Assembly (NCBI GenBank): GCA_041653955.1
Contig: JBAZEH010000003.1
Location: forward strand, 6,558 to 70,557
Direction: 5' to 3'
From: Candidatus Omnitrophota bacterium
GTDB taxonomy: Bacteria; Omnitrophota; Gorgyraeia; Gygaellales; Profunditerraquicolaceae
DNA length: 64,000 nucleotides
In this document: one piece after another, positions 1 through 64,000 of the stretch
Numbering within the stretch: position 1 is the first letter of the stretch
How the letters are laid out: every line of letters starts with the position of its first letter
Notes under the pieces: generated by a model
The model's database searches: none
Told to the model about the DNA's origin: nothing
What the model saw: the letters and a program-made list of their open reading frames with translations, nothing else
Program-made: the position numbers and the translations under genes

Positions 1-2
1 AC

Positions 3-335
3 CTGATAGAGAATATATTTACTCCAGGCAGCCCCCTTCATGACGGAGGGCTGATCATACAGCATGGGCGCCTCACTGCCGCAGGATGCATATTCCCCCT
101 TACGGAAAACCAGGATATAAGCCGCAGGCTCGGCACCAGGCACCGCGCGGCGCTGGGCTTAAGCGAAGAGACCGACGCGATTGTCATCATCGTTTCTGAA
201 GAGAGGCAGGATATATCATTGGTCTACCGCGGGGATATGTATAAAGACCTGAGCAGGGAAGATATGCTTTTGAAGATCAAAGAGATCATGAAACTCAAGA
301 AGGAAGAAGATGGCGAGAAAAAAGATCAGCATTAG
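3..335 (+). CDS. cdaA: diadenylate cyclase CdaA, C-terminal part (start lies upstream of window)
   Basis: Frame 3 translation ...SPLHDGGLIIQHGRLTAAGCIFPLTENQDISRRLGTRHRAALGLSEETDAIVIIVSEE... matches the DAC domain motifs (HDGA-like, TRHRAALG) of CdaA/DisA_N; stop TAG at 333-335. Confidence 0.8.
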   Translation: MIENIFTPGSPLHDGGLIIQHGRLTAAGCIFPLTENQDISRRLGTRHRAALGLSEETDAIVIIVSEERQDISLVYRGDMYKDLSREDMLLKIKEIMKLKKEEDGEKKDQH

Positions 336-450
336 TCACCGTATAATACACTGGTTTACCTATCATCCGTGGCTTAAGCTTATCGCGCTTATACTGGCGG
401 TCATGGTCTGGTTTTACGTCAAGGGCGAGATAAAACTTGTTGATTACTGA
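310..450 (+). CDS. 46-aa single-TM ORF, possible N-terminal remnant of CdaR/YbbR-type CdaA regulator
   Basis: ATG 310, TGA 448-450; MARKKISISHRIIHWFTYHPWLKLIALILAVMVWFYVKGEIKLVDY resembles the N-terminal TM anchor of YbbR-domain proteins that normally follow cdaA; not in ORF track (short). Confidence 0.3.
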   Translation: MARKKISISHRIIHWFTYHPWLKLIALILAVMVWFYVKGEIKLVDY

Positions 451-463
451 GTGAAATTGCGTG

Positions 464-1177
464 ATGCTTGAGTTAGGCGTAAATATAGACCATGTGGCTA
501 CATTGAGAGAGGCGCGGCGAGGTGTTGAGCCTGAACCTGTATCTGCCGCCCTGGTCGCCCAGGCCTCCGGGGCGGACAGCATAGTCGCCCATTTGAGGGA
601 GGACCGCAGGCATATAAAGGATAGTGATATCTTTATTTTAAAAAAGGCCGTTAAAATAAAGTTTAACCTTGAGATGTCTATAGCTTCCGATATCGTTGAT
701 ACCGCCTGCAGGGTTAAGCCCGACCAGGCGACGCTGGTGCCCGAGAAAAGGCAGGAGCTGACTACCGAAGGCGGTTTGGATGTGGCGTCTAATATCGGCA
801 GGATAAAAGGCGCGGTAAACAGATTAGAGAAGAGCGGGATAGGGGTGAGCCTTTTTATAGACCCGGATAAAAAGCAGATAGATTCCGCCAGGAGAATAGG
901 GATAAAGATGGTAGAGCTGCATACCGGGCGTTATGCCGGTGCCTCCGGAAAAAAAGGGCAGGATAAATATTTTAAGGAACTTCAAGCTGCCTCAAGATAT
1001 GCTTCGGATAAAGGATTGCGTGTTTTTGCCGGGCATGGGTTGGATTACAATAATGTTTCCAGGATAGCCGGGATAAAGGAGTTAGAGGAGCTTAATATCG
1101 GCTACTCCATTATATGCCGCGCGGTATTCGTCGGGTTGGAGCGCGCGGTGCGCCAGATGAAGGCATTGATGAAATGA
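464..1177 (+). CDS. pdxJ: pyridoxine 5'-phosphate synthase
   Basis: MLELGVNIDHVATLREARRGVEPEPV... classic PdxJ N-terminus; ATG 464 preferred over GTG 461. Confidence 0.9.
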   Translation: MLELGVNIDHVATLREARRGVEPEPVSAALVAQASGADSIVAHLREDRRHIKDSDIFILKKAVKIKFNLEMSIASDIVDTACRVKPDQATLVPEKRQELTTEGGLDVASNIGRIKGAVNRLEKSGIGVSLFIDPDKKQIDSARRIGIKMVELHTGRYAGASGKKGQDKYFKELQAASRYASDKGLRVFAGHGLDYNNVSRIAGIKELEELNIGYSIICRAVFVGLERAVRQMKALMK

Positions 1178-1539
1178 TAATAGGCACAGGAGTAGATATA
1201 ACCGAAGTCAGGCGCCTGCGCCAGGCAGTTGAGAAGTGGGGGGGCAGCTTCCTTGACCGTATATTCACAGCGGGAGAGCTTGAGAACGCCAAGAGCAGGG
1301 GCAGCCTTTATCAGCACCTTGCCGGAAGGTTCGCGGCTAAAGAGGCGGTATTCAAGGCCTTAGGCGATGCTAAGCTGAATTGGAAGGATGTAGAGATACT
1401 TAACGACAGGGAAGGCAAACCATCCTGCGCGATCTTAAACGGCAGAGGCAGGAATATAAGTGTTCATATATCTATTTCGCATGTAAAGAATTATGCGGTT
1501 GCCAACGCCATTATTACGCAGAAGGCCCGACGCGCATAA
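1174..1539 (+). CDS. acpS: holo-[acyl-carrier-protein] synthase
   Basis: MIIGTGVDITEVRRL...FAAKEAVFKALG; ATG overlaps pdxJ stop (ATGA); ORF-track start 1114 is probably too far upstream. Confidence 0.85.
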   Translation: MIIGTGVDITEVRRLRQAVEKWGGSFLDRIFTAGELENAKSRGSLYQHLAGRFAAKEAVFKALGDAKLNWKDVEILNDREGKPSCAILNGRGRNISVHISISHVKNYAVANAIITQKARRA

Positions 1540-2359
1540 AGGCGATTTCGGGCACATATTTATTCTGGCCGGTTCTTTGAGATATTCTGGCGCGGCGCTG
1601 TTATGCGCCGGGGCAGCTATGCGTTCGGGAGCGGGGCTTGTTACTTTAGGGATACCGGAGTCTATAGCGCATCCGATAATAAAAATAAAGCCAAGAGAGG
1701 TGATGTTATTACCTTTGCCCGCTACGCGGGGAGGGGCGTTTGGCCTTCGCGGTTATCAGAAAATAAAAGATTTCGTCAAGAAGGGGGCCGATATAATGGT
1801 GGTCGGCCCCGGCCTTACGAGTAACGGTTCGGCGCTGGCTTTGGCGCGCAAGGTAATATCGCGTATAGGTAAGCCGATGGTCATTGACGCGGATGGCCTG
1901 AACGCTTTAGCGGGGCATTTAGGATTATTGGCCGCTAAACGCCGCGCGCTATATGCCAAGGTCCTGACGCCTCATCCGGGCGAGATGTCGCGTTTAACCG
2001 GTATCAGCGCCAAAAAGATACAGTCGGACAGAAAAGGCATTGCCGGGGAATTCGCCAGAAAATATAAGGTGACCGTAGTTTTAAAAGGGCATAATACCGT
2101 GGTCGCGGATCAAGAGGGGCGCGTGCATATTAATAATTCCGGTAATCCCGGGATGGCTACCGCGGGAAGCGGAGATGTTTTGACGGGCATGATCGCCGCT
2201 CTTTTAGGCCAGGGCTTAAGCCCTTTTGAGGCGTCAAAATACGCGGTTTACCTGCATGGATCAGCCGCAGACTTAGCCGCGGAAGAAAAAACCGAGATAG
2301 GATTGATAGCTTCTGATATAATAGATAAGATCCCGGAAGCGATAAAGAGGTGCTCTTAG
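1493..2359 (+). CDS. ADP-dependent (S)-NAD(P)H-hydrate dehydratase (YjeF C-terminal domain type)
   Basis: RRRPDAHKGDFGHIFILAGS...GNPGMATAGSGDVLTG motifs of the YjeF_C carbohydrate-kinase-like fold. Confidence 0.8.
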   Translation: MRLPTPLLRRRPDAHKGDFGHIFILAGSLRYSGAALLCAGAAMRSGAGLVTLGIPESIAHPIIKIKPREVMLLPLPATRGGAFGLRGYQKIKDFVKKGADIMVVGPGLTSNGSALALARKVISRIGKPMVIDADGLNALAGHLGLLAAKRRALYAKVLTPHPGEMSRLTGISAKKIQSDRKGIAGEFARKYKVTVVLKGHNTVVADQEGRVHINNSGNPGMATAGSGDVLTGMIAALLGQGLSPFEASKYAVYLHGSAADLAAEEKTEIGLIASDIIDKIPEAIKRCS

Positions 2360-2371
2360 ATATTTAGTTGC

Positions 2372-2444
2372 GCCGGCGTAGCTCAGTTGGCAGAGCAGCT
2401 GTTTTGTAAACAGCGGGTCGGGGGTTCAATTCCTCTCGCCGGCT
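2372..2444 (+). tRNA. tRNA-Thr (anticodon UGU)
   Basis: Manual cloverleaf: acceptor GCCGGCG/CGCCGGC, D arm GCTCAGTTGGCAGAGC, anticodon stem GCTGT/ACAGC with loop TTTGTAA, T arm GGGGGTTCAATTCCTCT. Confidence 0.85.
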
Positions 2445-2469
2445 TTTGAAAATAAGGAAGTTTGTGAAT

Positions 2470-2756
2470 GGGTAGGTACCCAAGTGGCCAAAGGGGGCAG
2501 ACTGTATAAAAGCAGCTTCATGCCGAAAGGCATGATGAAAAAGTAGGTGAATTCAGGGAACCCCTTGATTTAACTTAAAACCAAGGGCAATCCTGAGCCA
2601 AGCCCGCAAAAGAATACGCGGGAAGGTGCAGAGACTAAGCGCCTACCACCTGTCGGCGATGCCAAGGTGAAGAGATAGTCCAAGCCTTAAGGTAACTTAA
2701 GGGCACTTGAAATCTGCTGCGCTTGCGCTTCAGAGGTTCGAATCCTCTCCTGCCCA
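2470..2756 (+). tRNA. tRNA-Tyr (anticodon GUA) interrupted by a 204-nt group I intron in the anticodon loop; exons 2470-2505 and 2710-2756
   Basis: 5' half GGGTAGGTACCCAAGTGGCCAAAGGGGGCAGACTGT matches bacterial tRNA-Tyr up to anticodon position 35. 3' half AAATCTGC + long variable arm TGCGCTTGCGCTTC + AGAGGTTCGAATCCTCT + CCTGCCCA completes the cloverleaf (acceptor GGGTAGG/CCTGCCC). Confidence 0.85.
2506..2709 (+). mobile_element. group I self-splicing intron (IC3-like, Azoarcus/Anabaena tRNA-intron type) inserted between anticodon positions 35 and 36 of tRNA-Tyr
   Basis: 5' exon ends in U (2505) that can wobble-pair with G2512 of an internal guide GCAG (P1: ACUGU/GCAG). P2 hairpin CATGCCgaaaGGCATG. 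Core motifs CAGAGACTA (2629-2637), GAAGAGATAGTCC (2669-2681) and GAGCCAAGC (2595-2603) match the R/S and P7 elements of small tRNA group I introns. Last intron nt is G2709 (omega G). Confidence 0.8.
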
Positions 2757-2943
2757 TTTAAATTCTCCTTATTGGAGATTTGAATAGCACTTTCATCAGC
2801 GACAGCTATGCGATAAGCCGGGCAGTGAGTGAAAGTGCATACCACCAGTTTGTTCTTTGCGACAGCAAAACAGCCAGCGGTAGAGCATGTTATCGCGCAG
2901 CGCCCGGAGCTAAGAGGTGTTGTGTCGGCGTGCGCTAATTAGC

Positions 2944-3014
2944 GCGGGAGTAGTTCAGTGGTAGAACAATAGCCTTCCAAGCTATATATGGGGGTTCGAT
3001 TCCCCTCTCCCGCT
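2944..3014 (+). tRNA. tRNA-Gly (anticodon UCC)
   Basis: Acceptor GCGGGAG/CTCCCGC, D arm TAGTTCAGTGGTAGAACA, anticodon stem ATAGC/GCTAT with loop CTTCCAA, T arm GGGGGTTCGATTCCCCT. Confidence 0.85.
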
Positions 3015-3068
3015 TAAACTTAATTTTAATGTAAAACCGCAACTATCACATAGCGAGGTAAAAAGACA

Positions 3069-3839
3069 ATGATAGAAAGAGAATTCCTGGAACCCGTATT
3101 TATTGATGCCTTTGACCTGGATGATGCGTGGTTCCAGTGCCTGGCGAGGATACTTGATAAAGGGCACGTTTATACCATAACCCGAGGCAGTTATGAAGGC
3201 CAGAGGCGCCTGGAGTTTGATCTTGCGGTGATCAGGGCGAAGAAACCCTCGCACCAGATCATACCGATAATACCTGAAGGCATGAGCATACCGGCCCCTA
3301 CGGATATGGATTATATACAGGGTTACCTGAGTTATCTGATGACCGGAACAAAAACGGAAACAGAAGATTACACATATGGAGAGCGCCTCGTTGACCCAAG
3401 GGTGAAGATAAAAGAGAATATTGACGGAAAGAGTATGCTTAAAGAGATGCCCCTTGAAGTCAACCAGATAGAAGAGGTGATAAATATATACAAGAAACAG
3501 GGGCATGGCACTAATCAGGCGATAATGGAGATAGGGATGCCTTCAGATATAAAATTGGACGATCCGCCGTGCCTGCGCCTTATAGATACGAGGGTGCGTT
3601 ATGGCAAGCTTCATTTTATCCTGTATTTCCGTTCCTGGGACCTGTGGGGAGGTTTTCCTTCAAACCTCGGGGGATTGCAGCTGGTAAAGCAGTATATGGC
3701 CGAAGAGATAGGAGTGGAAGACGGTGAGATGGTGGCTTTAAGCAAAGGCCTGCATCTTTATGAGTATAGCTGGGACCTGGCAAAGTTAAGGACAGGGAAA
3801 CAGGATCCCGTTTCGCTTCAGGGTAAGGGAGCAAAGTAA
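3069..3839 (+). CDS. thymidylate synthase (ThyA) family protein, divergent
   Basis: C-terminal half aligns to ThyA core: PPCL (catalytic Cys) ...GKLHFILYFRSWDLWGGFPSNLGGLQLVKQYMAEEIG vs E. coli PPCH...[35 protein letters not shown]. Confidence 0.6.
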   Translation: MIEREFLEPVFIDAFDLDDAWFQCLARILDKGHVYTITRGSYEGQRRLEFDLAVIRAKKPSHQIIPIIPEGMSIPAPTDMDYIQGYLSYLMTGTKTETEDYTYGERLVDPRVKIKENIDGKSMLKEMPLEVNQIEEVINIYKKQGHGTNQAIMEIGMPSDIKLDDPPCLRLIDTRVRYGKLHFILYFRSWDLWGGFPSNLGGLQLVKQYMAEEIGVEDGEMVALSKGLHLYEYSWDLAKLRTGKQDPVSLQGKGAK

Positions 3840-4249
3840 TGAGCACGGAATACTGCGGTGAAGAGCGGCGTGATTTTATGAGAATGGACCATATAACACC
3901 GCTCGCTTATAAAGTATGCCGTCAGGATACTATCAATAAATTACTTCAAGGGTATACCTCAGATATCAGCCGGTCCGGATTGCTATGCAACATAAAGGAC
4001 AGGGTAAATAAAGACGATATATTGTGGCTCTCTTTTGAGAGGGGCACGCTGAATATATTAGAAGAACTGGAAAAGAAGAGCCTGATCTACCAGAACGGTA
4101 TTATTGGCAAGGTGGTCAGGATAGAAGACAGGGGCGACACTACTTATAATGTAGGGGTCCAATTTATCACCCGGCAGGAAAAGGGCCCGGAGGGAATATA
4201 TTCAAGGCTGCGGTTTGTTAAGGACGCGTTTGGCGGGGAGGGTAAATAA
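3839..4249 (+). CDS. PilZ-domain protein (c-di-GMP binding)
   Basis: EERRDFMR (RxxxR) and DISRSG (DxSxxG) PilZ motifs; start overlaps upstream stop (TAATG). Confidence 0.65.
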   Translation: MSTEYCGEERRDFMRMDHITPLAYKVCRQDTINKLLQGYTSDISRSGLLCNIKDRVNKDDILWLSFERGTLNILEELEKKSLIYQNGIIGKVVRIEDRGDTTYNVGVQFITRQEKGPEGIYSRLRFVKDAFGGEGK

Positions 4250-4251
4250 TA

Positions 4252-5250
4252 ATGCGTAAAATCGCTGTCTCCATTTTAGGCGATGGAGGATGGGGGACTA
4301 CCCTGGCGATATTGCTGTATCAAAAAGGGTTTGATGTAACTTTATGGGGAGCTTTCAAGGATTACGCCTCCTACCTGGATAAAAAAAGGATAAATATAAG
4401 GTTCCTGCCGCGGGTCAGGATACCTAAGGGTATAAAAATAACTCCGGAACTGGAAGAAGCCGTATGCGCAAAGGAACTGATCATACTGGCTGTCCCTTCG
4501 CAGTATCTGCGCGGAGTCCTGAAAAAGGTCAGGAGGATGGGGCAGGCAGGTAAGGCGGTATATTTAAGCGCGGCCAAAGGGATAGAGATAGGCTCGCTGC
4601 AGAGGGTCTCTGAAGTAATGCGCGATGAATTGGGCGGCGTGAAATTGGCAGTCCTTTCAGGCCCTACAATAGCGCATGAAGTGGCAAGGGGGGTACCCAC
4701 TACTGCTGTGATCGCCTCCCGTGATAAGAATTTAAGAAAGCGCCTGCAGGGTATGCTTATGACGGAGCGCTTCAGGGTTTATACAAACCCTGACCTGATC
4801 GGGGTAGAATTGGGGGGTAGCCTTAAAAATATAATCGCTATCGCCTGCGGCATATCTGATGGTTTAGGTTTTGGCGCGAACACAAAAGCCGCCATACTCT
4901 CTCGCGGGTTAGCCGAGATCTCCAGGTTAGGGCGCGCTATGGGAGCAAACGTAAAGACTTTCAGCGGGATAAGCGGGCTGGGAGACCTGGTTACTACCTG
5001 TATCAGTCCTTACAGCCGCAATAGAAGCGTGGGTGAACAGATCGGTAAAGGAAAGACAATGAAGGAGATAATGGCCCATATGCAGATGGTTGCGGAAGGG
5101 GTGCCGACCGCCAGGTCAGCATACGCTTTGAGCATGAAATATAAAGTGGATATGCCTATTACAAGGGAAGTTTACGCCGTTCTTTATAGAAATAAATCTC
5201 CCAGGCGCGCAGTGCGTGATCTGATGACGCGGGAGAAGAAAGAAGAGTAG
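4252..5250 (+). CDS. gpsA: glycerol-3-phosphate dehydrogenase [NAD(P)+]
   Basis: MRKIAVSILGDGGWGTTLAILL... Rossmann N-terminus plus GLGDLVTTC and MQMVAEGV motifs typical of GpsA. Confidence 0.9.
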   Translation: MRKIAVSILGDGGWGTTLAILLYQKGFDVTLWGAFKDYASYLDKKRINIRFLPRVRIPKGIKITPELEEAVCAKELIILAVPSQYLRGVLKKVRRMGQAGKAVYLSAAKGIEIGSLQRVSEVMRDELGGVKLAVLSGPTIAHEVARGVPTTAVIASRDKNLRKRLQGMLMTERFRVYTNPDLIGVELGGSLKNIIAIACGISDGLGFGANTKAAILSRGLAEISRLGRAMGANVKTFSGISGLGDLVTTCISPYSRNRSVGEQIGKGKTMKEIMAHMQMVAEGVPTARSAYALSMKYKVDMPITREVYAVLYRNKSPRRAVRDLMTREKKEE

Positions 5251-5255
5251 ATAAT

Positions 5256-5299
5256 GCTGGCGCCGTTACAGCACTAAAGAGAAAGCGGCGCTGTTTTTC
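5256..5299 (+). terminator. rho-independent terminator after gpsA
   Basis: GCTGGCGCCG ... CGGCGCTG stem followed by TTTTTCC. Confidence 0.5.
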
Positions 5300-5320
5300 C
5301 GACAGCAAAATAGATAAAAA

Positions 5321-5395
5321 CGGGGCGTGGCTCAGTTTGGCTAGAGCGCTTGAATGGGGTTCAAGAGGTCGACAGTTCAAGTCTGTCCGCCCCGA
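5321..5395 (+). tRNA. tRNA-Pro (anticodon GGG)
   Basis: Acceptor CGGGGCG/CGCCCCG, D arm GCTCAGTTTGGCTAGAGC, anticodon stem CTTGA/TCAAG with loop ATGGGGT, T arm GACAGTTCAAGTCTGTC. Confidence 0.8.
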
Positions 5396-5435
5396 CTTTA
5401 TTCGTGTTGTTTTAGGATCGGTCAGGTGATAACCT

Positions 5436-5807
5436 ATGGCAGATGAAAGACGCAGGTCCGTGCGCGTAAAGAAGGTTATTAATATCCGGTACACTGATGA
5501 TAAAAAGAAGTGGGATATCACTGCCATAAGGGATATAAGCGAGACAGGTATATCTTTTACTACCCATAAACCATTCTCGCCTGATGATATCATAACTTTC
5601 CTGATAAAGATCCCCACAATGCCGTTAGAGTGGCTGGAGATCACCGGCAGGGTGGTGGCTTCCGAGGGTATTATATCTGCCGCCGGGGCTATGCTGGAAG
5701 GCTCATTTATAACAAGGGTAGAATTCGTTAATTTGCAGGGCCGGCATAAAGAGTTCATACAACAGTATATAACGTGGTTTTTGTCTAAACAGGGAGGAAG
5801 AGAATGA
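5436..5807 (+). CDS. PilZ-domain protein
   Basis: ERRRSVRVK (RxxxR) and DISETG motifs. Confidence 0.65.
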   Translation: MADERRRSVRVKKVINIRYTDDKKKWDITAIRDISETGISFTTHKPFSPDDIITFLIKIPTMPLEWLEITGRVVASEGIISAAGAMLEGSFITRVEFVNLQGRHKEFIQQYITWFLSKQGGRE

Positions 5808-6157
5808 GCCGCAGTGGCCCTGAAAGGCGAGAACATCCCCGCGTAAACGCCTGTTTTTCCGTTTCATACCGTATAATTGAAGAGACTGAATATCCAAGCT
5901 TCTCTCAGGCAAAAAATATAAGCCTGGGAGGTATTTTATTGACTACTAACAGGAAACTTGAGGAGGGAACGAATATAGCCCTGGAAATAAGGTTACCCTT
6001 TGACCCGGATCCGATCATGATAACCGGCAGGGTGCTGGAATCGCGCGAGATAAGCCGCGACCTGATCTATGATACGCGGATCAACTTTCAAAGTATAGAC
6101 GAAAAGCATAAGGGTATCCTCAAGGAGAGCATAGATTATTATATTAAGAAAGGATAG
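5804..6157 (+). CDS. PilZ-domain protein
   Basis: ERREHPRVN (RxxxR) and NISLGG motifs; translationally coupled to the preceding PilZ gene. Confidence 0.65.
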   Translation: MSRSGPERREHPRVNACFSVSYRIIEETEYPSFSQAKNISLGGILLTTNRKLEEGTNIALEIRLPFDPDPIMITGRVLESREISRDLIYDTRINFQSIDEKHKGILKESIDYYIKKG

Positions 6158-6160
6158 ATA

Positions 6161-7456
6161 ATGAAGAAGATAAATGTGGGTTTGATCGGTTTCGGTAATA
6201 TAGGCTCGGGGGTCGTGAAGATCCTCTCCGATAGAAGAGGTTTTTTAAGCAGCAAGATAGGATTGGATATAGCTATCAAGAAAATATGCGATAAAGACCT
6301 TACCTCTAAAAGGAATGTTACCGTAGATAAAAGCCTTTTTGTAAAAGATATTAAAGAAATAATTGATGACCCGCAGATAGATATCGTAGTTGAACTGATA
6401 GGCGGCATACATCCGGCGAAGGAGTATATATCCGAGGCCCTGAATAAAGGCAAGAATATCGTTACCGCCAATAAGGCGCTTCTGGCCCAGGAGGGGCGCG
6501 CGCTTTTTGCCCTTGCGCGGGACCGCGGCAAGAGCATTCATTTTGAGGCGTCTGTCGGGGCGGGTATCCCGATCATAAAATCGCTGCGCGAAGGCCTGGT
6601 AGCTAATAAGTTTTTTAATATCTTCGGTATTGTTAACGGCACCTCCAATTTTGTCTTATCGCGGATGTCAGAGAATAATTGCAGTTTCAATGACGCGCTC
6701 TCAGAAGCCAGGGCGCAAGGGTTTGCGGAGAGGAACCCTACCTTTGATATAGAAGGCATGGATTCCGCGCACAAACTGATATTGCTTACTTACCTGTGTT
6801 TCGGGAAACTGGTGGGCATGGAAGATATATTCATAGAAGGCATATCCCGGGTTTCTTTGGCGGATATCAATTATGCCGCGGAGATGGGCTTTGAAATAAA
6901 ACTCCTGGCTATAGCGAAGAAGGATTCAGACGGGCTGGAAGTGCGCGTGCATCCGACCCTTATACCAAAACACCATCTTTTGTCTTCCGTGTCCGGGATA
7001 TCAAACGCGATATACGTATCCAGCGACCTGGCCGGAGAGCTTCTTTTTTCAGGCCCGGGAGCCGGGCAGCTATCAGCTGCGTCTGCCGTGGTATCGGACA
7101 TTGTTGACCTGACGCAGGGGTTAAAGGCGGGTATGTTCAGGCCGACACTTAATATAGTGGAGGATAAGTCCATAAAGAAGCTGCGCAGGATAAACGATAT
7201 AGAGAGCCGTTATTACATACGTTTTATGACCGTTGATAAGCCGGGGGTGTTGGCGAAGATATCCGGCGTCCTTTCTAAATTCGGAATCAGCATAGCTTCC
7301 GTTACTCAAAAGGAGAGGAAGAGGGCGCAGGTGGTGCCTATTGTTATGATCATTCACGAGGCCAGGGAGAAAAACCTGCGTTCCGCGCTGGATGCGATAG
7401 GCCGCTTGAATATCATAAAACAGGATTCAGTAGCGATAAGGATAGAAGATGTCTAA
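6161..7456 (+). CDS. hom: homoserine dehydrogenase (with C-terminal ACT domain)
   Basis: [22 protein letters not shown]... NAD-binding N-terminus, catalytic core and C-terminal ACT-like segment. Confidence 0.9.
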
Positions 7457-8549
7457 GAAAGCAAAAGCGCCGGATGCGCGGTATAACGGAGTAATTGAAA
7501 GATACAAAAGTTATCTGCCGGTTTCCCGCGGTACTCCTGTGATCACCCTGAATGAGGGGAATACTCCCTTGATACGCGCAAATTACCTTAGCCGGCTGAT
7601 CGGCAGGGATTTTGAGGTTTATCTGAAATATGAGGGCCTTAATCCGACAGGTTCTTTTAAGGACCGCGGTATGACTATGGCTATATCCAAGGCTTGTGAA
7701 GATCGTTCAAAAGCGGTGATGTGCGCTTCAACCGGGAATACTTCCGCATCTGCGGCGGCATATGCCGCGAGAGCGGGTTTAAAATGCATAGTGCTTATCC
7801 CGCGCGGAGCGATAGCCCTTGGAAAGCTTAGCCAGGCGCTTATCCATGGAGCGGTAGTGCTGGCAGTAGACGGTAACTTCGATGATGCCTTAGAATTGGT
7901 GCGTGAGATCACCTCAAATTACCCTATAACCCTGGTTAATTCTTTAAACCCTTACCGCATAGAGGGGCAGAAAACGGGAAGCTTTGAGATATGTGATGCT
8001 CTTGGTGACGCGCCCTCTTTCCAGGTAATGCCGGTCGGTAATGCCGGGAATATCACAGCTTACTGGAAGGGGTATAAGGAGTATAAAAAAGCCGGTAACT
8101 CTAAAACTTTGCCTAAGATGCTGGGTTTTCAGGCGGCTGGTTCAGCCCCTATAGTAAAAGGCCACCCGATAAAAAACCCCGACACTATCGCTACAGCCAT
8201 ACGCATCGGTAATCCTGCGAGCTGGAAGGAAGCGGAACGCGCTCGCGATGAATCCGAAGGGCTTATTGATATGGTAAAGGATTCAGAGATAGTATCTGCT
8301 TATAAATTGTTGGCGGTTAAAGAAGGGGTATTCGTTGAGCCTGCTTCAGCTGCTTCTATCGCCGGGCTTTTAAAACTGGCGAAAAAAGGATATTTCAAGA
8401 AGGCATCCGGGCGCAAAGGCATAAAAAGGATAACCTGCATCCTGACAGGGCACGGATTAAAAGACCCTGACAGGGCGATAAAGAGCATAAAACAGCCGAG
8501 GGTAGTGAAGGCGGACCTGAAGTCGGTATTGAGAGAGATAGGGTATTGA
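7449..8549 (+). CDS. thrC: threonine synthase
   Basis: PLP-fold with FKDRGMT lysine motif, [14 protein letters not shown]. Confidence 0.9.
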
Positions 8550-9181
8550 TGAGGATCTCTTTGAAGGGCAAGCGAGTTTTGATAACTGCCGGACCGACCT
8601 GGGTCCCCATAGACCCGGTGAGGGTTATCAGTAATACGGCAACCGGAGAGACCGGCACCCTTTTGGCGCAAATCTGCAGGAGGTCCGGAGCCAATGTTAC
8701 GCTTTTGCTGGGGCCTGCCGCGGCATCCTGCCCGGACAGTAAAGTTAAGGTAATACGTTTTACGTTCTTTAACGAACTCAGGAGTATCTTGTTTAGAGAG
8801 CTCGCTTCTCATAAGTATCAGTTCCTGATACACGCGGCAGCAGTCTCGGATTATGGGCCTCAAAAATTATCCGGGAAAAAGATAGTTTCCGGGATAAAAA
8901 GACTGGACCTTAAGCTTAAGCCTACGCCTAAGCTAATAGACGCGGTAAAAAAGATAAGTAAAGGCGTATATCTCGTAGGGTTTAAATTTGAACCGGATGC
9001 CGCCGGGGGCACGTTAATAAAAAAGGCCAGGGATATGATGCATAGGTCTTGCGCTGATATAGTGGTTGCCAATACAGTCCGCGGGAACCGTTATCAGGCG
9101 TATATAGTAGGGGAAGAGGCTGTTGAAGGCCCAATCAAAAATAAAAGAAGATTGGCGGAAAGGTTGATCAAAAGATTATGA
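8546..9181 (+). CDS. coaB: phosphopantothenate--cysteine ligase, standalone CoaB domain (no CoaC)
   Basis: [29 protein letters not shown] matches the [25 protein letters not shown] CoaB signature of bifunctional Dfp; only 211 aa. Confidence 0.8.
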
Positions 9182-10383
9182 AATATATAGTCGTTGTTGG
9201 AGATGGGATGGCGGATTATCCGCTTAAGGAGCTGGATGGCCGCACGCCTTTAGAAGTTGCGCGCACTCCCAATATGGATTTTATAGCCAGGCACGGGAGG
9301 CTCGGACGGGTCAAAACCATACCAAAAGGCCTGTCGCCGGCTTCGGATGTGGCTAATATATCCATTCTGGGTTATGACCCCAAAAAATATTATTCGGGAA
9401 GGGGGCCCCTTGAAGCGGCTAATTTAGGGGTTAAGCTTCAGGAAGGGGATGTGGCGTTCCGCTGTAACCTGATTACCGCGGGCAATGATAAGCTTGTTGA
9501 TTATAGCGCCGGGCATATAAGTTCTAATGAAGCGGAGATATTGATAAAGTCCCTTGATCAGAAGATAGGCTCGGAACGTATAAAATTTTATCCCGGGGTA
9601 AGTTACAGGCATCTTATGGTAGTCAAGGGGGGCGCGGCGGAGCGCTTGCAGGGCCTCAAGTGCGTCCCTCCTCACGATATCAGCGGGCAGAGTATATCCA
9701 GGAATTTACCCAAAGGTAAAGGCGCGGATATTATAATAAAACTTATGGAGGATTCGCGCAAGGCCCTTGGGAGCCACGAGATAAACCTTGTGAGGATAGA
9801 CCTGAAGGAGAACCCGGGGAATATGATATGGTTATGGGGGCAGGGTATGGATTTAAAGATGCCCAAGTTCCAGGAAAAATACGGCCTTTCAGGCAGCGTA
9901 ATATCGGCGGTAGACCTTATAAAGGGGCTGGGGAAGATATTAGGGTTAGACGTGATAAAGGTTTGTGGGGCTACCGGTTATTATGATACTGATTATGAGG
10001 GGAAAATGAGGGCGGCATTGAAGTCCCTTGAGAAGAAAGATTTTGTTTTTTTGCATGTTGAGGCGCCTGATGAGGCGAGCCATAACGGAGACTTGAGAGA
10101 GAAGATCACCGCTATAGAGAGGCTTGACCAGTTAGTTGTGGGGGGGGTATTAAAGGGGCTCAAGCGCAGCAAGAATTTTCGTATCCTGGTTTTACCTGAC
10201 CATGCTACCCCGATCTCTCTTAAAACCCATGCTTCCGATCCGGTACCTTTCGGCGTATTTGGCAAGGGTATAGTCGGCAGGGGGTTTCTTAATTACAGCG
10301 AGAAGGAGTCCGTGAAGTCCGATCTTTATTTTGAGAATGGTTTTGAATTGATGAATTATTTCATCAGCGTTTCCGAGGAGTAA
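9178..10383 (+). CDS. apgM: 2,3-bisphosphoglycerate-independent phosphoglycerate mutase, archaeal-type (ApgM family)
   Basis: [34 protein letters not shown]... typical ApgM N-terminus and metalloenzyme core. Confidence 0.85.
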   Translation: MKYIVVVGDGMADYPLKELDGRTPLEVARTPNMDFIARHGRLGRVKTIPKGLSPASDVANISILGYDPKKYYSGRGPLEAANLGVKLQEGDVAFRCNLITAGNDKLVDYSAGHISSNEAEILIKSLDQKIGSERIKFYPGVSYRHLMVVKGGAAERLQGLKCVPPHDISGQSISRNLPKGKGADIIIKLMEDSRKALGSHEINLVRIDLKENPGNMIWLWGQGMDLKMPKFQEKYGLSGSVISAVDLIKGLGKILGLDVIKVCGATGYYDTDYEGKMRAALKSLEKKDFVFLHVEAPDEASHNGDLREKITAIERLDQLVVGGVLKGLKRSKNFRILVLPDHATPISLKTHASDPVPFGVFGKGIVGRGFLNYSEKESVKSDLYFENGFELMNYFISVSEE

Positions 10384-10388
10384 GGCGC

Positions 10389-11978
10389 TTGAATTCGTTA
10401 ATCATTGTTTTTGCCGCGGCACTGTTGTTTTTTCTTGCCTACAGGTTTTACGCGCGCAAGATAGAATCGCTGTGGCATATAGACCCTCACCGTTCTACAC
10501 CGGCCTATTCTAAATATGACAGTGTGGATTATATCCCGGCAAAGAACTGGCTGGTATTATTCGGGCATCATTTCGCTTCCATATCGGGGGCAGGCCCGAT
10601 CATAGGCCCGGTGATCGCAGTAATGCTCTGGGGGTGGCTGCCAGCGCTGCTGTGGGTTGTAATAGGGACTATATTCATCGGCGGGGTGCATGATTTCGGA
10701 TCTTTGATAACCTCGATAAGAGAGGGCGGCTCATCCGTGCCTGATATCGCGGAACACGTTATTTCAAGGCGCGCCAAGATATTGTTTGCCGTTTTTGTCT
10801 GGCTCACCCTGATCCTCATTATAGCGGTTTTTGCTTACCTGTCCGCCCAGACTTTCATAAAGGAGCCCAGGGTGGTTCTGCCGTCATTGGGGCTTATACC
10901 CGTAGCGATAGCGGCCGGGTATCTTCTTTATAATTTAAGGATGAATTCCCTGATCGTTACTATTATAGGGCTTGCTTTTTTGGCCGGTTTGATATATATG
11001 GGGAACTTCTGGTCTTTGAATATCGGCATTAACGGGTGGCTGCTGGTTTTATTTGTATACAGCTATTTTGCTTCTATTCTGCCTGTAAACGTTCTTTTGC
11101 AGCCCAGGGATTACCTTTCCAGTTTTTTGTTATTCTTCGGTGCGGGGGCAGGTTATATGGGCCTGTTATTATCGCGGCCCGTGATAAATATGCCGTATTA
11201 CCGCCAGTGGAGTACAAGCGAGGGGTATCTGTGGCCCATGCTTTTCGTGACTGTTGCCTGTGGGGCGGTATCGGGGTTTCATTCGTTGATAGCAAGCGGC
11301 ACTTCATCTAAACAGATAGCCAATGAACGCCACGCCAAAAGGATCGGTTACGGGGGGATGGTCACTGAAGCGGTAGTAGCGATATTGGCGATAATCTGCG
11401 CCGCGATACTTTTTAACGGCCGGGAGGACACCGCGGCGCTGTTGAAAGCCGTGAATCCCATAGATATATTCGGCAGAGGTTACGGGATGATCACGCAGGG
11501 GGTGCTGGGAGGTTATGGCAAGGCTATTGCCATAATCATATTGAACGCTTTTATATTGACTACCCTGGATACCGCGGCCAGGATATCGCGTTATCTTACC
11601 GAAGAGTTATTCGGGATCAGGAACCGTTATCTTTCTACGGGGTTGGTCGTAGGGTTAGGGGCTGCGTTGGCATTCAGCGGCAAATGGGCCAAGATATGGT
11701 TGACATTCGGCGCCTCCAATCAGTTAGTGGCGGCCTTGGCTTTATTCGTTTTGAGTTGCTGGCTCTTATCTAAGAAAAAGAGCGTTAAATTCACGCTCAT
11801 ACCGGCAATTTTCATGCTGGCTACCAGTACCGCGGCGCTGGCATCCCAGGCCTTGAGGTATTTTATTAAGAAGGATATACCGCTTTTTATTATAACGGCG
11901 CTCCTTATTCTTTTAGCAGGTTTTATGGCTTATGAGGTGACGCAGGCTATATTCTTTAGGAGAAAAAAATATGCATAA
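10389..11978 (+). CDS. cstA: carbon starvation protein A (peptide/pyruvate transporter family)
   Basis: Multi-TM protein with HFASISGAGPIIGPVIA and GGVHDFGSL CstA motifs; TTG start. Confidence 0.85.
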   Translation: MNSLIIVFAAALLFFLAYRFYARKIESLWHIDPHRSTPAYSKYDSVDYIPAKNWLVLFGHHFASISGAGPIIGPVIAVMLWGWLPALLWVVIGTIFIGGVHDFGSLITSIREGGSSVPDIAEHVISRRAKILFAVFVWLTLILIIAVFAYLSAQTFIKEPRVVLPSLGLIPVAIAAGYLLYNLRMNSLIVTIIGLAFLAGLIYMGNFWSLNIGINGWLLVLFVYSYFASILPVNVLLQPRDYLSSFLLFFGAGAGYMGLLLSRPVINMPYYRQWSTSEGYLWPMLFVTVACGAVSGFHSLIASGTSSKQIANERHAKRIGYGGMVTEAVVAILAIICAAILFNGREDTAALLKAVNPIDIFGRGYGMITQGVLGGYGKAIAIIILNAFILTTLDTAARISRYLTEELFGIRNRYLSTGLVVGLGAALAFSGKWAKIWLTFGASNQLVAALALFVLSCWLLSKKKSVKFTLIPAIFMLATSTAALASQALRYFIKKDIPLFIITALLILLAGFMAYEVTQAIFFRRKKYA

Positions 11979-13191
11979 GGGATTGGTCGTTCAAAAATTC
12001 GGCGGTTCGTCGGTTGCAAATGTAGAACGTATCCAGGAAGTTGCACGCCGCGTAGTAAGTTACCGTAAGAAAGGTTATGACCTGGTAGTGGTGGTTTCCG
12101 CGCTTGGTGATACTACAGATGAACTGGTAGAACTCGCCGGACAGATCACCCATGAGGCATCAGAGCGCGAAATGGATATGCTCCTTTCTACGGGAGAACA
12201 GATATCCGTGGCATTGCTGGCAATGGCGATACATAAACTGGGTTTTGAGGCGATATCCTTTACTGGAGCGCAAGTCGGGATAATCACCGATACCAGCCAC
12301 ACCCGCGCGCGTATCATAAAGATAAACGCGGATAAGATAAAAGAAGAGCTAAAACTCAACAAGATAGTTATAGTCGCTGGTTTTCAGGGGGTTACGCTGA
12401 ACCATGATATTACCACTCTAGGGAGGGGAGGTTCAGACCTTACCGCTGTTGCGCTGGCCAAGGAGCTTTCGGCGCGCGAATGCGAGATCTATACCGATGT
12501 TGAGGGTATATACAGCGCAGATCCGCGCGTAGAGCCGAAGGCAAAGAAGATAAAGGCGATCACTTATGACGAGATGCTTGAGATGGCGTCCCTTGGGGCG
12601 CAGGTTATGCAGGCGCGCTCCATAGAGGTGGCCAAAAAATTCAACGTAGATATTCATGTGCGTTCCAGCTTTAACGATCAACCCGGGACGATCATTACCA
12701 AGGAGGTCAATAAAATGGAAGAGGTGGTTGTAAGCGGCATAACATTGAATAAGAATGAAGCTAAGATCACGATATGCAATGTTCCTGACCGCCCGGGTAT
12801 CGCGGCAAAAATATTCAAACAGCTGGCCGAAAAGGGGATAAGTGTTGATACGATAGTCCAGAATGTCAGCCATACGCGCCAGACAGATATATCGTTTACC
12901 GTTAATAAAGCGGATACCAATAAGACCGTGAAGCTTGCCAGGAAGATCGCCGCGAGTATCGGCTCAGGAGAGGTATTGCAGGATGAGGGAGTTGCCAGGA
13001 TCTCAATAGTAGGCGTAGGGATGAAATCGCATCCGGGCGTGGCGGCGACCATGTTTGATTCTTTAGCGCGCAATAAGATCAATATTGAAATGATCTCTAC
13101 TTCAGAGATCAGCATTTCGTGTATTATAGAAAAGAAGTTCGCCGAAAAAGCGGTCAAGGCACTGCACGCTAAATTCGGCCTGTCTAAATAG
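11971..13191 (+). CDS. lysC: aspartate kinase
   Basis: VQKFGGSSVANVERI... kinase N-terminus plus two C-terminal ACT domains. Confidence 0.9.
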   Translation: MHKGLVVQKFGGSSVANVERIQEVARRVVSYRKKGYDLVVVVSALGDTTDELVELAGQITHEASEREMDMLLSTGEQISVALLAMAIHKLGFEAISFTGAQVGIITDTSHTRARIIKINADKIKEELKLNKIVIVAGFQGVTLNHDITTLGRGGSDLTAVALAKELSARECEIYTDVEGIYSADPRVEPKAKKIKAITYDEMLEMASLGAQVMQARSIEVAKKFNVDIHVRSSFNDQPGTIITKEVNKMEEVVVSGITLNKNEAKITICNVPDRPGIAAKIFKQLAEKGISVDTIVQNVSHTRQTDISFTVNKADTNKTVKLARKIAASIGSGEVLQDEGVARISIVGVGMKSHPGVAATMFDSLARNKINIEMISTSEISISCIIEKKFAEKAVKALHAKFGLSK

Positions 13192-13248
13192 GGACACCCT
13201 TTTTGCCAATCGAGGGACACCCCTTCTGCTAAAGCTAAGGGTGTCCCC
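13191..13248 (+). repeat. palindromic intergenic repeat, family GGGACACCC-N-GGGTGTCCC (copy A: two GGGACACCC(C) half-sites plus GGGTGTCCCC)
   Basis: GGGACACCCtttttgccaatcgaGGGACACCCCttctgctaaagctaaGGGTGTCCCC; same arms and same loop sequences recur at 20374-20489 and 53568-53602. Confidence 0.8.
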
Positions 13249-13267
13249 AAGAGAGAAAGAAGGAGAG

Positions 13268-14836
13268 ATGTCAAAAGTAAAACTTTACGATACGACTTTA
13301 CGCGATGGTTCGCAAGGGGAGGGTATATCTTATTCGGTGATGGATAAGCTGAATATCGCCCGTGAATTAGACGATCTCGGTATACACTATATCGAAGGAG
13401 GGTGGCCGGGCTCAAATCCAAAGGATATGGAATTTTTTCTGAAGATGAGCAAGAAACGGCTGAAAAGCAGCGAGCTCGTCGCGTTCGGCTCTACGCGCAA
13501 GGCGAACATTAAAGCGGAGAAGGACCATAACCTTAAGGCGATAATAAAATCAAAAAGCCGGACCGTGACAGTATTTGGCAAAACCTGGGACCTGCATATC
13601 AGGGATGTCCTGAAGACCACCCTGGATGAGAATTTGAATATGATCAGAGATACCGTGAGTTTCCTTGCGGCGCGGGGTATTACCGTATTCTATGATGCCG
13701 AGCATTTTTTTGACGCGTATAAGGCTAACAAAGAATACAGCCTGCGCTGTTTGCTGGCCGCGCAGGATGCCGGGGCAAAGGCGATAATCCCGTGCGATAC
13801 TAATGGAGGAATGATCACATCGGAAATAACAAAGGTCATCAGCGATATCAGGCCCCGCATCAATGTATGGCTGGGTATCCATTGCCATAATGACGCTGAC
13901 CTGGCCGTCGCGAATTCCATAGCCGCGGTAGAGGCAGGAGCCGATATGGTGCATGGCACGATTAACGGTTACGGCGAGCGTTGTGGTAACGCGGACCTGA
14001 TCCCGATCATAGCTAATCTTAAACTCAAGATGGGGGTTGATTGCATCAGCGACGATAAGTTAAAAGAACTTACGCGCGTTTCGCATTTCGTGAGTGAAGT
14101 AAGTAATATGAAACAGAGGAGTGACCAGCCCTATACTGGTTTATCCGCTTTCGCGCATAAGGCCGGTGTGCATATAAACGCAATAATGAAGAATACAAAG
14201 ACCTACGAGCATATTGACCCTTCCGTAGTGGGTAATCACCGCAGGATGCTGGTTTCAGAGCTGGCGGGGAAGACCGGCATGCTGATCCGGGCAAAGGAGC
14301 TGGAGCTGGACCTGGGCAAAGAGGACCCCAAGACCAAAAAGATCCTTAACCTCGTGCAGGCATTAGAGCATAAAGGGTATCATTTTGAGGCAGCCGAGGC
14401 CTCTTTTGAGTTGTTATTAAAGAAGGCGCTTAAGAAATACAAAAAATTCTTTGAACTTGAGGGTTTCAAAGTAGTCATAGAGAAACGTTCTGATAAGAAG
14501 ATCGTCTCTGAGGCGGTCATTAAATTGAAGGTAAAGGGGATTAAAGAACATACTGCCGCAGAGGGTGATGGCCCGGTGAACGCACTGGATAACGCGCTGC
14601 GCAAGGCCCTTAAGGATTTTTATCCATCCTTGTCAAAGATGCACCTTTCCGATTTTAAAGTGCGCGTGCTGGATGAAAAAGTAGGCACGGCCGCGAAGGT
14701 AAGGGTGCTTATCCAGTCGCAGGATGAAAATGATACATGGAGCACTATCGGTGTTTCGGGGAATATCATTGAGGCGAGCTGGCAGGCCCTCGTTGATTCC
14801 GTAGAATATAAACTCATAAAAGATAAAGTCAGCTAA
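13268..14836 (+). CDS. citramalate synthase / 2-isopropylmalate synthase family (CimA-like)
   Basis: MSKVKLYDTTLRDGSQGEGISYS... DRE-TIM aldolase N-terminus and LeuA-type C-terminal regulatory domain. ATG 13268 with GAAGGAGAG SD preferred over the GTG 13241 of the ORF track. Confidence 0.75.
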   Translation: MSKVKLYDTTLRDGSQGEGISYSVMDKLNIARELDDLGIHYIEGGWPGSNPKDMEFFLKMSKKRLKSSELVAFGSTRKANIKAEKDHNLKAIIKSKSRTVTVFGKTWDLHIRDVLKTTLDENLNMIRDTVSFLAARGITVFYDAEHFFDAYKANKEYSLRCLLAAQDAGAKAIIPCDTNGGMITSEITKVISDIRPRINVWLGIHCHNDADLAVANSIAAVEAGADMVHGTINGYGERCGNADLIPIIANLKLKMGVDCISDDKLKELTRVSHFVSEVSNMKQRSDQPYTGLSAFAHKAGVHINAIMKNTKTYEHIDPSVVGNHRRMLVSELAGKTGMLIRAKELELDLGKEDPKTKKILNLVQALEHKGYHFEAAEASFELLLKKALKKYKKFFELEGFKVVIEKRSDKKIVSEAVIKLKVKGIKEHTAAEGDGPVNALDNALRKALKDFYPSLSKMHLSDFKVRVLDEKVGTAAKVRVLIQSQDENDTWSTIGVSGNIIEASWQALVDSVEYKLIKDKVS

Positions 14837-14847
14837 ATAATCTTCTA

Positions 14848-17568
14848 ATGACCGATATCCCAACCCGTTATAGCCCCAAAGATACCGAGGATAAATGGTA
14901 TAAAACATGGGAAGAGAATAGTTTATTTTCCGCTAAAGCAGACCCTGCTAAAAAACCATTCTGTATAGTCATACCTCCTCCGAACGTTACCGGTATACTC
15001 CATATGGGCCACGCCTTAAACGATACTATCCAGGATATCCTTATACGTTATCACCGGATGAAGGGCGAGGAGTCCCTTTGGATGCCGGGGACAGACCACG
15101 CCGGGATAGCGACGCAGAATGTCGTAGAGAAATCCATAGCCAAAGAAGGGCTAAAACGCCAGGACTTAGGCAGAGAGAAATTCATTGAAAAAGTGTGGGA
15201 ATGGAAGGAGCAGTACGGCTCCACTATTATCCGTCAGTTAAAAAAAATAGGCGCTTCCTGCGATTGGCAGAGGGAGCGCTTTACGATGGATGAAGAATAT
15301 TCTAAATCCGTAGTAGAGGTTTTTACCCGGCTTTATGAAAAAGGGCTTATTTATAAGGGGAGTTATATTATAAATTGGTGCCCGCGCTGCCAGACGGCCC
15401 TTGCCGATGAAGAGGCCCCGCATCATGATCTGCAGGGGAACCTTTATTATTTGCGGTATCCTATTAAGGGCCAGTCCCCTAAGCACAACTCTGAAGGAAA
15501 CCTTTCGGGGGCAGACCCTTATATTGTAGTTGCTACTACCCGCCCGGAAACTATGCTCGGAGATACGGCGGTCGCGGTGAACCCTAAAGATAAAAGGTAT
15601 AAGAAACTTATCGGCGAGACACTGATCCTGCCTTTGGCCAACAGGCAGATAAAGGTGATCGCAGATAGTATGGTAGATATGAAGTTCGGTACCGGAGCGG
15701 TAAAGGTGACTCCCGCGCATGACCCGAATGACTACGCCTTAGGCAAAAAGCATAACCTTGAATTTATAAATGTTATGCGGCCGGATGGTTTTATGAATAA
15801 AAATGCCGGAGATTATAACGGGATGGACAGGTTTGAGGCGAGGGAAGTTATACTCGAGGACCTGAAAGAAAAAGGCTTGTTGGAGAAAATAGAGCCGCAT
15901 GGATTATCCGCGGGGCACTGTTATCGCTGCCACACTATTATTGAGCCCTATTTATCCGAACAGTGGTTTGTAAAGATGAAGCCGCTGGCTAAACCGGCCA
16001 TAGAGGCAGTTAAGAAAGGCAGGATAAAATTTCATCCGAAGCGCTGGACAAAGGTGTATTTGAATTGGATGGAGAATATCCAGGATTGGTGCATATCCCG
16101 CCAGATATGGTGGGGTCATCGTATCCCGGTTTATTATTGTAAAGATTGTCAAAAGAAGTGCCAGTCCCCTTCGGGGAGATACCCTGTTAAGGACAGCGTA
16201 ATCGTCTCTAAGATCAGGCCCGAAAAATGCCCTAAGTGCGGCTCAAGCGATATATATCAGGATGAAGATGTGCTGGATACCTGGTTTTCGTCGTGGTTAT
16301 GGCCGTTTGCTACCTTTTATTGGCCTGATAAACCGCGCAGCGAGAATGAGCTGAAATATTTTTATCCCACATCAGCCCTGGTGACCGCTCCTGAAATAAT
16401 CTTCTTCTGGGTTGCGCGTATGATCATGGCCGGTTTTGAATTTATGGGCGATATCCCTTTTAAGGATGTCTATATCCATGGGACAGTGCGGGATATAGAA
16501 GGCAAGAAGATGTCCAAGTCCCTGGGCAATATAATTGACCCTCTTGATATCATAAACGAGTATGGGGCGGACGCGCTGCGTTTCAGCCTTATATCCATAA
16601 CCGCGCAGGGGCAGGATGTCTTCCTTTCACAGGAAAGGTTCGAGCAGGGGAGGAATTTCGCGAATAAGATATGGAACGCATCAAGGTTCGTGCTGATAAA
16701 CCTTGACCATTCTAAGGTGAATACGGACCTGTGCGTATTTTTCAAAAAAGAGGACCTGGATATAGTTAATCGCTGGATATTGAGCAGGTTTTACTCTACG
16801 CTAAAGGAGGCCGGCAAAAAACTGGACCTTTATAAATTTAATGAAGCCGCTAACCTGCTTTATGGGTTTTTCTGGCATGAATTCTGCGACTGGTATCTGG
16901 AGATAATCAAGCCCGATATAAATAAGACGCATAATCAGGTCGTCATGTATAAGGTGTTGGAGAAGTTCTTAAGGATATTGCATCCATTTATGCCTTTTAT
17001 AAGCGAGGAGTTGTGGCATAAACTTGATGAGAATAAAGGCTCCATAATGCTTGAACCCTGGCCCCATCTGCAGGAACCGCTGATAGATAAAAAAACGGAG
17101 TTAAAGATGGATTCGGTATTTGAAGCGATAACTGCTATAAGGATGATGCGTTCGGAATTGAAGATCCAGCCTCAGAACAAGATCAATGCAGAGATATTTG
17201 TAAAGAGCAAGTCCAGGAAAGAGCTTATCTCTTCAATGCTGCCGCTGATCACAGGCATGTCTAAGCTCCAGGGGCTTAGCCTTAAAGAAGATTACGCCCC
17301 GCTTAAAACCCAGTACGTGAAGATACTCAGGGATATGACCATAGTTATCCCGCTTTCGGGCATAGTAGATGTGGACAAATTGAAGAAAGACAAAGAAGAA
17401 GAGATAAAAAAAGTAGAGTCAGATATAAAGGCCAAGAAGAACATCCTTTCTAATGAGAATTTTGTGAAGAGGGCCCCCGGGGAGATAGTAGAGAAGGAAG
17501 AATTAAAACTGGAAGAGCTCAAAAAAACATTAACAGAACTGAAAGGAATAAGAGATGGGCTTAAATAA
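14848..17568 (+). CDS. valS: valine--tRNA ligase
   Basis: HMGH (HIGH-class) motif, KMSKS as KMSKSLGN, C-terminal coiled coil; 906 aa. Confidence 0.95.
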   Translation: MTDIPTRYSPKDTEDKWYKTWEENSLFSAKADPAKKPFCIVIPPPNVTGILHMGHALNDTIQDILIRYHRMKGEESLWMPGTDHAGIATQNVVEKSIAKEGLKRQDLGREKFIEKVWEWKEQYGSTIIRQLKKIGASCDWQRERFTMDEEYSKSVVEVFTRLYEKGLIYKGSYIINWCPRCQTALADEEAPHHDLQGNLYYLRYPIKGQSPKHNSEGNLSGADPYIVVATTRPETMLGDTAVAVNPKDKRYKKLIGETLILPLANRQIKVIADSMVDMKFGTGAVKVTPAHDPNDYALGKKHNLEFINVMRPDGFMNKNAGDYNGMDRFEAREVILEDLKEKGLLEKIEPHGLSAGHCYRCHTIIEPYLSEQWFVKMKPLAKPAIEAVKKGRIKFHPKRWTKVYLNWMENIQDWCISRQIWWGHRIPVYYCKDCQKKCQSPSGRYPVKDSVIVSKIRPEKCPKCGSSDIYQDEDVLDTWFSSWLWPFATFYWPDKPRSENELKYFYPTSALVTAPEIIFFWVARMIMAGFEFMGDIPFKDVYIHGTVRDIEGKKMSKSLGNIIDPLDIINEYGADALRFSLISITAQGQDVFLSQERFEQGRNFANKIWNASRFVLINLDHSKVNTDLCVFFKKEDLDIVNRWILSRFYSTLKEAGKKLDLYKFNEAANLLYGFFWHEFCDWYLEIIKPDINKTHNQVVMYKVLEKFLRILHPFMPFISEELWHKLDENKGSIMLEPWPHLQEPLIDKKTELKMDSVFEAITAIRMMRSELKIQPQNKINAEIFVKSKSRKELISSMLPLITGMSKLQGLSLKEDYAPLKTQYVKILRDMTIVIPLSGIVDVDKLKKDKEEEIKKVESDIKAKKNILSNENFVKRAPGEIVEKEELKLEELKKTLTELKGIRDGLK

Positions 17569-18415
17569 AGAGTTGGATACCGCGAAGATAGACGCTATCA
17601 TACGCCACGCCTTGATCGAAGATATCGGAAAGGGCGACATAACGACGCAGCTCACCATCCCTAAAGACAAGAAGATCGAAGCAGATATAGTGGTGCAGGA
17701 GGATTGCATAGTTTGCGGGGTAAAGGTCGCTGAGAGGGTATTTGAAATAAGCGATAAGGATATAAGTTTCAAGGCTGTTGCCAGGGAGGGGTATCCGGTT
17801 AAAAAAGGCAGGGCGATCGCCAGGATAGGTGGCCCCGCGGGAAGTATCCTCACGGCGGAGAGGGTCGCCCTTAACCTGATGAGCATGCTCTCGGGGATAG
17901 CCACTAAAACAAGAGAGTATGTAAAAGAGATAGAACCTTACAAAGTAAAGATCACCGACACCCGCAAGACAATGCCCGGGCTAAGAGAGTTGCAGAAGTA
18001 CGCGGTCAGGGTCGGGGGCGGGCATAACCACAGGATGGGGCTTGATGAGATGGTTTTGATAAAAGATAACCATATAAAGGTCACCGAAGGCTATACAAAA
18101 CTTCCTAGTATCCCCAAGGGCTTTAAGATCGAGATAGAAACGCAGAACCTTAATGAGTTTAAGCATGCCCTGAAGTTCAAGCCGGATGTGATCATGCTGG
18201 ATAATATGGATTTAAAAGATATAAAACAGGCAGTTAAGATAAGGAATAATACTGAATTTTCTACCAGCCACCATCCGCCTACCAAATTAGAGGCTTCGGG
18301 GGGGATAGACATAAAGAACGTAAGGAGGGTAGCAGCCGCAGGCGTAGATATGATCTCTATAGGCGAGCTGACTCATTCCTTCGCCTCTATTGATATAAAC
18401 TTGGATATACTATAA
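17555..18415 (+). CDS. nadC: nicotinate-nucleotide pyrophosphorylase (quinolinate phosphoribosyltransferase)
   Basis: Typical QPRTase fold motifs ([14 protein letters not shown]). Confidence 0.85.
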
Positions 18416-18419
18416 ATTA

Positions 18420-20411
18420 GTGGAAAAATTCAGGTTGTTCTCGGATTATAAGCCTTGCGGAGACCAGCCCAAGGCGATAAAAGAATTAACTGATTCTATT
18501 AATTCGGGGAAGAGCTATCAGACCTTGCTTGGTGTGACCGGCTCAGGCAAGACTTTTACGCTGGCTAATGTCATAGAAAAGGTAAACCGCCCCACGCTGG
18601 TAATCTCTCATAATAAAACACTCGCCGCCCAGCTGTATTCGGAGTTTAGGGAGTTCTTCCCGCGTAATGCCGTAGAATATTTTGTAAGTTATTACGACTA
18701 TTACCAGCCTGAGGCATACGTGCCTTCGACTGATACCTATATAGAGAAAGACGCATCCATCAATGACAGGTTGGATCGCCTGCGGCTCTCCGCGACCACC
18801 TCGCTTATGTCCCGGCGCGATTGTCTTATCGTAGCATCCGTATCCTGCATATATAACCTCGGTTCTCCAGGAGAATACCGCGATATGCTTGTTCTTATTG
18901 AAAGGGGAGAAGTTTTATCGCGCGATGACTTGCTGCGCGGGCTCCTTAAGATACAATATGAAAGGAATGATTATGAATTTATCCGCGGCAAGATAAGGGT
19001 AAGGGGGGATGTGGTGGAGGTATTTCCTTCATACGAAGAGGCGGCCCTGCGCGTAGAGTTATCCGGAGATTTGGTTGAGAAGGTATCGCGAATAAACCCT
19101 GTTTCGGGTGAAGTTTTGGATCATCTGGATAGGATAGCTATATATCCAGCCAAGCATTTTATCTTTTCCGGGGAGAAGTTGGATGGGGCGCTTAATTCTA
19201 TAAACAGCGAATTAGAGGACAGGCTTAACTTTTTAAGGAGCAAAAATAAATTATTAGAGGCGCAGCGCCTTGAATCCCGCACTAAATATGATATGGAGAT
19301 GCTTAAGGAGATGGGCTATTGCCACGGGATAGAGAATTATTCACGCCACCTTTCGGGAAAGCCTCCGGGCTCAAGACCTTATTGTCTGATTGACTATTTT
19401 CCGAAAGACCTCCTGGTAGTGATAGATGAGTCCCACGTGACCTTACCTCAGATAAGAGGGATGTATGAAGGTGATCAAGCCAGGAAAAAAGTGCTGGTAG
19501 AGTACGGGTTCAGGTTGCCTTCATGCCTGGATAACCGCCCTTTAAGATTCGATGAATTCGGGGAGTTGGTAAAACAACAGGTATTTGTTTCTGCCACGCC
19601 GGATGAATATGAGATAAAGAAGAGTGGTGGGGTTGCTATTGAACAGATCATACGCCCTACCGGCTTGATCGATCCCGAAATAATAATTAAGCCTATCGAC
19701 GGGCAGATTGAGGATCTGATCAAAGAAGCCAGAAAGCGTTCTGCCCGCGATGAGCGTGTCCTGATTACGACCCTGACCAAAAGGCTTGCAGAAGATTTAA
19801 CTACCTATTTACAGGAGAAGGGTTTAAAGGTAAAATATTTACATTCAGAGGTTGAGACTATTGAACGCTCAAGGATCCTCAGGGAATTAAGGCGTAAGGA
19901 ATTTGATTGCCTGGTAGGGATAAACCTGTTAAGGGAGGGGCTAGATCTTCCCGAAGTTTCACTTGTAGCTATCCTGGACGCGGATAAGGAAGGTTTCTTA
20001 AGGTCGGCGACCTCGCTGATTCAGGTAGCCGGGCGCGCGGCGCGTAATATAAACGGGACCGTGATAATGTATGCCGATACGATCACGGGTTCGATGAAAA
20101 AGGCGATTGCCGAAAGCAGTAGAAGAAGAAAGAAACAGATTGAATTCAATAAGAAAAATAAGATCACCCCGCGTTCCATTGAAAAAAGCATAAAAGAGGG
20201 GATCGAAGACTTGCAGGAAGCGCAGGTATTCGTGGCAGAGCTGACCGGGCAGGATAAAGATGAGTATGAATTAAGCAGGTATATTTCGGAATTAGAATAC
20301 GATATGGAATTGGCAGCGCGGAACCTGCAGTTTGAAAAGGCAGCGGTCATCCGCGATAAAATCAAACAACTCAGGGACACCCTTCCAGCCAAAGCTAAGG
20401 GTGTCCCTTAA
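18420..20411 (+). CDS. uvrB: excinuclease ABC subunit B
   Basis: GVTGSGKTF Walker A, helicase motifs, C-terminal UVR domain; GTG start. Last codons plus stop are supplied by a GGGACACCC...GGGTGTCCC repeat. Confidence 0.95.
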
Positions 20412-20489
20412 GAGTATTTAAAGGTATTAGTGGGGACACCCTCCCGATTGGCAGAAAGGGTGTCCCTCGATTGGCAGAAAGGGTGTCCC
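20374..20489 (+). repeat. palindromic repeat cluster (copy B: two GGGACACCC-N16-GGGTGTCCC palindromes plus tandem duplication of tcgattggcagaaagggtgtccc)
   Basis: GGGACACCCttccagccaaagctaaGGGTGTCCC (20374-20407) overlapping the uvrB stop. GGGACACCCtcccgattggcagaaaGGGTGTCCCtcgattggcagaaaGGGTGTCCC (20433-20489) abutting the coaX ATG. Confidence 0.8.
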
Positions 20490-20490
20490 T

Positions 20491-21234
20491 ATGATGGTGG
20501 TTGATGTGGGGAATACGAATATAAGTTTGGGTGTGTTCAGGGGGAAACTCCTGATCAAGAGGCTTACTATTCCTACCGGAACAGGGGATTACAGGGGCCG
20601 CTTTAAGCGGATTATCGGCCGCAGTAAGGTTGATGATATAGTGATCTGCAGTGTGGTCCCTTCAGCCGAGAATGCCATAGTAAAACAGCTTATCTCTCTT
20701 ACCGGTAAACGCCCCTATATTATAGGTAAGCAGATAAAGGTCCCTATAAGAAACCTTTACCGTAAGCCGCGCCAGGTTGGACAGGATAGGCTGGTTAATG
20801 CTTATGCCGGGGTGAGATTACACGGGGCCCCACTGGTCATAGTTGATTTTGGTACTACCGTTACCTTTGATGTGGTTTCCGCCAGAAAAGAGTATTTGGG
20901 AGGTATGATCATCCCGGGTTTAGGGATCTCATTAGAATCGCTTAATCAGCGCACAGCGCTCTTGCCGAAAATCAAGTTAGAAGAACCGGCTGAGTTTATC
21001 GGGCGCGATACCAGGAATAGCATGTTAAGCGGAATAGTATATGGTTTTGCCGCGCTTACCGATAATATGGTTACAATGATAAGAAAGAAGATAGGCAGCA
21101 AGGCTAAGGTGGTCGCTACGGGGGGGAGTGCCCGTATGATCTTTAAATATTGCCGCAAGATAGATAAGATAGATGAGGACCTGACGATCAAGGGGCTGAA
21201 ACTTATCATGGATGATGCGGGCCATGATAATTAG
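20491..21234 (+). CDS. coaX: type III pantothenate kinase
   Basis: MMVVDVGNTNISLGVF... ASKHA fold N-terminus typical of CoaX. Confidence 0.85.
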   Translation: MMVVDVGNTNISLGVFRGKLLIKRLTIPTGTGDYRGRFKRIIGRSKVDDIVICSVVPSAENAIVKQLISLTGKRPYIIGKQIKVPIRNLYRKPRQVGQDRLVNAYAGVRLHGAPLVIVDFGTTVTFDVVSARKEYLGGMIIPGLGISLESLNQRTALLPKIKLEEPAEFIGRDTRNSMLSGIVYGFAALTDNMVTMIRKKIGSKAKVVATGGSARMIFKYCRKIDKIDEDLTIKGLKLIMDDAGHDN

Positions 21235-21266
21235 ATTCAGGGTAAACTGACATATAAAGATTTTTC

Positions 21267-21294
21267 TTGACAAAATTTTTTTTTATTTTATAAT
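21267..21294 (+). promoter_or_regulatory. sigma-70 type promoter for groES-groEL
   Basis: TTGACA (21267-21272) - 16 nt - TATAAT (21289-21294). Confidence 0.6.
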
Positions 21295-21320
21295 TAGCAC
21301 TCTGAAAAGAGGAGTGCTAA
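21294..21320 (+). promoter_or_regulatory. CIRCE operator (HrcA binding inverted repeat)
   Basis: TTAGCACTC-tgaaaagag-GAGTGCTAA is a perfect match to the CIRCE consensus TTAGCACTC-N9-GAGTGCTAA; overlaps the -10 of the groES promoter. Confidence 0.9.
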
Positions 21321-21443
21321 AATAACCTGTTTAATAAAACATCCTTCTATAGTTCTTAATATGGAAGGGTGCAAATTCGCACTTATAACTTACCCATGCT
21401 GTCGCATCCGTAAGTTATGTGCTCATTTAAGGAGGTGTAACAG

Positions 21444-21734
21444 ATGGATATTAAACCATTAGGAGACCGCGTAGTCATAAAACCCCTTGAGGCAGAAGCC
21501 AAAACAAAGGGCGGGATATTATTGCCCGATACTGCCAAAGAAAAACCGCAGGAGGGCAAGGTAGTCGCTATCGGCAAAGGGAAAACTTTAGATAACGGCA
21601 CGGTCCAGGCTCCGGAAGTCAAAGTCGGGGATAAGGTATTATACGGAAAGTATTCCGGCAATGAGATCACGACCAAGGAAGGCGAAGAGTTGTTGATCAT
21701 GCGCGAAGAGGATATCCTCGCGATCATAAAGTAA
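21444..21734 (+). CDS. groES: co-chaperonin GroES
   Basis: [44 protein letters not shown]; AGGAGG SD. Confidence 0.95.
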
Positions 21735-21794
21735 TAATATACCCGGCCCTGTCGGAAAGGCCGGTGTGCGTTTTTACGCAAGGAGGAGGAAAGT

Positions 21795-23444
21795 ATGGCA
21801 AAGGAACTGTTGTTTAAGGATGAAGGCCGCAGGAAGATATTAAGCGGTGTCGAGCAGTTAGCCGCTGCGGTAAAGGTGACCCTGGGGCCTAAGGGCCGTA
21901 ATGTGGTCATAGATAAGAAGTTCGGTTCACCCACCATAACCAAGGACGGCGTGACAGTCGCCAAAGAGGTTGACCTGTCTGACCCATTTGAGAATATGGG
22001 CGCCCAGATGGTTAAAGAGGTAGCGGAGAAGACGTCGGATATCGCCGGAGACGGCACCACTACCGCGACGGTCCTGGCTGAAGCAATATACCGCGAAGGC
22101 CTGAAGAACGTTACTGCCGGAGCAAACCCGATGGCTTTAAAGCGCGGGATCGAAAAGGCAGTAGAAAAAATAGTAGAGGAATTAAAGAAACTCTCTACGC
22201 CTATTAAAGATAAAAAAGAGGTCGCCCAGGTAGCCTCTATAGCTGCAAATTGCGATAACGCTATCGGAGACCTTATAGCCGAAGCTATGGATAAGGTAGG
22301 CAAGGATGGAGTTATTACAGTTGAGGAAGCAAAGTCAATGGCTACGACCCTGGAAGTAGTGGAGGGTATGCAATTTGACCAAGGTTATCTTTCTCCTTAT
22401 TTTGTGACCGACACCGAGAGGATGGAAGTAATATTAGAGGATCCTTACATACTTATCCACGAGAAGAAAATATCTTCTCTTAAGGACCTTTTACCTTTGT
22501 TAGAGAAGATCGCCCGCACCGGAAAACCGCTTCTGATATTAGCCGAAGAGGTTGAAGGAGAGGCGTTGGCTTCGTTGGTAGTAAATAAGATACGCGGCAC
22601 CTTGTCTGCTTGCGCGGTAAAGGCCCCCGGTTATGGGGACAGGCGCAAGGCGATGCTTGAGGATATCGCTGTCTTAACCGGAGGAAAGGCGATTACCGAG
22701 GAATTGGGCATAAAGCTTGAGAACGTTGATATCGAAGACCTTGGCCGCGCGAAGAGGGTGAAGGTAGACAAAGAGAATACTACCATAGTTGAAGGCGCCG
22801 GCAAGACACAGGGTATTAACGGCAGGATCGCCCAGATCAAGAAGCAGGTAGAAGAATCCGATTCGGATTACGATAAGGAAAAACTCCAGGAGCGTTTAGC
22901 AAAGCTCGCGGGAGGAGTCGCGGTTATCAATGTGGGCGCTGCTACAGAGACCGAGATGAAAGAGAAGAAGGCCCGCGTAGAAGACGCTTTGCACGCTACC
23001 CGCGCAGCTTCCCAGGAAGGCATAGTTCCCGGTGGCGGAGTAGCATTGTTACGCGCGCTTCCGGCGCTTGAAAAGATAGCCAAGCTTGAAGGCGACGAGA
23101 AGATCGGAGTGGATATAATAAGGCGCGCGTTAGAGGCCCCTATAAGGCAGCTTACGGCTAATGCCGGTTTAGAGGGTTCGGTAGTAGTGCAGCGCGTAAA
23201 ACAGGAGAAGACCAACATAGGATATGATGTGACCCAGGATGCCTATGTGGATATGATAGAATCAGGGGTTATCGACCCGACTAAGGTTACTCGCTCTGCC
23301 TTGCAGAACGCGGCTAGCGTTGCCGGGTTATTATTGATGACTGAAGCAATAATCACGGATAAACCCGAGAAGGAATCACCCATGCCTATGCCTCCGGGCG
23401 CAGGAATGGGAGGAATGGGCGGAATGGGCGGGGGGATGTATTAA
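21795..23444 (+). CDS. groEL: chaperonin GroEL
   Basis: Full-length Cpn60 with C-terminal GGM repeat tail. Confidence 0.97.
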
Positions 23445-23514
23445 TACCACCTCTGCCAGTAGGGATTGCCCCCGCAGGGGGCTGTCCTACGACAAGGTAA
23501 CTATTGAAGTCAAG

Positions 23515-23550
23515 AAAAGGGGCGAAGGTAAAACTTCGCCCCTTTTCTTT
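23515..23550. terminator. strong (potentially bidirectional) rho-independent terminator after groEL
   Basis: AAAAGGGGCGAAG-gtaaaa-CTTCGCCCCTTTT followed by CTTTT; the reverse complement is also followed by a U-rich tract. Confidence 0.8.
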
Positions 23551-23554
23551 TAGC

Positions 23555-23700
23555 GGACTGCCTTGGCTTGCTTACGCAGTACCGCTCGGATTTCCCCACC
23601 GAGAAAATCCTCGCTTGGAGTTTCTGCTCGTTCTCACAGACAGGTATTAACGGGTGGACCCTGGCCGCTCGCATAAACTACATGCTGCCTAAAGCAAGCC
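23555..23700. ncRNA. candidate structured small RNA (possibly 6S-like); strand and identity unresolved
   Basis: GGACTGCCTTGGCTTGCTT (23555-23573) pairs with AAGCAAGCCAAACCAGTCC (23682-23700), 17 of 19 bp around a 2x2 internal loop. They enclose ~108 nt with several local hairpins (CTCGG...CCGAG, GGGTggACCC). No convincing ORF; sits between the groEL terminator and the guaB promoter. Confidence 0.35.
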
Positions 23701-23883
23701 AAACCAGTCCGCTGAAATACTTAGTGCGCGTATTGGCGACACTTTCGCGGAGGGTTTGTGGGCGTGCATCAGAAATTGTTCGGTAAAAGTATGCAAGGAT
23801 TTACGACGAGCGAGTGCAGGAATTGACATTTGTCAGCGAACAATCTCAGCACGCGAGCAAAGCCCGCAGTGAAAACATTGCCA

Positions 23884-23912
23884 AAAATAATTATTGACAA
23901 GGAGCGCGGATT
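23884..23912 (+). promoter_or_regulatory. sigma-70 type promoter for guaB-guaA
   Basis: TTGACA (23884-23889) - 17 nt - TAAAAT (23907-23912), preceded by an A/T-rich tract. Confidence 0.55.
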
Positions 23913-24011
23913 GGGGTAAAATTTTACACAACCTTTCTTAAAACAACCCCACAAAGAGGTTAAATATTCTTAACACATTGAAAAACAATAACTTATACGA
24001 GGAGAATTAAC

Positions 24012-25172
24012 ATGGGAGAGTGGATAGGCATAGGCAGGCGTGCTCGCAGGTGTTATGGCTTTGATGAAGTGGCGCTCGTTCCTGGAGCGCAGACAGTCAA
24101 TCCTAACGAAGTAGATACTTCTTTTGAGATAGCCGGAAGAAAGTTCAAGGTCCCTATTATGGCCGCGGCAATGGATGGCGTCGTAGACGTTGAATTCGCT
24201 GTTGCGATGTCTAAAATAGGAGGCATAGCGGTCCTGAACCTGGATGGCGTCCAGACGCGCTATGAGAATCCCGATGATGTCCTTGATAAGATCGCCAAGG
24301 CAACTCCCGAAAAGGCGACTGAACTTACACAATCTATATATACCACCCCAATAAAAGAGAAGCTGGTCTCTAAGAGGGTCCGGGAGATCAAGCGCAAGAA
24401 GGGTACCGCGGTTGTAAGTTGTATCCCCGCCCACGCTGAAAGATTCGCTAAGCTCGCCATAGCGGCAGGCGCGGATATGTTCGTTGTGCAATCAACAGTG
24501 ACCACCACAAAGCATATTACAAGTGAATATAAGAGCCTGGACCTGTATAAATTCTGCAAATCTACCAGGATACCCGTGATCATAGGTAATTGCGTGACTT
24601 ATGAGACTACGCTGGCGCTTATGGAGACAGGGGTCGCGGCTTTATTGATAGGTATAGGCCCGGGAGCTGCCTGTACTACAAGAGGCGTCCTTGGCATAGG
24701 TGTCCCGCAGGTTACTACTACCGTGGACGCGGCGGCAGCGAGGGATTTTTATTTTAAGAGCAAGGGTAGGTATGTCCCCATAATTACTGATGGCGGTATG
24801 AACCGCGGAGGTGATATATGCAAGGCTTTCGCCGCAGGTGCTGATGCGGTTATGATCGGTTCCAGTTTTGCCCGCGCCAAAGAATCTCCCGGCAGGGGTT
24901 ATCATTGGGGTATGGCTACATCTCATGTAAACCTGCCTCGCGGTACGCGCATATACGTAGGCACTACCGGGACACTCAAAGAGATACTTTTCGGCCCGGC
25001 AAAGGTGGATGACGGTTCGCAGAACCTGATCGGTGCGCTTAAGACCTCAATGGGGTCCCTGGGCGCTATGAATTTAAAACAGATGCATGATGTAGAGATC
25101 ATTATTGCGCCCTCTATACAGACTGAAGGGAAGATATTCCAGGTAGGGCAGAGAGTAGGGATGGGAAAATGA
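24012..25172 (+). CDS. guaB: IMP dehydrogenase family protein lacking the CBS subdomain
   Basis: Catalytic loop GIGPGAACTTR (cf. IMPDH GIGPGSICTTR), TIM barrel; 386 aa leaves no room for the CBS pair. Translationally coupled to guaA. Alternative: GMP reductase. Confidence 0.7.
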   Translation: MGEWIGIGRRARRCYGFDEVALVPGAQTVNPNEVDTSFEIAGRKFKVPIMAAAMDGVVDVEFAVAMSKIGGIAVLNLDGVQTRYENPDDVLDKIAKATPEKATELTQSIYTTPIKEKLVSKRVREIKRKKGTAVVSCIPAHAERFAKLAIAAGADMFVVQSTVTTTKHITSEYKSLDLYKFCKSTRIPVIIGNCVTYETTLALMETGVAALLIGIGPGAACTTRGVLGIGVPQVTTTVDAAAARDFYFKSKGRYVPIITDGGMNRGGDICKAFAAGADAVMIGSSFARAKESPGRGYHWGMATSHVNLPRGTRIYVGTTGTLKEILFGPAKVDDGSQNLIGALKTSMGSLGAMNLKQMHDVEIIIAPSIQTEGKIFQVGQRVGMGK

Positions 25173-26725
25173 CGAAACAGACCATACTGATCCTTGATTT
25201 TGGTTCGCAGTACACCCAGTTGATCGCAAGGCGCGTCAGGGAGAATAAGGTTTTTTCCAAGATCATACCTTTTAATACCCCTGCAAAAGATATAGCCGCG
25301 CTTTCCCCAAAAGGAATAATAATTTCCGGAAGCCCGCTGTCAGTGGTAAACAAAGGCAAGGGCAAGAAGAACCTTTATCCGGATAAAAAGATATTCAAGC
25401 TGGGCGTGCCTATCCTGGGGATATGTTACGGCATGCAGATAATAGCCGAGATGACCGGAGGCAGGGTCAAGCACACAAAAGAGCGGGAATACGGAAAGAC
25501 GGAACTTTTTATAGATAATAACCGCGACCTGTTCAGTAGCCTGCCGGGAAACCTGACCTGCTGGATGAGCCACGGAGATCTCGTGACGAAAGTACCGTTA
25601 GGGTTTAAAGTTCTCGCCCATACTACTAATGCCCCGATCGCCGCAATGGGCAATAAAAGGACAAAGGTATACGCGGTGCAATTTCACCCGGAAGTTACCC
25701 ATACAGACAGGGGAAACCAGATACTGGGGAACTTCCTGTTTAAAGTGTGCGGTTGTCTTGGCCGCTGGAATATGCATTCCTTTATCCGCGATTCCGTAGA
25801 TAATATAAAGAAAACCATAGGCAAGAATGATAAAGTCGTGCTCGGTTTAAGCGGCGGCGTTGATTCATCCGTAGCCGCGCTATTGATACATAAGGCTATA
25901 GGCAGGAGATTGAGGTGCGTGTTTATAGATAACGGTTTACTGCGTAAGGATGAACCCCAGCAGATAAAGAAGATATTCCGCGAGGCGTTCCACCTGAACC
26001 TTGATTATGTGGAGAGGAGTAAGCGTTTCTTAAAGCGCCTTGAAGGGGTCACTGATCCGGAAGATAAGAGAAAGATCATTGGTGATGAATTTGTGAAAGT
26101 ATTTGAAGAGGAGGCCTCCAAGGTAAAGGGTGTGAAATACCTCGGGCAGGGGACACTTTATCCCGATGTCATTGAATCCATCTCTCCTACCGGCGCCCCC
26201 TCAAGCCGTATCAAGAGCCATCATAATGTCGGGGGGTTACCCCTGAAGATGAAACTCAAGCTTATCGAACCTTTAAGGGACCTGTTTAAGGACGAGGTCC
26301 GCCAGATAGGCCGCGAACTGGGTTTACCGGACACAGTGATCGCCCGTCAGCCGTTTCCCGGGCCAGGCCTCGCAGTCAGGATCATAGGTGATATTACTCC
26401 CGCCAGGCTCAATCTTTTAAGAGAGGTAGACCGGCGCGTGATAGAAGAGATAAGGAACGCTAATCTATATGAACAGATCTGGCAGTCATTTGCCGTGCTC
26501 CTGCCCATAAAGAGCGTGGGGGTCATGGGTGATGAGCGCACATACGAGAACGTGGCGGCGCTGCGCTGCGTTATCAGCTCGGATGGGATGACCGCGGACT
26601 GGGCAAAGATACCATATGAACTGCTGGAGAAGATCTCTAACCGCATCATTAATGAAGTTAAAGGAGTTAACCGCGTAGTATACGATATCTCATCCAAACC
26701 TCCCGCTACGATTGAGTGGGAATAG
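25169..26725 (+). CDS. guaA: GMP synthase (glutamine-hydrolysing)
   Basis: N-terminal GATase (GICYGMQ), SGGVDSSV PP-loop ATPase motif, C-terminal dimerisation domain ending IEWE. Confidence 0.95.
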   Translation: MTKQTILILDFGSQYTQLIARRVRENKVFSKIIPFNTPAKDIAALSPKGIIISGSPLSVVNKGKGKKNLYPDKKIFKLGVPILGICYGMQIIAEMTGGRVKHTKEREYGKTELFIDNNRDLFSSLPGNLTCWMSHGDLVTKVPLGFKVLAHTTNAPIAAMGNKRTKVYAVQFHPEVTHTDRGNQILGNFLFKVCGCLGRWNMHSFIRDSVDNIKKTIGKNDKVVLGLSGGVDSSVAALLIHKAIGRRLRCVFIDNGLLRKDEPQQIKKIFREAFHLNLDYVERSKRFLKRLEGVTDPEDKRKIIGDEFVKVFEEEASKVKGVKYLGQGTLYPDVIESISPTGAPSSRIKSHHNVGGLPLKMKLKLIEPLRDLFKDEVRQIGRELGLPDTVIARQPFPGPGLAVRIIGDITPARLNLLREVDRRVIEEIRNANLYEQIWQSFAVLLPIKSVGVMGDERTYENVAALRCVISSDGMTADWAKIPYELLEKISNRIINEVKGVNRVVYDISSKPPATIEWE

Positions 26726-26734
26726 TTTTTTATA

Positions 26735-29700
26735 ATGCCTCATTCTGATTTTGTCCACCTTCACCTGCATACACAGTATAGCCTTCTTGACGGTGCCTGC
26801 CGTATACCCCAACTATTAGAGCGCGCGAAACAATATAAGATGGATTCCCTTGCCATTACAGACCATGGCAGTATGTTCGGGGCCATGGATTTTTATATGG
26901 AGGCCCGCAAGGCGGGGATAAAGCCGATCATAGGATGCGAGGTTTATATCGCTCCCGCCAGCCGCCTGGATAAATCATGCGGAAGCATTGAGGAGGCTGC
27001 ATACCACCTGATACTCCTGGCGCGCGATGAAACCGGATATCAGAACCTTATAAAACTTGTTTCTATAGGGTACCTTGAGGGATTTTATTACCGGCCGCGC
27101 ATAGATAAAGAGGTGCTTTCTCAATACCAGAAGGGGCTCATAGCTATGACCGCCTGCCTTAAGGGGGAGGTGCCCTCGCTTTTACAGCAGAAGCGTTTTA
27201 ACGACGCGCTGAAGGCTGCCGATGACTATCTGAATATCGTGGGTAAAGATAATTTTTACCTGGAGGTCCAGGGAAACAGTATACCTGAACAAAAGATAGT
27301 CAATGAAGGCTTGATAAAGATATCCAAAGAACTGAATATACCCCTTGTCGCTACCAACGACGTGCATTATCTCTCCAAAGAGGACGCAGTAAGCCATGAA
27401 GTCCTCCTTTGCATCCAGACCCAGAGCACGATGAATGACCCCAACAGGATGCGTTTTCAGACTAACGAGTTCTATTTTAACTCTCCCGAAGAGATGAAGG
27501 AACTTTTCAGGGATATCCCCGGGGCCGTTACCAATACCCTTGAGATTGCCGGGCGCTGTAACCTTGAGCTGGATTTTTCCAAAGTGCACCTGCCCCGCTA
27601 TGACCCGCCTGTCGGCAAGACCAAGGAGGAGTATTTAAGGGAACTGAGTGAAATAGGGTTGAAAGAGAAATTTCCCGGAGCAGGAGCGGATATAAGGGAG
27701 CGCCTGGAGCATGAAATAGGGCTTATCAAGGACAGGGGGTTTATAAGTTACTTCCTTATCGTATGGGATTTTATCCATTATGCCAAAAAGAATAATATTC
27801 CCGTCGGGCCGGGGCGCGGTTCGGCCGCGGGGAGCCTGGTGAGCTATTTATTGGGGATAACAGATATCAATCCCCTTAAATACGGCCTCCTATTTGAGCG
27901 CTTCCTTAATCCCGAAAGGCAGGGGCTGCCGGATATAGATATTGATTTCTGCTACGAAAGAAGGAATGAGGTCATTGATTATGTGACCGCCAAATACGGC
28001 AAGGGGAATGTCGCCCAGATCATCACTTTCGGGACGATGCAGGCGCGCGCGGTAGTAAGGGATGTGGGCAGGGTTATGGGCCTGGCTTATGCCGAGGTAG
28101 ACCGGATCGCGAAGATGATACCGCCGGACCCCGGGATGAGCCTTAAGGACGCGCTGGAAAGCGAGGGTGAACTTAAGAATCTTTATAAGAGCGATCCCCA
28201 GATAACCAAGCTTATTAACGTCGCCCTATCGCTTGAAGGGCTTAACCGCCACGCTTCTACCCATGCAGCCGGTGTCGTTATCGCCGATAAGCCCCTGGAT
28301 AATTATATGCCTTTATTTGAGACCCAGGACGGCCAGATAACTACAGGCTATAGTATGAGCGTCCTTGAGAAGATAGGCCTGTTAAAAGTTGATTTCCTGG
28401 GGTTACGCACATTGACGGTGATTGATGAGACAAGGAAGATAATAGAAAAGACCAGGGGCCTTAAACTGGATATAGAGAATCTCTCCTTGGATGAGCCCAA
28501 TACATATAAACTTCTCGGTTCCGGGCAGACTGTCGGGGTATTCCAGGTAGAGAGTTCAGGGATGCGCGACCTTTTGAAAAAACTCCAGCCCGACCACTTT
28601 GAAGACCTGATAGCGCTCCTGGCTTTATACCGCCCGGGCCCTATCGGCTCGGGGATGCTTGATGATTTTATGCAGCGCAGGCATGGCCGGGTCCCGATAA
28701 AATACCATCATCCTAAACAGGAAAGGATCCTTAAAGAGACTTACGGGATCATTGTTTATCAGGAACAGATCATGCAGATCGTAGCCGAGCTGGCTGGTTT
28801 TAGCCTTGCCCAGGCGGACCTCCTGCGGCGCGCCATAGCAAAAAAGATACCCGAGGTCATGGAGCAGCAGAGGAAGAATTTTATCCTCGGATGCATCAAG
28901 AACCATATCAGTGAATCGGTAGCAAACCGCATATTTGACCTGATTGAATATTTTGCGGGTTACGGTTTTAATAAATGTGTCGTGGGTTCTACCGAGATTA
29001 TAGACGGCGATACCGGAAAGGTTATATCTGTCAGAGAATTGTTTGAGAGGAAAGGCGTTATAAATTCCACCTTAAGCTGCGACGATAACCTCAAGATCAC
29101 AAAGAAGAAGATAAAAGACGTGGTTAATAACGGCGTCAAGCCTGTTTATAAACTAAAGACGGCTTTAGGCAGGGAGATCACAGCTACTTCGAACCACCCG
29201 TTTTTTACTATAAGCGGATGGAAGAACCTGGGGGACCTGCGTATCGGAGAGAGGATCGGTTTGGCGAGAAGCTTACCTTGCGGGACATCTACCGTAGCGC
29301 CATATAAATTAATTGCTTTAGCGGGTATACTTTCCGAAGGCAATACTTGTCATCCGAGCGGGGCATACTATTATAATAACGACCGGATACAGGTAGATGA
29401 TTTTGTAAACAGCTTAAAGGGGTTTGAGAATACGGTTGCGCGTGTAAAGAAGCGCAGAGGCCGTTTTGAGGTGTATGCCGGCACAGGCAAAGATACAAGA
29501 TTTTTAAAAGGAGGGGCTCCCTGGAATAAAGGTTTTAACAAGGAAGACTATGGTGCCGCAGTGAAGTTAATAACCGGCAGAAAATGCGGGTTAAGGCTGT
29601 GGATAGAAGAGTTAGGCCTTGATTACAAGAAAGCGACGGAAAAATTCATTCCTCAAGAGATCATTTCTCTGGATAAGGAACAATTGTCTTTATTCGTGGG

Positions 29701-31540
29701 CAGGCTCTGGTCCGGGGACGGTTTTTTGTTCACTAAAAACAACACGATTCCATTTTACGCTACCTCATCGCATAAATTATGCCGGCAACTCCAGGATATC
29801 CTGCTTAAACTGGGCATTGCCAGCCGCCTGGTAAAGAAAGAATTCAATTATGAACATAAGAACACTAAAGATACCAGGGTCGGCTACGCGCTTTATCTAT
29901 ATGGCTACGAAAGCATCGTTAAATTCATCACTCATGTTAGCTGCCACATAATCGGAAGGGCAGTCCAGCTGGAACAGCTGCGTAATTATTACAGGCAGGT
30001 GCCGCCTAATTTAGAAAGCAAGGATACTTTACCGGTATCAATAAAAGAAATAGTCAGGGAAGAAAAGGAAAAACTGGGGTTGACTTGGGAGGAAATAGAA
30101 AATAGGGCCGGAGTTTGCATGAAGGAATTTTATGGTGGAATAAAACCGCATAAAAAGGGCTTTAGACGCAGCACAATAATGCGGCTGGCCCGTTTCTTCG
30201 AGTCCGAAAAGTTATTAAGGTACGTTAACGCGCAGGTCGTATGGGACAGTGTAATATCCGTAGAATATATGGGCAGGGAGGAAACCTATGACCTGGAAAT
30301 AGAAGATACGCATAATTTTATCGCTAACGGCATAATAGTCCACAATTCACATTCAGCCGCATACGCGATGATCTCTTACCGCACTGCGTATCTTAAGGCG
30401 AATTATCCGGTTGAATTCATGTGCGCCCTGCTTACTTCGGAAAGGGATAATACCGATAAGATAGTGGAGTATGTCAATGAATCCGGCCGCATGGGGATAA
30501 AGGTCCTGCCTCCGGATATCAACGAGAGCGATTCGTTATTTAAGGTTATTGATAATAATACTATACGTTTTGGGCTTTTGGCGGTGAAGAATGTGGGGGG
30601 CGGAGCGGCGGAATCCATAGTTAATGCCAGGGGTGAGGGCCCCTTTGTTTCACTTGAGGACCTTTGCCGGCGCATTGATTCGCGGTTAGCCAACCGCAAG
30701 GTCCTGGAGAGCCTGATCAAATGCGGCGCCCTGGATACTTTTGGCTTGCCCAGAGCGCAGATGTTCGTTTCGCTTGCCACAATAATGGAGATATCTTCAA
30801 GGGCCCAGAAAGAGAAGGCAAAAGGGCAGATATCCTTCTTTGATGCCGGGTTTTCGGATAACTCCTTTAAGGAGACGGCGAATAATATGCCGTCCATAAA
30901 GGAGTGGCCTGAACCGCAGCTTTTGGCTTTTGAGAAAGATATGCTGGGGTTTTATGTCACCGGGCACCCGTTGGCGCGTTATGCCCATGAGCTTAAGCGT
31001 TTTACTTCTTCCTCAACCTCTAACTTGCACCAATACGATGACGGCAGGGAGATAAAGATAGTAGGTTTGATCGCTAAAATAAAACAGACTGTTACGCGCG
31101 CCAAGCAGGAGAAGATGGCTATATTAAAATTAGAGGACCTTGAAGGGATCGTTGAGGTCCTTGTTTTTCCCGCTACTTTCAAGAGGTCATCCCGGTATAT
31201 ATTGCCCAGCACGGTGGTGATGGTAACAGGGAGGATTGACCTGAAGGAGGATACCCCCAAGATATTAGCCAGCGACATTTTTCCGATGGACGAAGTTTAT
31301 AAACTGATCACCGCCGTCAATATAAACCTTTCGGGGATAAGGGAGAACCTTTTTGAGAGTTTAAAGGAGCTTTTGGCCCGTTATCAGGGAAAGATCCCCG
31401 TGTATATGCACCTGGATACGCCTTCCAAGTCAAGGGTGCATATGGTTGTAGGTGAAGGGCTATATGTTTTGCCTTCCGATGAGCTGATAAAAGAGATAGA
31501 ATCCCTTCTTGGTGAAGACCGCGTCTCTTTGATAATGTAA
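26735..31540 (+). CDS. dnaE: DNA polymerase III alpha subunit (DnaE) precursor containing an intein
   Basis: N-terminal PHP domain HLHLHTQYSLLDG, polymerase core, OB fold; 1601 aa = ~1144 aa DnaE + 457 aa intein. Confidence 0.95.
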   Translation: MPHSDFVHLHLHTQYSLLDGACRIPQLLERAKQYKMDSLAITDHGSMFGAMDFYMEARKAGIKPIIGCEVYIAPASRLDKSCGSIEEAAYHLILLARDETGYQNLIKLVSIGYLEGFYYRPRIDKEVLSQYQKGLIAMTACLKGEVPSLLQQKRFNDALKAADDYLNIVGKDNFYLEVQGNSIPEQKIVNEGLIKISKELNIPLVATNDVHYLSKEDAVSHEVLLCIQTQSTMNDPNRMRFQTNEFYFNSPEEMKELFRDIPGAVTNTLEIAGRCNLELDFSKVHLPRYDPPVGKTKEEYLRELSEIGLKEKFPGAGADIRERLEHEIGLIKDRGFISYFLIVWDFIHYAKKNNIPVGPGRGSAAGSLVSYLLGITDINPLKYGLLFERFLNPERQGLPDIDIDFCYERRNEVIDYVTAKYGKGNVAQIITFGTMQARAVVRDVGRVMGLAYAEVDRIAKMIPPDPGMSLKDALESEGELKNLYKSDPQITKLINVALSLEGLNRHASTHAAGVVIADKPLDNYMPLFETQDGQITTGYSMSVLEKIGLLKVDFLGLRTLTVIDETRKIIEKTRGLKLDIENLSLDEPNTYKLLGSGQTVGVFQVESSGMRDLLKKLQPDHFEDLIALLALYRPGPIGSGMLDDFMQRRHGRVPIKYHHPKQERILKETYGIIVYQEQIMQIVAELAGFSLAQADLLRRAIAKKIPEVMEQQRKNFILGCIKNHISESVANRIFDLIEYFAGYGFNKCVVGSTEIIDGDTGKVISVRELFERKGVINSTLSCDDNLKITKKKIKDVVNNGVKPVYKLKTALGREITATSNHPFFTISGWKNLGDLRIGERIGLARSLPCGTSTVAPYKLIALAGILSEGNTCHPSGAYYYNNDRIQVDDFVNSLKGFENTVARVKKRRGRFEVYAGTGKDTRFLKGGAPWNKGFNKEDYGAAVKLITGRKCGLRLWIEELGLDYKKATEKFIPQEIISLDKEQLSLFVGRLWSGDGFLFTKNNTIPFYATSSHKLCRQLQDILLKLGIASRLVKKEFNYEHKNTKDTRVGYALYLYGYESIVKFITHVSCHIIGRAVQLEQLRNYYRQVPPNLESKDTLPVSIKEIVREEKEKLGLTWEEIENRAGVCMKEFYGGIKPHKKGFRRSTIMRLARFFESEKLLRYVNAQVVWDSVISVEYMGREETYDLEIEDTHNFIANGIIVHNSHSAAYAMISYRTAYLKANYPVEFMCALLTSERDNTDKIVEYVNESGRMGIKVLPPDINESDSLFKVIDNNTIRFGLLAVKNVGGGAAESIVNARGEGPFVSLEDLCRRIDSRLANRKVLESLIKCGALDTFGLPRAQMFVSLATIMEISSRAQKEKAKGQISFFDAGFSDNSFKETANNMPSIKEWPEPQLLAFEKDMLGFYVTGHPLARYAHELKRFTSSSTSNLHQYDDGREIKIVGLIAKIKQTVTRAKQEKMAILKLEDLEGIVEVLVFPATFKRSSRYILPSTVVMVTGRIDLKEDTPKILASDIFPMDEVYKLITAVNINLSGIRENLFESLKELLARYQGKIPVYMHLDTPSKSRVHMVVGEGLYVLPSDELIKEIESLLGEDRVSLIM
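28976..30346 (+). mobile_element. intein with LAGLIDADG homing endonuclease domain, inserted in DnaE between GYGFNK and SHSAAYA
   Basis: Begins CVVGSTEI (Cys1), block B TATSNHPFFT, two LAGLIDADG-like motifs (LIALAGILSEGNT, LFVGRLWSGDGFL), ends IIVHN followed by Ser +1. Flanking exteins reconstitute the conserved GYGFNKSHSAAYA polymerase motif. Confidence 0.85.
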
Positions 31541-31616
31541 AAAACGATTAAAATAAACAGGTTGAGTTTTAATAATAAAGGCTATAAATAATATAAAGAA
31601 TCACATTTTAGCTTAT

Positions 31617-32054
31617 ATGGCCGGGAAAACCAGTCATTCTCGTATTCGCGCTTTCACTCTTCTGGAATTGATAATAGTAATTATTGTCGTGGGAGTATTA
31701 GGTTCTCTCGGTTTTTCCCAGTACAGCAAGTTAATGGAAAGATCCAGATGTGCCGAGGCAAAGGCTATTCTTGGAGCGATAAGGACCGCGCAGACCGCCT
31801 ATAAACTTTCTTACGGCGGGTATGCCGCAAGCCTTGCAGAGATTGGCGTAGAGGCTCCAGCTGTCTGTGAATCTACGCACTATTTTCGTTATTATCTCGG
31901 CGATAGCAATAATAGCGCGTTTGCGGCCCGCTGCGGTAGCGGAGGGAAGTATCCTGATTATCCTTCATGCCCGTATCATTGCCGCACTGAGTGGTATTAT
32001 GGCAATGTATTCTGCGGCGTTTATCAGGATGGTGTCTGGGTACAAAGATGGTAG
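31617..32054 (+). CDS. prepilin-type N-terminal cleavage/methylation domain protein (type IV pilin / pseudopilin-like)
   Basis: MAGKTSHSRIRAFTLLELIIVIIVVGVLG: class III signal with (A)FTLLE motif and hydrophobic helix; Cys-rich C-terminal region. Confidence 0.7.
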   Translation: MAGKTSHSRIRAFTLLELIIVIIVVGVLGSLGFSQYSKLMERSRCAEAKAILGAIRTAQTAYKLSYGGYAASLAEIGVEAPAVCESTHYFRYYLGDSNNSAFAARCGSGGKYPDYPSCPYHCRTEWYYGNVFCGVYQDGVWVQRW

Positions 32055-32070
32055 GAAGGCACATTTTCCC

Positions 32071-32099
32071 TTGACATCGTAAATTTTTGGTATTATTAT
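32071..32099 (+). promoter_or_regulatory. sigma-70 type promoter for the HU/IHF gene
   Basis: TTGACA (32071-32076) - 17 nt - TATTAT (32094-32099), then GAGGAGG SD. Confidence 0.55.
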
Positions 32100-32123
32100 A
32101 GTTAGACATAGAGGAGGTGCCAT

Positions 32124-32396
32124 ATGACCAAGAAGGATATTATTTTAAAGGTATCTGATGAGACGAACCTGAAGCAAATAGATGTAAAAAAGGTCGTGCA
32201 AAAGACATTTGACTGCATAATTGAGGCCCTGATAAGAGGGGAAAAGATAGAGTTGCGTAATTTCGGCGTTTTTAAGATAAAACAGAGAAAAAGCCGTATA
32301 GGCAGGAACCCCCGCACAGGCCAGGTAGTCCCTGTTCCGTCCAGAAAAGTAGTTATCTTTAAACCAGGCCTGGAGATAAAGAAGAAAGTCAAATAA
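32124..32396 (+). CDS. HU/IHF family DNA-binding protein
   Basis: 90 aa, ...LRNFGVFKIKQRKSRIGRNPRTGQVVPVPSRKVVIFKPG beta-arm motif. Confidence 0.85.
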   Translation: MTKKDIILKVSDETNLKQIDVKKVVQKTFDCIIEALIRGEKIELRNFGVFKIKQRKSRIGRNPRTGQVVPVPSRKVVIFKPGLEIKKKVK

Positions 32397-32458
32397 AGAA
32401 TCAATTCATAGTTTGAGCCCGCCATACAAATCCGGACTATATATAACCATTATTACTT

Positions 32459-33709
32459 ATGTTTAAGAGAACGCCGGGAACAAAAGATATTTTACCCGAA
32501 GAATCCTCCTTATGGCAGTCAATAGAGGATACTACCCGCAGGATATTCTCTCTCTATAATTACGGCGAGATACGTACTCCCATTATTGAAGACGCGGGGT
32601 TATTCTCGCGTTCGCTCGGAGAGACGGCGGAGATAGTCCAGAAACAGATGTTCCTGATAAAAAAGGACAAGGATACCTATGCCATGAGGCCTGAAGGGAC
32701 CGCCTCGGTGGTAAGGGCTTATATAGAAAATAACCTGGATAAGAGCGCCGGTTTAATCAAGGCTTACTATATCGGTCCGATGTTCCGGGCGGAGCGCCCG
32801 CAAAAGGGGCGTTTGCGCCAGTTCCATCATTTAGGGTGCGAGGTGATCGGTTCCGCAGCCCCGGAATTGGACGTTGAGGTATTATCCCTGGCAGATAGCC
32901 TGCTTAAGGCATATAATATAGAAGGATATGAGATCAAGCTGAACACCCTTGGCTGCGCTGATGATAAGAAGGGATTAACGCAAAACCTGCGTAAGGCATT
33001 GAAGGGCAGGCTGAAGGACTTATGCGGTGATTGCAAGGCCAGGTTTGAGCGCAATATCCTAAGGGTCCTGGATTGTAAAAATGAAGGTTGCATCAAAGTT
33101 GTCCGGGACTTGGATATGGGGGATGGGCATCTTTGCGCGGAATGTAAAGAGCATTTTAATAAAGTAAGGGAAGGATTGGATCTGTTGGGAGTGGGTTATA
33201 AAGTAAGCCCTCACCTTGTGCGCGGCCTGGATTATTATACCCGCACAGTATTTGAGATAGCGCATAACGGGCTGGGGGCGCAGAATGCCCTGGGGGCGGG
33301 AGGCAGATACGATAATCTGGTCTCTGAACTTGGAGGGCCTGACCTTGGCGCCGTAGGTTTCGCGCTGGGTATAGAAAGATTGCTATTGGTTTTGGCGGCT
33401 GAACCCCGCAAGGGCAGCGGGTTAGCCTATATCATTACTATGGGGGATGCGGCCAGGAAAGAAGGCCTGAAGCTTCTGGATATCCTGCGAAAGGATGGGA
33501 TCGCCTCTGACACAGATTATGAGGGAAGGTCCCTGAAAGGGGCGCTTCGCCGGGCGAATGACTTATCCGCGCGTTTTGCCCTTATTATCGGTGATGATGA
33601 AATAAAGAAGGATGTTATTACGGTCAAAGATATGGTTTCAGGCGAACAAAAACAGATAAACCGGGGCGGGCTGAACGGTATTTTAAAAGGATCATCGCAA
33701 AAAGGATAA
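32459..33709 (+). CDS. hisS: histidine--tRNA ligase
   Basis: Class II aaRS motifs (RPEGT, FRAERPQKGR, GGRYDNL) and C-terminal anticodon-binding domain. Confidence 0.9.
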   Translation: MFKRTPGTKDILPEESSLWQSIEDTTRRIFSLYNYGEIRTPIIEDAGLFSRSLGETAEIVQKQMFLIKKDKDTYAMRPEGTASVVRAYIENNLDKSAGLIKAYYIGPMFRAERPQKGRLRQFHHLGCEVIGSAAPELDVEVLSLADSLLKAYNIEGYEIKLNTLGCADDKKGLTQNLRKALKGRLKDLCGDCKARFERNILRVLDCKNEGCIKVVRDLDMGDGHLCAECKEHFNKVREGLDLLGVGYKVSPHLVRGLDYYTRTVFEIAHNGLGAQNALGAGGRYDNLVSELGGPDLGAVGFALGIERLLLVLAAEPRKGSGLAYIITMGDAARKEGLKLLDILRKDGIASDTDYEGRSLKGALRRANDLSARFALIIGDDEIKKDVITVKDMVSGEQKQINRGGLNGILKGSSQKG

Positions 33710-33710
33710 A

Positions 33711-35114
33711 ATGCTGCGTACACATACTTGCGGGGAACTTAATGAGAGCCATCTAGGGAAAGAGGCCACTTTGTGCGGGTGGGTAGCAAGCCGCCGTGAC
33801 CACGGTAAGTTGATATTTATAGATATACGCGACCGTTACGGGATAACCCAGGTTGTCTTTATACCTAAGGATTCCGCGGATTCTTATAAGCTCGCCCAGG
33901 GCTTAAGGAGCGAATTTGTGATCAGGGCAACCGGTGTGGTTAATAAGAGGCCGGAGGGCACGATCAACCCTAAACTATCAACGGGGATGGTGGAGGTTTG
34001 CGCTAAGTCTCTTGAGATATTAAACCCCAGTATTACCCCGCCTTTTGAGATCAGCGAGAACCTTGATATAAGCGAAGAGGCCCGCCTTAAATACAGGTAC
34101 CTGGACCTGCGCAGGAGAAAGGTATTTGAAAATTTTATCATGAGGCACGAGTTATATAAAAGTATACGCGCTTTATTGAATAAGGAGGGTTTTATAGAGT
34201 CCGAGACGCCCATACTTACCAAGTCTACTCCGGAGGGGGCGCGCGATTACCTTGTCCCTTCGCGGCTTAATCCGGGCCATTTTTACGCCCTGCCGCAGTC
34301 GCCCCAGCTATTCAAGCAGATACTAATGGTTGCCGGGATAGAAAGGTATTACCAGATCGCCAAATGTTTCCGCGATGAAGACCTGCGCGCCGACCGCCAG
34401 CCTGAATTCACCCAGCTTGACCTGGAGATGTCTTTTGTGGATGAAGAGGATATATTTTCCCTGGCTGAACGCCTGGTATCATCGGTAATGAAAGAGGTAA
34501 AAGGTATTAATATAAAAACCCCATTTCCCCGCATAACATATGACGAAGCCCAGAAGAAATACTCAAGCGATAAACCCGACCTCAGGAAAGAGCTTGGGTC
34601 TGATTTTGCTTTTGTATGGGTAGTGGATTTCCCTTTATTCAAATATAACGATGAAGAGAAGCGCTGGGAGAGCGAGCACCATCCTTTTACAGCCCCCAGG
34701 GATGAGGATGCGGGGGACCTTGAAAAAGAGCAGGCTAAAGTAAAGGCCCGCTCCTATGACCTGGTGCTGAACGGTATGGAGATAGGTTCGGGTTCTATCA
34801 GGATACACAACCAGGAATTGCAGGAGAGGATATTTAATATTATAGGCATAGGAAGGGATGAGGCGCGTAAACGTTTCGGTTTTCTTTTAGAAGCTTTTCA
34901 GTATGGCGCTCCGCCCCATGGGGGTATTGCCATAGGATTGGACAGGTTCCTTGCTATTTTGTCGGGTGAGAACAGCATAAGGGAGATGATAGCGTTCCCC
35001 AAGACGAGCGCGGGATCATGCCCCTTGACCGGGGCGCCTTCGCAGGTAGATGAAAAACAATTGAAAGAATTGCATATTATGGCTAAGACGGTAAAAGAGA
35101 GGAGGAAGGAATGA
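33711..35114 (+). CDS. aspS: aspartate--tRNA ligase, compact form without GAD insertion domain
   Basis: OB-fold N-terminus, QSPQLFKQ, FRDEDLRADRQPEFTQLD (motif 2), GGIAIGLDR (motif 3); 467 aa. Confidence 0.85.
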   Translation: MLRTHTCGELNESHLGKEATLCGWVASRRDHGKLIFIDIRDRYGITQVVFIPKDSADSYKLAQGLRSEFVIRATGVVNKRPEGTINPKLSTGMVEVCAKSLEILNPSITPPFEISENLDISEEARLKYRYLDLRRRKVFENFIMRHELYKSIRALLNKEGFIESETPILTKSTPEGARDYLVPSRLNPGHFYALPQSPQLFKQILMVAGIERYYQIAKCFRDEDLRADRQPEFTQLDLEMSFVDEEDIFSLAERLVSSVMKEVKGINIKTPFPRITYDEAQKKYSSDKPDLRKELGSDFAFVWVVDFPLFKYNDEEKRWESEHHPFTAPRDEDAGDLEKEQAKVKARSYDLVLNGMEIGSGSIRIHNQELQERIFNIIGIGRDEARKRFGFLLEAFQYGAPPHGGIAIGLDRFLAILSGENSIREMIAFPKTSAGSCPLTGAPSQVDEKQLKELHIMAKTVKERRKE

Positions 35115-35671
35115 GGGCACAGGTCAAATTCTATTTATTGGGTTTATCTTTCGCGGTGGTATTGTCGGGGTGCGTGGTCAGGTCATATCCTGTTACCAGG
35201 GACAGGGTTGACCAGGATCTAAGCGGTAACCGCGGGTACCTTAAGGGCGATATGCCTGCGGATGAAATGAAAGACAGGAAGGCCACACGCACTACCCAGG
35301 TAGTAGAGGTGGAATTCTATCCGCCGGTAAGATTTGAAAAGAAGCCAAAAACAAAAGCAATGACGGCGGGATCCGTAGATAAGGCCTCTGCCGCAGACAA
35401 AGAGGTATGGGGTAACCGCGGATATATCATGGAGACTACTTCTCCTGATATAGCCGAACCCGTATCTATGGCAAAGAGTGAGAAATATACCGTGCAAAAA
35501 GGGGATACCCTGCAGAAGATATCGCAGAAATTTTACGGCACCACAAAAAGATGGAACAAGATATTTGAGGCGAACAGCGATAAGCTGAAAGCCCCTAACA
35601 AGATCTATCCGGGCCAGGTGATAGATATCCCGGTAGAATCAATGAAGGAGCCGGCAGCTAACCTGAAATAA
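35111..35671 (+). CDS. LysM-domain lipoprotein
   Basis: Signal peptide with lipobox LSGC; C-terminal LysM (YTVQKGDTLQKISQKFYG...IYPGQVIDIP). Confidence 0.7.
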   Translation: MRAQVKFYLLGLSFAVVLSGCVVRSYPVTRDRVDQDLSGNRGYLKGDMPADEMKDRKATRTTQVVEVEFYPPVRFEKKPKTKAMTAGSVDKASAADKEVWGNRGYIMETTSPDIAEPVSMAKSEKYTVQKGDTLQKISQKFYGTTKRWNKIFEANSDKLKAPNKIYPGQVIDIPVESMKEPAANLK

Positions 35672-36628
35672 GTGGATAAAATAATCAAAGTAGAAACGCA
35701 TGGGGAGGCCCAGGCAATATTCGGGCCGCGCGATGAGAACGCCAAGGCCATAGAGAAAGAATTCAAGGTCAAGCTGACGCTTCGCGGCGAGCATATAAAA
35801 GTAAGCGGTACTTTGGCTAATATCAAGAAGGCCTGCGCTCTTATTGAATATATGCTTACTGCGATACGCGCCGGCCAGGGCGGGATAGGCAGGACGGACC
35901 TTCCCTATTTAATGGCAGGTTTTAATAAGTCCAAAGGTGCGCGCCCGGTCAATATCCCTGATTCCGATATTACGCGCTCATTCTCAGGGAAGAGTATAGG
36001 CCCTAAGACAAAGGGGCAGCGCGAGTACGTAGAAGCAATTAAAAAGCACGATATAACCTTTGGCATAGGCCCCGCGGGTACGGGAAAAACATACCTGGCT
36101 ATGGCATGCGCGGTGGAGGCCTTAAAGAAGCAGGAAGTGCGCAGGCTTATACTTACGCGCCCGGCTATAGAAGCGGGGGAGTCCCTGGGGTTCCTGCCCG
36201 GGGATATGTATGAAAAGATATCCCCGTACCTACGGCCGCTGTATGACGCCATCTATGATATGATGGATGCCGAACGCATAGAGAAATACCTTGAGACCGG
36301 TATCATAGAGGTGGCGCCGCTGGCATATATGCGCGGCAGGACATTGAATGACGCCTTCATAATACTGGATGAGGCGCAGAACGCGACCCGCGAACAGATG
36401 AAGATGTTCCTGACCCGCCTGGGTTTTGATTCCAAGGCCGTCATAACGGGGGACATAACGCAGAGCGACCTGCCGGAAGGCAGGCCCATAGGCCTGCTGC
36501 AGGCGCAGGATATACTGAAAGATATTGAAGGGATCAATTTCATATATTTTACGGGTTCGGATGTGGTAAGGCACGCTTTAGTGCAAAGGATAATAGAGGC
36601 ATATGACAAAAATTCCCGTTCTAAATAA
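35672..36628 (+). CDS. phoH: PhoH-like ATPase (YbeZ family)
   Basis: GPAGTGKTYLA Walker A, ILDEAQN; GTG start; conserved phoH-HD-ybeY neighbourhood. Confidence 0.85.
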   Translation: MDKIIKVETHGEAQAIFGPRDENAKAIEKEFKVKLTLRGEHIKVSGTLANIKKACALIEYMLTAIRAGQGGIGRTDLPYLMAGFNKSKGARPVNIPDSDITRSFSGKSIGPKTKGQREYVEAIKKHDITFGIGPAGTGKTYLAMACAVEALKKQEVRRLILTRPAIEAGESLGFLPGDMYEKISPYLRPLYDAIYDMMDAERIEKYLETGIIEVAPLAYMRGRTLNDAFIILDEAQNATREQMKMFLTRLGFDSKAVITGDITQSDLPEGRPIGLLQAQDILKDIEGINFIYFTGSDVVRHALVQRIIEAYDKNSRSK

Positions 36629-38003
36629 TAAGGAGAATATTCTTTCGGGGTTCATGGCAAAACATATACGCCTGAGGCACTCCGGGATAAAGCTGGCTCT
36701 CGGGGCGTTATTGGTGTTCATGGTGAGCTATATCCTGGGGATTAATTTCATAATACCCCTGCTTTTGGTGTGCGTCCTGGCATACCTGAAATCTTTCTTT
36801 AGTGATTACAGGCTGCTGCATTTAACTTTTCTTTTTGTGATCATATTCGCGATAAGTTATTTTATCGTTCAGGAAGGGCTGCCGGTATTTTATATACCTT
36901 TTGTCGTAATACCGATGCTTGCGGCGATGCTTTTTGAAGAGCTGGCGTTCTCCCTGCTGATCACGCTTGTTTCCTCGGTTACTATCGCTTATTTTGTCGG
37001 GGATATTTATACCGCGCTGCTTTTCCTGGTAAGCGGATTGCTTTCTATTGTTTTTACGCGCGGTGCGCGTAACCGCGTGACGATAATCCGCGCAGGCTTC
37101 GCCGCCGGGCTGGCGCAGGCAGCGGCAGTATTCTTCATAGACCATTTCAGCGTAAGCCACCCGCATATTTATCTTATGTTCATGCTTAACGGCGTAATTT
37201 CAGGCCTGGTGGTTATAGGTATATTACCCGTTTTTGAATACTTTTTTAAGACCGTGACAAATATAAGCCTGCTTGAGATGGCTGATTTCGGGCAGCCGCT
37301 ATTGCAGCGCATGATGCTTGAGGCGCCCGGGACCTATCACCACAGTTTAGTCGTGGGGAATCTTTCCGAAGCCGCCTGTCAGGCTGTAGGGGCTAATGCC
37401 CTGTTAGCCAGGATAGGCGCGTATTACCACGATATAGGCAAATTACAGAAACCGGAATATTTTAGCGAGAACCAGGATATCAAAGACAGTAAGCATGACG
37501 CCCTCGCGCCTACAATGAGCAAGCTGGTGATTATGAACCATGTCAATGACGGAGTCGAGCTTGCCAAAAAATACAGGCTCAACTTGCGGTTGCTGGATTT
37601 TATACAGAGCCACCACGGCACAAGCCTGGTATATTATTTTTACCGCCGCGCGCTGGAAAACAGGGAAGAGGATGAAAATGTGGCAGAAGAGGGGTTTCGT
37701 TATGAGGGGCCTAAGCCGCACACCAAGGAGACCGCTATAGTGCTTTTGGCTGATTCGGTTGAGGCGGCGACTAAATCTTTGAAGGAGCCCAGCCACAGCG
37801 ATATCGAAGAAGTGGTCCATAAGATCATCAATAATAAGTTTATCGACAGGCAGCTTGATGAGTGCGACCTGACCCTTAAGGACCTGGATAAGATATCCGC
37901 AGTATTTATACGCATCTTAAGCGGCATATACCATGCGCGCGTAACCTATCCCGAAAAAGAAACAACCGGTAGTGATAATAACCATAAGAAACCTGCAAAA
38001 TAA
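36603..38003 (+). CDS. 7TM-receptor with intracellular HD hydrolase domain (PgpH/YqfF family, short form)
   Basis: Seven predicted TM helices followed by HD domain (HHSLVVGNLSEAAC...YHDIGKLQKPEYFSEN...HHGTS); sits between phoH and ybeY as pgpH does in Firmicutes. Confidence 0.7.
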   Translation: MTKIPVLNNKENILSGFMAKHIRLRHSGIKLALGALLVFMVSYILGINFIIPLLLVCVLAYLKSFFSDYRLLHLTFLFVIIFAISYFIVQEGLPVFYIPFVVIPMLAAMLFEELAFSLLITLVSSVTIAYFVGDIYTALLFLVSGLLSIVFTRGARNRVTIIRAGFAAGLAQAAAVFFIDHFSVSHPHIYLMFMLNGVISGLVVIGILPVFEYFFKTVTNISLLEMADFGQPLLQRMMLEAPGTYHHSLVVGNLSEAACQAVGANALLARIGAYYHDIGKLQKPEYFSENQDIKDSKHDALAPTMSKLVIMNHVNDGVELAKKYRLNLRLLDFIQSHHGTSLVYYFYRRALENREEDENVAEEGFRYEGPKPHTKETAIVLLADSVEAATKSLKEPSHSDIEEVVHKIINNKFIDRQLDECDLTLKDLDKISAVFIRILSGIYHARVTYPEKETTGSDNNHKKPAK

Positions 38004-38409
38004 GGTTCCCGTTGATACCGCGAGAGTGGCCAGTATAGCCCGGAGGGTTTTATCCTCGGAGCGGGTCAGGAAGGGCGGGGAGATCGCGTTTTCTTTTGTA
38101 AACGACAGCATTATAAGGAAGCTTAACCTGAAATATCTCGGCCATGACAGGCCGACTGATGTTATCGCGTTTGACCTGTCGGACGCCTGCCGGCCCGGAA
38201 AGATTTCCGCGGATATAGTTATATCCTGCGAGACCGCGTCCGCTAACGCGAAAAGATTCAATACTACCCCATCATACGAACTGTATTTATATGTGGTCCA
38301 CGGCGTATTGCACATACTGGGATACGATGACCGCGATAAAAGAAGCAGGGCGCGTATGCGCCTTAAAGAAGAGGCTTTATTAAGAATCCCGGGCCTTTCG
38401 TTTAAATAA
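37972..38409 (+). CDS. ybeY: rRNA maturation endoribonuclease YbeY
   Basis: HGVLHILGYDD zinc-binding motif; GTG start overlapping the preceding gene. Confidence 0.85.
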   Translation: MIITIRNLQNKVPVDTARVASIARRVLSSERVRKGGEIAFSFVNDSIIRKLNLKYLGHDRPTDVIAFDLSDACRPGKISADIVISCETASANAKRFNTTPSYELYLYVVHGVLHILGYDDRDKRSRARMRLKEEALLRIPGLSFK

Positions 38410-38445
38410 CATTTCTTTAACAGGCCATTCTAACATCTTTTAAAA

Positions 38446-39213
38446 ATGTCACTGCATAAAACCGAAGTATTAGTATTGAACAAATGGGATTTTCGCGAGA
38501 CTTCCGCTATTGTCAGCCTTTACAGCCGCGATTTCGGAAAGATGAGCGGACTCCTTAAAGGCATAAGAAAGGAACCCGGCAAATTTGCCAGTACCGTAGA
38601 GCCCTTTTCGCATAACGAAGTGGTATTTTATAAGAAAACCAACTCTTCCCTGCATCTTGTTTCACAGTGCGATATAAAGGATAACTTTTCTTCTTTAAGG
38701 CGGGATATATCCAGGATAGGCGTGGCCAGCTTTATGATGGAGCTTGTAGATGCGGTTATGGCGCAGGAAGACGCGAATGCAGATGTTTTTGACCTGGCGC
38801 TGACCTGCCTTAAAGAACTTGAGGTGAACCCCAACCCCGAGAAGATCATGACCATATTCAAGATAAAGATGCTTGCCTTCTCCGGTTTTAAGCCGCACTT
38901 TGATTCCTGCGTATCATGCGGGGAAAGGATAATCGGCCACTCCAAATTCAGCTTTATGCTCGGAGGCCTCCTTTGCGAAAGGTGTTATTCCAAGGATACC
39001 AAGTCGCGCGCGATCTTCCGGGGCACGGTCGCCTCAATATTGCACATAGAAAAGAACGATTTCAGGAACAACCTTAACCTGGGGATGAACCCGCAGATAA
39101 AAAAAGAATTAAATACCATACTCAACGCCTTTCTGACATTCCACCTGGAGAAAGAGCTTAAATCGCAGAAGGTATTGAATAGAATGGATAACTTTGCACC
39201 CGCGTTAAAATAG
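38446..39213 (+). CDS. recO: DNA repair protein RecO
   Basis: N-terminal OB fold, C-terminal CxxC...CxxC zinc finger (CVSCGERI...CERCY). Confidence 0.8.
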   Translation: MSLHKTEVLVLNKWDFRETSAIVSLYSRDFGKMSGLLKGIRKEPGKFASTVEPFSHNEVVFYKKTNSSLHLVSQCDIKDNFSSLRRDISRIGVASFMMELVDAVMAQEDANADVFDLALTCLKELEVNPNPEKIMTIFKIKMLAFSGFKPHFDSCVSCGERIIGHSKFSFMLGGLLCERCYSKDTKSRAIFRGTVASILHIEKNDFRNNLNLGMNPQIKKELNTILNAFLTFHLEKELKSQKVLNRMDNFAPALK

Positions 39214-39218
39214 GAGGC

Positions 39219-40148
39219 ATGATGAAAATAGTTATAATCGGCCCCGGAGCGGTAGGCAGTTTGTTCGCCGCCTTTTTATCTAAGCTAAAGGAAGAGGTGT
39301 GGCTTTTAGATAAGAATAAGGAGCGCGCCAGGCGCATACAAGATGGGGGGGTATCGGTTGAAGGCCTCAGCGGCAATTGGCTTTCTCCCGTGAAGGCGAC
39401 TGCCGACGCCAAAGATATAGGCGAGGCTGACCTGGCGGTGGTCTGTGTCAAGTCTTACGACACTAAAGAGGCTATGCTGCACGCCAGGCCCGTCATAGGG
39501 GATAACACCAGGATACTTACCATACAGAACGGTATAGGAAATATAGAGATATTGAACGAGATAGCCGGCAGCGATAAAGTTATCGGGGGGTCCACGAACC
39601 TCGGGGCTACATTGTTGGATACAGGAAAAGTAAGGCATGCCGGGCGGGGGGAGACTGTTATCGGGCGTATGGACGGCAAGATACCGGTTGAAATGCGTTC
39701 TATCCGCGAGTTGTTCAACAAGGCGCGCATAGAAACGAGGATATCGCGCGATATCAAGGGCCTCTTATGGTCCAAGCTGGTTATTAACGTGGGGATAAAC
39801 GCCCTTACCGCCATTACGCGGTTGAATAACGGAAGGCTGACGGAATTTGAGGGTACGCGCAGGATATTGCGCGGCGCCGTCACAGAAGCTATCCGCGTTG
39901 CCAAAAGAAAACGCATAAAGCTTATCCATGACGACCCTTTGGCAAAAGTCGAAGCGGTATGCGAGGCAACGGCGGCTAATATCTCCAGCATGCTGCAGGA
40001 TATAATGCGCAAGAAGCGCACCGAGATAGATTTTATTAATGGCGTGATCGTGAGGCAGGGCCAGGAGCTCGGTATCCCGGTGCCAACTAACGCCCTGCTC
40101 GTTGACCTGGTAAAGACGATTGAAACTAGTTACGATTTAGCAGTATAA
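39219..40148 (+). CDS. panE: 2-dehydropantoate 2-reductase
   Basis: MKIVIIGPGAVGSLFAAFL Rossmann N-terminus, ApbA fold with conserved K and E. Confidence 0.8.
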   Translation: MMKIVIIGPGAVGSLFAAFLSKLKEEVWLLDKNKERARRIQDGGVSVEGLSGNWLSPVKATADAKDIGEADLAVVCVKSYDTKEAMLHARPVIGDNTRILTIQNGIGNIEILNEIAGSDKVIGGSTNLGATLLDTGKVRHAGRGETVIGRMDGKIPVEMRSIRELFNKARIETRISRDIKGLLWSKLVINVGINALTAITRLNNGRLTEFEGTRRILRGAVTEAIRVAKRKRIKLIHDDPLAKVEAVCEATAANISSMLQDIMRKKRTEIDFINGVIVRQGQELGIPVPTNALLVDLVKTIETSYDLAV

Positions 40149-40199
40149 TTTTAATGTCAAAATCCATAATGGTAATTATCATCTAGGGGGGGCAGGGTA

Positions 40200-40694
40200 A
40201 TGGCGAATTTTTCTTTTGATATAGTTTCCGAAGTTGACCTGCAAGAAGTGGATAACGCCGTAAACCAGGCGGGTAAAGAGCTTTCTCAAAGGTATGATTT
40301 CAAGAACAGTAAATCATCCATTGCTTATGACAAGAAAGAGCAAAAGCTTACCTTGGTCGCGGATGACGATTTTAAGCTGCGCGCCTTGACCGATATTCTG
40401 GCTATCCGTTTAGCCAAAAGAGGCATATCTTTGAAATCCCTTAAGTTCAATGAGCCGGAAAAGGCGTTCCAGGGGTACCTGCGCCAATCAGTAGAAATAT
40501 GCATGGGTATTGACAAGGAAAAGGCCAAAGAGCTTACAGGTATTATAAAGGGCCTGGGCCTGAAAGTCCAGGCGCAGATCGAAGGGGAGAAAATAAAGGT
40601 GAGCTCCGCGAAGAAGGATGAACTGCAGGAGGTCATCGCTCATTTAAGAGGCTTGAATTTCTCCATACCGCTTAGTTTCTGTAATTACCGTTAA
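40200..40694 (+). CDS. yajQ: YajQ family nucleotide-binding protein (UPF0234)
   Basis: FSFDIVSEVDLQEVDNAVNQA... two-repeat YajQ fold. Confidence 0.8.
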   Translation: MANFSFDIVSEVDLQEVDNAVNQAGKELSQRYDFKNSKSSIAYDKKEQKLTLVADDDFKLRALTDILAIRLAKRGISLKSLKFNEPEKAFQGYLRQSVEICMGIDKEKAKELTGIIKGLGLKVQAQIEGEKIKVSSAKKDELQEVIAHLRGLNFSIPLSFCNYR

Positions 40695-40703
40695 AGGGAG
40701 GGC

Positions 40704-41186
40704 ATGATGGGAAAAAAGAGGTCTAAGGGGGTAACGATATTCGCCTGGTTGATGATAATTACTAATGCTTATGCCTTGCTATCTTCTTTTAAATTCAAGG
40801 CTAATTTTTTTGATGTTTACAGGTCTCTACCTGTTGCTTTTAATGTGACCCTGATCGCGTATTCTATCATTTCCGCGGCTATAGCTGTTATCGCGGGAAC
40901 CGGGATATTAAAACTAAAAGAAAAGATGAGGGTGCTTGGCGTAGCCATAAACGCGATAGACCTGTTTTTCGGATTAGCCGTACTTTCGGTCACGCTTAAC
41001 GATATAAGGGAGTATACTTATTCTATTGCCGCTTCCGTATCCGCGACAGACCCTTCAATACCGGTTTACGCTTTAGCCAGCGCGAGTTTTTACGCGACGG
41101 TCCTGTTAATGTTGTTCGCGTACGGATTTAACCTCCTGCTTATTTTCTTTTTCACGCGCCCCAAAGTAAAAGAGCAATTCAAATAA
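40704..41186 (+). CDS. hypothetical integral membrane protein
   Basis: Four predicted TM helices, no recognisable domain. Confidence 0.5.
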   Translation: MMGKKRSKGVTIFAWLMIITNAYALLSSFKFKANFFDVYRSLPVAFNVTLIAYSIISAAIAVIAGTGILKLKEKMRVLGVAINAIDLFFGLAVLSVTLNDIREYTYSIAASVSATDPSIPVYALASASFYATVLLMLFAYGFNLLLIFFFTRPKVKEQFK

Positions 41187-41187
41187 T

Positions 41188-42009
41188 ATGAAGAAGTACG
41201 TTTTAGTATTATTTATAGTGGCCGCGGTATCGCTCTTGTTTCTGTTTTTCCGAGGCATAACCTGTCCGTTGAGCAGGCCCGCGGTACAGGCGCCCCGTGG
41301 CATGGATATCAAGGCATCAGAGTCCGAGATGCTGCGGTATCTCAAGGAGAGAAATGACCTGCTTGCCGCGCAGAAGGCCGAAGTGGTGTTATCCGTACAG
41401 CCCGGTAATATTTGTGCTTTGTGGGCAAAGGCGGAGATATACAGGCGCGCGTATGACTTTAATGAATCCAAAAAGATATTGAACCGCATCCTGGCGGCCT
41501 CTCCGGGATATCCGCCTGCCCTGATCACCCTGGCTTATATTGATTACCATGATAACAGGTTCCGCGAAGCGTTATCTTTATTGAAACAGGCGTTGAACTC
41601 TGCGCAGCTTGGCAGGGAAGATAAGGCGATCGCCTATATGCTGATAGGCAGCGTCAACGCGAAAAGGGCAAAACAGGGAGGGTTGTTTAACAAGATTGCT
41701 TACGGCACCAGGATACTGGGGTATTTTGAAAAAGCGAGGGCTTTCGCGCCCGGACTTGCTGAAGTGCGTTTAGGGTTAGGCTCATTTTATCTTTTGGCCC
41801 CGCGTATAGCGGGCGGGAATATTGACCTGGCCATCGAAGAGTTGAAACGCGCGGTTGATCTGGCCCCTGATTTTGCGACGGCTAACGCGAGGCTCGCGCA
41901 GGCATACAGGGAAAAAGGGGATATGGATAAATATAACTTCTATATCTCCAGGGCAAAAAAACTGGACCCTGCCAATGAAGTAGTAGTGGAACTTGAGGGC
42001 AGGATATGA
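41188..42009 (+). CDS. secreted/anchored TPR-repeat protein
   Basis: N-terminal signal/anchor, tandem TPR-like helices. Confidence 0.6.
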   Translation: MKKYVLVLFIVAAVSLLFLFFRGITCPLSRPAVQAPRGMDIKASESEMLRYLKERNDLLAAQKAEVVLSVQPGNICALWAKAEIYRRAYDFNESKKILNRILAASPGYPPALITLAYIDYHDNRFREALSLLKQALNSAQLGREDKAIAYMLIGSVNAKRAKQGGLFNKIAYGTRILGYFEKARAFAPGLAEVRLGLGSFYLLAPRIAGGNIDLAIEELKRAVDLAPDFATANARLAQAYREKGDMDKYNFYISRAKKLDPANEVVVELEGRI

Positions 42010-43715
42010 AGAATTCAGAGATCAGCGCGATATTCCGCGAGATCGTCAGGATACTGGAGATAAAGGGGGCTAATCTGTTCAGGATACGCGCGTATGAAAG
42101 GGCGGCGCAGAATATAGAGGGGTTGACAGTAGATATAGAAGAGATTATCAGGAGGGGGGAGCTTGACGATATACCGGGTATAGGCAATGACCTGTCCGCG
42201 AAGATAAAAGAATTTGTGAAGACCGGCAGGATAAAAATGCATGAACGCCTGAAAAAAAGTATCCCCAAAGGCCTCCTGGATATATTGAATATACCTTCAG
42301 TAGGCCCTAAGACGGTGAAATTATTATATGAAGAGCTGAAGATAAAGGGGATCCCGGATTTAGAGCGTGCCATAAAAAAGAATAAACTTACGGGGATACC
42401 CGGGATAAAAGAAAAGACCGTCGAGAATATTGAAAAGGGGATAGCGCTGTTAAAGAGGGGCAGGGAACGGATGACCCTTGCGCAGGCTATTAGCGTAGCG
42501 GATGAGTTCGCGGGTGCCTTAAAAAAACTGCCGGAAGTAAAGAAGATCGCTGTTGCCGGGAGCCTGCGGCGCCGCAAAGAGACAGTGCGCGATATAGATT
42601 TGCTTATGATCTCAAATAAGCCCAAAAGGGTGATGGGTTATTTCACTGGCCTGCCTGCCGTGGTTTCTGTGCTGGCGAAGGGGCAGACTAAATCTTCCGT
42701 GCGAACAAAGGATGATGTGCAGGTTGATTGCCGCGTTGAAAGCGAAAAGTCTTTTGGGGCCGCGCTGCTCTATTTCACCGGTTCCAGGGATTTCAACATA
42801 AAACTCAGGCGGATGGCTGCAAGCAGGGGGCTAAAGATAAATGAATATGGAGTATTCAGGAAAAATAAGTTTATATGCGGCAGGAGCGAAGATGAGATAT
42901 TCAAGGCCCTTGGGCTTTCTTATATTGAGCCGGAATTAAGGGAGGACACCGGAGAGATAGAGCTGGCAATGAGCTCCGGACTGCCGCGTCTTATAGAAGC
43001 CGCGGATATAAAAGGGGACCTCCATGTCCATTCAGACTATTCCGACGGTATCAATACAATAGAAGAGATGGCTGAAGCGGCAAAGAAAAGAGGTTACTCC
43101 TATATAGCTATCACCGACCATTCCCAGAGCCTTAAGGTGGCAGGGGGTTTGGATACTGCCGGATTAAAGAAGAAAAGGCGCCAAATAGATAAAGTGAACG
43201 GCAGGCTAAAGGGTATCAGGGTCCTTTATGGGACCGAAGTGGATATAGATTCCGAAGGCCGCCTGGATTATAAAGATGGCACGCTCAAGGAGTTTGACCT
43301 GGTAGTAGCCGCGGTCCATACCGGCTTTAAACAATCCAGGGCGCAGCTCACCCGCAGGCTGGTAAAGGCGTGCCGCAGTAAATACGCGCATATTATCGCG
43401 CATCCGACCGGAAGGCTTTGGGGGGTGCGGGACCCATATGAATTGGATATGGATGAAGTTTTAAGGGCAGCCAGAGATACCAATACGCGCCTTGAAATAA
43501 ATTCCTTCCCTAACCGTCTTGACCTGAATGACCTTAACTGCCGCCGCGCAAAGGAGTCAGGCGTAGGCGTGGCAATAAACACCGACTCACACGCGTGTGA
43601 ACAATTGGATTTTATCGGGTTAGGGGTATCGGTAGCCAGGCGCGGGTGGCTTACCCGCGAGAATGTGATAAATACCTTACCGCTGGAAGAGCTTTTAAAA
43701 GCGATAAAAAAATAA
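42006..43715 (+). CDS. polX: DNA polymerase X family protein with C-terminal PHP phosphoesterase domain
   Basis: N-terminal Pol beta-like HhH and nucleotidyltransferase (GSLRRRKETVRDIDLL), C-terminal PHP (HVHSDYSDG). Confidence 0.85.
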   Translation: MKNSEISAIFREIVRILEIKGANLFRIRAYERAAQNIEGLTVDIEEIIRRGELDDIPGIGNDLSAKIKEFVKTGRIKMHERLKKSIPKGLLDILNIPSVGPKTVKLLYEELKIKGIPDLERAIKKNKLTGIPGIKEKTVENIEKGIALLKRGRERMTLAQAISVADEFAGALKKLPEVKKIAVAGSLRRRKETVRDIDLLMISNKPKRVMGYFTGLPAVVSVLAKGQTKSSVRTKDDVQVDCRVESEKSFGAALLYFTGSRDFNIKLRRMAASRGLKINEYGVFRKNKFICGRSEDEIFKALGLSYIEPELREDTGEIELAMSSGLPRLIEAADIKGDLHVHSDYSDGINTIEEMAEAAKKRGYSYIAITDHSQSLKVAGGLDTAGLKKKRRQIDKVNGRLKGIRVLYGTEVDIDSEGRLDYKDGTLKEFDLVVAAVHTGFKQSRAQLTRRLVKACRSKYAHIIAHPTGRLWGVRDPYELDMDEVLRAARDTNTRLEINSFPNRLDLNDLNCRRAKESGVGVAINTDSHACEQLDFIGLGVSVARRGWLTRENVINTLPLEELLKAIKK

Positions 43716-43716
43716 T

Positions 43717-44652
43717 ATGTTGTTAAACGCTATCCGCATATGCTGTATTCTGGCCATTGTTCCATTGTGCGGCTGCCGGGATAAGGTTTTTTACAGCGAT
43801 AAACGGGCGATGATGGGGACATTTGTCGAGGTCGCCTGCTCCGACAGGGAGGCGCTGGATATTGTTTTTACTGAAATCGGGCGCATTGAAGGGCTTTTAA
43901 GCAAATATAAAGAGGATAGCGAGATATTTATCCTTAACAGCTCGGGAGAAATAAAGGCGAGCAGCGATACTTTTTATATTTTACAGAAGGCCAGGGAATT
44001 TTGGGAGGAAAGCGGTAAGGCATTTGATATTACTGTCGGCCCGTTGATGGATATCTGGGGCTTTACGGATAAGGAGTATCGTATCCCCGCGGAAGAAGAG
44101 ATAGCGCAGGCATTGGCGCTGGCAGGTTCCGATAAAATTATTTTTAATCCTGATGGTAATGTGGTAAAATTAAAAGTTCCCGGCATGAAGATAGACCTGG
44201 GGGCGATTGCCAAAGGCTATGCCGTTGATCGCGCGGTAGAAAAATTAAGAGAACACCGGATAAGCAATTGCCTTATAAATTTAGGCGGACAGGTTTATTG
44301 TATGGGGGATAAGTCCGGCAGGCCATGGAGCGTGGGGGTAAGAGACCCGAGGGGAAACGGTTTTATCAATCAGGTATCTTTAAGAGACCAATCTATCGCC
44401 ACATCGGGAGATTACGAGCAGTATTTCATTAAGGAGGATAGGCGGTATCCCCATATATTAGATCCCAGGACAGGGTATCCCGCGGATTCGGGGATAGTTG
44501 CGGTAACGGTCATCTCTCCCTCCGGGTTGTTGACGGACTCCCTGGCTACGGCGATCTTCGTATTAGGTAAAGAAAAGGGTATGGAGCTGTTAAAGAAGTT
44601 CCCGCAGGCAGAGGCGCGGATAATAGAAAAGAAAGATGTTCGGTATAATTAA
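43717..44652 (+). CDS. apbE: FAD:protein FMN transferase (ApbE family) lipoprotein
   Basis: Lipobox LCGC; ApbE motifs GAIAKGYAVD, GGDxxY. Confidence 0.8.
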   Translation: MLLNAIRICCILAIVPLCGCRDKVFYSDKRAMMGTFVEVACSDREALDIVFTEIGRIEGLLSKYKEDSEIFILNSSGEIKASSDTFYILQKAREFWEESGKAFDITVGPLMDIWGFTDKEYRIPAEEEIAQALALAGSDKIIFNPDGNVVKLKVPGMKIDLGAIAKGYAVDRAVEKLREHRISNCLINLGGQVYCMGDKSGRPWSVGVRDPRGNGFINQVSLRDQSIATSGDYEQYFIKEDRRYPHILDPRTGYPADSGIVAVTVISPSGLLTDSLATAIFVLGKEKGMELLKKFPQAEARIIEKKDVRYN

Positions 44653-45475
44653 TAAAAAAGAGCTGGCTAAAGATGTAACGCAGTTCACCCTGGATGCCCC
44701 GCAGATAGCAAAAAAAGCCAGGGCAGGCCAATTTGTCAGTGTGGTCATTGATGAGGCAGGAGAGCGGATACCTTTGACCCTGGCTGACTGGGACGCGGAT
44801 AAAGGCACGATCACCATAATATTCCAGAAGGTGGGATTCACCACAAAGAGATTAGGCGCCCTTAATGAAGGGGATTTTCTGCAGCATATAGTTGGGCCAT
44901 TAGGCCATCCTACGGAAGTAATAAGATCCGGCACGGTGGTTTGTATCGGGGGCGGGGTAGGCATAGCTGAGGTATACCCGGTTTCCCGCGCTTTTAAGGA
45001 GGCGGGTAACAGGGTTTTAGGGATAATCGGGGCGCGTTGCGGGGCGCTCTTGATCCTGGAAGATAAGATGAGGGAGGTTTGCGACGAGCTCTTTATTACT
45101 ACCGATGACGGTTCTTCCGGCCGCAAAGGTTTTGTTACCGACAGTTTAAGTGAACTATTAACGGTAGTTGAGAGGTCTACCCATACCAGATACCCGGACC
45201 TTGTATATTGCATAGGGCCCGTCCCCATGATGCAGGCGGTATCCAGGATGACAAAGGAGTATAATATAAAAACGATCGTCAGTTTAAACCCGATAATGGT
45301 GGACGCTACAGGCATGTGCGGCTCATGCCGTTGCACGGTATCCGGTAAGACCGTATTCGGATGTGTTGACGGACCGGATTTCGACGGCCACGCCGTTGAT
45401 TTTGAGGAATTGAAGAAAAGGCTGGGATTATTCAGGGATCAGGAGAGAAAAGCTGATGGTAAATGCGGTTCGTAA
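44636..45475 (+). CDS. nfnA: NfnA/SudB-type ferredoxin-NADP+ reductase subunit (FAD/NAD-binding, [2Fe-2S])
   Basis: PyrK-like FNR fold, C-terminal MCGSCRC...CVDGPDF cluster motif. Confidence 0.8.
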   Translation: MFGIINKKELAKDVTQFTLDAPQIAKKARAGQFVSVVIDEAGERIPLTLADWDADKGTITIIFQKVGFTTKRLGALNEGDFLQHIVGPLGHPTEVIRSGTVVCIGGGVGIAEVYPVSRAFKEAGNRVLGIIGARCGALLILEDKMREVCDELFITTDDGSSGRKGFVTDSLSELLTVVERSTHTRYPDLVYCIGPVPMMQAVSRMTKEYNIKTIVSLNPIMVDATGMCGSCRCTVSGKTVFGCVDGPDFDGHAVDFEELKKRLGLFRDQERKADGKCGS

Positions 45476-46856
45476 AAAGATAATCACGGTCGCCTTGTTC
45501 CTGCCTGAAATAAGGGAGCTGATCAAGAATAAGGATTTTAACGGCCTGAAAGCCATAATAAAGAACCTTAATTCCGTGGACCTGGCGCACGGATGGAGGC
45601 TCCTTGAGCCGCAGGAGAAGATAATTGTCTTTAAGATCCTGAGCACCAAGAAGTCGGTAGAGGTATTTGAGAACCTTAATATCTCCGAACAGACATATAT
45701 AATGAATAACCTGGATAACGTGGAGGTCTCCCAGGTCATAAATGAGATGGCCCCTGATGAACGGGCCGATCTTTTTAAGGAACTTCCAGGCAAGGTCTCT
45801 AAAAAACTATTCAACCTTATAAACAAAGAGGAGGCGCAGGATTTAAGGGAACTGATGGTCTATGAAGAGGGCACGGCAGGGAGTTTGATGACTACCGAGC
45901 TTGTGGAACTTAGGAAAGATATGAGCGCCCGGCAGGCAATACTGACTATCCAGGGGACCCTGCGCGCCGAATACAGGGAGAATATATATTCGGTTTTCGT
46001 CACAGACGAGAGCCATAAGCTGATAGGCAGCATATCGCTGCAGGAGCTCTTAAAGTCCCCTCCGGATATATTGATCAAAGATATTATGGAGAGTACCGAG
46101 TATACCAAGATAGATTCCCAGACCGATATAAGTGAAGTTGCCAACCGATTCAAGAAATATGACCTGCTGGATGCCCCGATAGTTAATAAGGATAATACCC
46201 TGCTTGGCATAATCACCGTAGACGATATCGTTGAGACCATAGAAAAGGAAACGACCAAGGATATATACGAGATCGGTAAGATGGACGCCAAGGGCGGCGA
46301 GATAATCAGCTATAGCCGGGCGAATATAGGGGATTTGATAAAGAGGCGCGCCGGCTGGCTCATACTCCTTCTTGTATTTGATTTTTTGACCGGGACCGTG
46401 TTGAAGAGCTTTGAGCATACATTAAGCACGGTAGTGGCCCTCGCGTTTTTTATACCCATGCTTCTGGATACAGGGGGTAATGCCGGGGCCCAGACCTCTA
46501 TTACTATTATTAGGGGGCTGGCAACGGGAGATGTTAATTTTAAGAATATGTTCAAGGTGATCAAGCTTGAGCTGTCAACCGCCGTTGTAATGGGGTTGAT
46601 CATCGGCGGTGTCGCTTTCGGCAGGGCGTTCCTGCTGCAAAAGGATTTCTTCCTTGCCATAGTAGTAGGTATAAGCATGATCGCGATAGCTATACTGGCA
46701 ATAAGCACAGGCGTATTCCTGCCCCTGTTTTCCAAAAAAGTAGGGCTTGACCCGGCGGTTTTGGCAGGCCCCATTACCACCAGCGTGGTTGATGTTATAG
46801 GGCTTATTATATATTTTAAGATCGCCCAAGTATTCATCCCGGCGCTAAGATTCTAA
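45456..46856 (+). CDS. mgtE: magnesium transporter MgtE
   Basis: N-domain, tandem CBS, five-TM C-terminal domain. Confidence 0.9.
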   Translation: MVNAVRKKIITVALFLPEIRELIKNKDFNGLKAIIKNLNSVDLAHGWRLLEPQEKIIVFKILSTKKSVEVFENLNISEQTYIMNNLDNVEVSQVINEMAPDERADLFKELPGKVSKKLFNLINKEEAQDLRELMVYEEGTAGSLMTTELVELRKDMSARQAILTIQGTLRAEYRENIYSVFVTDESHKLIGSISLQELLKSPPDILIKDIMESTEYTKIDSQTDISEVANRFKKYDLLDAPIVNKDNTLLGIITVDDIVETIEKETTKDIYEIGKMDAKGGEIISYSRANIGDLIKRRAGWLILLLVFDFLTGTVLKSFEHTLSTVVALAFFIPMLLDTGGNAGAQTSITIIRGLATGDVNFKNMFKVIKLELSTAVVMGLIIGGVAFGRAFLLQKDFFLAIVVGISMIAIAILAISTGVFLPLFSKKVGLDPAVLAGPITTSVVDVIGLIIYFKIAQVFIPALRF

Positions 46857-46881
46857 ACGAAGTGCCCCCTAAAGGATAAAG

Positions 46882-48264
46882 ATGAGAAATAAGGTCCCGC
46901 AACAATCAGCGAAGGAACGCGTAAAGAATTTTTTTGAAGTTGCGCTCGGGTTATCCGGGGAACAGGCAAAAGCTGAAGCCGGCCGTTGCCTGCAGTGTAA
47001 AAATCCCCCTTGCGTAAAAGGGTGCCCCGTAGGCATAGATATCCCCGCGTTCATTAAATTAATAAAGGAAGGAAAAAGAAAAGAGGCGTTAGAAAAGATC
47101 AAGGAAAAAAATAATCTACCGGCTATATGCGGCCGCGTCTGCCCGCAGGAGGAGCAGTGCGAGGCAGCTTGCGTGTTGAATAAAAAGAAGGTACCGATAA
47201 ATATAGGCGCCCTTGAAAGGTACGCGGCGGATTATGAATTAACAGGATCCGCGCAGAAACCATCCATTAAGCATTCTTCTGCGGGAGCTGACAAAGCCGC
47301 GGTGGTAGGTTCGGGGCCCGCAGGGCTGACCTGTGCCGCGGACCTTGCCAGGATGGGTTATGATGTTACGCTCTTTGAGTCTTTGCATTTAGCGGGCGGA
47401 GTGCTTATGTATGGGATACCTGAATTCCGCCTCCCAAAAAAGATCGTCCAGGGGGAAGTGGATTATATAAAAAACCTGGGCGTAAAGGTCAACACCGATA
47501 CCCTTATCGGCAATACTTTCAGTATACGCGATCTGTTTGAGGGGGGGTTTAGGGCAATATTTGTCGCTACCGGCGCGGGCTTACCCCAGTTCCTGGGTAT
47601 ACCGGGAGAGAATCTTGGCCGCGTTTATTCGGCAAATGAATTCCTGACGCGCGTAAATCTTATGAAATCGTATAAATTCCCTGAATATGCCACTCCGGTC
47701 AATATCGGGGATAAGGTAGCGGTTATAGGAGGAGGGAATGTGGCTTTTGACTGCGCCAGGGTAGCGCTTCGGCTCGGAAGACAGGTTACCCTGGTTTACC
47801 GCCGCACCGAAAATGAGATGCCGGCGAGGAGAGAAGAGGTCGAGAACGCCAAGGATGAAGGGGTGCCTTTTAAAGTTTTAACCCAGCCTGTCAGGATAAT
47901 AGATGACGGCAAGGGGTTTGTCGGCGGACTGGAATGCCTGCAGATGGAATTAGGCGAACCTGATGAATCCGGCAGAAGAAGGCCCGTGCCTGTAAAAGAT
48001 TCTAATTTCGTCCTGGATGTGGATACGGTCATAGTAGCTATAGGGCAAAACCCCAATCCATTATTGCCTAAAGTAACTCCTGAACTTAAGCTGAATAAAA
48101 AGGGCACGATCCGTGTAGATGAAGATTTTATGACATCCATACCGGGGGTATTTGCCGGGGGAGATATCATTACCGGAGCTGATACCGTGATTTCGGCGAT
48201 GGGGGCGGGCAAGAAGGCCGCCAAAGCGATAGACGCGTATATATGCAAGACAAAAAATACCTGA
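46882..48264 (+). CDS. nfnB: NfnB/SudA-type NADPH-dependent glutamate-synthase-small-chain-like oxidoreductase
   Basis: Two [4Fe-4S] Cys motifs (CLQCKNPPCVKGCP, CGRVCPQEEQCEAAC) then FAD/NAD(P) Rossmann domains (VVGSGPAGL, VIGGGNVAFD). Confidence 0.85.
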   Translation: MRNKVPQQSAKERVKNFFEVALGLSGEQAKAEAGRCLQCKNPPCVKGCPVGIDIPAFIKLIKEGKRKEALEKIKEKNNLPAICGRVCPQEEQCEAACVLNKKKVPINIGALERYAADYELTGSAQKPSIKHSSAGADKAAVVGSGPAGLTCAADLARMGYDVTLFESLHLAGGVLMYGIPEFRLPKKIVQGEVDYIKNLGVKVNTDTLIGNTFSIRDLFEGGFRAIFVATGAGLPQFLGIPGENLGRVYSANEFLTRVNLMKSYKFPEYATPVNIGDKVAVIGGGNVAFDCARVALRLGRQVTLVYRRTENEMPARREEVENAKDEGVPFKVLTQPVRIIDDGKGFVGGLECLQMELGEPDESGRRRPVPVKDSNFVLDVDTVIVAIGQNPNPLLPKVTPELKLNKKGTIRVDEDFMTSIPGVFAGGDIITGADTVISAMGAGKKAAKAIDAYICKTKNT

Positions 48265-49157
48265 TCCTGCGCAGGATATTCTTTTGGCTATTCTCCCTGG
48301 GGTTCATAGTTTTTGCCCCGTTAGCCCTTTTTTATTCTTTAGGATATAAGTTTGATACGCATTCAAGGCATTTTCAGAAAACAGGGGCGATATCCATTAA
48401 AGCCTCCCCGCAACAGGCCAGGATATTTTTAGACGGTAACAAGATCAGTGAATCCGCTCCTTATGCCATAAGAGGGCTTTTGCCCGGCCATTATACCGTA
48501 AAACTCGAAAAAGAAGGATTTTACCATTATGAAATACCGGTAGAGGTAAATTCTTCCTACGTCTATGATATAGATATTGTGCTTTTGCCCAAAACGGCGA
48601 ATATAGAAAGGGCAGACCCGGATCTTAAGGTATACAAATTTTTCGTTGTAAAACGCCTTTTTAATAAAAAGATCATCGTATTTACTGACGATGAAATATA
48701 CCTCCTGGATGAAAAACTCGGGAACGCCCAGAAGATAGCCGACTTAAAAATTGACCCGCGGACGATAAATACCATAGAGGGCCTTGAAGAAGGGAATAAC
48801 CAGCTTATATTCTGGAATAAGAGGAATATCTGGAGGACGGAGGTCTCCCAGGCGCGCGAAGAGGCCGGCAATGAGGCCGCGCTTATTTATTCTTCCCGCG
48901 AGCCGATAAAGGATGTATTTATCGCCTTGAAAGGGAGATACCTTGTCGTACACGAGGGTATCAGGGTGGTTAACCTGGATATAGCAAACCCTACCGTCTT
49001 TTTCCCTGTTTTAGAGTTGAAAAGCTCCTTTGCCAAGGTATTTTACGATTCGGAATCAGAGGCCCTGTTCGTAAGGGATAATGAAACAACTACTAACAGG
49101 CAAACGCTTTTTAAGATATACCTGACGGAATATATTGATGAGACAAGATCAGATTGA
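48243..49157 (+). CDS. membrane-anchored PEGA-domain protein
   Basis: N-terminal TM, PEGA-like beta domain (SPQQARIFLDGNKISESAPYAIRGLLPGHYTVKLEKEGF). Confidence 0.55.
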   Translation: MQDKKYLILRRIFFWLFSLGFIVFAPLALFYSLGYKFDTHSRHFQKTGAISIKASPQQARIFLDGNKISESAPYAIRGLLPGHYTVKLEKEGFYHYEIPVEVNSSYVYDIDIVLLPKTANIERADPDLKVYKFFVVKRLFNKKIIVFTDDEIYLLDEKLGNAQKIADLKIDPRTINTIEGLEEGNNQLIFWNKRNIWRTEVSQAREEAGNEAALIYSSREPIKDVFIALKGRYLVVHEGIRVVNLDIANPTVFFPVLELKSSFAKVFYDSESEALFVRDNETTTNRQTLFKIYLTEYIDETRSD

Positions 49158-50625
49158 GAGGTTTTTAGAGGCGGTGCCGGGTTCTATCAGCTGGTTCATC
49201 CTGATACTTATATCCGCGCTGTTCATTTTTAAACCCATAGCGGTAGCGATCGTATTGATCGCTTACCTGATCTACTGGTTGTGCCGCCTGCTTTATATGA
49301 GCACCCTGTTAGCATTAGCGCACCGCAGGGTATCGTCGGCCAAGAATACAGATTGGCTCGCCCTTTGCCGGAATACCGCCTCGGATAAGAAGTTTGAAGA
49401 TATTATTCATATAGTGCTCTACACGGTATATAAAGAACCGTACGAAGTAATAAGGGGGAGCCTTGAGGCGCTTGCTAAAGTAAACTACCCCCGCGATAAA
49501 ATAATCGTAGCCCTGGCAGGGGAGGGAAGGGATGCCGGTTCCTCCGCAAAGTTAGGGAAGGCGAAGGAAGAATTCATCAAATATTTCAGGGATATCGTAA
49601 TAACCATACACCCCGCAGGGGCCGCAGGGGAGATCCCCTGCAAAGGAGCAAATGCGACTTTTGCCGCCTCTAAAATAAAAGAATTACTGGAAAAAGAAGG
49701 CTTGCCGTTAGAGAATGTGGTTATCTCTTCTTTTGACGCGGATACATGCCCGGATAAGGATTATTTTTCCTGCCTGACATATAATTTCTTAAGTAATCCC
49801 AAAAGATACCAGACGAGTTTTCAGCCGCTGCCCATATACAATAATAATATCTATTATGTGCCGGCCTTTGCCAGGGTTATGGAGTTAGGTTCTACATTCT
49901 GGCAGATGATAGAGAGCATGCGTTACGAGAAGATAATAACATTCTCTTCGCACAGCATGAGTTTTAAGACCCTTGTAGACGTGGGGTACTGGCCCGTAAA
50001 CCTCGTATCGGATGACTCTCTGATCTTTTGGAAATGTTTCCTGCATTTTAACGGCGATTACTCTACGGATTCCCTGGAAGCCCCGGTATATATGGATATA
50101 GCGGTAGGAAAAAACTTTCTTGATACCATAGCTGTCCAGTACAGGCAGAAACGCAGGTGGGCATGGGGAGTAGAGACATTCGTATTTTTAGGGATGGGGC
50201 TGCTGCATAACCGCAATATTCCGTTGGCGGTAAAGATCAGAAGGCTTTATCAGATACTGGATAACCATATTAATTGGGCGACCTGGTCAATAATCATAAG
50301 TTTCATAACACCGTTAGTCCTTTTATGGTCAAGGTTCATCCGCCCCGATTCCCTTATATTCTTTAACCTGTCTTATATAAACAGCGCTATTTTTAATTCG
50401 CTGATCCTGATACTTTTCCTCTGTATTTTTATCAGCAGGGGGTTCGTGCCTCCCCGGCCGGAGAATGTGCCGCGCCGGGTATATATTTCTTTTATTTTGC
50501 AGTGGTTCTTTATACCTTTTGTTTCCGCTTTCCTGGGCTCGCTGCCTGCCTTAGACGCGCAGACCCGGCTTATGTTTAACAGCCGCCTGGGCTTTTACGC
50601 AACCCCTAAAAAAAGAATGAGGTGA
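49135..50625 (+). CDS. family 2 glycosyltransferase, membrane-integrated processive type
   Basis: DAD motif (SSFDADTCPD), QYRQKRRWAWG (QxxRW), flanking TM helices. Confidence 0.7.
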   Translation: MMRQDQIERFLEAVPGSISWFILILISALFIFKPIAVAIVLIAYLIYWLCRLLYMSTLLALAHRRVSSAKNTDWLALCRNTASDKKFEDIIHIVLYTVYKEPYEVIRGSLEALAKVNYPRDKIIVALAGEGRDAGSSAKLGKAKEEFIKYFRDIVITIHPAGAAGEIPCKGANATFAASKIKELLEKEGLPLENVVISSFDADTCPDKDYFSCLTYNFLSNPKRYQTSFQPLPIYNNNIYYVPAFARVMELGSTFWQMIESMRYEKIITFSSHSMSFKTLVDVGYWPVNLVSDDSLIFWKCFLHFNGDYSTDSLEAPVYMDIAVGKNFLDTIAVQYRQKRRWAWGVETFVFLGMGLLHNRNIPLAVKIRRLYQILDNHINWATWSIIISFITPLVLLWSRFIRPDSLIFFNLSYINSAIFNSLILILFLCIFISRGFVPPRPENVPRRVYISFILQWFFIPFVSAFLGSLPALDAQTRLMFNSRLGFYATPKKRMR

Positions 50626-51458
50626 AGATGGAAAAGAAAGTTACGGTGCAGGATATATTATCGTTAAAAGGTAAACGCAAGATCACCATGCTTACCGCTT
50701 ACGATCATCCGCTCGCGTCTTTGATTGACCGCGCCGGGATCGATATGATCCTGGTGGGTGATTCAGTCGCCAATGTGGTTTTAGGGCTTGACTCTACTAC
50801 TAAGGTCGGAATGGCAGAAATGATCCATCACTCTAAAGCAGTAACGCGGGCGGTAAAACGCGCGCTGGTGGTAGGCGATATGCCTTATGAATCTTACCAG
50901 GTGAACCCCGAAGAATCCGTAAAGAACGCGCGGCGCTTTATTGAAGAAGCAGGGTGTGGAGCGGTAAAATTGGAGTGGTTTAGCCGCTGCCTTGAGGTAA
51001 CCGGGCAGATAATAAAAGCGGGTATCCCCGTGATGGGCCATATAGGCCTTACCCCCCAAACCGCAGACCAATTAGGCGGATTTAAGGTGCAGGGTAAGGA
51101 CGCTGACCAGGCAAAGCGCCTGATCGACCAGGCCATAGCGTTAGAGAAGCTCGGGTGTTTTGCGATCGTCCTTGAATGCGTGCCTGATAAGATAGCGCAG
51201 ATGATCACCGGAAAGATAAAGATGCCTACGATAGGCATAGGCGCGGGTGTGTATTGCGACGGACAGGTTTTGGTTACCCCTGACCTGCTCGGTTTGTTTG
51301 AGCGATTCACCCCTAAATTCGTCAAAAAATACGTCAACTTGTCTCCTATGATATCTAAAGCCATAGAGGAATACAAGAGAGAGGTTACAGAAGGCAGGTT
51401 TCCGGACAAAGAGCACAGCTTCAGCATAAAAGAAGAGGAGTTGAAGAAATTAAATTAA
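50622..51458 (+). CDS. panB: 3-methyl-2-oxobutanoate hydroxymethyltransferase
   Basis: LTAYDHPLASLIDRAGIDMILVGDS... PanB signature. Confidence 0.9.
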   Translation: MKMEKKVTVQDILSLKGKRKITMLTAYDHPLASLIDRAGIDMILVGDSVANVVLGLDSTTKVGMAEMIHHSKAVTRAVKRALVVGDMPYESYQVNPEESVKNARRFIEEAGCGAVKLEWFSRCLEVTGQIIKAGIPVMGHIGLTPQTADQLGGFKVQGKDADQAKRLIDQAIALEKLGCFAIVLECVPDKIAQMITGKIKMPTIGIGAGVYCDGQVLVTPDLLGLFERFTPKFVKKYVNLSPMISKAIEEYKREVTEGRFPDKEHSFSIKEEELKKLN

Positions 51459-51461
51459 AAG

Positions 51462-52202
51462 ATGAATAAGAGAGCGGTTAAAAATATACAGATTGCGGCC
51501 ATATTCTTTATCTCTTTATTGTTTGTCGTAAGATTCGGGGGGGCAGGCATTTTAAGGGCATACGTTGAGATGGGTATCGGCAATTGCCGGACGATGCCGG
51601 TATTGTGCGCCTATCCCGCGGAAGATATATCCGATACCGCTTTAGACAGCGCGTATATCTCCGGGCTCTTGCCTTATAAATTCCCGGGGATGAATATATC
51701 GATCCCCAGGGGTTTTGCGGTTATAAAGGGGCGGGTAAAAAAAGTATATTATAAAAAGAAGAAGTTTGGCGCCGGGAGCCCGGTAGTATATTTGCTGTAT
51801 CAGAAGCCGCGGTTCTTTGTCAATCTGTTCCCCCAGGCCAAAAGGCACGGGATCGCCGATAATTACGAGTTCGTAAGCCGCACCATTTATGCGGACCCCA
51901 GGAATATAAATAATATAATGGATGCCTTCTTTGTGATTATGAAGGCGATATTCACCCCTGACATAGGGGACCAGAAGAACGTGAAGATCGCCAAATTCAA
52001 CCTTCCAGGAGGCAAGGGTTTCATTACATATAATTTTGACCCTTCGCGTAACTATTTTGATTGCGATGTGGTGTTTGCGGATGACAGCTTCTGCAAGGTA
52101 TATATAAAAGACAAGGGGAAGGTTCTTCAGATGAAGGATGTGGCCGCGATTATATCAACCCTGAAAGTTTCGGATGCGGCAGCCTCTGATGAAACAGGCT
52201 GA
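51462..52202 (+). CDS. hypothetical exported protein
   Basis: N-terminal signal/anchor; no recognisable domain. Confidence 0.45.
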   Translation: MNKRAVKNIQIAAIFFISLLFVVRFGGAGILRAYVEMGIGNCRTMPVLCAYPAEDISDTALDSAYISGLLPYKFPGMNISIPRGFAVIKGRVKKVYYKKKKFGAGSPVVYLLYQKPRFFVNLFPQAKRHGIADNYEFVSRTIYADPRNINNIMDAFFVIMKAIFTPDIGDQKNVKIAKFNLPGGKGFITYNFDPSRNYFDCDVVFADDSFCKVYIKDKGKVLQMKDVAAIISTLKVSDAAASDETG

Positions 52203-52262
52203 ATTGCGTTAATGGAAGTTTCCCTTGACTTTTGAGTGAACTTACGTTAAAAATAAAGGTCT

Positions 52263-53591
52263 ATGAGTATCAATATTATGGATAAGATAGTCGCCCTCTG
52301 CAAACGCAGGGGCTTTGTATTCCAGTCCTCGGATATATACGGCGGTTTAAGCAATACGTGGGATTACGGCCCGTATGGCGTGGAGCTGAAGAATAATGTC
52401 AAGCGCGCCTGGTGGAGGTCCGTAGTTTATGAGCGTAATGATATCCTGGGTATGGATGCCGCGATATTAATGCATCCTAAGGTATGGCAGGCATCCGGGC
52501 ACGTGGATAATTTTTATGACTTAAAGAGTGACTGTAAATCCTGCAAGAAACGTTTCAAGGCGGCTGACCTGAAAGACCCCAAAAAGTGCCCTGAATGTAA
52601 GGGTGATCTGACAGAGGCGCGCCCATTTAACCTGATGTTCAAGACGCACCAGGGGCCCGTAGAAGATGAAGGGAACTTGCTTTATTTAAGGCCCGAGACA
52701 GCGCAGGGTATCTTCGTGAATTTCTCGAATATCCTTGATTCCCGCCATCCCAAACTTCCCTTTGGCCTGGCGCAGATAGGCAAGGCATTTCGCAATGAAA
52801 TTACCCCGGGGAATTTTACTTTCCGCACGCGCGAGTTTGAGCAGATGGAGATAGAATATTTTGTCAGGCCCGATGAGGCGGATAAAAAGCTGGAAGAGTG
52901 GATTGATTACCGTTTCAGCTGGTATCCGGCTTTAGGGATGAAGAAAGAGAATTTGAGGAAGCGCCCGCACGCTAAAGATGAACTCGCGCATTACGCCAGG
53001 GCGTGCACCGATATAGAATATAATTTTCCTTTCGGGTGGTCGGAACTTGAGGGTATCGCCAACAGGACTGATTTTGACCTGAAACAGCACGCGCAAACCA
53101 GCGGAAAGGACCTGCAATATTTTGACGACGCGGCAAAGACTAAATTTTACCCGTATATCATAGAGCCGTCAGGCGGGGTGGATAGGGCGGTATTGGCGTT
53201 CCTGACTGATGCTTATCATGAAGAAAAGGTCAAAGAAGATACGCGCGTTGTACTTAAGCTCCATAAGGATCTTGCTCCGGTAAAAGTGGCGGTGTTGCCG
53301 CTTTTAAAGAACCGCCCGGAGATAGTTGAACTGGCAAAGAAGCTGGCACAGGGTTTGAAAAAGAGCATTGTCACGGTATATGATGATACCGCGGCTATCG
53401 GCAAGCTTTACCGCAGGCAGGATGAAGTCGGAACGCTCTATTGCGTTACCGTGGATGTGCAGTCATTGGAAGACAAACAGGTAACTGTCCGGGACAGGGA
53501 TACAATGAAGCAGGACAGAATAGGGATAGATAATTTAAAAGGTTATCTTACAGAAAAACTTAACGAAGGGGACACCCTCCCGATTGGCTGA
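52263..53591 (+). CDS. glyQS: glycine--tRNA ligase (dimeric alpha2 type)
   Basis: Class II motifs, insertion with zinc-ribbon-like CKSCKKRF...CPECKG, C-terminal anticodon-binding domain; last codons and stop lie in a GGGACACCC repeat. Confidence 0.9.
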   Translation: MSINIMDKIVALCKRRGFVFQSSDIYGGLSNTWDYGPYGVELKNNVKRAWWRSVVYERNDILGMDAAILMHPKVWQASGHVDNFYDLKSDCKSCKKRFKAADLKDPKKCPECKGDLTEARPFNLMFKTHQGPVEDEGNLLYLRPETAQGIFVNFSNILDSRHPKLPFGLAQIGKAFRNEITPGNFTFRTREFEQMEIEYFVRPDEADKKLEEWIDYRFSWYPALGMKKENLRKRPHAKDELAHYARACTDIEYNFPFGWSELEGIANRTDFDLKQHAQTSGKDLQYFDDAAKTKFYPYIIEPSGGVDRAVLAFLTDAYHEEKVKEDTRVVLKLHKDLAPVKVAVLPLLKNRPEIVELAKKLAQGLKKSIVTVYDDTAAIGKLYRRQDEVGTLYCVTVDVQSLEDKQVTVRDRDTMKQDRIGIDNLKGYLTEKLNEGDTLPIG

Positions 53592-53602
53592 AGGGGTGTC
53601 CC
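53568..53602 (+). repeat. palindromic repeat copy C: GGGACACCC-N16-GGGTGTCCC
   Basis: GGGACACCCtcccgattggctgaagGGGTGTCCC; loop nearly identical to the 20433-20466 copy. Confidence 0.8.
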
Positions 53603-53632
53603 TAAGAATGAAAAAGGAGGGTTTTAAAGGAA

Positions 53633-56368
53633 ATGGCAAAGAAATATGTTTACTTCTTCGGCGGGCAAAAGGCAGACGGTAATGAAAGCATGAAAAATCT
53701 ACTCGGCGGCAAAGGCGCGAACCTCGCCGAGATGGCAGGAAATAAGGAATTACGCCTCCCAGTGCCTCCCGGATTTACCGTTACTACAGAGGTTTGCACG
53801 CACTATTATCAAAATAAAAAGAAATATCCCGCCGGCCTTAAAGAGGAAGTGCTTAAGGCGTTAGGGAAGGTCGAGAAGTTGATGGATAGGAAGTTCGGAG
53901 ACGCGGATAATCCTTTATTGGTTTCCGTGCGTTCCGGCGCCAGGAAATCAATGCCCGGGATGATGGAGACGGTATTGAACGTCGGGCTTACCGAGAAGAC
54001 GATACCGGGGCTCATAAAGCAGAGCGGCGGGAACGGACGTTTTGTCTATGATGCCTACCGCAGGCTCATAATGATGTACTCCGACGTGGTTATGGAGAAA
54101 GCCGCGGGCATAGAGCCAAAGGATGAGCAGGGAATACGTAAGCAGTTAGAGAGGGTTATGGCCCAGATCAAGAAGGAGAAAGGGTATAACCTTGATACTG
54201 ACCTTACCGTTGATGACCTCAAAAGGCTATGCGTTTCATTCAAGGCGAAGATAAGGGAAGTATTGGGCAAAGAGTTCCCGGATAACCCCATGGAGCAGCT
54301 ATGGGGAGGCATAGGCGCGGTATTTTCATCATGGAACGGCAAGCGCGCCATAAGTTACCGCCGCATTGAGAATATCCCGGATGAGTGGGGTACAGCCGTT
54401 AATGTCCAGACGATGGTTTTCGGGAATATGGGCGCTGATTCGGCTACGGGAGTCGCCTTTACCCGTAACCCCGGTAACGGCGAAGGGAAATTTTACGGAG
54501 AGTACCTTATAAACGCGCAAGGGGAAGATGTGGTCGCAGGTATCCGCACGCCCGCGCCCATAAACGGATACTCCAAGTCCGAGCACAACAAAGAGCTTAA
54601 GACGCTGGAAGAGGCTATGCCCAAGATATATAAGGAGCTTTTTGATATACAGAAGCGCCTTGAGAAACATTACCGCGATATGCAGGATATAGAGTTTACC
54701 ATAGAAAAGGGGAGGCTCTTTATGCTGCAATGCCGCGTGGGCAAGCGTAATGGCCCGGCTGCGGTACGCATGGCCATAGATATGTTAAAGGAGAAATTGA
54801 TTAAAAAAGAAGATCTGGTGATGCGCGTGACGCCGGCCCAGCTGGATGAGCTGTTGCATCCTATCATTGACCCTAAGGTAGAGCTGCAGAAGAAACCTAT
54901 AACTAAAGGTTTGCCGGCGGGCCCGGGCGGCGCTAACGGCCAGATAGTATTTTCGGCCGCCGATGCCGTAGCATGGGCAAAGGAAGGCAAAAAGGTGATC
55001 CTGGTGCGCGAAGAGACTAACCCTGAAGATGTTGAGGGTATGCGCGCGGCGCAGGCTATTCTTACTGCGCGCGGAGGTATGACCTCTCACGCGGCGTTAG
55101 TAGCGCGGGGGTGGGGTAAATGCTGTATCGTAGGATGCGGCGCTTTGCACGTTGACGCCGCGAAGAAAGAGATGGCGGTTAACGGCAATATCCTTAAAGA
55201 AGGCGCGTGGATCACGTTAAACGGCACAAAGGGGAATGTTTATGAAGGGCAGCTGCCGATGATGGACGCGACCGAAGAAAATAAGACCCTGATGGATTTC
55301 CTTAAGGTTTGCAACTCCATTAAGAGATTAGGAGTGCGTACCAATGCCGATACCCCGGAAGACGCGAAGAGGGCAAGGCAGTTCGGTGCCGAAGGTATAG
55401 GCCTTTTCAGGACAGAGCATATGTTCTACGGAAAGGGAGCTGACGAGCCATTGTTCCGTCTGCGCAAGATGATCGTATCTAATACCGCAGAAGAGAGGAA
55501 GAAGGCGCTGGAAGAGCTCTTTCCTTACGTAAAGAAAGATATCAAGGGGACATTAGAGGCGATGGATGGGTTTCCTGTGGTTGTGCGTTTGCTTGATCCG
55601 CCCTTGCATGAATTCGTCCCCCGTGAGCAGGCAAAGCTTGAGCAGCTCGCGCGTGACCTTAACATATCCATGGAAGAGCTTACCAAGCGCGCCGATAACC
55701 TGCATGAGTCTAACCCGATGATGGGGCATAGAGGCGTGCGCCTGGGGGTTACTTATCCCGAGGTAAGCGCTATGCAGATAAGGGCAGTCCTTGAGGCGGC
55801 GGCAGAGCTGGTCAAAGAAGGAAAGAAGCCGTATCCCGAAATAATGGTCCCTGTTGTATGCGACGTAAAAGAGCTGGATGACCAGTTGGCGATAGCCAAA
55901 CAGGTATACAAGGAGACCCTTGAGAAATACGGGCTCAGGAATATCAAGCATATGTTCGGCACCATGATCGAGATACCCCGCGCCGCATTAGTCGCGGGTA
56001 AGCTTGCGACTGTGGCGCAGTTCTTCTCATACGGGACAAATGATATGACCCAGATGGGATTCGGTTTCTCGCGCGACGATATCGGAGGTTTCCTGCCGGA
56101 GTATATCAATAAAGGCATACTTCCCGAAGACCCCTTCCAGAGCATTGACCAGGAAGGTATAGGGGAATTGATAAAGATAGGAATAGAGCGCGGCCGCAAG
56201 GCCCGCAAGGACCTGGAAGTAGGTATCTGCGGCGAGCATGGCGGAGAGCCCCGCTCTGTTGAGTTCTGCCACCGCGTAGGCATGGATTATGTAAGCTGCT
56301 CGCCTTTCAGGGTCCCCATTGCAATATTAGCGGCAGCCCAGGCAGTATTGAAAGGGAAGAAAAAATAA
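53633..56368 (+). CDS. ppdK: pyruvate, phosphate dikinase
   Basis: 911 aa; ATP-grasp N-terminus, central phosphohistidine domain GGMTSHAALVARGWGK, C-terminal PEP-utilising TIM barrel. Confidence 0.95.
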   Translation: MAKKYVYFFGGQKADGNESMKNLLGGKGANLAEMAGNKELRLPVPPGFTVTTEVCTHYYQNKKKYPAGLKEEVLKALGKVEKLMDRKFGDADNPLLVSVRSGARKSMPGMMETVLNVGLTEKTIPGLIKQSGGNGRFVYDAYRRLIMMYSDVVMEKAAGIEPKDEQGIRKQLERVMAQIKKEKGYNLDTDLTVDDLKRLCVSFKAKIREVLGKEFPDNPMEQLWGGIGAVFSSWNGKRAISYRRIENIPDEWGTAVNVQTMVFGNMGADSATGVAFTRNPGNGEGKFYGEYLINAQGEDVVAGIRTPAPINGYSKSEHNKELKTLEEAMPKIYKELFDIQKRLEKHYRDMQDIEFTIEKGRLFMLQCRVGKRNGPAAVRMAIDMLKEKLIKKEDLVMRVTPAQLDELLHPIIDPKVELQKKPITKGLPAGPGGANGQIVFSAADAVAWAKEGKKVILVREETNPEDVEGMRAAQAILTARGGMTSHAALVARGWGKCCIVGCGALHVDAAKKEMAVNGNILKEGAWITLNGTKGNVYEGQLPMMDATEENKTLMDFLKVCNSIKRLGVRTNADTPEDAKRARQFGAEGIGLFRTEHMFYGKGADEPLFRLRKMIVSNTAEERKKALEELFPYVKKDIKGTLEAMDGFPVVVRLLDPPLHEFVPREQAKLEQLARDLNISMEELTKRADNLHESNPMMGHRGVRLGVTYPEVSAMQIRAVLEAAAELVKEGKKPYPEIMVPVVCDVKELDDQLAIAKQVYKETLEKYGLRNIKHMFGTMIEIPRAALVAGKLATVAQFFSYGTNDMTQMGFGFSRDDIGGFLPEYINKGILPEDPFQSIDQEGIGELIKIGIERGRKARKDLEVGICGEHGGEPRSVEFCHRVGMDYVSCSPFRVPIAILAAAQAVLKGKKK

Positions 56369-57214
56369 ATGGAGTCTCTCAGGCTTTACCTCAGAGATAT
56401 CAGGCATATACCTCTATTGACCCCTGCGGAGGAGATAACTTTAAGCAAGAGGATCAAAAGGGGAGGCAAGACAGGAGAAAAGGCGCGTAAAGATATGATA
56501 CGCGCCAACCTCCGCCTGGTTATCAATATTGCCAAAAGGTATATGTATCTTGGCATACCTTTTCTTGACCTGATAGAAGAGGGAAATCTTGGCCTGATGA
56601 AGGCGGTAGACAGGTTTAACCCGAAGAAGGGTTTTCGTTTCTCTACTTACGCTGCCTGGTGGATAAAACAGGCGATCACCCGCTCTATATTTGAGCAGGG
56701 AAAATTGATCCGTATGCCGGTCTACATGAACGAGATGATCACCAAATGGAAGAAGACAGGCGAGCGCCTTGCCCAGAAACTGAAACGCCATCCCACAGAT
56801 GAAGAGATAGCAAAAAAAATGAGGATAACCAGGGCAAAAGTAAAACAGATCAATTTCTGGCTCTCCGCTAAAACTTCTTCACTGGAAGCTCCTTTAGGCG
56901 ATGACGATGAAGGCCAGATATTGGACCTTGTGTATGATGAGAGCGCGGTCGCCCCTAACAGCGAGATAGAGCGCACCTTTGATAAGGAACGCCTGAACAG
57001 CTTGCTGGAGATAACCAGTGATAAGGAGAGGATGGTCCTGGATATGCGTTTCGGGCTGGATGACGGAAAACCGCATACCCTGGCAGACGTAGCCGAAAAG
57101 CTGGGAGTCTCGCGCGAAAGGGTGCGCCAGATAGAGGAGCAGGCAAAAAAGAAATTAAGAAAGTTCATTCACGGCAGGCCCGGCGGGTTCCATAGATACG
57201 AGACCGAGCCATAA
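56369..57214 (+). CDS. RNA polymerase sigma-70 family factor (compact, regions 1.2-4)
   Basis: Region 2 DLIEEGNLGLMKAVDRFNPKKGFRFSTYAAWWIKQAI, region 4 HTH LADVAEKLGVSRERVRQIE; starts at the ppdK stop (TAAATGG). Confidence 0.85.
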   Translation: MESLRLYLRDIRHIPLLTPAEEITLSKRIKRGGKTGEKARKDMIRANLRLVINIAKRYMYLGIPFLDLIEEGNLGLMKAVDRFNPKKGFRFSTYAAWWIKQAITRSIFEQGKLIRMPVYMNEMITKWKKTGERLAQKLKRHPTDEEIAKKMRITRAKVKQINFWLSAKTSSLEAPLGDDDEGQILDLVYDESAVAPNSEIERTFDKERLNSLLEITSDKERMVLDMRFGLDDGKPHTLADVAEKLGVSRERVRQIEEQAKKKLRKFIHGRPGGFHRYETEP

Positions 57215-57229
57215 AGAGGGGCAGGCCCT

Positions 57230-57757
57230 ATGAAAAAAAAGAAAAGCTCATTAAAAGACTCTGTAAGAAGCATACCTGATTTTCCTAAGCCGGGGATACT
57301 GTTCAAGGATATCACTACCTTATTACAAGACAGGAAGGCGTTTAAAGAGGCGCTGGATTCCCTGGTCAGGAAATTCAAAGGCAAGAAGATAGATAAGGTA
57401 GTCGCGGTTGAGGCAAGGGGCTTTATATTGGGCGGGGCAGTGGCCTATAAGATAGGCGCTGGATTTGTCCCGGTGCGCAAGAAAGGAAAACTTCCCTGGA
57501 AGACTAACTCCGTGACTTACAACCTGGAGTACGGGACCGATACCCTTGAGATGCACCACGATGCTATCAATCCCGGCGAAAGGGTCTTGATAATAGATGA
57601 CCTTTTGGCTACCGGGGGGACGGTAAAAGCGGTGACTGAATTGGTAAGCCAGTTTAAGGGCAAGGTCGCCGGGATCGTGTTCTTGATAGAGTTGGCTGAA
57701 TTAAAAGGCAAGGATAAGATCAAGGGTTATCCGGTCTACTCTTTGATAAGATATTAA
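57230..57757 (+). CDS. apt: adenine phosphoribosyltransferase
   Basis: PRPP-binding VLIIDDLLATGGT motif. Confidence 0.9.
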   Translation: MKKKKSSLKDSVRSIPDFPKPGILFKDITTLLQDRKAFKEALDSLVRKFKGKKIDKVVAVEARGFILGGAVAYKIGAGFVPVRKKGKLPWKTNSVTYNLEYGTDTLEMHHDAINPGERVLIIDDLLATGGTVKAVTELVSQFKGKVAGIVFLIELAELKGKDKIKGYPVYSLIRY

Positions 57758-57758
57758 T

Positions 57759-57835
57759 GCCCCTGTAGCTCATAAGGATAGAGCAGCGGTTTCCTAAACC
57801 GCGTGTGGCAGGTTCGATTCCTGCCAGGGGCACCA
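57759..57835 (+). tRNA. tRNA-Arg (anticodon CCU), CCA encoded
   Basis: Acceptor GCCCCTG/CAGGGGC, D arm GCTCATAAGGATAGAGC, anticodon stem GCGGT/ACCGC with loop TTCCTAA, T arm GCAGGTTCGATTCCTGC, then ACCA. Confidence 0.85.
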
Positions 57836-57840
57836 GAAAA

Positions 57841-57894
57841 AGGGACTGTCCCCTGGGCGTTCTTTGGATTAGCTCTCTACGGGGACTGTCCCTT
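57841..57894 (+). repeat. two copies of the short palindrome GGGACtGTCCC flanking a 30-nt spacer, immediately after tRNA-Arg
   Basis: GGGACTGTCCCctgggcgttctttggattagctctctacgGGGACTGTCCC; shares the GGGAC/GTCCC half-site with the GGGACACCC family. Confidence 0.6.
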
Positions 57895-57905
57895 AATGAT
57901 AACGT

Positions 57906-58559
57906 ATGTATAATCTGCATTGCCACTCTTTATTAAGCGACGGCGTACTGCTTCCTTCCGAAATAGCAGTGCGCTACCTCTCCATAGGATATAAAGCTAT
58001 CGCTATCACTGATCACGCCGATTACAGCAATATAGATACGGTTGCTGAAGCAATACTTTGCTTTACCGGCCATTGGCCGAAAGATTCAAATATCAGGATA
58101 TTTCCCGGGGTTGAACTTACCCATATCCCCCCTGAGCAATTTAAGCCATTAGTAAAACGCGCGCGCGCGAAAGGCTTAAAGGTGATCATAGGACATGGAG
58201 AGACTTTGACTGAACCTGTTATAAAAGGGACCAACCGCGCGGCGCTTGAGGCAGGCGTAGATATCCTGGCGCATCCCGGGTTGATAACGCAAGAAGATGC
58301 CGCGTTAGCCGCGAAAAAAGGTATATTCTTGGAGATAACCTGCCGTAAGGGCCACCGCGACACAAACGCGCATGTCGTAGATATGGGTATAAGATCCAGC
58401 GCGAAATTGATCATAAACGCGGACAGCCATTCCCCGGAAGATATTATTAATCCGCAAGAGGCCGAGAAATTCGCGCTTGCCGCGGGGCTAAGCGAGACAG
58501 ATATTAAAAAAATATATAAGGATGTTACGCTCTTTTTAAGCGGAAAGGGGGCAAGATGA
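57906..58559 (+). CDS. PHP-domain phosphoesterase (histidinol-phosphatase-like)
   Basis: LHCHSLLSDG, ITDHAD, IIGHGE... PHP motifs. Confidence 0.75.
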   Translation: MYNLHCHSLLSDGVLLPSEIAVRYLSIGYKAIAITDHADYSNIDTVAEAILCFTGHWPKDSNIRIFPGVELTHIPPEQFKPLVKRARAKGLKVIIGHGETLTEPVIKGTNRAALEAGVDILAHPGLITQEDAALAAKKGIFLEITCRKGHRDTNAHVVDMGIRSSAKLIINADSHSPEDIINPQEAEKFALAAGLSETDIKKIYKDVTLFLSGKGAR

Positions 58560-59017
58560 AAAGGTGTCTTTCTGTAATTGTTATATTTGTTTTTGGTATT
58601 ATAATGCTTTCCGGATGCGCTGGCGCTTCAAGGAAAAACGATATATCTAAAAGCGAAAGCTTTTTAGAGCCGCAGGCTATGGGTAAATTTAATGATATCC
58701 CCGCACCGGCAGGCTTTAAATCTATTCCTGCCGAATCTTACGCCTTTGAAAGCTCCGGCGTAAGGGTCGGGCTATTGAGGTATAGGGGAAAAGCCGATAT
58801 TGAGAAGGTGGTAAATTTTTACAAGGACCAGATGCCCCTGTATAATTGGAACCTGTTGAACGTAGTAGAATATGGAGAGCGCATGCTTAATTTTGAGCGC
58901 GAACAGGAGACCTGTATTATAAACCTTTCTTCCAAGGGCAGGAGCATCACGATTACTGTCTCTTTGGGCCCAAAATCGGTAACAAGGGCGAAAAGGTCCA
59001 CTACGCCCGTCAAATAA
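58556..59017 (+). CDS. hypothetical lipoprotein
   Basis: Signal peptide with lipobox LSGC. Confidence 0.55.
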   Translation: MKRCLSVIVIFVFGIIMLSGCAGASRKNDISKSESFLEPQAMGKFNDIPAPAGFKSIPAESYAFESSGVRVGLLRYRGKADIEKVVNFYKDQMPLYNWNLLNVVEYGERMLNFEREQETCIINLSSKGRSITITVSLGPKSVTRAKRSTTPVK

Positions 59018-59036
59018 GCATTCGTAAGAAACTACT

Positions 59037-59065
59037 TGACAAATAAGGGGTTATGTGGTAAAAAA
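59037..59065 (+). promoter_or_regulatory. sigma-70 type promoter for the porin-like gene, long (~185 nt) leader
   Basis: TTGACA (59037-59042) - 17 nt - TAAAAA (59060-59065). Confidence 0.4.
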
Positions 59066-59250
59066 GGTGAAAGCTAGGTTATACCACTGGAGATGGTTTT
59101 AATCTTAGGTGAAAAGGAGGTGATACCCTACAAATAAGCCTGAAACCAGCGAAGATCCAGTGATATACATATATAGAAATTCTCTAGGAAACAAAATTTA
59201 AACCCTAGTTCAATATATTTAGGTTTGAATCCTTAAAGGAGGAAACACAA

Positions 59251-60579
59251 ATGAGTAAACGCTTGATATTAATGCTGGTTCTCGCGTTTGTAGTCGCCAT
59301 CACGGGCGCTGCGTACGCAGAGGTCCAGAATGTAAAAGTAAGCGGAGATATCACCGTTAGCGGATTATCCAGGGAGAACTTCAATCTCTCTCAGGGTGTT
59401 GACGGCGACAAGAAAGAGGACCATGAAGATATTTTCATGTCCCAGATCCGCTTGAGAGTTGACGCAGACCTTACGGACAATGTAGCAGCTACCTTAAGGT
59501 TGATCAATGAAAGAGCATGGGCACAGGAAAGCAACACAAACACCGATATTGACCTTGACCTCGCTTATGTTACATTAAAGGAGTTCCTTTATTCTCCTTT
59601 AACCCTGACCGTAGGCCGTCAGGAGATGAGGTTTGGTAACGGGTTGATCATCGGTAATGGCAGGAACACCGGAACCACCGCTCTCAATGTCCCTCAGGAC
59701 TTGAGCTTGAGAAAGGCGTTTGATGCCATACGTGCAACATTGGATTATGATCCTTTGGTGCTTGATGTTTTCTATGCCAAGCTTGAAGAGAATACAGGTA
59801 CGCAGAATGACGATGTGGACCTCGCAGGTGTTAACGCCCGCTATGATGTAAATGCCAACAACTCCGCGGAAGCGTATCTTTTCTTCAGAAAAGACAGCAA
59901 TGATGCCGACGTGGCAGCAACAGATAAATCCGACAGGGTTTATACGTTAGGCGCATTGTTGACCAACACCGCTATAGAGAACCTCAAGGCGTCCATCGAA
60001 GGCGCTTATCAGTTCGGTCATCGCAGGGCTGCAGGCGGCGAGACTGATTACAAGGCATGGGCATTACAACCTATGTTGACCTATGATATCAGAGGGACCA
60101 AGCTTGATAAGTATCTTCCGCAGGTAGGTTTATGCTATACCTATCTATCAGGCAATAAGGTTTCCGATGATAGCAGCCGTCAGCTGTGGAACCCGATGTA
60201 TTATGACCAGGCATTGAACAATATCACCTACGCGATCTTACCTTTCAGCAACCTGCAGGTCATAAACCTCAAAGGTAAAATGAAACCAGCAGACGATGTG
60301 ACCTTAATGGCAAATTATGGTTACTATCGCCTCGCCAAAAAGGTAACCAGCTTAAAAGCTCCTTTTGCTAATTCTGATAACACCAACTATGGCTCCTACA
60401 CCATGAAGGGCGATAAGGATCTCGGAAGCGCCTTAGATCTTACAGCCATATATGATTATACGGAAGATGTCCAGTTAGGTTTAACAGCTGGTATGTTCTT
60501 CCCCGGGAAGGCGTTTGACAGCCCGTCCGGTGATGGCAAAGCTGTACAGGTCATAGGTTCAATGAAGGTTACTTTCTAA
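59251..60579 (+). CDS. outer-membrane beta-barrel protein, porin-like
   Basis: Signal peptide ...ITGAAYA/E, alternating amphipathic beta strands, C-terminal ...KVTF (terminal Phe). Confidence 0.65.
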   Translation: MSKRLILMLVLAFVVAITGAAYAEVQNVKVSGDITVSGLSRENFNLSQGVDGDKKEDHEDIFMSQIRLRVDADLTDNVAATLRLINERAWAQESNTNTDIDLDLAYVTLKEFLYSPLTLTVGRQEMRFGNGLIIGNGRNTGTTALNVPQDLSLRKAFDAIRATLDYDPLVLDVFYAKLEENTGTQNDDVDLAGVNARYDVNANNSAEAYLFFRKDSNDADVAATDKSDRVYTLGALLTNTAIENLKASIEGAYQFGHRRAAGGETDYKAWALQPMLTYDIRGTKLDKYLPQVGLCYTYLSGNKVSDDSSRQLWNPMYYDQALNNITYAILPFSNLQVINLKGKMKPADDVTLMANYGYYRLAKKVTSLKAPFANSDNTNYGSYTMKGDKDLGSALDLTAIYDYTEDVQLGLTAGMFFPGKAFDSPSGDGKAVQVIGSMKVTF

Positions 60580-60598
60580 GTAATTCATGCACAGTTAC

Positions 60599-60636
60599 AA
60601 AACCCTCGGGGGAGTGATCCCCCGAGGGTTTTGTTT
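60599..60636 (+). terminator. rho-independent terminator
   Basis: AAAACCCTCGGGGG-agtgat-CCCCCGAGGGTTTTGTTTT. Confidence 0.85.
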
Positions 60637-60699
60637 TAGGAGTAAAATACACCGGATGATCCGATACATTCGGGCGAATCGAATTCTTAATAATTAATT

Positions 60700-62250
60700 A
60701 TGCTCTACCTTTCTTTTATCTTCCATATGCACCAACCGTACTACCAGAATCTCCTCACGCGCGAGATGCCGATGCCCTGGGTGCGTTTGCACGGCACCAA
60801 GGATTACCTGGATATGGTCAAGATACTTGAAGGTTACCCGAAGATACATCAGACCTTTAACCTTGTCCCTTCCCTGGTAGAACAAATAGAGGATTATGTT
60901 AACGGCAGCGTGCATGATAAATTCTTGGAGTTATCTTATAAAAACGCGGATGACCTGGACCTGCAGGAGAAACATTTTATAAGAGAAAACTTTTTTATGA
61001 TAAATAAGGAGCGGGTTATCTGCGTGCACCCGCGATACTTTGAGCTTTATAAGAAGAGGGAATCAGGAGCGGAATATAATACAAAGGATTACCGTGACCT
61101 TCAGGTTTGGTTTAACTTAAGCTGGATAGACCCTTATTTCAGGGAGAGGATACCGGAATTAAAGAGCGCGGTTATGAAGGCCAGGTTCTTTAGCGAAGAG
61201 GATAAGCGCGTTATCCTGGATAAACAGACGCAGATATTAAAAGAGGTCATACCCGGATATGCGAAAGCGGCTGGTGCCGGGCAGATAGAAGTAACCATAA
61301 GCCCGTATTATCACCCTATATTACCTCTGCTTTGCGATAATTCCGTCGCCCGCGAAGCTAACCATAAAGCCGCCTTACCCAGGACTAATTTTAAATATCC
61401 CGGAGACTGTAAGGCGCAGATAGATGAGGCGGTAGAATTTTACCGCCAAAGGTTCGGCGGGGCTGCCCCCGAAGGTATGTGGCCCTCGGAAGAGGGTGTA
61501 AGCGAACATATATTGCCGTATATAATCCAATCCGGCATAAAATGGATAGTTACCGACGAGGCCATATTATTCCGTTCCTTAAAAAAGAAAAAGAGGGACA
61601 CAGGCCTTTTATATCAGCACCACCTTTTGCGCAGGAAGGACGGCGACCTCAATATATTATTCCGCGACAGGGCGCTTTCCGATCTGATAGGTTTTGTTTA
61701 TAACAGCTGGAAAGCCGAAGACGCGGCTAATGATATGATGAAACACCTGCAGAATATTGCGGATGTCCATAAGGAGAAAGATATATTAGTGGTTATTGCT
61801 ATGGATGGAGAGAACGCCTGGGAGTATTTCCCGGGGGACGGGCATCCTTTTCTGAACGCCTTATACAGCCGCCTATCCGATTCAAGTAATATAAAAACAG
61901 TTACCGTAAGTGAATACTTAAAAGAACACCCCGCGAAAAGCCGGATAAAACATTTAGCGGCAGGCTCCTGGATATACGGTGAGTTTGGCAAGTGGATAGG
62001 GAGCCATTACAAGAACAAGGCGTGGGAGTGCCTGGCGAAAGCGAGGAAAGAGCTGGATAATATTTCAGGATTAAGCGAAGAGGAGGCGCGAAAGGCCCTG
62101 AAGCAGATACATATCGCTGAAGGCAGTGACTGGTTCTGGTGGTATGGGGATAACCACGGATATTTTGACGGCCTCTTTAGAATGCACCTCTCAAATTTTT
62201 ATAAAATAATAGGTAAAGACACCCCCGAATATCTGAAAACTCCGCTATAA
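60700..62250 (+). CDS. glycoside hydrolase family 57 protein (GH57 alpha-glucan branching enzyme / amylase type)
   Basis: FHMHQPYY N-terminal GH57 signature, (beta/alpha)7 catalytic core with conserved E and D region, ~516 aa as in GH57 branching enzymes. Confidence 0.8.
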   Translation: MLYLSFIFHMHQPYYQNLLTREMPMPWVRLHGTKDYLDMVKILEGYPKIHQTFNLVPSLVEQIEDYVNGSVHDKFLELSYKNADDLDLQEKHFIRENFFMINKERVICVHPRYFELYKKRESGAEYNTKDYRDLQVWFNLSWIDPYFRERIPELKSAVMKARFFSEEDKRVILDKQTQILKEVIPGYAKAAGAGQIEVTISPYYHPILPLLCDNSVAREANHKAALPRTNFKYPGDCKAQIDEAVEFYRQRFGGAAPEGMWPSEEGVSEHILPYIIQSGIKWIVTDEAILFRSLKKKKRDTGLLYQHHLLRRKDGDLNILFRDRALSDLIGFVYNSWKAEDAANDMMKHLQNIADVHKEKDILVVIAMDGENAWEYFPGDGHPFLNALYSRLSDSSNIKTVTVSEYLKEHPAKSRIKHLAAGSWIYGEFGKWIGSHYKNKAWECLAKARKELDNISGLSEEEARKALKQIHIAEGSDWFWWYGDNHGYFDGLFRMHLSNFYKIIGKDTPEYLKTPL

Positions 62251-62259
62251 TCTTACCTA

Positions 62260-62288
62260 TTGACACGCAAGGGGTTTTGTGTTATAAA
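62260..62288 (+). promoter_or_regulatory. sigma-70 type promoter; -10 only 8 nt upstream of the ATG, so the downstream gene may be leaderless
   Basis: TTGACA (62260-62265) - 17 nt - TATAAA (62283-62288); ATG at 62297, no SD. Confidence 0.45.
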
Positions 62289-62296
62289 AATTCCAA

Positions 62297-62863
62297 ATGG
62301 TAAAGAAAGATATTTACGAACACCTTGCCGATATTTATCTGAACGCTTCTTCAAAAAAGAAAAAGAAGTCTAAGAAATATCCGAAGGAAACCAGGACATT
62401 ATTTCTTGTAAGCGCCGGTATAATATTCATTTTATCCGTATTTTTATTGGCCAGCTTCAAGAGGGGAGGGGGAGCACTGGATTCCGAGCTCGCCCTTATC
62501 GTGTCTCCGGAAGCCGTCAAGATAAATTTCCACTTTGACCCCGCCCGCAAGGAAAGATACTCCCTTGACCTTAATAAGCTTGACCTGAAAAGATATTCGG
62601 CCCTGGCGTTTTCCGCAAGAAGGGCCAACTTCAAGGACAATGTGGCCCTTAGGATAGAATTCATCAATTCCTTTAAAGAAAAGTCGGAAATATACATAAA
62701 GAATATCCCGCACAAATGGAAAACCTATAATATAAATTTCTCTGAATTTAAGCGTATTAATGACTGGTCCAGCATGTCATCCCTGGATTTTATCATGGAG
62801 GAGTGGAACGTGATAGAGAAGAACGGGGTGATCTACCTGGATGACGTAAGGTTTGTGAAATAA
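62297..62863 (+). CDS. hypothetical protein: Lys-rich N-terminal tail, one TM helix, ~130-aa C-terminal domain
   Basis: MVKKDIYEHLADIYLNASSKKKKKSKKYPKETRT then LFLVSAGIIFILSVFLLASF; no known domain recognised. Confidence 0.5.
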   Translation: MVKKDIYEHLADIYLNASSKKKKKSKKYPKETRTLFLVSAGIIFILSVFLLASFKRGGGALDSELALIVSPEAVKINFHFDPARKERYSLDLNKLDLKRYSALAFSARRANFKDNVALRIEFINSFKEKSEIYIKNIPHKWKTYNINFSEFKRINDWSSMSSLDFIMEEWNVIEKNGVIYLDDVRFVK

Positions 62864-62883
62864 CCAAAGAGGAGGGGAGCCAT

Positions 62884-63990
62884 ATGCGTATTATCTCTGT
62901 TACCAACCAGAAGGGCGGCTGCGGAAAAACCACAACGGCGGTAAATTTAGCGGCGTCATTATCCAATAACAAGCGCAAGGTACTGCTTATAGACCTCGAT
63001 CCCCAGGCGCACGCGACATTGGGGTTGAATATTAAAGCGGACCTTTGCATCTATAACGTGCTCTCAAAGCTTACCGGTAAAAAAGCCAGGCTGCAGGATA
63101 TCATACAGAAAGTAGACGATAATTTTGATATCGCGCCTTCAGGCATAGTATTAAGCACCCTTGAACAGGAGTTGGCAGGAGAGATAGGCAGGGAATCGCG
63201 GTTATGGGATACTATAAATAACTTCAAGGGCCATTACGATTACATAATAATAGATTGCCCCCCTAATTTAGGTATCCTGACTATAAACGCGATACGCGCG
63301 ACCAGCGAGATATTGGTCCCTGTTGAAGCCAGCAGGTTCTCGCTTGAAGGCTTAAGCCAGCTTATAGATATAATAAACCTGGTCAGGGAGAGGCTTGACC
63401 ACAGCGTAGATTACCGCGTCCTGGTAACCAACTTTGACTCCCGCCTGCGCCATTCATTCAAGATGCTGGATAAGATAAAATCCGCTTTCAAGGATAAGGT
63501 ATTCGGAACTATTGTCCACGTGAACGTAAAGCTTAAAGAGGCCCAGAATGAAGGGACGCATATATTCAGCTACGATAAATATTGCCGCGGAACAAAGGAT
63601 TATTTCAGCCTCTCCCGCGAGATAATCACGCTGGAGAAGGATCCGCCGATGGAGAGGCCGGACCTTAAGGCAAAGATGAAAGAGATCCTTAAAGAAGAGC
63701 TTCCTAAGATTGATAAAAGCGTCAAACTTACCGAAGTCGTATTTTCGGTATTCGCTCCGGAGGCAAAAGAGGTCCATGTCGCGGGTGATTTTAACGGCTG
63801 GAAAGTTGACGGCAAAAGCCGTATGGCCAATAATAGCGGGACCTGGAGCAGGAAGATGAACCTTGATTCCGGGCGTTACCATTACCGTTTCGTTATTGAC
63901 GGGGAGTGGACCGAAGATTTTAATAATCCTAAAAGGGAGATGAATCCCTTTGGCCAGCTGAATTCTCTTATTGAGATAAATTCCTGGTAA
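62884..63990 (+). CDS. ParA/Soj-like P-loop ATPase fused to a C-terminal CBM48 (AMPK-beta glycogen-binding) domain
   Basis: Deviant Walker A KGGCGKTT at residues 10-17 and ParA fold (IIDCPPNLG). C-terminal ~85 aa VVFSVFAPEAKEVHVAGDFNGWKVDGKSRMANNSGTWSRKMNLDSGRYHYRFVIDGEWTEDFNNP matches the CBM48 / AMPK1_CBM glycogen-binding module. Confidence 0.8.
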   Translation: MRIISVTNQKGGCGKTTTAVNLAASLSNNKRKVLLIDLDPQAHATLGLNIKADLCIYNVLSKLTGKKARLQDIIQKVDDNFDIAPSGIVLSTLEQELAGEIGRESRLWDTINNFKGHYDYIIIDCPPNLGILTINAIRATSEILVPVEASRFSLEGLSQLIDIINLVRERLDHSVDYRVLVTNFDSRLRHSFKMLDKIKSAFKDKVFGTIVHVNVKLKEAQNEGTHIFSYDKYCRGTKDYFSLSREIITLEKDPPMERPDLKAKMKEILKEELPKIDKSVKLTEVVFSVFAPEAKEVHVAGDFNGWKVDGKSRMANNSGTWSRKMNLDSGRYHYRFVIDGEWTEDFNNPKREMNPFGQLNSLIEINSW

Positions 63991-64000
63991 TATATGGATA

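Follow-up and report, generated by a model that had tools for sequence, protein, structure and literature searches.

The locus considered here, at positions 2470-2756 of a 64,000-nucleotide stretch of Candidatus Omnitrophota DNA (hereafter the window), carries a tRNA-Tyr(GUA) gene in which an insertion separates anticodon positions 35 and 36. The question it raises is what kind of element interrupts the gene, and whether a mature tRNA could be made from it. Judging from sequence, we consider it very likely that the locus is an Omnitrophota tRNA-Tyr(GUA) gene interrupted between U35 and A36 by an ORF-less group I ribozyme (positions 2506-2709), which would be removed by the standard splicing pathway. 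The element is genuine, but introns of its kind have been described before.

The gene is part of a tRNA-Thr/tRNA-Tyr/tRNA-Gly cluster (Table 1) and begins 25 nt after the end of tRNA-Thr. Reading of the sequence bore out a preliminary description of the locus, which had proposed a tRNA-Tyr(GUA) split after nucleotide 35 by a 204-nt element. The 5' exon ends in ...GCAGACTGT, with U35 at position 2505, and the 3' exon opens with AAATCTGC; CCA is not encoded at its 3' end. Pairing in the acceptor, D and anticodon stems is 100% across 41 homologues. ARAGORN missed the gene when run without intron search, recovered it with a 204-nt intron, i(38,204), when intron search was enabled (-i), and returned a canonical 83-nt tRNA-Tyr(gta) cloverleaf for the joined exons. 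A second tRNA-Tyr gene was not found by ARAGORN within the 64-kb window. The 187-nt spacer between tRNA-Tyr and tRNA-Gly (positions 2757-2943) gave zero Rfam matches, and no conservation was seen there in relatives beyond two short matches. A promoter and terminator scan of positions 2200-3200 yielded nothing exceeding shuffled sequences, and the "terminators" predicted in this region are hairpins of the tRNAs and the intron.

Table 1. Positions in the window of the tRNA cluster, the exons and the structural parts of the intron
Feature	Positions	Strand	Basis or remark
tRNA-Thr(UGU), upstream neighbour	2372-2444	+	ARAGORN; Rfam tRNA, 65.9 bits
tRNA-Tyr 5' exon: acceptor stem, D arm, anticodon stem 5' half, loop C32 U33 G34 U35	2470-2505	+	
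P1: exon CUGU 2502-2505 with internal guide GCAG 2512-2515; loop AUAAAA	2502-2515	+	
Group I intron, 204 nt	2506-2709	+	Rfam RF00028; U-1/omega-G; intron-less alleles
P2 hairpin, 7 bp, GAAA tetraloop L2 at 2525-2528	2518-2535	+	
P3 5' strand GUAGGUG; partner 2640-2646	2543-2549	+	
P4 (2553-2558/2591-2596) and P5 (2562-2567/2582-2587), loop L5	2553-2596	+	
P6 (2597-2598/2626-2627) and P6a (2603-2607/2618-2622)	2597-2627	+	
P7 5' strand GAGACUA, A2632 bulged	2631-2637	+	invariant, 41/41
P3 3' strand CGCCUAC; closes P3/P7 pseudoknot	2640-2646	+	
P8 (2647-2651/2665-2669)	2647-2669	+	4/5 pairs compensatory
J8/7 AAGAGA	2670-2675	+	
P7 3' strand UAGUCC	2676-2681	+	invariant
P9.0 (AAG 2682-2684/CUU 2706-2708) enclosing P9 (2685-2691/2696-2702), GUAA tetraloop L9 2692-2695	2682-2708	+	
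Omega-G, final intron nucleotide	2709	+	invariant G right before AAAUC, 41/41
tRNA-Tyr 3' exon: A36 A37 A38, anticodon stem 3' half, long variable arm, T arm, acceptor stem, discriminator A2756	2710-2756	+	
tRNA-Gly(UCC), downstream neighbour	2944-3014	+	ARAGORN and Rfam

The assignment to group I, also proposed in the preliminary description, is supported by a covariance search, by a P3-P7 core with covariation and by intron-less alleles with the exact junction. The Rfam model RF00028 (Intron_gpI) matched at positions 2495-2702 with 99.7 bits (gathering score 50; E = 1e-24) over its full length (model positions 1-253); this alignment stops at G2702, which is distinct from omega-G. The three core motifs described beforehand are present (GAGCCAAGC at 2595-2603, CAGAGACTA at 2629-2637 and AAGAGATAGTCC at 2670-2681), as are the P2 hairpin and the terminal G, the intron ending in ...CACTTG. 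There is no ORF inside the 204 nt, the longest open frame being 38 codons, and the intron therefore does not qualify as one that encodes its own homing endonuclease. Relatives are as short as 184 nt, and the Azoarcus model ribozyme, at about 205 nt, is about the size of the window intron.

A P1-P9 fold with the P3/P7 pseudoknot was drawn by hand, proved complete, and its pairing was counted over 41 homologues. In total, 90.4% of cells were paired, versus 32.6-50.9% when the partners were slid, and both-sided changes occurred at 52 of 81 pairs; neither value was reached by any of 500 shuffles. Among the 27 Omnitrophota-type sequences 98.2% of cells were paired, with 36 of 81 pairs compensatory. 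No variation was seen among the 41 sequences in P1, including its U•G pair, in P7 or at omega-G. All four P1 pairs, which are the only pairs on the exon side, are thus found in 41/41, among them the wobble U2505•G2512 at the 5' splice site that had been proposed between the upstream exon and the guide. Both-sided changes were seen at all seven P2 pairs, and compensatory pairs numbered 4/6 in P5, 5/5 in P6a and 6/7 in P9. P3 is 100% paired in the 27 Omnitrophota-type sequences with two compensatory pairs, P4 is 100% paired with three across both intron lineages described below, and P6 is 100% paired. At the middle position of P9.0, 20 sequences have AU, 12 CG, seven UA and two UG. Two nucleotides (AG) lie between P7 and P3' in the window, and no P10 helix could be drawn. 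In the window copy itself, none of the helices P1-P9 is disrupted. In the alignment, the L2 tetraloop type co-varies with a receptor motif in P8: relatives with a GAAA L2 carry a CCUAAAG...AUGG-type tetraloop-receptor motif, and the window, which has CCUGUCGG... instead, is the sole GAAA-L2 copy without such a motif. A2671 in J8/7 is unique to the window in the same alignment, 26 relatives having U.

Complete intron-bearing tRNA-Tyr homologues, their fold kept through compensatory changes, number 11 in metagenomes and at least 40 in genomes, the latter a lower bound from a scan whose pattern picked up some 70 ordinary tRNA-Ser(CGA/GGA) genes as well, mostly of Chloroflexota. The pattern of intron 3' core plus tRNA-Tyr 3' exon matched none of 100 shuffles of the window, which, together with the recurrence in at least 40 complete genes, argues that the arrangement is not due to chance. 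Viral contigs gave three pattern matches and zero intron-bearing tRNA-Tyr genes. The flanks of the window are syntenic with metagenome-assembled genomes labelled Omnitrophota at 67-70% nucleotide identity.

From this fold we infer a standard group I pathway. The intron would fold into P1-P9, exon nucleotides C32-U35 pairing with the guide GCAG to form a short P1 topped by U2505•G2512. An exogenous guanosine, bound in P7, would attack after U2505; G2633-C2680, by its position the counterpart of Tetrahymena G264-C311, is presumably the guanosine-binding pair. The terminal G2709, positioned by P9.0, would next occupy the guanosine pocket, and the freed 3'-OH of U35 would attack after G2709, joining ...CUGU to AAAUC... 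and restoring a 7-nt anticodon loop. The 3' exon is probably held by the 5-bp anticodon stem between the exons, which is compatible with P1, by analogy with Anabaena pre-tRNA-Leu, in which the anticodon stem reportedly does so. Removal of the intron would leave the uninterrupted tRNA-Tyr(gta) that ARAGORN recognized in the joined exons, and 41 intron-less genes show the exact junction.

The preliminary description had listed tRNA-Leu, -fMet, -Ile and -Arg as the known bacterial hosts and had called a tRNA-Tyr host with a 35/36 site unusual. The list is outdated, as 21 host/site types of bacterial tRNA introns have been described, including "Tyr.4Ug" with the seed Mba143.Tyr.4Ug (Williams 2020 preprint, bioRxiv 10.1101/2020.01.27.920355), and a tRNA-Tyr 35/36 intron is also reported from Doudnabacteria GCA_016699995.1 (Nakagawa et al. 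2026, PMC13011429). A tRNA-Tyr host with this site is thus uncommon but not new. The window intron shares with these two the tRNA-Tyr(GUA) host and insertion after the fourth anticodon-loop base, a CUGU/GCAG P1 with U•G, the terminal G, a length of ~190-210 nt, P2 and P9 hairpins with tetraloops, and P9.0. It differs in host phylum, Omnitrophota rather than Patescibacteria, and in its core, which reads GUAGGUGAAUUCAGGGAA ... AAUCCUGAGCCAAGCC ... ACUAAGCGCCUAC versus GGGAUAACGGUGAA ... AAUACCGUGGGAAC ... ACUAGAUACC in the Patescibacteria Tyr type. Conserved columns give identities of 47% between the window and Mba143.Tyr.4Ug and 53% between it and the Doudnabacteria intron (L006), whereas identity within the Omnitrophota type is 66-88%. 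These identities, together with two distinct core types in the alignment, indicate that the Omnitrophota introns are clearly different at the sequence level and lie outside the lineage of the published Tyr.4Ug seed and the Doudnabacteria intron.

The intron had also been called IC3-like, a label that fits as far as architecture goes. IC3 introns are said, after Michel and Westhof and later work, to possess P2, to lack P7.1/P7.2 and P5abc, and to have GNRA loops L2 and L9 with receptors in P8 and P5. The window fold has a GAAA L2, a GUAA L9 and only 2 nt between P7 and P3', and is without the P8 receptor motif. With the Azoarcus pre-tRNA-Ile(CAU) intron (the IC3 model, seed Aol6.Ile2.5Ug) it shares a minimal ~205-nt architecture, the GAAA-loop P2, a short P9 with a GNRA loop, the absence of P7.1/P7.2, and the motifs GAGCCAAGC, GGUGYAGAGACUA and AUAGUCC. 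It differs in host tRNA, in site (36/37 in Azoarcus) and in the sequence of P3/P3' and J8/7, with 51% identity on conserved columns. Azoarcus and most relatives of the window have a CCUAAG/UAUGG-type P8 receptor, which the window itself lacks. Identity on conserved columns is 51-56% to three IC3 seeds and 51-62% to the non-IC3 seeds Asp.4Ug, Phe.2Ug, Leu.1Ug, Asn.4Ug and Lys.2Ug. Across 12 published seeds, neither local alignment scores nor conserved-column identity clearly favoured IC3 over the P7.1/7.2-bearing types or the reverse. [quoted passage not shown] Three members of the Omnitrophota family (L016, L018, L078) and L089 have an insertion at this very place. [quoted passage not shown]

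The window intron is a member of an Omnitrophota-wide family, carried by some lineages but lacking in very close relatives of these. Syntenic metagenome loci numbered 53, of which 12 carry the intron and 41 do not, the latter reading uninterrupted through ...GACTGTAAATCTG.... Sister tips on a tree of neighbouring genes differ in whether they carry the intron, and the intron-less locus L199 and the intron-bearing locus L171 have identical exons and flanks that are 95-96% identical. The exact empty site is thus known from alleles in near-identical neighbourhoods.

An unannotated ORF abuts the tRNA-Tyr gene in many intron-bearing relatives (at least 27 related loci adjoin one) and in 0/41 intron-less loci. 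It is free-standing, about 200 codons long and directly 5' of tRNA-Tyr in Omnitrophota and Patescibacteria relatives, its homologues flanking both intron lineages in these two phyla; in Omnitrophota the frame reads through the 5' exon and stops inside the ribozyme core. The product comprises an HTH domain at its N terminus and one domain whose predicted fold is LAGLIDADG-like, which makes it a candidate free-standing homing endonuclease. Searches of Pfam and NCBIfam returned weak HTH matches only, a profile search of PDB sequences matched the HTH part alone, and Foldseek against PDB and BFVD returned nothing significant. The ORF is missing in 10 of the 28 complete Omnitrophota-type copies outside the window (one has upstream sequence too short to judge). 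In the window itself, tblastn with the L171 ORF found no homologue across the 64 kb, and the spacer between tRNA-Thr and tRNA-Tyr is only 25 nt; the window copy therefore has no collaborative-homing endonuclease as a neighbour and, having no adjacent ORF, is non-autonomous.

The adjacent ORF of many relatives, with its LAGLIDADG-like predicted fold, probably drives the patchy distribution of the intron. More tentatively, at a little under an even chance, we read the window intron as what is left, minus its endonuclease, of a two-part mobile element undescribed for cellular tRNA genes, whose ORF product would cut intron-less tRNA-Tyr as a homodimer. The anticodon stem-loop DNA of intron-less tRNA-Tyr is palindromic (GCAGA-CTGTAAA-TCTGC), with the intron site at the dyad. 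A homodimer of the ORF product would cut this DNA, repair would copy ORF and intron together, and the intron would render the carrier allele immune to cutting. As in a collaborative-homing pair, the window's relatives have an ORF-less intron with a gene immediately outside it that encodes an HTH domain and a LAGLIDADG-like predicted fold and is absent from every intron-less allele. The differences from such a pair are that the host is a cellular tRNA gene and not a phage protein gene, that the candidate ORF abuts or overlaps the 5' exon, and that the window has no ORF.

The same distribution could have arisen from one ancient insertion followed by many precise losses, with no part for ORF-driven homing; this bears on origin only, and we judge it unlikely though far from negligible. 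It would fit the occurrence of the intron in one and the same gene and syntenic setting at loci with no more than 67-70% identity between their flanks, the copies without the ORF counted above, and a nuclease that is a candidate by its predicted fold. It sits poorly, however, with alternation between sister tips, including the pair with nearly identical flanks, with an ORF found only beside intron-bearing genes, and with homologous ORFs beside both intron lineages in two phyla.

Two further alternatives concern the window copy itself. Were the intron a decayed, splicing-dead relic, the gene would be a disrupted pseudogene and a second tRNA-Tyr elsewhere would do the work. The unique A2671, the lack in P8 of the receptor-like motif found in GAAA-L2 relatives, the absence of an adjoining homing-endonuclease-like ORF and a view of the genome confined to 64 kb all lend this some weight. 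An A at the same J8/7 position is, however, the norm in Patescibacteria-type introns and IC3 seeds, all helices are intact, all invariant core positions are retained, the exons are intact and fold as tRNA-Tyr, and the window has yielded no other tRNA-Tyr gene, so that we regard decay as very improbable. On paper the intron could also lie one nucleotide further downstream (36/37), given the A on either side, and this is where ARAGORN -i puts it; ARAGORN and tFind do the same for the Doudnabacteria gene in the supplementary table of PMC13011429. This placement would, however, put A at -1 and A at omega, whereas 35/36 gives a U-1 paired with G2512 in the invariant P1 and an invariant terminal G, and the authors of PMC13011429 settle on 35/36; the shifted site has hardly any likelihood in our view. 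The mature tRNA-Tyr is identical under either placement.

[quoted passage not shown] To our knowledge, what goes beyond the literature is the Omnitrophota core, clearly different from that of Patescibacteria Tyr.4Ug, and the contrast of 12 loci with and 41 without the intron. Standard tRNA finders miss the gene, so that such a genome wrongly seems to lack tRNA-Tyr and scores as less complete. The current view is that ORF-less tRNA introns rarely move (PMC13011429), and it would need revision if the two-part mobile element is real. The exact empty sites among near-identical strains form a clean natural presence/absence series, and together with the intron-linked ORF they make tRNA intron mobility in uncultured small-celled bacteria directly testable.

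The tRNA-Tyr(GUA) gene of the window is split between anticodon positions 35 and 36 by a group I intron. The Rfam group I model RF00028 was covered whole by positions 2495-2702, at 99.7 bits (gathering score 50; E = 1e-24), and helices P1 to P9, including the expected pseudoknot made by P3 and P7, were drawn by hand and their pairing then checked on the window sequence, so that the intron proposed in the preliminary description is real. The Rfam alignment ends at G2702, the end of P9, and the real terminal G follows seven bases later. ARAGORN did not report the gene in default mode; with its intron search it found a 204-nt intron, but set one base further 3', and the joined exons gave a canonical 83-nt tRNA-Tyr(gta). 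CCA is not encoded at the 3' end of the gene. tRNAscan-SE 2.0 is, according to its own paper, not designed for group I intron detection (PMC8450103).

Features of the intron-bearing tRNA-Tyr gene and its flanks (window positions)
Feature	Position	Sequence	Remarks
tRNA-Thr(UGU)	2372-2444		one flank of the tRNA-Tyr gene
tRNA-Tyr 5' exon	2470-2505	GGGTAGGTACCCAAGTGGCCAAAGGGGGCAGACTGT	acceptor stem, D arm, 5' anticodon-stem strand, loop C32 U33 G34 U35
Intron	2506-2709		204 nt between the two exons
P1	2502-2505 with 2512-2515		U2505•G2512 at 5' splice site
P2	2518-2524 with 2529-2535		L2 = GAAA
P3	2543-2549 with 2640-2646
P4	2553-2558 with 2591-2596
P5	2562-2567 with 2582-2587
P6	2597-2598 with 2626-2627
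P6a	2603-2607 with 2618-2622
P7	2631, 2633-2637 with 2676-2681		A2632 bulged
P8	2647-2651 with 2665-2669
P9.0	2682-2684 with 2706-2708
P9	2685-2691 with 2696-2702		L9 = GUAA
omega-G	2709
tRNA-Tyr 3' exon	2710-2756	AAATCTGCTGCGCTTGCGCTTCAGAGGTTCGAATCCTCTCCTGCCCA	A36 A37 A38, 3' anticodon-stem strand, long variable arm, T arm, acceptor stem, discriminator A
tRNA-Gly(UCC)	2944-3014		other flank of the tRNA-Tyr gene

Open frames in the window intron reach 38 codons at most. P10 could not be drawn in it, with AUAAAA lying 5' of the guide sequence and the 3' exon beginning AAAUC. The 5-bp anticodon stem between the exons can coexist with P1, because P1 takes loop bases only, and would hold the 3' exon in place, as Zaug and colleagues reportedly found in 1993 for the Anabaena pre-tRNA-Leu. 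The window intron is very probably competent to splice.

In order to find related loci, a pattern composed of the 3' strand of intron P7, the junction G/AAATC and the T loop, which had no match in 100 shuffles of the window, was searched in one genome per species (GTDB), and at least 119 loci were obtained. About 70 loci among the matches listed were plain tRNA-Ser genes, false positives of the pattern. At least 40 were complete intron-bearing tRNA-Tyr genes, with introns of 184-290 nt located exactly at 35/36 in all, and at least four further tRNA-Tyr matches were cut or masked. An alignment of the window with 40 homologues displayed two intron types, one from MAGs labelled Omnitrophota, which includes the window, and one from Patescibacteria (Doudna-, Moran-, Magasanik-, Peri-/Peregrinibacteria and others). 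Across these 41 sequences, 90.4% of cells were paired in the hand-drawn structure versus 32.6-50.9% with partners slid, changes on both sides occurred in 52 of 81 pairs, and none of 500 shuffles reached the observed pairing and covariation values. Pairs were compensatory in P2 (7/7) and P9 (6/7), and the middle pair of P9.0 was AU (n = 20), CG (n = 12), UA (n = 7) or UG (n = 2); P1, P7 and omega-G were invariant. The Omnitrophota-type introns alone (27 sequences) had 98.2% of cells paired and 36 compensatory pairs. One locus in an Omnitrophota UBA MAG (L106; DCOU01000061.1, ~2950-3120, minus strand) was unusable for the comparison because the 5' half of its intron is a run of N.

Within the Omnitrophota type, the L2 loop and the P8 receptor appear to form a co-varying tertiary contact. 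A CCUAAAG...AUGG-like receptor motif is present in P8 of the 22 relatives whose L2 is GAAA, and P8 is a plain CCRUCC/GGAUG helix in the four with GUAA or GCAA (L040, L113, L120 and L171); the sole exception is the window, where a GAAA L2 is found with CCUGUCGG in P8. Position 2671 in J8/7 is A in the window only and U in all others of this alignment. We do not read A2671 as a defect, because A is normal at the equivalent position in the Patescibacteria-type lineage and in IC3 seeds.

The designation IC3-like holds for the architecture, which matches the small IC3 ribozymes; on the sequence side, IC3 and the options bearing P7.1/P7.2 are not told apart by identity on conserved columns. Three introns of a published seed alignment, named for host tRNA and loop site (Lys.2Ug, Asn.4Ug and Phe.2Ug), match the window in P3/P3' and J8/7 (GGUGAAUUC, ACUAAGCGCC; AUGAGAUAGUCC in relatives) and carry P7.1/P7.2. 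Only AG lies between P7 and P3' in the window and most relatives. Four tRNA-Tyr introns (L016:2705-3063, L018:3368-3700, L078:2086-2458 and L089:1987-2308) have ~35-40 extra nt there, which is where IA-type introns have P7.1/P7.2. L089 is also mixed in type, its intron core being Omnitrophota-like and its tRNA Patescibacteria-like.

Introns of this kind have been recorded before. The number of settings for bacterial tRNA introns rose from 4 to 21 with the study of Williams (bioRxiv 10.1101/2020.01.27.920355), the seed alignment of which includes a tRNA-Tyr intron inserted after loop base four, Mba143.Tyr.4Ug, with a core of Patescibacteria type. Nakagawa et al. 2026 (PMC13011429) reported 333 tRNA introns in 4,934 complete genomes, including 28 at 35/36, of which 25 were assigned to IA and one lies in the tRNA-Tyr of a Doudnabacteria genome. 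[quoted passage not shown] A full-text literature search for Omnitrophota and group I intron returned nothing beyond a match titled on ribosome biogenesis. The tRNA-Tyr 35/36 intron is already known as a kind, and no earlier description of this host phylum and intron lineage was found in the literature covered. The pattern search also matched just downstream of a group I intron (RF00028, 60.8 bits) at L098:7209-7418 (+) in Desulfogranum marinum DSM 2058, where the 3' exon is not that of tRNA-Tyr (anticodon-stem strand TCCGA) and ARAGORN found no tRNA; the site is probably that of a different tRNA with an intron, and the host is a cultured deltaproteobacterium.

Over its first 12 kb, the window is syntenic with eight loci of MAGs labelled Candidatus Omnitrophota at 67-70% nucleotide identity, sharing genes for NAD(P)H-hydrate dehydratase, a thymidylate-synthase-family protein, a PilZ protein and gpsA (names taken from Pfam) as well as the tRNA cluster. 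One window protein has an identical copy on a JGI metagenome contig. Spacers within the tRNA cluster vary, with 187 non-conserved nt in the window (2757-2943), ~7 nt in L079 and ~1.5 kb in L043. Contigs L028, L089, L103, L116 and L040 carry labels including Gammaproteobacteria, Planctomycetia, Draconibacterium and 'Patescibacteria group', yet by tRNA and intron sequence they fall among Patescibacteria or Omnitrophota, which suggests mis-binning or mislabelling. Two different tRNA-Tyr loci with introns come from a single Omnitrophota MAG (L042, JAZDFW010000092.1, 222-nt intron; L079, JAZDFW010000066.1, 206-nt intron), which reflects either two gene copies or two strains binned together.

For a sample unselected for the intron, metagenome contigs were searched using as query the thymidylate-synthase-family protein whose gene lies just downstream, giving 80 loci at 77-86% amino-acid identity. 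An Omnitrophota pre-tRNA profile detected 11 complete and one partial intron-bearing tRNA-Tyr genes on these loci and 41 uninterrupted genes at the same position, and in a neighbour-joining tree built from the marker protein the two states were interleaved. The clearest pair of loci, L171 and L199, has flanks 95-96% identical over >3.6 kb and identical exons; L171 has a 186-nt intron, and L199 lacks it and reads ...GACTGT/AAATCTG.... This comparison fixes the intron boundaries independently of any model, at the exact junction assigned in the preliminary description, and shows a recent gain or precise loss. Between its tRNA-Tyr and tRNA-Gly genes, L199 also contains 600 nt (L199:3285-3884) that are missing from L171.

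L171 in turn differs from L199 by an extra 621-nt segment between tRNA-Thr and tRNA-Tyr, with an ORF at L171:2457-3155. By tblastn, its homologues occurred only in intron-bearing loci: 17 intact and three cut, partial or decayed with Omnitrophota-type introns, and 10 and two, respectively, with the Patescibacteria type. None was intact (0/41), cut, partial or decayed in the intron-less loci, and none, intact or decayed, was found in the 64-kb window, whose intron copy is without an endonuclease partner. The ORF is always on the same strand as the tRNA. The Patescibacteria ORF mostly terminates 0-14 nt upstream of the tRNA. The Omnitrophota ORF has no stop before the tRNA and runs in a conserved frame through the 5' exon, where the tail WAGTQVAKGxRL recurs (e.g. 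L043:598-1335, L079:1213-1917), and through P1-P2 to a stop in the ribozyme core, often the UAG inside P3 (GUAGGUG), so RNase P cleavage or splicing would remove the stop codon from the transcript.

The ORF product has 531 homologues in the protein database, those named being hypothetical, with Omnitrophota as the NCBI name. Sequence methods detected only an N-terminal helix-turn-helix domain, which PHROGs related to the region of phage HNH endonucleases that binds DNA. An AlphaFold model (46 sequences, mean pLDDT 86) gave nothing significant in Foldseek against PDB and BFVD. The invariant motif MLYWAEG(T) fits, with moderate confidence, the end of a LAGLIDADG helix and its acidic residue. A one-domain enzyme of this type would function as a dimer at a symmetric target; this may be the DNA of the anticodon stem-loop, GCAGA-CTGTAAA-TCTGC, which is centred on the intron position. 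The arrangement of ORF and intron in the relatives resembles phage collaborative homing (PMC3984707). More interesting than the window intron itself are two features of its relatives, the polymorphism in intron presence and the linked ORF with its predicted LAGLIDADG-like fold.

Follow-up and report, generated by a model that had tools for sequence, protein, structure and literature searches.

The palindromic hairpins at the gene ends of the 64-kb window, which is the whole stretch of Candidatus Omnitrophota DNA analysed here, are very probably REP elements that belong to a native REPIN-RAYT system of a large Candidatus Omnitrophota clade. Elements of this kind are known, but had not been described in this group. 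We found no account of such a system in Omnitrophota in the literature on the motif or on palindromic or extragenic repeats of this phylum, and to our knowledge nearly all that has been worked out on REP/REPIN-RAYT systems comes from Proteobacteria. An earlier note on this DNA had proposed a palindromic repeat family at gene 3' ends and regarded it as REP/MITE-like. The observation in the window is confirmed, and the REP/MITE-like reading can be sharpened to REP/REPIN elements with a cognate RAYT by the identification of repeat-flanked transposase genes that match the NCBIfam model NF047646.

A scan of the 64 kb identified ten exact copies of the 9-mers GGGACACCC/GGGTGTCCC, starting at 13191, 13214, 13239(-), 20374, 20399(-), 20433, 20458(-), 20481(-), 53569, and 53594(-), and every one of them lies at one of three gene junctions. 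Dinucleotide-preserving shuffles gave an expectation of 0.31 ± 0.56 copies with a maximum of 3. All ten copies are located inside three structured clusters, and no solitary exact 9-mer was found in the window. Copies with one mismatch occur elsewhere in the window at chance level only, and no hairpin lies inside any gene body, the elements being placed at junctions or extreme gene ends. The coordinates of the copies are collected in Table 1; the identities of lysC, cimA, uvrB, coaX, glyQS, and ppdK were confirmed by NCBIfam. An exact-protein look-up with the coaX product gave no match, and its start codon is probably called differently.

Each repeat unit forms a hairpin of 34 nt, in which the foot (GGGAC...GTCCC) is invariant, four to six further stem pairs follow, and the loop of 12-16 nt is conserved. 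The two alternative loops on shared arms read as the earlier note had described them. Form A carries A at -1, C at +1, and the loop ..GCCAAAGCTAA, and form B carries G at -1, T at +1, and the loop TCCCGATTGGCAGAAA. The flank logo reveals that B is the inverse of A, with the -1 and +1 bases included. Conservation extends beyond the 9-mer arms to the loops and to the overall 34-nt length. The base 5' of GGGAC is A in 27 of 33 copies and G otherwise, and the GTAG tetranucleotide is absent 5' of the hairpin in the flank logo of the copies, which places the family in a REP class other than that of E. coli. As in REP/BIME families, the 34-nt palindrome occurs far above chance, is extragenic or at extreme gene ends, and forms mosaics of alternating orientation with short linkers. 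At the gathering score, Rfam gave no match at the repeats, and a permissive search returned only hairpin look-alikes far below the threshold.

Table 1 Repeat elements and associated stop codons in the window.
Feature	Position	Strand	Remark
Three-arm REP cluster, lysC/cimA junction	13191..13247	+	Arm, 14 nt, then A hairpin
Arm GGGACACCC at the lysC junction	13191-13199	+	Its initial G closes the lysC TAG stop
Half loop of 14 nt, tttttgccaatcga, followed by A-type 34-nt hairpin	hairpin 13214-13247	+	
A-type hairpin GGGACACCCTT ccagccaaagct AAGGGTGTCCC	20374..20407	+	Encodes the last 12 residues of UvrB
uvrB stop TAA	20409-20411	+	Directly 3' of the A hairpin
AT-rich 25-nt spacer separating the doublet's A and B hairpins	20408..20432	+	Holds the uvrB stop codon
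B-type hairpin (20433-20466) and 23-nt repeat unit, tcgattggcagaaa + GGGTGTCCC (20467-20489)	20433..20489	+	
B-type hairpin over the glyQS 3' end	53569..53602	+	Encodes GDTLPIG
glyQS stop TGA	53589-53591	+	Inside the B hairpin loop
GGGACTGTCCC 11-mer pair, 40 nt apart, after tRNA-Arg	57842..57892	+	11-mers at 57842-57852 and 57882-57892

The hairpins combine into larger units of regular architecture. A-spacer-B doublets or three-arm forms were found in the window and in L004, L018, L024, L045, L047, L076, L083, L103, L199, L208, L209, L211, and L212, and the three-arm form, with spacings of 23 and 25 nt, recurs across many genomes. The extra arm at the end of the uvrB/coaX cluster had been taken for a tandem duplication; it is no one-off and belongs to this regular architecture. 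The form seen in the lysC/cimA cluster also occurs in L047 (four times), L045, and L213, and spacers of 24-25 nt are found in the equivalent composite at the uvrB/coaX junction of L199 and the apbE junction of L211. The B hairpin with its 23-nt unit, which stops one base short of the coaX ATG at 20491, has an identical architecture downstream of the transposase genes in L213 and L215. The GGGACtGTCCC pair after tRNA-Arg is also present, with limits one base off at the start and two at the end in the earlier note. It folds with -28.2 kcal/mol (z = -4.4), shares its architecture with L208 (in the lysC/cimA slot), L026, and L045, and appears from its sequence to be a related minimal or collapsed form, namely the foot of the REP hairpin without the interior.

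Covariation supports the pairing of the stems. Stem cells are paired in 93.8% of cases, C-G and U-A alternate at three pairs, and none of 500 shuffles matched the covariation score, a signal that corresponds essentially to two stem subfamilies and few independent events. In L208 and L212, the left arm of A is perfectly complementary to the right arm of B, better than the arms of each hairpin are to one another, and the pair of A-right and B-left is perfect in L208 with one mismatch in L212. These doublets are therefore predicted to fold as a REPIN-type long hairpin. By direct reading of the sequence, the outer arms of the window doublet (~19 bp) match at 17 of 19 positions. Inverted REP doublets, a possible single long hairpin, and compensatory changes, which characterize REPINs, are thus all found in the family.

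A cognate transposase was identified in related loci. The initial lead came from queries with approximate sequences of E. coli YafM and IS200 TnpA, with a weak match in L107 (E = 0.19), and was then independently verified by NCBIfam and Pfam profiles. The L107 open reading frame at 2960-3445(-) scores 81 bits on NF047646 ('REP-associated tyrosine transposase', cutoff 80 bits) vs 29.6 bits on the IS200 model, and matches Pfam Y1_Tnp with E = 2e-20. Two further homologues, P0243 and P0284, score 84.3 and 84.2 bits on NF047646. The histidines of the HUH motif and the catalytic Tyr show no variation among 44 homologues. A single-sequence phmmer search of the PDB with the RAYT returned nothing, and the best solved relative emerged only by profile search: 4ER8, TnpA-REP bound to a REP hairpin (E = 3.4e-7). 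Fold comparison gave TM = 0.75 to 4ER8 vs 0.48-0.57 to IS200/IS605-type TnpA structures. Among 804 RAYT homologues, all those with a taxon name belong to Omnitrophota, and two are named only 'bacterium'.

All four RAYT loci examined (L107, L213, L214, and L215) are bracketed by the repeats, with one REP 75-85 nt upstream of the gene and a B-type REP just downstream. The upstream REP is A-type in L213, L214, and L215, and has an inverted B-type loop in L107. The gene order hppA-RAYT-ECF sigma is syntenic in three species, each 20-kb locus holds one RAYT copy, and the REP sequence is retained across RAYTs that are only 55-70% identical to each other. The gene-less A-spacer-B unit at 20374-20489 has the same order as the brackets in L213, L214, and L215 (A upstream, B downstream), and on its sequence would correspond to RAYT flanks from which the gene is missing. 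No RAYT lies within the 64 kb of the window. A homologue, P0343 (MFA5355888.1), is 157 accession numbers from the window UvrB (MFA5356045.1); judged by this adjacency, it very likely belongs to the same MAG, and its NF047646 score is 65.2 bits, below the 80-bit cutoff.

The family is widespread among relatives. A pattern scan detected the 34-nt A/B hairpins in at least 18 other Omnitrophota-type species-representative assemblies, at a modest density of about one hairpin per 6-16 kb in loci chosen independently of the repeat. As a negative control, 942 kb of mostly non-Omnitrophota uvrB loci contained four exact 9-mers, which is not above chance. These loci came from a metagenome scan with UvrB; among the matches listed, distant bacteria at 55-61% identity prevailed, with L119-L122 the only candidates for Omnitrophota. 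A pattern scan of viral contigs gave three matches, all unrelated. The junctions lysC/cimA, uvrB/coaX, and glyQS/ppdK are occupied in relatives with lineage-specific stems, such as GGGACACTTCT/AGAAGTGTCCC in L199/L211. The lysC/cimA junction is filled in L199, L200/L201, L208, and L209 and empty in L202 and L210, and the uvrB-end hairpin is also present in L199, L200, L202, L208, L209, and L210. Neither a target-site duplication nor an excision junction was definable from the filled and empty sites compared, because their flanks are too diverged.

The elements lie precisely in the gap that separates one gene's stop codon from the ribosome-binding site of the next, co-directional gene, and this raises the question of whether they are mainly host-selected intercistronic RNA signals, acting as 3'-end stabilisers, processing sites, or possibly factor-dependent terminators, with a loop-reading protein and a secondary link to the transposase. 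In about 27 of 35 hairpins, the A/B loops read in the same sense as the neighbouring genes, G-U accounts for several stem mismatches when the sense strand is considered, and the shared junctions and covarying stems described above also point in this direction, as does the fact that enterobacterial REPs stabilise upstream mRNA. However, orientation is not fixed (the lysC/cimA element is inverted in L200 relative to the window, and the L018 doublet is antisense), junctions are empty in some relatives (L202 and L210), and gene and replication direction are confounded, with all window genes on one strand. The suggestion that the hairpins might serve as terminators was not borne out for the intrinsic type: their 3' flanks (caagag, ttaagag, tatgatg, and taagaat) hold no U tract, and a terminator scan of the window flagged none of the REP hairpins, in an organism that uses canonical terminators elsewhere (23517-23552). 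An mRNA role also leaves the A..B bracket around the RAYT genes unexplained. We consider it improbable that RNA signalling is the main reason why the family exists, though such a role is compatible with the REPIN-RAYT reading.

The bases next to the arms bear on whether the elements are MITEs of a DDE transposon (IS630/Tc1-like, duplicating a TA target) with the GGGACACCC arms as terminal inverted repeats. About 40% of the copies have TA before or after their outermost arm, and the long, well-matched outer arms of the A-B doublet would suit such ends. However, not every copy has TA, and TA plus the initial G of the arm spells the stop codon TAG, so selection at gene ends can account for it; moreover, the flanks are asymmetric (A...C vs G...T) rather than duplicated. 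No DDE transposase was met beside any copy, a Pfam profile screen, which covered ten L047 open reading frames around four copies, found no transposase, the sole repeat-bracketed transposase, in four genomes, is the Y1 RAYT, and all DDE MITEs known to us are longer than the 34-nt unit. Such an origin is therefore very improbable. Still less credit is due to a DNA-uptake signal sequence of the Neisseria/Haemophilus style, accumulating as inverted pairs after genes: the motif is short, shared across species, often paired at gene ends, and changes in lineage 'dialects' on both arms together, but isolated 9-mers are missing, one-mismatch copies stay at the chance level, none lies within a gene body, the loops and the 34-nt length are conserved as well, and the elements flank RAYT genes. 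Integron attC sites, which also combine a conserved foot with a variable interior, were rejected since the neighbours are syntenic housekeeping genes rather than cassettes, as was a sigma-54 promoter or IHF site in the loop, whose consensus does not fit.

The contact between the elements and the coding sequences is closest at uvrB and glyQS. The repeat was said to supply the terminal codons and the stop of both genes, and we find the last 12 residues of UvrB and the GDTLPIG end of GlyRS encoded by hairpins, with the glyQS stop in the loop. The UvrB profile ends about 10 aa before the predicted C-terminus and the GlyRS profile 13 aa before. Comparison with orthologues, as the earlier note had recommended, identified hairpin-encoded tails in at least ~30 of 120 UvrB sequences, in all three frames. 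A neighbour-joining tree of UvrB was uninformative for dating the uvrB insertion, with hairpin-bearing sequences scattered and poor resolution at 77-86% identity. In the sister genome L211, glyQS reads 'AAC TAA G|GGGAC...' and stops with a TAA one base before the element, vs 'AAC GAA G|GGGAC' at the same spot in the window. Most likely, a base substitution from TAA to GAA allowed translation to enter a hairpin already present downstream. This direction is favoured because the products of most other orthologues end near ...KLN/KLS. The proposal that insertions remodelled the gene ends thus holds for the existence of hairpin-encoded tails, and the proximate event at glyQS looks like a substitution instead.

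Collectively, the REPIN-RAYT reading suggests the following mechanism. On the model of E. coli TnpA-REP and the IS200/IS605 enzymes, the Y1 HUH transposase, which is probably single-copy, would recognise the folded hairpin on single-stranded DNA and cut and rejoin beside it. The A-spacer-B doublets, often with one 23-nt arm, would be the REPIN-like composite, equivalent to the RAYT flanks minus the gene. RAYT activity may have spread and replaced copies in the narrow gaps from a stop codon to the next ribosome-binding site. Since there is no gap between the elements and the stop codons (TA|GGGAC = TAG), small changes would let translation continue into the repeats, producing the short hairpin-encoded C-terminal tails on UvrB and GlyRS. 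RAYT catalysis and mobility, like any effect on mRNA, are what we infer from these patterns. The suggestion that the conserved loop is a protein-binding site is plausible, with the RAYT as the obvious candidate, and the contrast between the conserved foot and loop and the covarying inner stem indicates which parts a protein likely reads. The REP and RAYT might further have been inherited together across a large Omnitrophota clade and form a domesticated system, in which the host does not merely tolerate a selfish repeat and uses RAYT-maintained hairpins for operon punctuation, that is, differential mRNA stability or processing between cistrons. A REP barely changed alongside RAYTs of ~55% identity, the same intercistronic slots across species, and repeated C-terminal tails on essential proteins would fit this pattern, which we nevertheless regard as rather doubtful.

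The system offers a clean REPIN-RAYT case from a phylum that is uncultured and has very small cells. It is useful in that one structure is plainly recognisable both in the two RAYT flanks and in the doublet without the gene, and in that the same junctions can be traced across many species. Furthermore, the repeats account for odd C-terminal extensions in MAG annotations (UvrB, GlyRS, and ApbE) and provide a recognisable sequence marker for this Omnitrophota clade.

Among known systems, the Correia elements, which are Neisseria MITEs, resemble the Omnitrophota REPs in being small, co-transcribed repeats at gene boundaries, with TA at their borders and an ability to change gene ends. They differ in their length of 100-155 bp, carry 26-bp terminal inverted repeats and a true TA duplication, are not known to involve a RAYT, and are unrelated in sequence to the Omnitrophota REP. 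IS200/IS605 and their gene-less derivatives (PATEs) share a Y1 HUH transposase acting on subterminal hairpins of single-stranded DNA, as well as hairpin-only derivatives. In contrast, the Omnitrophota protein scores far higher on the RAYT model than on the IS200 model, matches the fold of IS608/ISDra2 TnpA more weakly (TM 0.52-0.57), and occupies the same syntenic slot in three species, unlike a multicopy insertion sequence. The E. coli REP/BIME system with TnpA-REP (YafM; PDB 4ER8) likewise consists of short imperfect intergenic palindromes with two alternating variants, comparable to the Y and Z REPs in BIMEs, and of a cognate Y1 HUH transposase gene flanked by repeats. The Omnitrophota REP differs in its unrelated sequence, lack of GTAG, invariant GGGAC/GTCCC foot, unpaired A...C flank, and large conserved loop (12-16 nt), its protein is only 18% identical to 4ER8, and its host belongs to an uncultured candidate phylum. 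In Pseudomonas, REPINs are inverted REP doublets that form a long hairpin with compensatory changes, the RAYT keeps the same chromosomal position across species, and doublets are read as the flanks of an ancestral element without the gene (Bertels and Rainey 2011, PMC3116915; Bertels et al. 2017, PMC5581495). Unlike these REPINs, the Omnitrophota doublets have a short spacer (5-25 nt), A and B forms that differ consistently at six loop positions, common three-arm forms, a REP constant across RAYTs of 55-70% identity, and a density that, as estimated from sampled loci, is lower than the reported hundreds of copies. The long-hairpin doublets, the conserved RAYT position, and the gene-less flanks are all present in Omnitrophota.

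We are confident that the palindromes of the window belong to a real, well-defined family of REPs (repetitive extragenic palindromic elements) and REPINs (inverted REP doublets) with its REP-associated tyrosine transposase (RAYT). The earlier note's REP-type reading was thus right in kind, and it is refined here by the link to a transposase, a regular doublet and three-arm architecture, and a stop-codon substitution at glyQS. Exact copies of the arm GGGACACCC or of its complement number 10 across the 64 kb, against 0.31 +/- 0.56 copies (maximum 3) in dinucleotide-preserving shuffles. All 10 exact arms fall within three clusters, and one-mismatch variants elsewhere in the window are at chance level. 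The flanking genes (lysC, cimA, uvrB, coaX, glyQS, and ppdK) were confirmed by NCBIfam, and the sequence reads as first described, with the same inverted arms and two loop types at these gene ends.

Coordinates of repeats and other features in the window and in records from other genomes (L-handles)
Feature	Record	Position	Strand	Details
REP cluster lysC/cimA	window	13191-13247		arm, 14 nt, arm, 16 nt, inverted arm
REP cluster uvrB/coaX	window	20374-20407 + 20433-20489		exact arms
REP cluster glyQS/ppdK	window	53569-53602		exact arms
GGGACTGTCCC pair	window	57842-57892		after tRNA-Arg
tRNA-Thr	window	2372-2444		
tRNA-Tyr(GTA)	window	2469-2757	+	anticodon loop interrupted
Group I intron of tRNA-Tyr	window	2495-2702		Rfam RF00028, 99.7 bits
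tRNA-Gly	window	2944-3014		
Sigma-70-type promoter and CIRCE-like inverted repeat, upstream of groES	window	21267-21324		TTGACA, 16 nt, TATAAT (perfect)
Intrinsic terminator after groEL	window	23517-23552		GGGGCGAAG gtaaaa CTTCGCCCC TTTTCTTTT
Interval without long ORF	window	23553-23893		~340 nt
guaB promoter	window	23894-23922		
RAYT ORF	L107	2960-3445	minus	161 aa; NHVHLII and YIELNP motifs
REPs bracketing the RAYT	L107	2910-2943 and 3519-3575		same repeat family
GCCTGCCTGCCGGCAGGCAGG palindrome	L210; L059; L199; L211	11955-12010; 2330-2360; 1878; 8520		Omnitrophota
51-nt hairpin after groEL	L119; L120	15360-15440; 15629-15679		18-20-bp stems
Paired GGGACAGTCCC 11-mers	L200	5869-5895, 6589-6615		16 nt apart, within valS
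Paired GGGACAGTCCC 11-mers	L208	6267-6293, 7437-7463		16 nt apart, within valS

The REP unit is a 34-nt hairpin that folds on the sense strand beyond shuffled controls (z -2.7 to -5.8); no Rfam family matches at the hairpins. Type A carries the loop TTYCWGCCAAAGCTAA and type B the loop TCCCGATTGGCAGAAA, whose reverse complement is TTTCTGCCAATCGGGA, so that B is an inverted A with six loop positions consistently different once turned round. According to a logo of 56 copies from many genomes, the inversion extends into the flanking bases: A at -1 (27/33) and C at +1 (23/33) around type A, G at -1 (17/23) and T at +1 (20/23) around type B. Two composites recur, namely an A-spacer-B doublet and a three-arm form, which contains one additional copy of a 23-nt unit made up of an arm and a half loop. 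The extra arm at 20467-20489, formerly called a tandem duplication, is present; because three-arm forms recur, it represents the standard architecture and not a one-off event. The composite of A, 25-nt spacer, B, and extra arm (~117 nt) is also found in the sister genome (L199/L211) at uvrB-coaX (L199) and at an apbE junction (L211), at the counterpart of which the two genes overlap in the window.

The gene order cstA-lysC-cimA-valS-nadC-uvrB-coaX-groES/EL-guaB is conserved, which makes the junctions comparable between species. The lysC-cimA junction is occupied in the window, L199, L200/L201, L208, and L209 and empty in L202 and L210, and its element lies in opposite orientations in the window and L200. 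The uvrB end and the uvrB-coaX gap hold A and B hairpins in the window, L199, L200, L208, and L209; the uvrB end has a decayed A hairpin in L202 and, in L210, one whose loop hosts a second, unrelated palindrome. At glyQS-ppdK, the window's B hairpin is matched in L211 by a three-arm B in degenerate form and in L212 by an A+B doublet. Inner stems differ by lineage: the window has GGGACACCC(T), the seven GGGAC-type hairpins detected in the L199/L211 genome all have GGGACACTTCT/AGAAGTGTCCC, and one L209 copy has GGGACGGTT. Among 25 hairpins chosen independently of the pattern, 93.8% of stem cells are paired, pairs 1-5 are invariant, and pairs 8, 9, and 10 alternate between C-G and U-A (8-10 sequences each), a covariation score reached by none of 500 shuffles, although the stems are essentially two subfamilies and therefore record few independent events.

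The GGGACTGTCCC pair after tRNA-Arg, noticed earlier as related, is indeed so, each 11-mer being the foot of the REP hairpin minus the 24 inner bases. Such pairs, with a 40-42-nt period and A...C / G...T flanks, also occur in L208 (in the lysC-cimA slot), L026, and L045, and the motif encodes 'GTVL' tails in some GlyRS and UvrB orthologues. The pair may represent a minimal subfamily of REPINs, or else a form that arises regularly through collapse or excision; the sister genome carries at this site a hairpin of 34 nt whose loop is B-type but whose stem, GCACCTGGTGC, is very different. Other palindromes were observed as well. The unrelated GCCTGCCTGCCGGCAGGCAGG family, of which the window has none, is once nested within an A-type loop at a uvrB end and encodes 'PACRQAG' tails on several UvrB orthologues. 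In the more distant Omnitrophota L119 and L120 (UvrB 73-74% identical), the hairpins after groEL also start with GGGAC(G/A)C, differ by a compensatory A-T to G-C change, and have in L119 an additional arm 23 nt upstream; they may be a related REP class. The GGGACAGTCCC pairs in valS keep their positions in two species and may stem either from a conserved peptide or from some relation to the REP foot.

The repeats also reach into coding sequence. Family profiles end ~10 aa (UvrB) and 13 aa (GlyRS) short of the predicted C-termini. Most UvrB orthologues end in ...IKELKGAFSH, and about 30 of the 120 closest bear hairpin-translated tails, in all three frames (a form of 12 residues and its variants; GTP...RVSP; GHPSDW and GRF...RTVP), which bears out the earlier proposal that the repeat supplies the last uvrB codons. 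In one orthologue (P0067) translation runs through both A and B. The junction between UvrB and hairpin lies at no fewer than three distinct positions, and tail-bearing proteins are dispersed over a poorly resolved tree; hence the uvrB end has been colonised or remodelled repeatedly, its tails being tolerated beyond the UVR domain. At glyQS, the repeat does provide the last codons and the stop (TGA in the loop), but the end was apparently remodelled by a stop-codon substitution, not by insertion: in the sister genome (92% identical), the sequence is AAC TAA G followed by GGGAC, the element lying right after the stop, and the window reads AAC GAA G followed by GGGAC, so that one base extends translation into the loop. 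The ending ...EKLNEGDTLPIG is found only in the window's own organism, and as the remaining orthologues mostly end near ...KLN/KLS, the change probably went from TAA to GAA. In lysC and several other genes, the stop is formed by TA ahead of the element and the element's first G (TA-GGGAC).

The hairpins lack a U tract, and a terminator scan of the window flagged none as terminator-like. They sit between co-directional cistrons, immediately ahead of the next ribosome-binding site, and the loops of about 27 of 35 run in the same sense as the adjacent genes. Enterobacterial REPs protect mRNA 3' ends, and from position and sense bias a comparable mRNA-level effect is plausible here. The variable orientation argues against a strict RNA role. 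All plausible genes of the window lie on the + strand, which confounds hairpin orientation relative to transcription with replication direction. Separately, a canonical terminator follows groEL, missed by the scan probably because its stem runs into the T run. A CIRCE-like inverted repeat (TTAGCACTC-N9-GAGTGCTAA) lies 3' of the groES promoter, which looks like HrcA-type heat-shock control. The ~204-nt intron of tRNA-Tyr was recovered by ARAGORN with the intron option and not by the default tRNA scan.

When one genome per species was scanned for the pattern, the 34-nt A/B hairpins turned up in at least 18 other assemblies. Among the matches listed, labels as recorded are nearly all Omnitrophota/Omnitrophica, with two Planctomycetales and one Firestonebacteria. 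The 'Planctomycetales' records L004, L024, L026, L036, and L048 and the 'Firestonebacteria' record L083, all MAGs, are either mislabelled or contaminated bins, or the family extends past Omnitrophota. A set of uvrB loci totalling 942 kb, drawn almost entirely from other bacteria, contains four copies of the 9-mer, which does not exceed chance expectation. REP/REPIN systems themselves are known; in the literature on the motif and on Omnitrophota with palindromic or extragenic repeats, we found no prior description of REP/REPIN-RAYT in this phylum.

A rough tblastn with approximate Y1-transposase queries gave one weak match, in L107. The ORF there scores 81 bits (cutoff 80, E = 7.5e-23) on NCBIfam NF047646, 'REP-associated tyrosine transposase', E = 2.3e-20 on Pfam Y1_Tnp, and 29.6 bits on an IS200 model. 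It has 804 homologues in the protein database at E <= 1e-10; two are called just 'bacterium' and all taxon-named ones are Omnitrophota, and among 44 of the homologues neither the two HUH histidines nor the catalytic tyrosine varies. The 64-kb window contains no RAYT. The homologue MFA5355888.1 (P0343; 65 bits, under the cutoff of 80) is very likely in the same assembly, because its accession precedes that of the window UvrB (100% identical to MFA5356045.1, from a 74,147-bp contig of a Candidatus Omnitrophota MAG) by 157 numbers. The closest solved structure is 4ER8, the E. coli RAYT with bound REP hairpin (profile E = 3.4e-7); the AlphaFold model (pLDDT 88) matches it over the full length at TM = 0.75, whereas IS200/IS605-type TnpA structures reach 0.48-0.57.

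The RAYTs of L213, L214, and L215 are preceded by an A-type REP, 75-85 nt ahead of the start, and followed by a B-type REP directly 3' of the stop, with an extra 23-nt arm in two of three. The doublet at 20374-20489 thus corresponds to both RAYT flanks minus the gene, the origin proposed for REPINs (PMC3116915). In L208 and L212, the A left arm is perfectly complementary to the B right arm, exceeding pairing within either hairpin, and A-right/B-left pairing is perfect in L208 with one mismatch in L212, cross-arm complementarity as in a REPIN. In three species the RAYT is flanked by hppA and an ECF sigma gene, an arrangement consistent with vertical inheritance of a gene that stays at one locus, as described for RAYTs, unlike an active insertion sequence (PMC5581495).

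Follow-up and report, generated by a model that had tools for sequence, protein, structure and literature searches.

What occupies the unusually long spacer between groEL and guaB3 in this Omnitrophota genome, and is it the RNA gene that its letters first suggested? Omnitrophota is a widespread, mostly uncultured phylum with compact genomes. To our knowledge, neither repeat families nor families of non-coding RNA have been reported from it, and a literature search for 6S RNA, structured RNAs or repeats in Omnitrophota returned no paper. In the window, by which we mean the whole 64-kb stretch of DNA that was analysed, genes are closely packed and lie on the plus strand. The groEL-guaB3 spacer measured 567 nt (23445-24011) and was the longest protein-free gap in the window except for a tRNA/intron cluster at 2360-3068, bearing out the view of the first-pass annotation that it is unusually long. 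That annotation had described a structured RNA candidate in the spacer, with a helix closing 146 nt and an architecture resembling 6S RNA. Our analysis resolved the spacer into two conserved elements, the one already noticed (D1) and a second (D2) that adjoins it on the right, beyond the coordinates previously considered. The features of the site are as follows.

21795-23444, plus strand: groEL (Cpn60), the left flank of the insertion site, from the ORF list and the groES-groEL-guaB3 order of relatives with Pfam Cpn60 matches
23512-23549, both strands: bidirectional intrinsic terminator hairpin of groEL, with perfect 16-nt arms at 23512-23527 and 23534-23549
23548-23717, minus strand: D1, from repeat finder, folding, nhmmer envelope (23548-23741) and covariation
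23718-23742, no strand: linker between D1 and D2
23743-23874, plus strand: D2, a shortened copy of a rod-hairpin family, from fold, family alignment, nhmmer score and family covariation
23894-23922, plus strand: sigma70-like promoter of guaB3 (TTGACA-17-TAAAAT), the right flank of the insertion site, a motif kept in the window and in the loci L082, L004, L205 and L207
24012-25172, plus strand: GuaB3-family IMP dehydrogenase-related gene, from the ORF list and protein similarity

The inverted repeat that had drawn attention to D1 was real and far beyond chance. A pattern search with AAGCAAGCCAANNCAGTCCGC matched 23553-23573 on the minus strand and 23692-23712 on the plus strand with 0 mismatches, where 0.01 would be expected by chance, and a repeat finder extended the arms to 23548-23573 and 23692-23717 (26 nt, 88% complementary, 118 nt apart). 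The arms did not recur elsewhere in the 64-kb window, which contains one D1 and one D2. The 5' arm had been placed correctly, and the 3' arm, given as 23682-23700, had been set 10-12 nt too far to the left; the segment closed by the arms measures 160-170 nt rather than 146 nt, and D1 as a whole about 175 nt. The single 2x2 internal loop described for this helix holds on the plus strand, and on the minus strand one of its two positions is a G-U pair. Folding z-scores of -5.5 on the plus and -5.8 on the minus strand, with no fold as good in 200 shuffles, agreed with the earlier call of a structured segment. Inside the terminal helix lie an inner helix GCAG/CTGC and a junction with two or three short hairpins, and the minus strand carries four to five GAGCG/GCGAG motifs. 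D1 is a closing helix around a multi-hairpin junction, with no rod and central bubble, and the proposed 6S-like architecture was not supported.

Covariation among homologs, suggested at the outset as a check on the fold, was found. Iterated nhmmer searches yielded 21 near-full-length D1 homologs among the loci listed. Compensatory changes were present at 21 of the 34 pairs of the D1 structure, compared with 6.8 in shuffles and at most 7 in slid controls, and 93.6% of cells were paired compared with 81.9% in shuffles, values equalled by none of 500 shuffles. The closing helix itself covaries, CCTTGG/CCAAGG in the window corresponding to CCGAGG/CCTCGT in L004. The minus strand, which had been suggested as the RNA strand, gave the better fold in 20 of the 21 homologs (mean difference 9.9 kcal/mol). 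A minus-strand alifold consensus contained 31 pairs, 24 of them with compensatory pair types, and the consensus pairs on this strand comprised 581 Watson-Crick cells, 11 G-U and 6 A-C.

D2 folded as a rod hairpin with the core CATYAGAAATTTTTYGGCA...ACGGCRAAAAATTTCAGC. When a degenerate pattern of this core was scanned over metagenomes, at least 120 contigs matched; of the 120 listed, about 28 represented one human-gut sequence and were removed as false positives, and about 92 were true homologs, so that the family has at least about 92 members, from sediment and groundwater samples. Full-length members measure about 190-210 nt. From the base upwards, a long basal stem of variable sequence leads into the helix GCGUGC/GCACGC, a near-invariant 11-bp AU helix (GAAAUUUUUUG/CAAAAAAUUUC) and the helix GUCUGC/GCAGAC, beyond which follow an AAGGA/CCGUA internal loop and the helix UUACG/CGUAA. 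The distal part consists of a symmetric purine loop, GAGCGA opposite GAGCGA, which is built from the same motif that recurs on the minus strand of D1, and a variable tip. In some subfamilies the purine loop is swapped for Watson-Crick pairs (GTTGCT/AGCAAC, GGCGTT/AACGCC), and in the family alignment the tip region varies while its pairing is kept.

Projection of the fold of the full-length homolog L083 onto a MAFFT alignment gave a D2 covariation (82 sequences) of 0.198, compared with at most 0.124 in slid controls, and the observed values were reached by none of 500 shuffles; one pair is UA in 48 sequences, CG in 23 and GC in 9, and another is CG in 49 and GC in 28. RNAalifold on the D2 MAFFT alignment recovered 12 pairs only, because the variable outer stems were misaligned. 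Opposite to D1, the plus orientation folded better, in 83 of the 88 distinct members listed (mean difference 8.9 kcal/mol). In the window copy about 52 nt are missing from the distal 3' half, the junction being near 23830, and its nhmmer score was 70 bits against a family median of 127. Both the basal stems and the AU-rich helix are retained (motifs at 23771-23785 and 23833-23846), and in the AU helix a U-A pair has become G-C, a compensatory change that is unique to this copy. Since an independent assembly (L001) has a sequence identical to the window D2, the deletion is no assembly error.

The two elements are separate modules in a constant divergent order, D1 on the minus strand and then D2 on the plus strand. 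The gap between them, whose counterpart in the window is the linker at 23718-23742, measures 23-110 nt in about 15 loci and 0.4-3.3 kb in about 10 others, where it contains unrelated accessory genes (L173, L144, L177, L141, L123, L174, L160 and L121 being loci with genes inside). According to Pfam these genes differ by contig and include ORF6N, Fic/DOC, a DpnI restriction enzyme, a trypsin-like peptidase and unknowns, and variable genes seem to gather in the gap as in a small hotspot. At most D2 loci, D1 is missing from the vicinity. A strict pattern found the D2 rod enclosed by the terminal helix sequence of D1 (5' AGCGGGTGGCTTGG ... CCAAGACAGGACCCGCT 3') in L172 and L144, and in part at six further loci.

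Neither D1 nor D2 was present at guaB3 in seven loci of relatives with 88-91% GuaB3 identity, in four of which (L082, L205, L206 and L207) groEL immediately precedes guaB3. About 6 nt separate the groEL terminator of L205 and L206 from the sequence upstream of the promoter, AAAATAATCGTTGACAAT; L207 has a different 58-nt palindrome at this spot and L082 yet another palindromic insert. Judging from these spacers, the groEL-guaB3 spot seems to collect small palindromic elements. The element-free spacers of relatives lead us to conclude that the window bears an insertion of about 325 nt, at about 23552-23878. Its junctions are A/T runs (TTTT^AGCGG...CCGCT^AAAA; ...ATAAA^TTTTAGGG...CCCTAAAA^TTAA, with ^ at the junction) with no unambiguous direct repeat, and because they are A/T-rich no target-site duplication could be called. 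The terminator at 23512-23549, correctly described before as symmetric, consists of a perfect 16-bp palindrome between A/T runs; it is part of the host site and not of D1, because the same GGGCGAAG...CTTCGCCC terminator is found in the empty sites of L205, L207 and L082.

Several smaller features were seen around this site. A small GC hairpin (GCCCCC GCA GGGGGC, 23468-23482) lies between the groEL stop codon and the terminator and is missing in the spacers of relatives. The 5' UTR of guaB3 (23925-24000; ACAACCTTTCTTAAA...ATATTCTTAACAYATTGAWAAAYAATAACTTAT) shows strong conservation among the window, L082, L004 and L207, and partial conservation in L205; it has no Rfam match and could serve the guaB3-guaA operon as a leader or regulatory element. 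A second short palindromic intergenic repeat family, AGGGACACCC...GGGTGTCCCT, stands at gene ends in the window (13188-13249, 20373-20492 and 53568-53603), and a related palindrome, AGGGACAGCGACTAC...GTAGTCGCTGTCCCT, fills the groEL-guaB3 site in L207 (2315-2375); these repeats and the L207 palindrome look like REP-like elements or mobile terminators.

The distribution of the elements also spoke against a single-copy status of the candidate, D1 being missing from this spacer in closer relatives and D2 forming a multicopy family. A survey of guaB3 covered 80 loci from species-representative genomes, and the element was missing at 77 of these, as it was in the seven close relatives. L004 held a colinear homolog of the entire 23510-23890 stretch, upstream of guaB3 in the same order; in L020 and L052 only the right-hand part had a homolog, which was inverted and lay at other positions. 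Only the window, L004, L020 and L052 carry an Omnitrophota label, the other homologs being metagenome contigs without taxonomic classification. L052 belongs to the complete Omnitrophota genome CP070655.1; at 4263-4368, some 170 nt away from its D1/D2 homolog, it has a c-di-GMP-I-GGC riboswitch (68.6 bits).

Two or three D2 copies per contig, mostly as divergent pairs, were found on seven contigs (L202, L147, L172, L121, L092, L194 and L093), which gives a density, from a scan of contigs only, of up to three D2 per 12-kb contig compared with one in the 64-kb window. Copies on the same contig are 64-83% identical to one another, and each has relatives of 85-97% identity on other contigs, which looks less like a recent burst than like paralogous lineages that are old and maintained. 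In one D2 subfamily, copies that are 94-96% identical over about 170 nt have no homology beyond the rod, even on 12-14-kb contigs, and D1 homologs of 77-84% identity have unrelated outer flanks. The neighbours of copies are housekeeping genes such as tmk, holB, asd, cysS, murJ and folD. In 47 of 52 cases the genes on the two sides of D2 are co-directional, and D2 is antisense to them 32 times and sense 15 times. Among 130 neighbouring proteins within 2.5 kb of the copies, no Pfam family occurred in more than four and no transposase, RAYT, integrase or reverse transcriptase stood out; no autonomous insertion sequence with the same ends was seen among the loci examined. A blastn search of plasmids gave no match, and the single match in a viral scan (L210) was rejected as not D2, since it sits within an ORF.

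We put the probability at roughly 55% that D1 and D2 are new REPIN/ERIC/MITE-like structured intergenic repeats that inserted in a hotspot. The insertion of about 325 nt in the spacer would then consist of two members of undescribed Omnitrophota hairpin-repeat families. In D1, a 26-bp terminal inverted repeat closes a small multi-hairpin junction, and selection would act on the minus-strand structure. D2 is normally a rod of about 190 nt, almost fully paired, with an invariant AU-rich helix and selection on the plus-strand structure, the window copy being a deletion derivative. Both would be non-autonomous and would have spread or been exchanged among intergenic sites beside housekeeping genes. 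The selected feature would be a hairpin on one specific strand, and a single-stranded form would therefore be what is recognised, either ssDNA in mobilisation or RNA. Mobility, the single-stranded intermediate and any trans-acting enzyme are what we infer, and what we observed in support of this reading are the conservation and covariation, the strand asymmetry, the multiple D2 copies per contig, the sharp edges in unrelated contexts, the empty sites in close relatives and the lack of an own terminator or a recurrent partner gene. Against mobile repeats stand the absence of a transposase, RAYT or reverse transcriptase beside any copy, the lack of a clear target-site duplication at the A/T-rich ends, the resemblance of same-contig copies to old, maintained paralogous lineages, and the presence of only one copy of each element in this 64-kb window. 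The near-invariant internal loops and 11-bp AU helix, kept across about 90 diverse sequences, are also more typical of functional RNA than of selfish DNA.

Among described systems, REPINs are REP doublets that form hairpins and are mobilised by the RAYT tyrosine transposase, their interior changing while the hairpin is kept; they are non-autonomous, stand beside housekeeping genes and persist as populations inside lineages (PMC3337134, PMC3116915). D1 and D2 are similar in that their inverted halves form a long hairpin that is kept while the interior varies. However, REPINs are about 89 bp long with two REPs of about 20-35 nt, number in the hundreds and lie on either side of a RAYT gene, whereas D1 and D2 measure 175-250 nt, contain long invariant stretches, occur in one to three copies per contig and have no RAYT among the 130 neighbours. 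The terminal inverted repeats of D1 (26 nt, 88% complementary), the same helix around D2 in L172 and L144, the sharp edges at unrelated sites and the empty site in L205 and L206 are reminiscent of MITEs. The ERIC/IRU repeats of enterobacteria and the Correia, RUP and BOX elements are imperfect palindromes that lie in either orientation between co-directional genes, and ERIC/IRU and MITE-like repeats are unusually conserved across species, with sharp boundaries, truncated variants and no coding capacity. D1 and D2 are likewise intergenic imperfect palindromes, non-coding, with sharp edges and shortened variants, but they have no sequence relation to these repeats, are longer, covary in a strand-specific manner and form a fixed divergent pair of two families, sometimes with accessory genes between them. 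A terminal inverted repeat around short hairpins beside a long rod hairpin, with structure selected on particular strands, also recalls the msr-msd of retrons; here, however, there is no adjacent reverse transcriptase (guaB3 lies downstream), and D1 and D2, by their order and by the strands they prefer, do not match a single transcript that carries msr and then msd. Retrons, integron attC sites, IS110 bridge RNAs and TnpB/IscB omega RNAs were all set aside, as no reverse transcriptase, recombinase or nuclease recurs nearby and there are no arrays.

A serious alternative, though in our view a less likely one, is that D1 on the minus and D2 on the plus strand instead encode two new classes of trans-acting small RNAs and are transcribed divergently, forming small paralogous families whose varied contexts reflect genome rearrangement and a recombination hotspot between the two. 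Strand-specific covariation with its G-U asymmetry would be expected of such genes, and the near-invariant loop and helix sequences across the roughly 90 homologs listed, the age of the same-contig paralogs (64-83% identity, with closer relatives on other contigs) and a divergent order that stays constant even at 0.6-2.3 kb separation fit as well; the purine motif GAGCG/GCGAG common to both could be a shared protein-binding site. On its minus strand, the D1 of the window runs directly into the bidirectional terminator, as the first-pass annotation had pointed out, but here this terminator is that of groEL, and a terminator-like hairpin follows only one of 21 D1 copies, the window's own, and one of 100 D2 copies. 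Transcription is further put in doubt by the lack of a sigma70-like promoter on the minus strand or anywhere in 23548-23890, and the 23-30 nt that separate the elements are too few to hold a promoter for each; an antisense promoter candidate in D2 (TTGCAG-17-TCTAAT) was dropped, its -35 matching at three of six positions and its -10 lacking the A at position 2. Nor do small-RNA genes sit easily with copies of 94-96% identity in wholly unrelated 12-14-kb contexts, with elements missing around guaB3 in the closest relatives, or with a shortened D2 in the window. A similarly tentative proposal is that D1 and D2 are two new Omnitrophota-specific functional structured RNA classes, a divergent pair with GAGCG/GCGAG as a common protein-binding motif and a gap at which accessory or defence genes (DpnI, Fic, ORF6N) would dock; the pair may be a system for cassette capture or mobility, guided by RNA or ssDNA, that has no counterpart among those described. 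Mobile repeats and small RNAs are compatible readings, because a mobile element may act through its RNA.

A housekeeping RNA, whether 6S, SRP, RNase P or tmRNA, is very improbable. The loose fit of size (about 175-190 nt), paired 5' and 3' ends and non-coding sequence, with the rod shape of D2 added, places the elements in the size class of 6S RNA (RF00013), but the suggested comparison with 6S, SRP and other Rfam models gave no match: in Rfam 15 at E<=10 on both strands, no family was found in window 23400-24050 or in L083 2330-2790, only terminator noise, nothing reached gathering score for the element in the window or in 20 homolog loci, and ARAGORN called no tmRNA. The multi-hairpin junction of D1 is also unlike a bubble plus terminal stem, the sole large loop of D2 is the symmetric GAGCGA x GAGCGA, which is Watson-Crick-paired in some subfamilies and no open central bubble, and a multicopy D2 and the variable presence of both elements in the same spacer of close relatives do not suit such an RNA. 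Even less credible is a cis-regulatory leader or riboswitch of guaB3; the position upstream of guaB3 in the same order in the window and L004 would agree with it, but the element lies upstream of the conserved guaB3 promoter, is inverted or downstream in L020 and L052, is missing at most guaB3 loci and has about 90 homologs beside unrelated genes in varying orientation. Just as little can be said for a decayed pseudogene or unannotated small protein gene. Although ORFs of 48-72 aa overlap the element, the 1-2-nt indels that D1 homologs carry within the 72-aa ORF rule these ORFs out, in line with the earlier statement that no credible ORF is present; no frame is conserved, the ORF frames differ between the window and L004, and the substitutions in helices are compensatory rather than synonymous.

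This one spacer holds two families with some of the clearest covariation obtainable from metagenomes, neither of them in Rfam. If mobile, they would be unusually large and deeply conserved hairpin repeats whose strand-specific structure points to a single-stranded intermediate; if RNAs, they would be two new structured RNA classes tied to an accessory-gene hotspot. D1 and D2 can be modelled and annotated in hundreds of genomes, which would prevent their being mistaken for 6S RNA or small ORFs.

Elsewhere in the window, the second-longest plus-strand protein-free gap (32055-32458, about 405 nt) contains only a 107-aa minus-strand ORF. In the tRNA/intron cluster, a group I intron (Rfam 99.7 bits; 2495-2702) splits a long-arm tRNA at 2469-2755, for which ARAGORN made no call on the genomic sequence. 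A group I intron in tRNA-Leu(UAA) is the classic cyanobacterial-type arrangement, found here in an Omnitrophota genome: when the intron was removed in silico, one junction (2499/2696) gave tRNA-Leu(UAA).

What the first reader, a model, noticed from the sequence alone, without database searches (positions are those of the whole stretch)
28976..30346. DnaE intein with LAGLIDADG homing endonuclease at the GYGFNK/SHS site
DnaE is 1601 aa because a ~457-aa in-frame insertion splits the universally conserved GYGFNKSHSAAYA motif. The insertion carries canonical intein features: Cys1, block B TxxH, two LAGLIDADG motifs, C-terminal HN, and Ser at +1. The classic cyanobacterial DnaE (split) intein sits three residues upstream, before CFNK, so this may be a distinct insertion site in the polymerase active-site region.
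Basis: partly seen in the sequence, partly recalled or inferred. Interest (0 to 1): 0.6.

Follow-up and report, generated by a model that had tools for sequence, protein, structure and literature searches.

The report
Known-site LAGLIDADG intein in DnaE
The replicative DNA polymerase gene here carries a standard self-splicing, self-homing protein insert (an intein with a LAGLIDADG endonuclease) at a polymerase active-site position that intein catalogues already list for Thermus and Gemmata, so it is real but ordinary.

Summary
dnaE (26735-31540, +) encodes 1601 aa. Codons 748-1204 (nt 28976-30346) are an in-frame 457-aa insertion between GYGFNK and SHSAAYA. It is a canonical class-1 intein: Cys1, block B T71-x-x-H74, His456-Asn457, Ser+1. 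It has a nested LAGLIDADG endonuclease with both catalytic acidic residues (E121, D248). Pfam and NCBIfam models match it. The AlphaFold model resembles full-length endonuclease-bearing inteins (TliVMA, PI-PfuI, PI-SceI).

The site is distinct from the cyanobacterial split-intein site (AEY|CFNK): it lies four residues downstream, not three. It is not new. A published table of catalogued inteins lists Tth-HB27 and Tth-HB8 DnaE-2 (FNK|SHAA) and Gob DnaE (FNK|SHTA) at exactly this junction.

Of the 80 best genome loci, 68 carry a homologous intein at this junction in DnaE or DnaE2. They come from at least 15 phyla. The nearest are Omnitrophota MAGs (64-66% identity).

The 40 closest syntenic metagenomic relatives have an empty site. 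Inteins are often far more similar between phyla than their host genes. Both facts fit homing and horizontal spread.

Verdict: a new Omnitrophota member of a known intein allele; low interest.

The parts
26735..31540 (+). dnaE precursor ORF (DNA polymerase III alpha subunit, 1601 aa including the intein)
   Evidence: ORF list. Pfam domains PHP, DNA_pol3_alpha, DNA_pol3_finger, HHH_6, OB and C-terminal domain. NCBIfam DnaE equivalogs NF005298 and NF004226, each matched in two stretches that flank the insert.
26735..28975 (+). N-extein (aa 1-747), ending ...EYFAGYGFNK. The last residue corresponds to E. coli K758.
   Evidence: alignment to E. coli Pol III alpha 2hnh; numbering derived from that alignment.
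28976..30346 (+). Intein, 457 aa (precursor aa 748-1204)
28976..29290 (+). N-terminal splicing (Hint) subdomain, intein aa 1-105. Block A has Cys1 (28976-28978). Block B is GREITATSNHPFFT with T71 and H74 (29168-29209).
   Evidence: TIGR01445 covers aa 1-78. Identity to the Ssp and Npu DnaB mini-inteins is 35-37%. C1, T71 and H74 are invariant in 67 allelic inteins.
29291..29941 (+). LAGLIDADG homing-endonuclease core, intein aa 106-322. Motif 1 is LIALAGILSEGN (29309-29344, catalytic E121). Motif 2 is LSLFVGRLWSGDG (29684-29722, catalytic D248). A variable low-confidence loop lies at about aa 176-200.
   Evidence: Pfam LAGLIDADG_3. E121 is kept in 66/67, D248 in 67/67 and K223 in 66/67 allelic inteins. 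The model shows alpha-beta-beta repeats, and Foldseek hits PI-PfuI, PI-SceI and I-DmoI.
29942..30229 (+). Helical accessory domain between the endonuclease core and the C-terminal splicing strands (intein aa 323-418). It contains the conserved LGLTWEEIE..GV..KEF and K-G-F-R-R-S-T-I motifs. It is probably a helix-turn-helix-like DNA-recognition module (inferred).
   Evidence: Six helices are predicted with pLDDT mostly 78-95. K393, G395 and R398 are invariant in alignment A2. There is no Pfam match. The function is inferred only.
30230..30346 (+). C-terminal splicing subdomain, intein aa 419-457. Block F is ETYDLEIEDTHNFIANG (30281-30331). Block G is IIVHN (30332-30346), ending in His456-Asn457.
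   Evidence: TIGR01443. D439, H446, N447, H456 and N457 are invariant in 67 inteins.
30347..31540 (+). C-extein (397 aa plus stop), beginning SHSAAYA. The +1 Ser codon is 30347-30349, equivalent to E. coli S759. His at +2 is equivalent to H760, the proposed steric-gate residue.
   Evidence: PMC8485763 for the roles of S759 and H760.

Best explanation
This is a canonical class-1, bifunctional (splicing plus homing) intein in the dnaE gene of an Omnitrophota-like bacterium. It sits at the already catalogued FNK|SH insertion site of DNA polymerase III alpha. The proposed mechanism is inferred from conserved residues and from established intein chemistry. The 1601-aa precursor is translated with the finger-domain helix that carries the steric gate interrupted, so it should be inactive as a polymerase. 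Cys1 undergoes an N-S acyl shift, assisted by block B T71/H74. Ser+1, the active-site serine equivalent to E. coli S759, attacks the thioester to form a branched ester. Asn457 cyclises with help from His456 and releases the intein. An O-N shift then restores the native GYGFNK-SHSAAYA peptide bond. The released intein is a single-chain LAGLIDADG endonuclease with catalytic residues E121 and D248 and an extra helical DNA-binding-like domain. It recognises the uninterrupted GGxTAYGGxTTYAAYAAR|TCxCAYTCx sequence of intein-less dnaE alleles and cuts it. Repair from the intein-containing copy then copies the element in (homing). The element persists because its target encodes residues the polymerase cannot change, and because imprecise loss would kill an essential gene.
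For: The anatomy and coordinates are exact. Intein and LAGLIDADG profiles pass their curated cut-offs. All splicing residues are invariant, and the endonuclease catalytic residues (E121 66/67, D248 67/67) and K223 (66/67) are conserved across 67 allelic inteins, which implies purifying selection on both activities. The AlphaFold2 model has pLDDT 80.9 and pTM 0.83. Its best structural matches are full-length endonuclease-bearing inteins: TliVMA 7qss (E 7e-21, TM 0.74), PI-PfuI, PI-TkoII and PI-SceI. The same junction is occupied by homologous inteins in 68 of the 80 best genome loci. Table S1 of PMC3359363 lists Tth DnaE-2 and Gob DnaE at FNK|SH. Empty-site orthologues exist: the 40 closest metagenomic relatives (68-84% identity across the junction) all read GYGFN[KR]SHS and share the guaA-dnaE-hisS synteny. 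Intein-bearing Omnitrophota alleles (65-80% over the same 272 aa) are interleaved with them in similarity. Horizontal spread is indicated: intein identity exceeds that of the adjacent C-extein in 78% of 2080 pairs, by up to 28 points between phyla, for example a gammaproteobacterium against Gemmataceae at 63% versus 35%. Intein GC is 43.9% against 48.7% for the extein. The site maps to K758|S759 next to the proposed steric gate H760.
Against: Neither splicing nor endonuclease activity was or can be tested here; both are inferred from conserved residues. Within the nearest Omnitrophota group, intein divergence (64-66% identity) roughly tracks extein divergence (70-80%). That fits vertical inheritance there, so this particular copy need not have homed recently. 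The metagenome ranking may favour uninterrupted (intein-less) alignments, so how common empty sites are is not measured. Direct sequence comparison with Tth DnaE-2 and Gob DnaE was not possible. Membership of the same allele family rests on the identical junction plus Deinococcota and Gemmataceae homologues.
Confidence: 0.9

Rival explanations
1. The splicing domain works, but the endonuclease is no longer active or no longer has available targets. On this view the element is a vertically inherited, effectively fixed passenger in this lineage rather than an actively homing element.
For: Intein and extein identities co-vary among the nearest Omnitrophota loci. The overall intein-extein identity correlation is 0.66. 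Shorter relatives exist, showing that endonuclease decay occurs in this family: P0023 is a mini-intein that has lost the endonuclease region, and L060 and L065 are 390-393 aa.
Against: This copy keeps both catalytic acidic residues, the conserved Lys223 and the full domain length. These residues are nearly invariant in 67 alleles. Empty sites are present in closely related syntenic genomes, so targets exist. Cross-phylum intein similarity well above host-gene similarity argues for ongoing transfer in the family.
Confidence: 0.25
2. The intein has been co-opted as a conditional, environment-sensing switch. Splicing would be gated by, for example, redox state, metal ions or temperature, so that maturation of the replicase is regulated after translation.
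For: The insert interrupts the helix bearing the proposed steric gate and uses the active-site serine as its nucleophile. The precursor should therefore be inactive, and splicing rate could in principle control replicase supply. Novikova et al. argue that intein clustering in replisome active sites may be functional (PMC4760082).
Against: Nothing in the sequence distinguishes it from ordinary inteins. Close relatives with the same gene order do without it. Active-site location is equally explained by the need of homing endonucleases for invariant target DNA.
Confidence: 0.08
3. It is not an intein: either a lineage-specific DnaE domain or an assembly or frameshift artefact.
For: None found.
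Against: Blocks A, B, F and G are all present with invariant catalytic residues. There are curated-threshold intein profile hits and a Hint plus LAGLIDADG fold. The reading frame is continuous. The same architecture occurs at the same junction in dozens of independent assemblies, including cultured Allochromatium humboldtianum and Deinococcus arenicola.
Confidence: 0.01

Closest known systems
Tth-HB27 / Tth-HB8 DnaE-2 inteins (Thermus thermophilus) and Gob DnaE intein (Gemmata obscuriglobus), as catalogued in InBase-derived Table S1 of PMC3359363
   Same: The host protein and junction are identical: FNK | S-H-(A/T/S), with Ser as the +1 nucleophile. The size class is similar (423 and 446 aa against 457 aa). 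Deinococcota and Gemmataceae genomes in my locus set carry homologues of the window intein at this junction, at 44-47% identity.
   Different: The host phylum differs (Omnitrophota-like). The sequence is only about 44-47% identical to the Deinococcota and Gemmataceae representatives I could read.
Omnitrophota MAG DnaE inteins (L001-L004, L007; e.g. VGKM01000079, JAUYEC010000200, DOMD01000071)
   Same: Same junction, 458 aa against 457 aa, 64-66% identity. The neighbourhood is the same (guaA upstream; hisS and aspS downstream).
   Different: About one third of residues differ. The exact window protein is not on record in the protein collection.
Cyanobacterial split DnaE inteins (Ssp / Npu DnaE; PolIII-alpha site 'a' of Novikova et al.)
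   Same: Same host protein and the same finger-domain hot spot. Both are class-1 Hint domains with Cys1.
   Different: The split inteins sit at AEY|CFNK, four residues upstream, with Cys as +1. They are encoded on two genes and lack an endonuclease (PMC3759424; PMC4760082). Sequence similarity to the window intein is marginal (E 0.006-0.01).
DnaB helicase inteins (Ssp DnaB, Npu DnaB; NCBIfam PRK07773 intein-containing DnaB)
   Same: These are the closest solved and curated relatives by sequence. Identity in the Hint domain is 35-37% (1mi8, 4o1r). The PRK07773 match (E 8e-73) extends across the endonuclease and the C-terminal region. Full-length DnaB inteins in loci L069-L080 are 28-32% identical.
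   Different: The host protein and insertion sites differ (GK|T and ESG|S in DnaB).
Structurally characterised bifunctional inteins PI-PfuI, PI-TkoII, PI-SceI, TliVMA
   Same: Same overall architecture in the predicted model: a Hint domain interrupted by a two-motif LAGLIDADG endonuclease plus an accessory domain.
   Different: Sequence identity is 10-17%. They come from archaeal or yeast hosts and other host proteins.

Membership tests
Class-1 intein (Hint splicing domain) | In-frame insertion that interrupts a conserved host motif, with the host sequence contiguous once it is removed | tested here: met
   GYGFNK|...|SHSAAYA. The spliced product aligns without a gap to E. coli and Taq Pol III alpha.
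Class-1 intein (Hint splicing domain) | Block A nucleophile (Cys/Ser1) and block B TxxH | tested here: met
   Cys1 and T71-S-N-H74 are present and invariant in 67 alleles.
Class-1 intein (Hint splicing domain) | Blocks F and G with terminal His-Asn, and a Cys/Ser/Thr at +1 | tested here: met
   ETYDLEIEDTHNFIANG / IIVHN | S. TIGR01443 scores E 3e-9.
Class-1 intein (Hint splicing domain) | Hint fold | tested here: met
   In the AF2 model, the N- and C-terminal beta regions superpose on the DnaB, RecA and DnaE mini-inteins at rmsd 1.4-3.7 A.
Class-1 intein (Hint splicing domain) | Actual protein splicing | not testable with these tools
   Needs expression of the precursor and detection of the ligated exteins.
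LAGLIDADG homing endonuclease (intein-nested, single-chain) | Two LAGLIDADG motifs, each ending in a catalytic acidic residue | tested here: met
   LIALAGILSEGN (E121) and LSLFVGRLWSGDG (D248). These are conserved in 66/67 and 67/67 alleles. Pfam LAGLIDADG_3 passes its cut-off.
LAGLIDADG homing endonuclease (intein-nested, single-chain) | Pseudo-dimeric alpha-beta-beta-alpha-beta-beta-alpha core fold | tested here: met
   The secondary-structure order in the model fits. Foldseek hits PI-PfuI, PI-SceI, I-DmoI and I-Tsp061I.
LAGLIDADG homing endonuclease (intein-nested, single-chain) | Site-specific cleavage of the intein-less allele, and homing | not testable with these tools
   Only indirect support is available: empty sites in syntenic relatives and cross-phylum discordance between intein and host similarity.
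DnaE FNK|SH insertion-site allele (Tth DnaE-2 / Gob DnaE) | Same host protein and identical insertion junction | tested here: met
   The window cassette is FNK|SHSA. Table S1 of PMC3359363 gives FNKSHAA (Tth DnaE-2) and FNKSHTA (Gob DnaE) with Ser as the insertion-site residue.
DnaE FNK|SH insertion-site allele (Tth DnaE-2 / Gob DnaE) | Sequence homology of the intein itself to the catalogued members | not tested
   The Tth and Gob sequences were not retrievable. Homologues at this junction from Deinococcales, Deinococcus and Gemmataceae are 44-47% identical to the window intein.
Cyanobacterial split DnaE intein | Insertion at AEY|CFNK, and host gene split into two loci | tested here: not met
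   The junction is four residues downstream and the gene is contiguous.

The most novel reading that the evidence does not exclude
The most novel reading not excluded is this. Because the intein breaks the steric-gate helix of the replicase and uses the active-site serine (S759 equivalent) as its splice nucleophile, splicing could be conditional. It could then serve the host as a post-translational gate on replicase maturation, with the conserved but unclassified helical domain (intein aa 323-418) acting as a sensor or DNA-dependent regulator rather than only as a homing-site recognition module.
Probability: 0.07. Interest if true: 0.5.

Novelty: new member of a known kind. Interest (0 to 1): 0.15.

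Why it matters
It matters little beyond annotation. The gene should be annotated as an intein-containing dnaE whose mature product is 1144 aa. The finding adds Omnitrophota to the host range of the FNK|SH DnaE intein allele. The survey made along the way is mildly useful to intein specialists. It shows that this allele is very widespread (more than 555 relatives in species-representative genomes, across at least 15 phyla). It has also entered the DnaE2/ImuC paralogue at the homologous position. It is patchy among close relatives, and between phyla the inteins are more alike than their host genes. This is a textbook case of a homing element exploiting an immutable active-site codon string. Such inteins with Ser at +1 could also be mined as splicing tools.

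Tried and rejected
1. I looked up the exact precursor protein in the assembly index; it is not on record, so the source sample is unknown.

2. I searched phage genomes for a DnaE intein of this allele as a possible vector. Only distant inteins in terminase, helicase and RecA genes turned up (22-26% identity), with none in a phage DnaE.

3. I tried to obtain site letters for PolIII-alpha from Novikova et al. The main text gives sites a-g and a 75-aa finger hot spot but not residue positions, and no supplements are held. Caspi et al. 2003 is not held. Text searches for GFNKSH, YGFNK and FNKSHS in main texts found nothing. The answer came from a supplementary table instead.

4. A Pfam scan of the helical accessory domain alone, at E up to 10, gave no family.

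5. I considered a second intein or other inteins in the window. The extein length is normal, and the ten window ORFs scanned (nine of the largest plus the short pilin-like ORF) are ordinary housekeeping genes or unmatched, with no intein domains.

6. I considered a frameshift or chimera; the continuous frame and the many independent assemblies with the same architecture reject it.

7. The protein database used for one search returned only proteins of 779 aa or less. Full-length intein-containing DnaE proteins therefore could not be retrieved from it, and I used genome loci instead.
Full report
**Observation**

The ORF at 26735..31540 (+) encodes 1601 aa. Translation and motif search place CVVGSTEI...GIIVHN at residues 748-1204. 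That is nt 28976-30346 and 457 aa, exactly as reported. The flanks are ...EYFAGYGFNK and SHSAAYAMISY.... Removing the insert leaves a 1144-aa DnaE of normal length. There is no frameshift or stop.

The extein parts carry the full Pol III alpha domain set: PHP, DNA_pol3_alpha, finger, HhH, OB and the C-terminal domain. NCBIfam DnaE equivalogs match in two stretches that stop at 748-750 and resume after the insert.

**What the insert is**

- Pfam Intein_splicing scores E 7.6e-29, spanning aa 12-457 of the insert. LAGLIDADG_3 scores E 3.8e-9.
- The NCBIfam intein N-terminal (TIGR01445) and C-terminal (TIGR01443) splicing-region models pass their cut-offs. An intein-containing DnaB model matches strongly (E 8e-73).
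- The closest solved sequences are the Ssp and Npu DnaB mini-inteins (E 1.7e-23 and 3.7e-22), which align to both halves of the Hint domain.
- The motif positions are as follows:
  - Cys1.
  - Block B, T71-S-N-H74.
  - LAGLIDADG motif 1, aa 112-123 (E121).
  - LAGLIDADG motif 2, aa 237-249 (D248).
  - Block F, aa 436-452.
  - Block G, IIVHN, followed by Ser+1.
- An AlphaFold2 model built from a 15-sequence alignment has mean pLDDT 80.9 and pTM 0.83.
- Foldseek against the PDB returns full-length endonuclease-bearing inteins first: TliVMA 7qss (E 6.7e-21, TM 0.74 on the target), PI-PfuI, PhoVMA, PI-TkoII and PI-SceI. Mini-inteins and free LAGLIDADG enzymes such as I-DmoI follow.
- Between the endonuclease core and the C-terminal splicing strands lies a confidently predicted six-helix region (intein aa 323-418). 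It has conserved motifs (LGLTW...GV..., K-G-F-R-R-S-T-I) but no Pfam match. I infer a DNA-recognition accessory domain, as in other large inteins. This is not shown.

**Where it sits in the polymerase**

Alignment of the spliced region to E. coli Pol III alpha (2hnh) is gap-free around the site. It puts the junction between K758 and S759. S759 and H760 lie in the finger-domain helix at the active site. H760 is the proposed steric gate against ribonucleotides, and S759 packs against the palm (PMC8485763). The intein therefore uses the active-site serine as its +1 nucleophile, and the unspliced precursor should be inactive (inference).

**Is the site new?**

No. Table S1 of Apgar et al. 2012 (PMC3359363) lists catalogued inteins with their extein and intein ranges, the insertion-site residue and a 7-residue cassette. 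The relevant rows are:

| Intein | Range | Insertion-site residue | Cassette |
|---|---|---|---|
| Tth-HB27 and Tth-HB8 DnaE-2 | 1239-1661 | S1662 | FNKSHAA |
| Gob DnaE | 762-1207 | S1208 | FNKSHTA |

This is the same junction. The other DnaE sites in that table are LRR|SMGK (Tth DnaE-1), LRR|CMGK (Ter DnaE-2) and GVL|CYQE (Ter DnaE-1).

Novikova et al. 2016 describe seven PolIII-alpha insertion points. Five of them (a-d and g) fall within a 75-residue stretch of the fingers, and point a is the split cyanobacterial site (PMC4760082). The split site is AEY|CFNK (PMC3759424), four residues upstream of the present junction.

**Distribution**

- A protein search with the intein returned many DnaE fragments with the identical C-junction HN|SH(S/T/A) and, where present, the N-junction GF(N/P)(K/R/E)|C.
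- A scan of one genome per GTDB species with an intein-only alignment found at least 555 relatives.
- Among the best 80 loci, 68 are DnaE or DnaE2 genes with the intein at exactly this junction. The other 12 are DnaB inteins.
- Hosts include Omnitrophota, Actinomycetota, Bacteroidota, Gammaproteobacteria, Desulfobulbaceae, Myxococcota, Planctomycetota (including Gemmataceae), Deinococcota, Chloroflexota, Acidobacteriota, Gemmatimonadota, Armatimonadota, Eisenbacteria, Methylomirabilota, Dormibacterota and Saccharibacteria.
- Cultured hosts include Allochromatium humboldtianum DSM 21881 and Deinococcus arenicola.
- The nearest relatives are Omnitrophota MAGs, at 64-66% intein identity and 70-80% extein identity. 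They share the guaA-dnaE-...-hisS-aspS gene order. The window is therefore most likely from an Omnitrophota bacterium (inference).

**Evidence on activity and mobility**

- Across 67 allelic inteins, C1, T71, H74, D439, H446, N447, H456 and N457 are invariant.
- The endonuclease residues are nearly so: E121 in 66/67, D248 in 67/67 and K223 in 66/67. Both functions therefore appear to be under purifying selection in the family, and this copy has all of these residues.
- A metagenome scan with the spliced 272-aa junction region returned 80 loci. The 40 closest (68-84% identity) all read GYGFN[KR]SHS without interruption.
- Many of those loci have guaA (84-89% identical) immediately upstream and hisS downstream, so they are orthologous empty sites.
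- Over the same 272 aa, the intein-bearing Omnitrophota alleles are 65-80% identical to the window. Presence and absence are thus interleaved among close relatives.
- Between phyla the intein is often much more similar than the host gene. One example is a gammaproteobacterium against Gemmataceae, at 63% intein identity versus 35% for the first 300 aa of the C-extein.
- In 78% of 2080 pairs the intein is the more similar of the two.
- Intein GC is 43.9% (GC3 49.7%), against 48.7% (57.4%) for the exteins.
- Together these fit the usual cycle of homing, fixation, decay and loss, with horizontal transfer.
- Decay stages are visible in relatives, for example the endonuclease-less mini-intein in P0023.
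- Caveats apply. The C-extein is a relatively fast-evolving part of DnaE. The metagenome ranking may favour contiguous alignments. No biochemical activity has been measured.

**Mechanism (inferred from established class-1 intein chemistry and LAGLIDADG enzymology)**

1. An N-S acyl shift occurs at Cys1.
2. The acyl group is transferred by transesterification to Ser+1.
3. Asn457 cyclises, aided by His456.
4. An O-N shift restores K-S.
5. The free intein cleaves intein-less dnaE at the GYGFNK/SHS coding sequence, and recombinational repair copies it in.

**Context**

The rest of the window is ordinary housekeeping DNA: ValRS, UvrB, GroEL, GuaA, HisS, AspS, a PolX-type polymerase and pyruvate phosphate dikinase. 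No other intein was detected among the ten ORFs scanned (nine of the largest plus the short pilin-like ORF). No phage DnaE carries this intein in the phage collection.

**Verdict**

The finding is real and correctly interpreted as an intein with a LAGLIDADG homing endonuclease. However, it occupies a long-catalogued DnaE insertion site and belongs to a very widespread allele family. It is a new (Omnitrophota) member of a known kind, of low interest.

Noticed in passing
L055, L056, L057, L059, L062, L066, L068 (genome loci); P0009, P0023: The same intein family also sits at the homologous position of the error-prone paralogue DnaE2/ImuC (YGFPE|C...VHN|SHAASFA) in Methylomirabilota, Myxococcota and Gammaproteobacteria. 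P0023 is a mini-intein version that has lost the endonuclease. This suggests a jump between paralogues at the equivalent site.
   Followed up: partly
L048 (ORF 2264 aa), L019 (1892 aa), L032 (1868 aa), L023 (1864 aa), L053 (1840 aa), L042 (1830 aa): Several related dnaE ORFs are 200-650 aa longer than one intein would explain. They probably carry a second or third intein at other DnaE sites, as in Thermus thermophilus. I did not map these.
   Followed up: no
window 29501-29575 (intein aa about 176-200): There is a low-confidence, variable loop inside the first half of the endonuclease (FLKGGAPWNKGFNKEDYG...). It is present in Omnitrophota, Actinomycetota and Planctomycetota alleles and absent in many others. 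It happens to contain the tetrapeptide GFNK, which also ends the N-extein; this is probably chance.
   Followed up: no
window 31617-32054 (+): A 145-aa ORF just downstream of dnaE has a type IV prepilin-like N-terminus (FTLLELIIVIIVVGVL) and a Cys-rich C-terminal part. It has no Pfam match at E <= 1e-5.
   Followed up: partly
window 1-64000: Almost every ORF of 150 aa or more that looks real is on the + strand. Cumulative GC skew rises steadily across 24-35 kb. Both are consistent with a long co-oriented leading-strand stretch.
   Followed up: no
window 42006-43715 (+): A family X DNA polymerase (HHH_8, pol-beta thumb, C-terminal PHP domain) is encoded about 10 kb downstream of dnaE.
   Followed up: no
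L069-L080: DnaB helicase inteins at two different DnaB sites (GK|T... and ESG|S...) are the next closest relatives of this DnaE intein family, at 28-32% identity. This indicates shared ancestry of inteins across replisome genes.
   Followed up: partly
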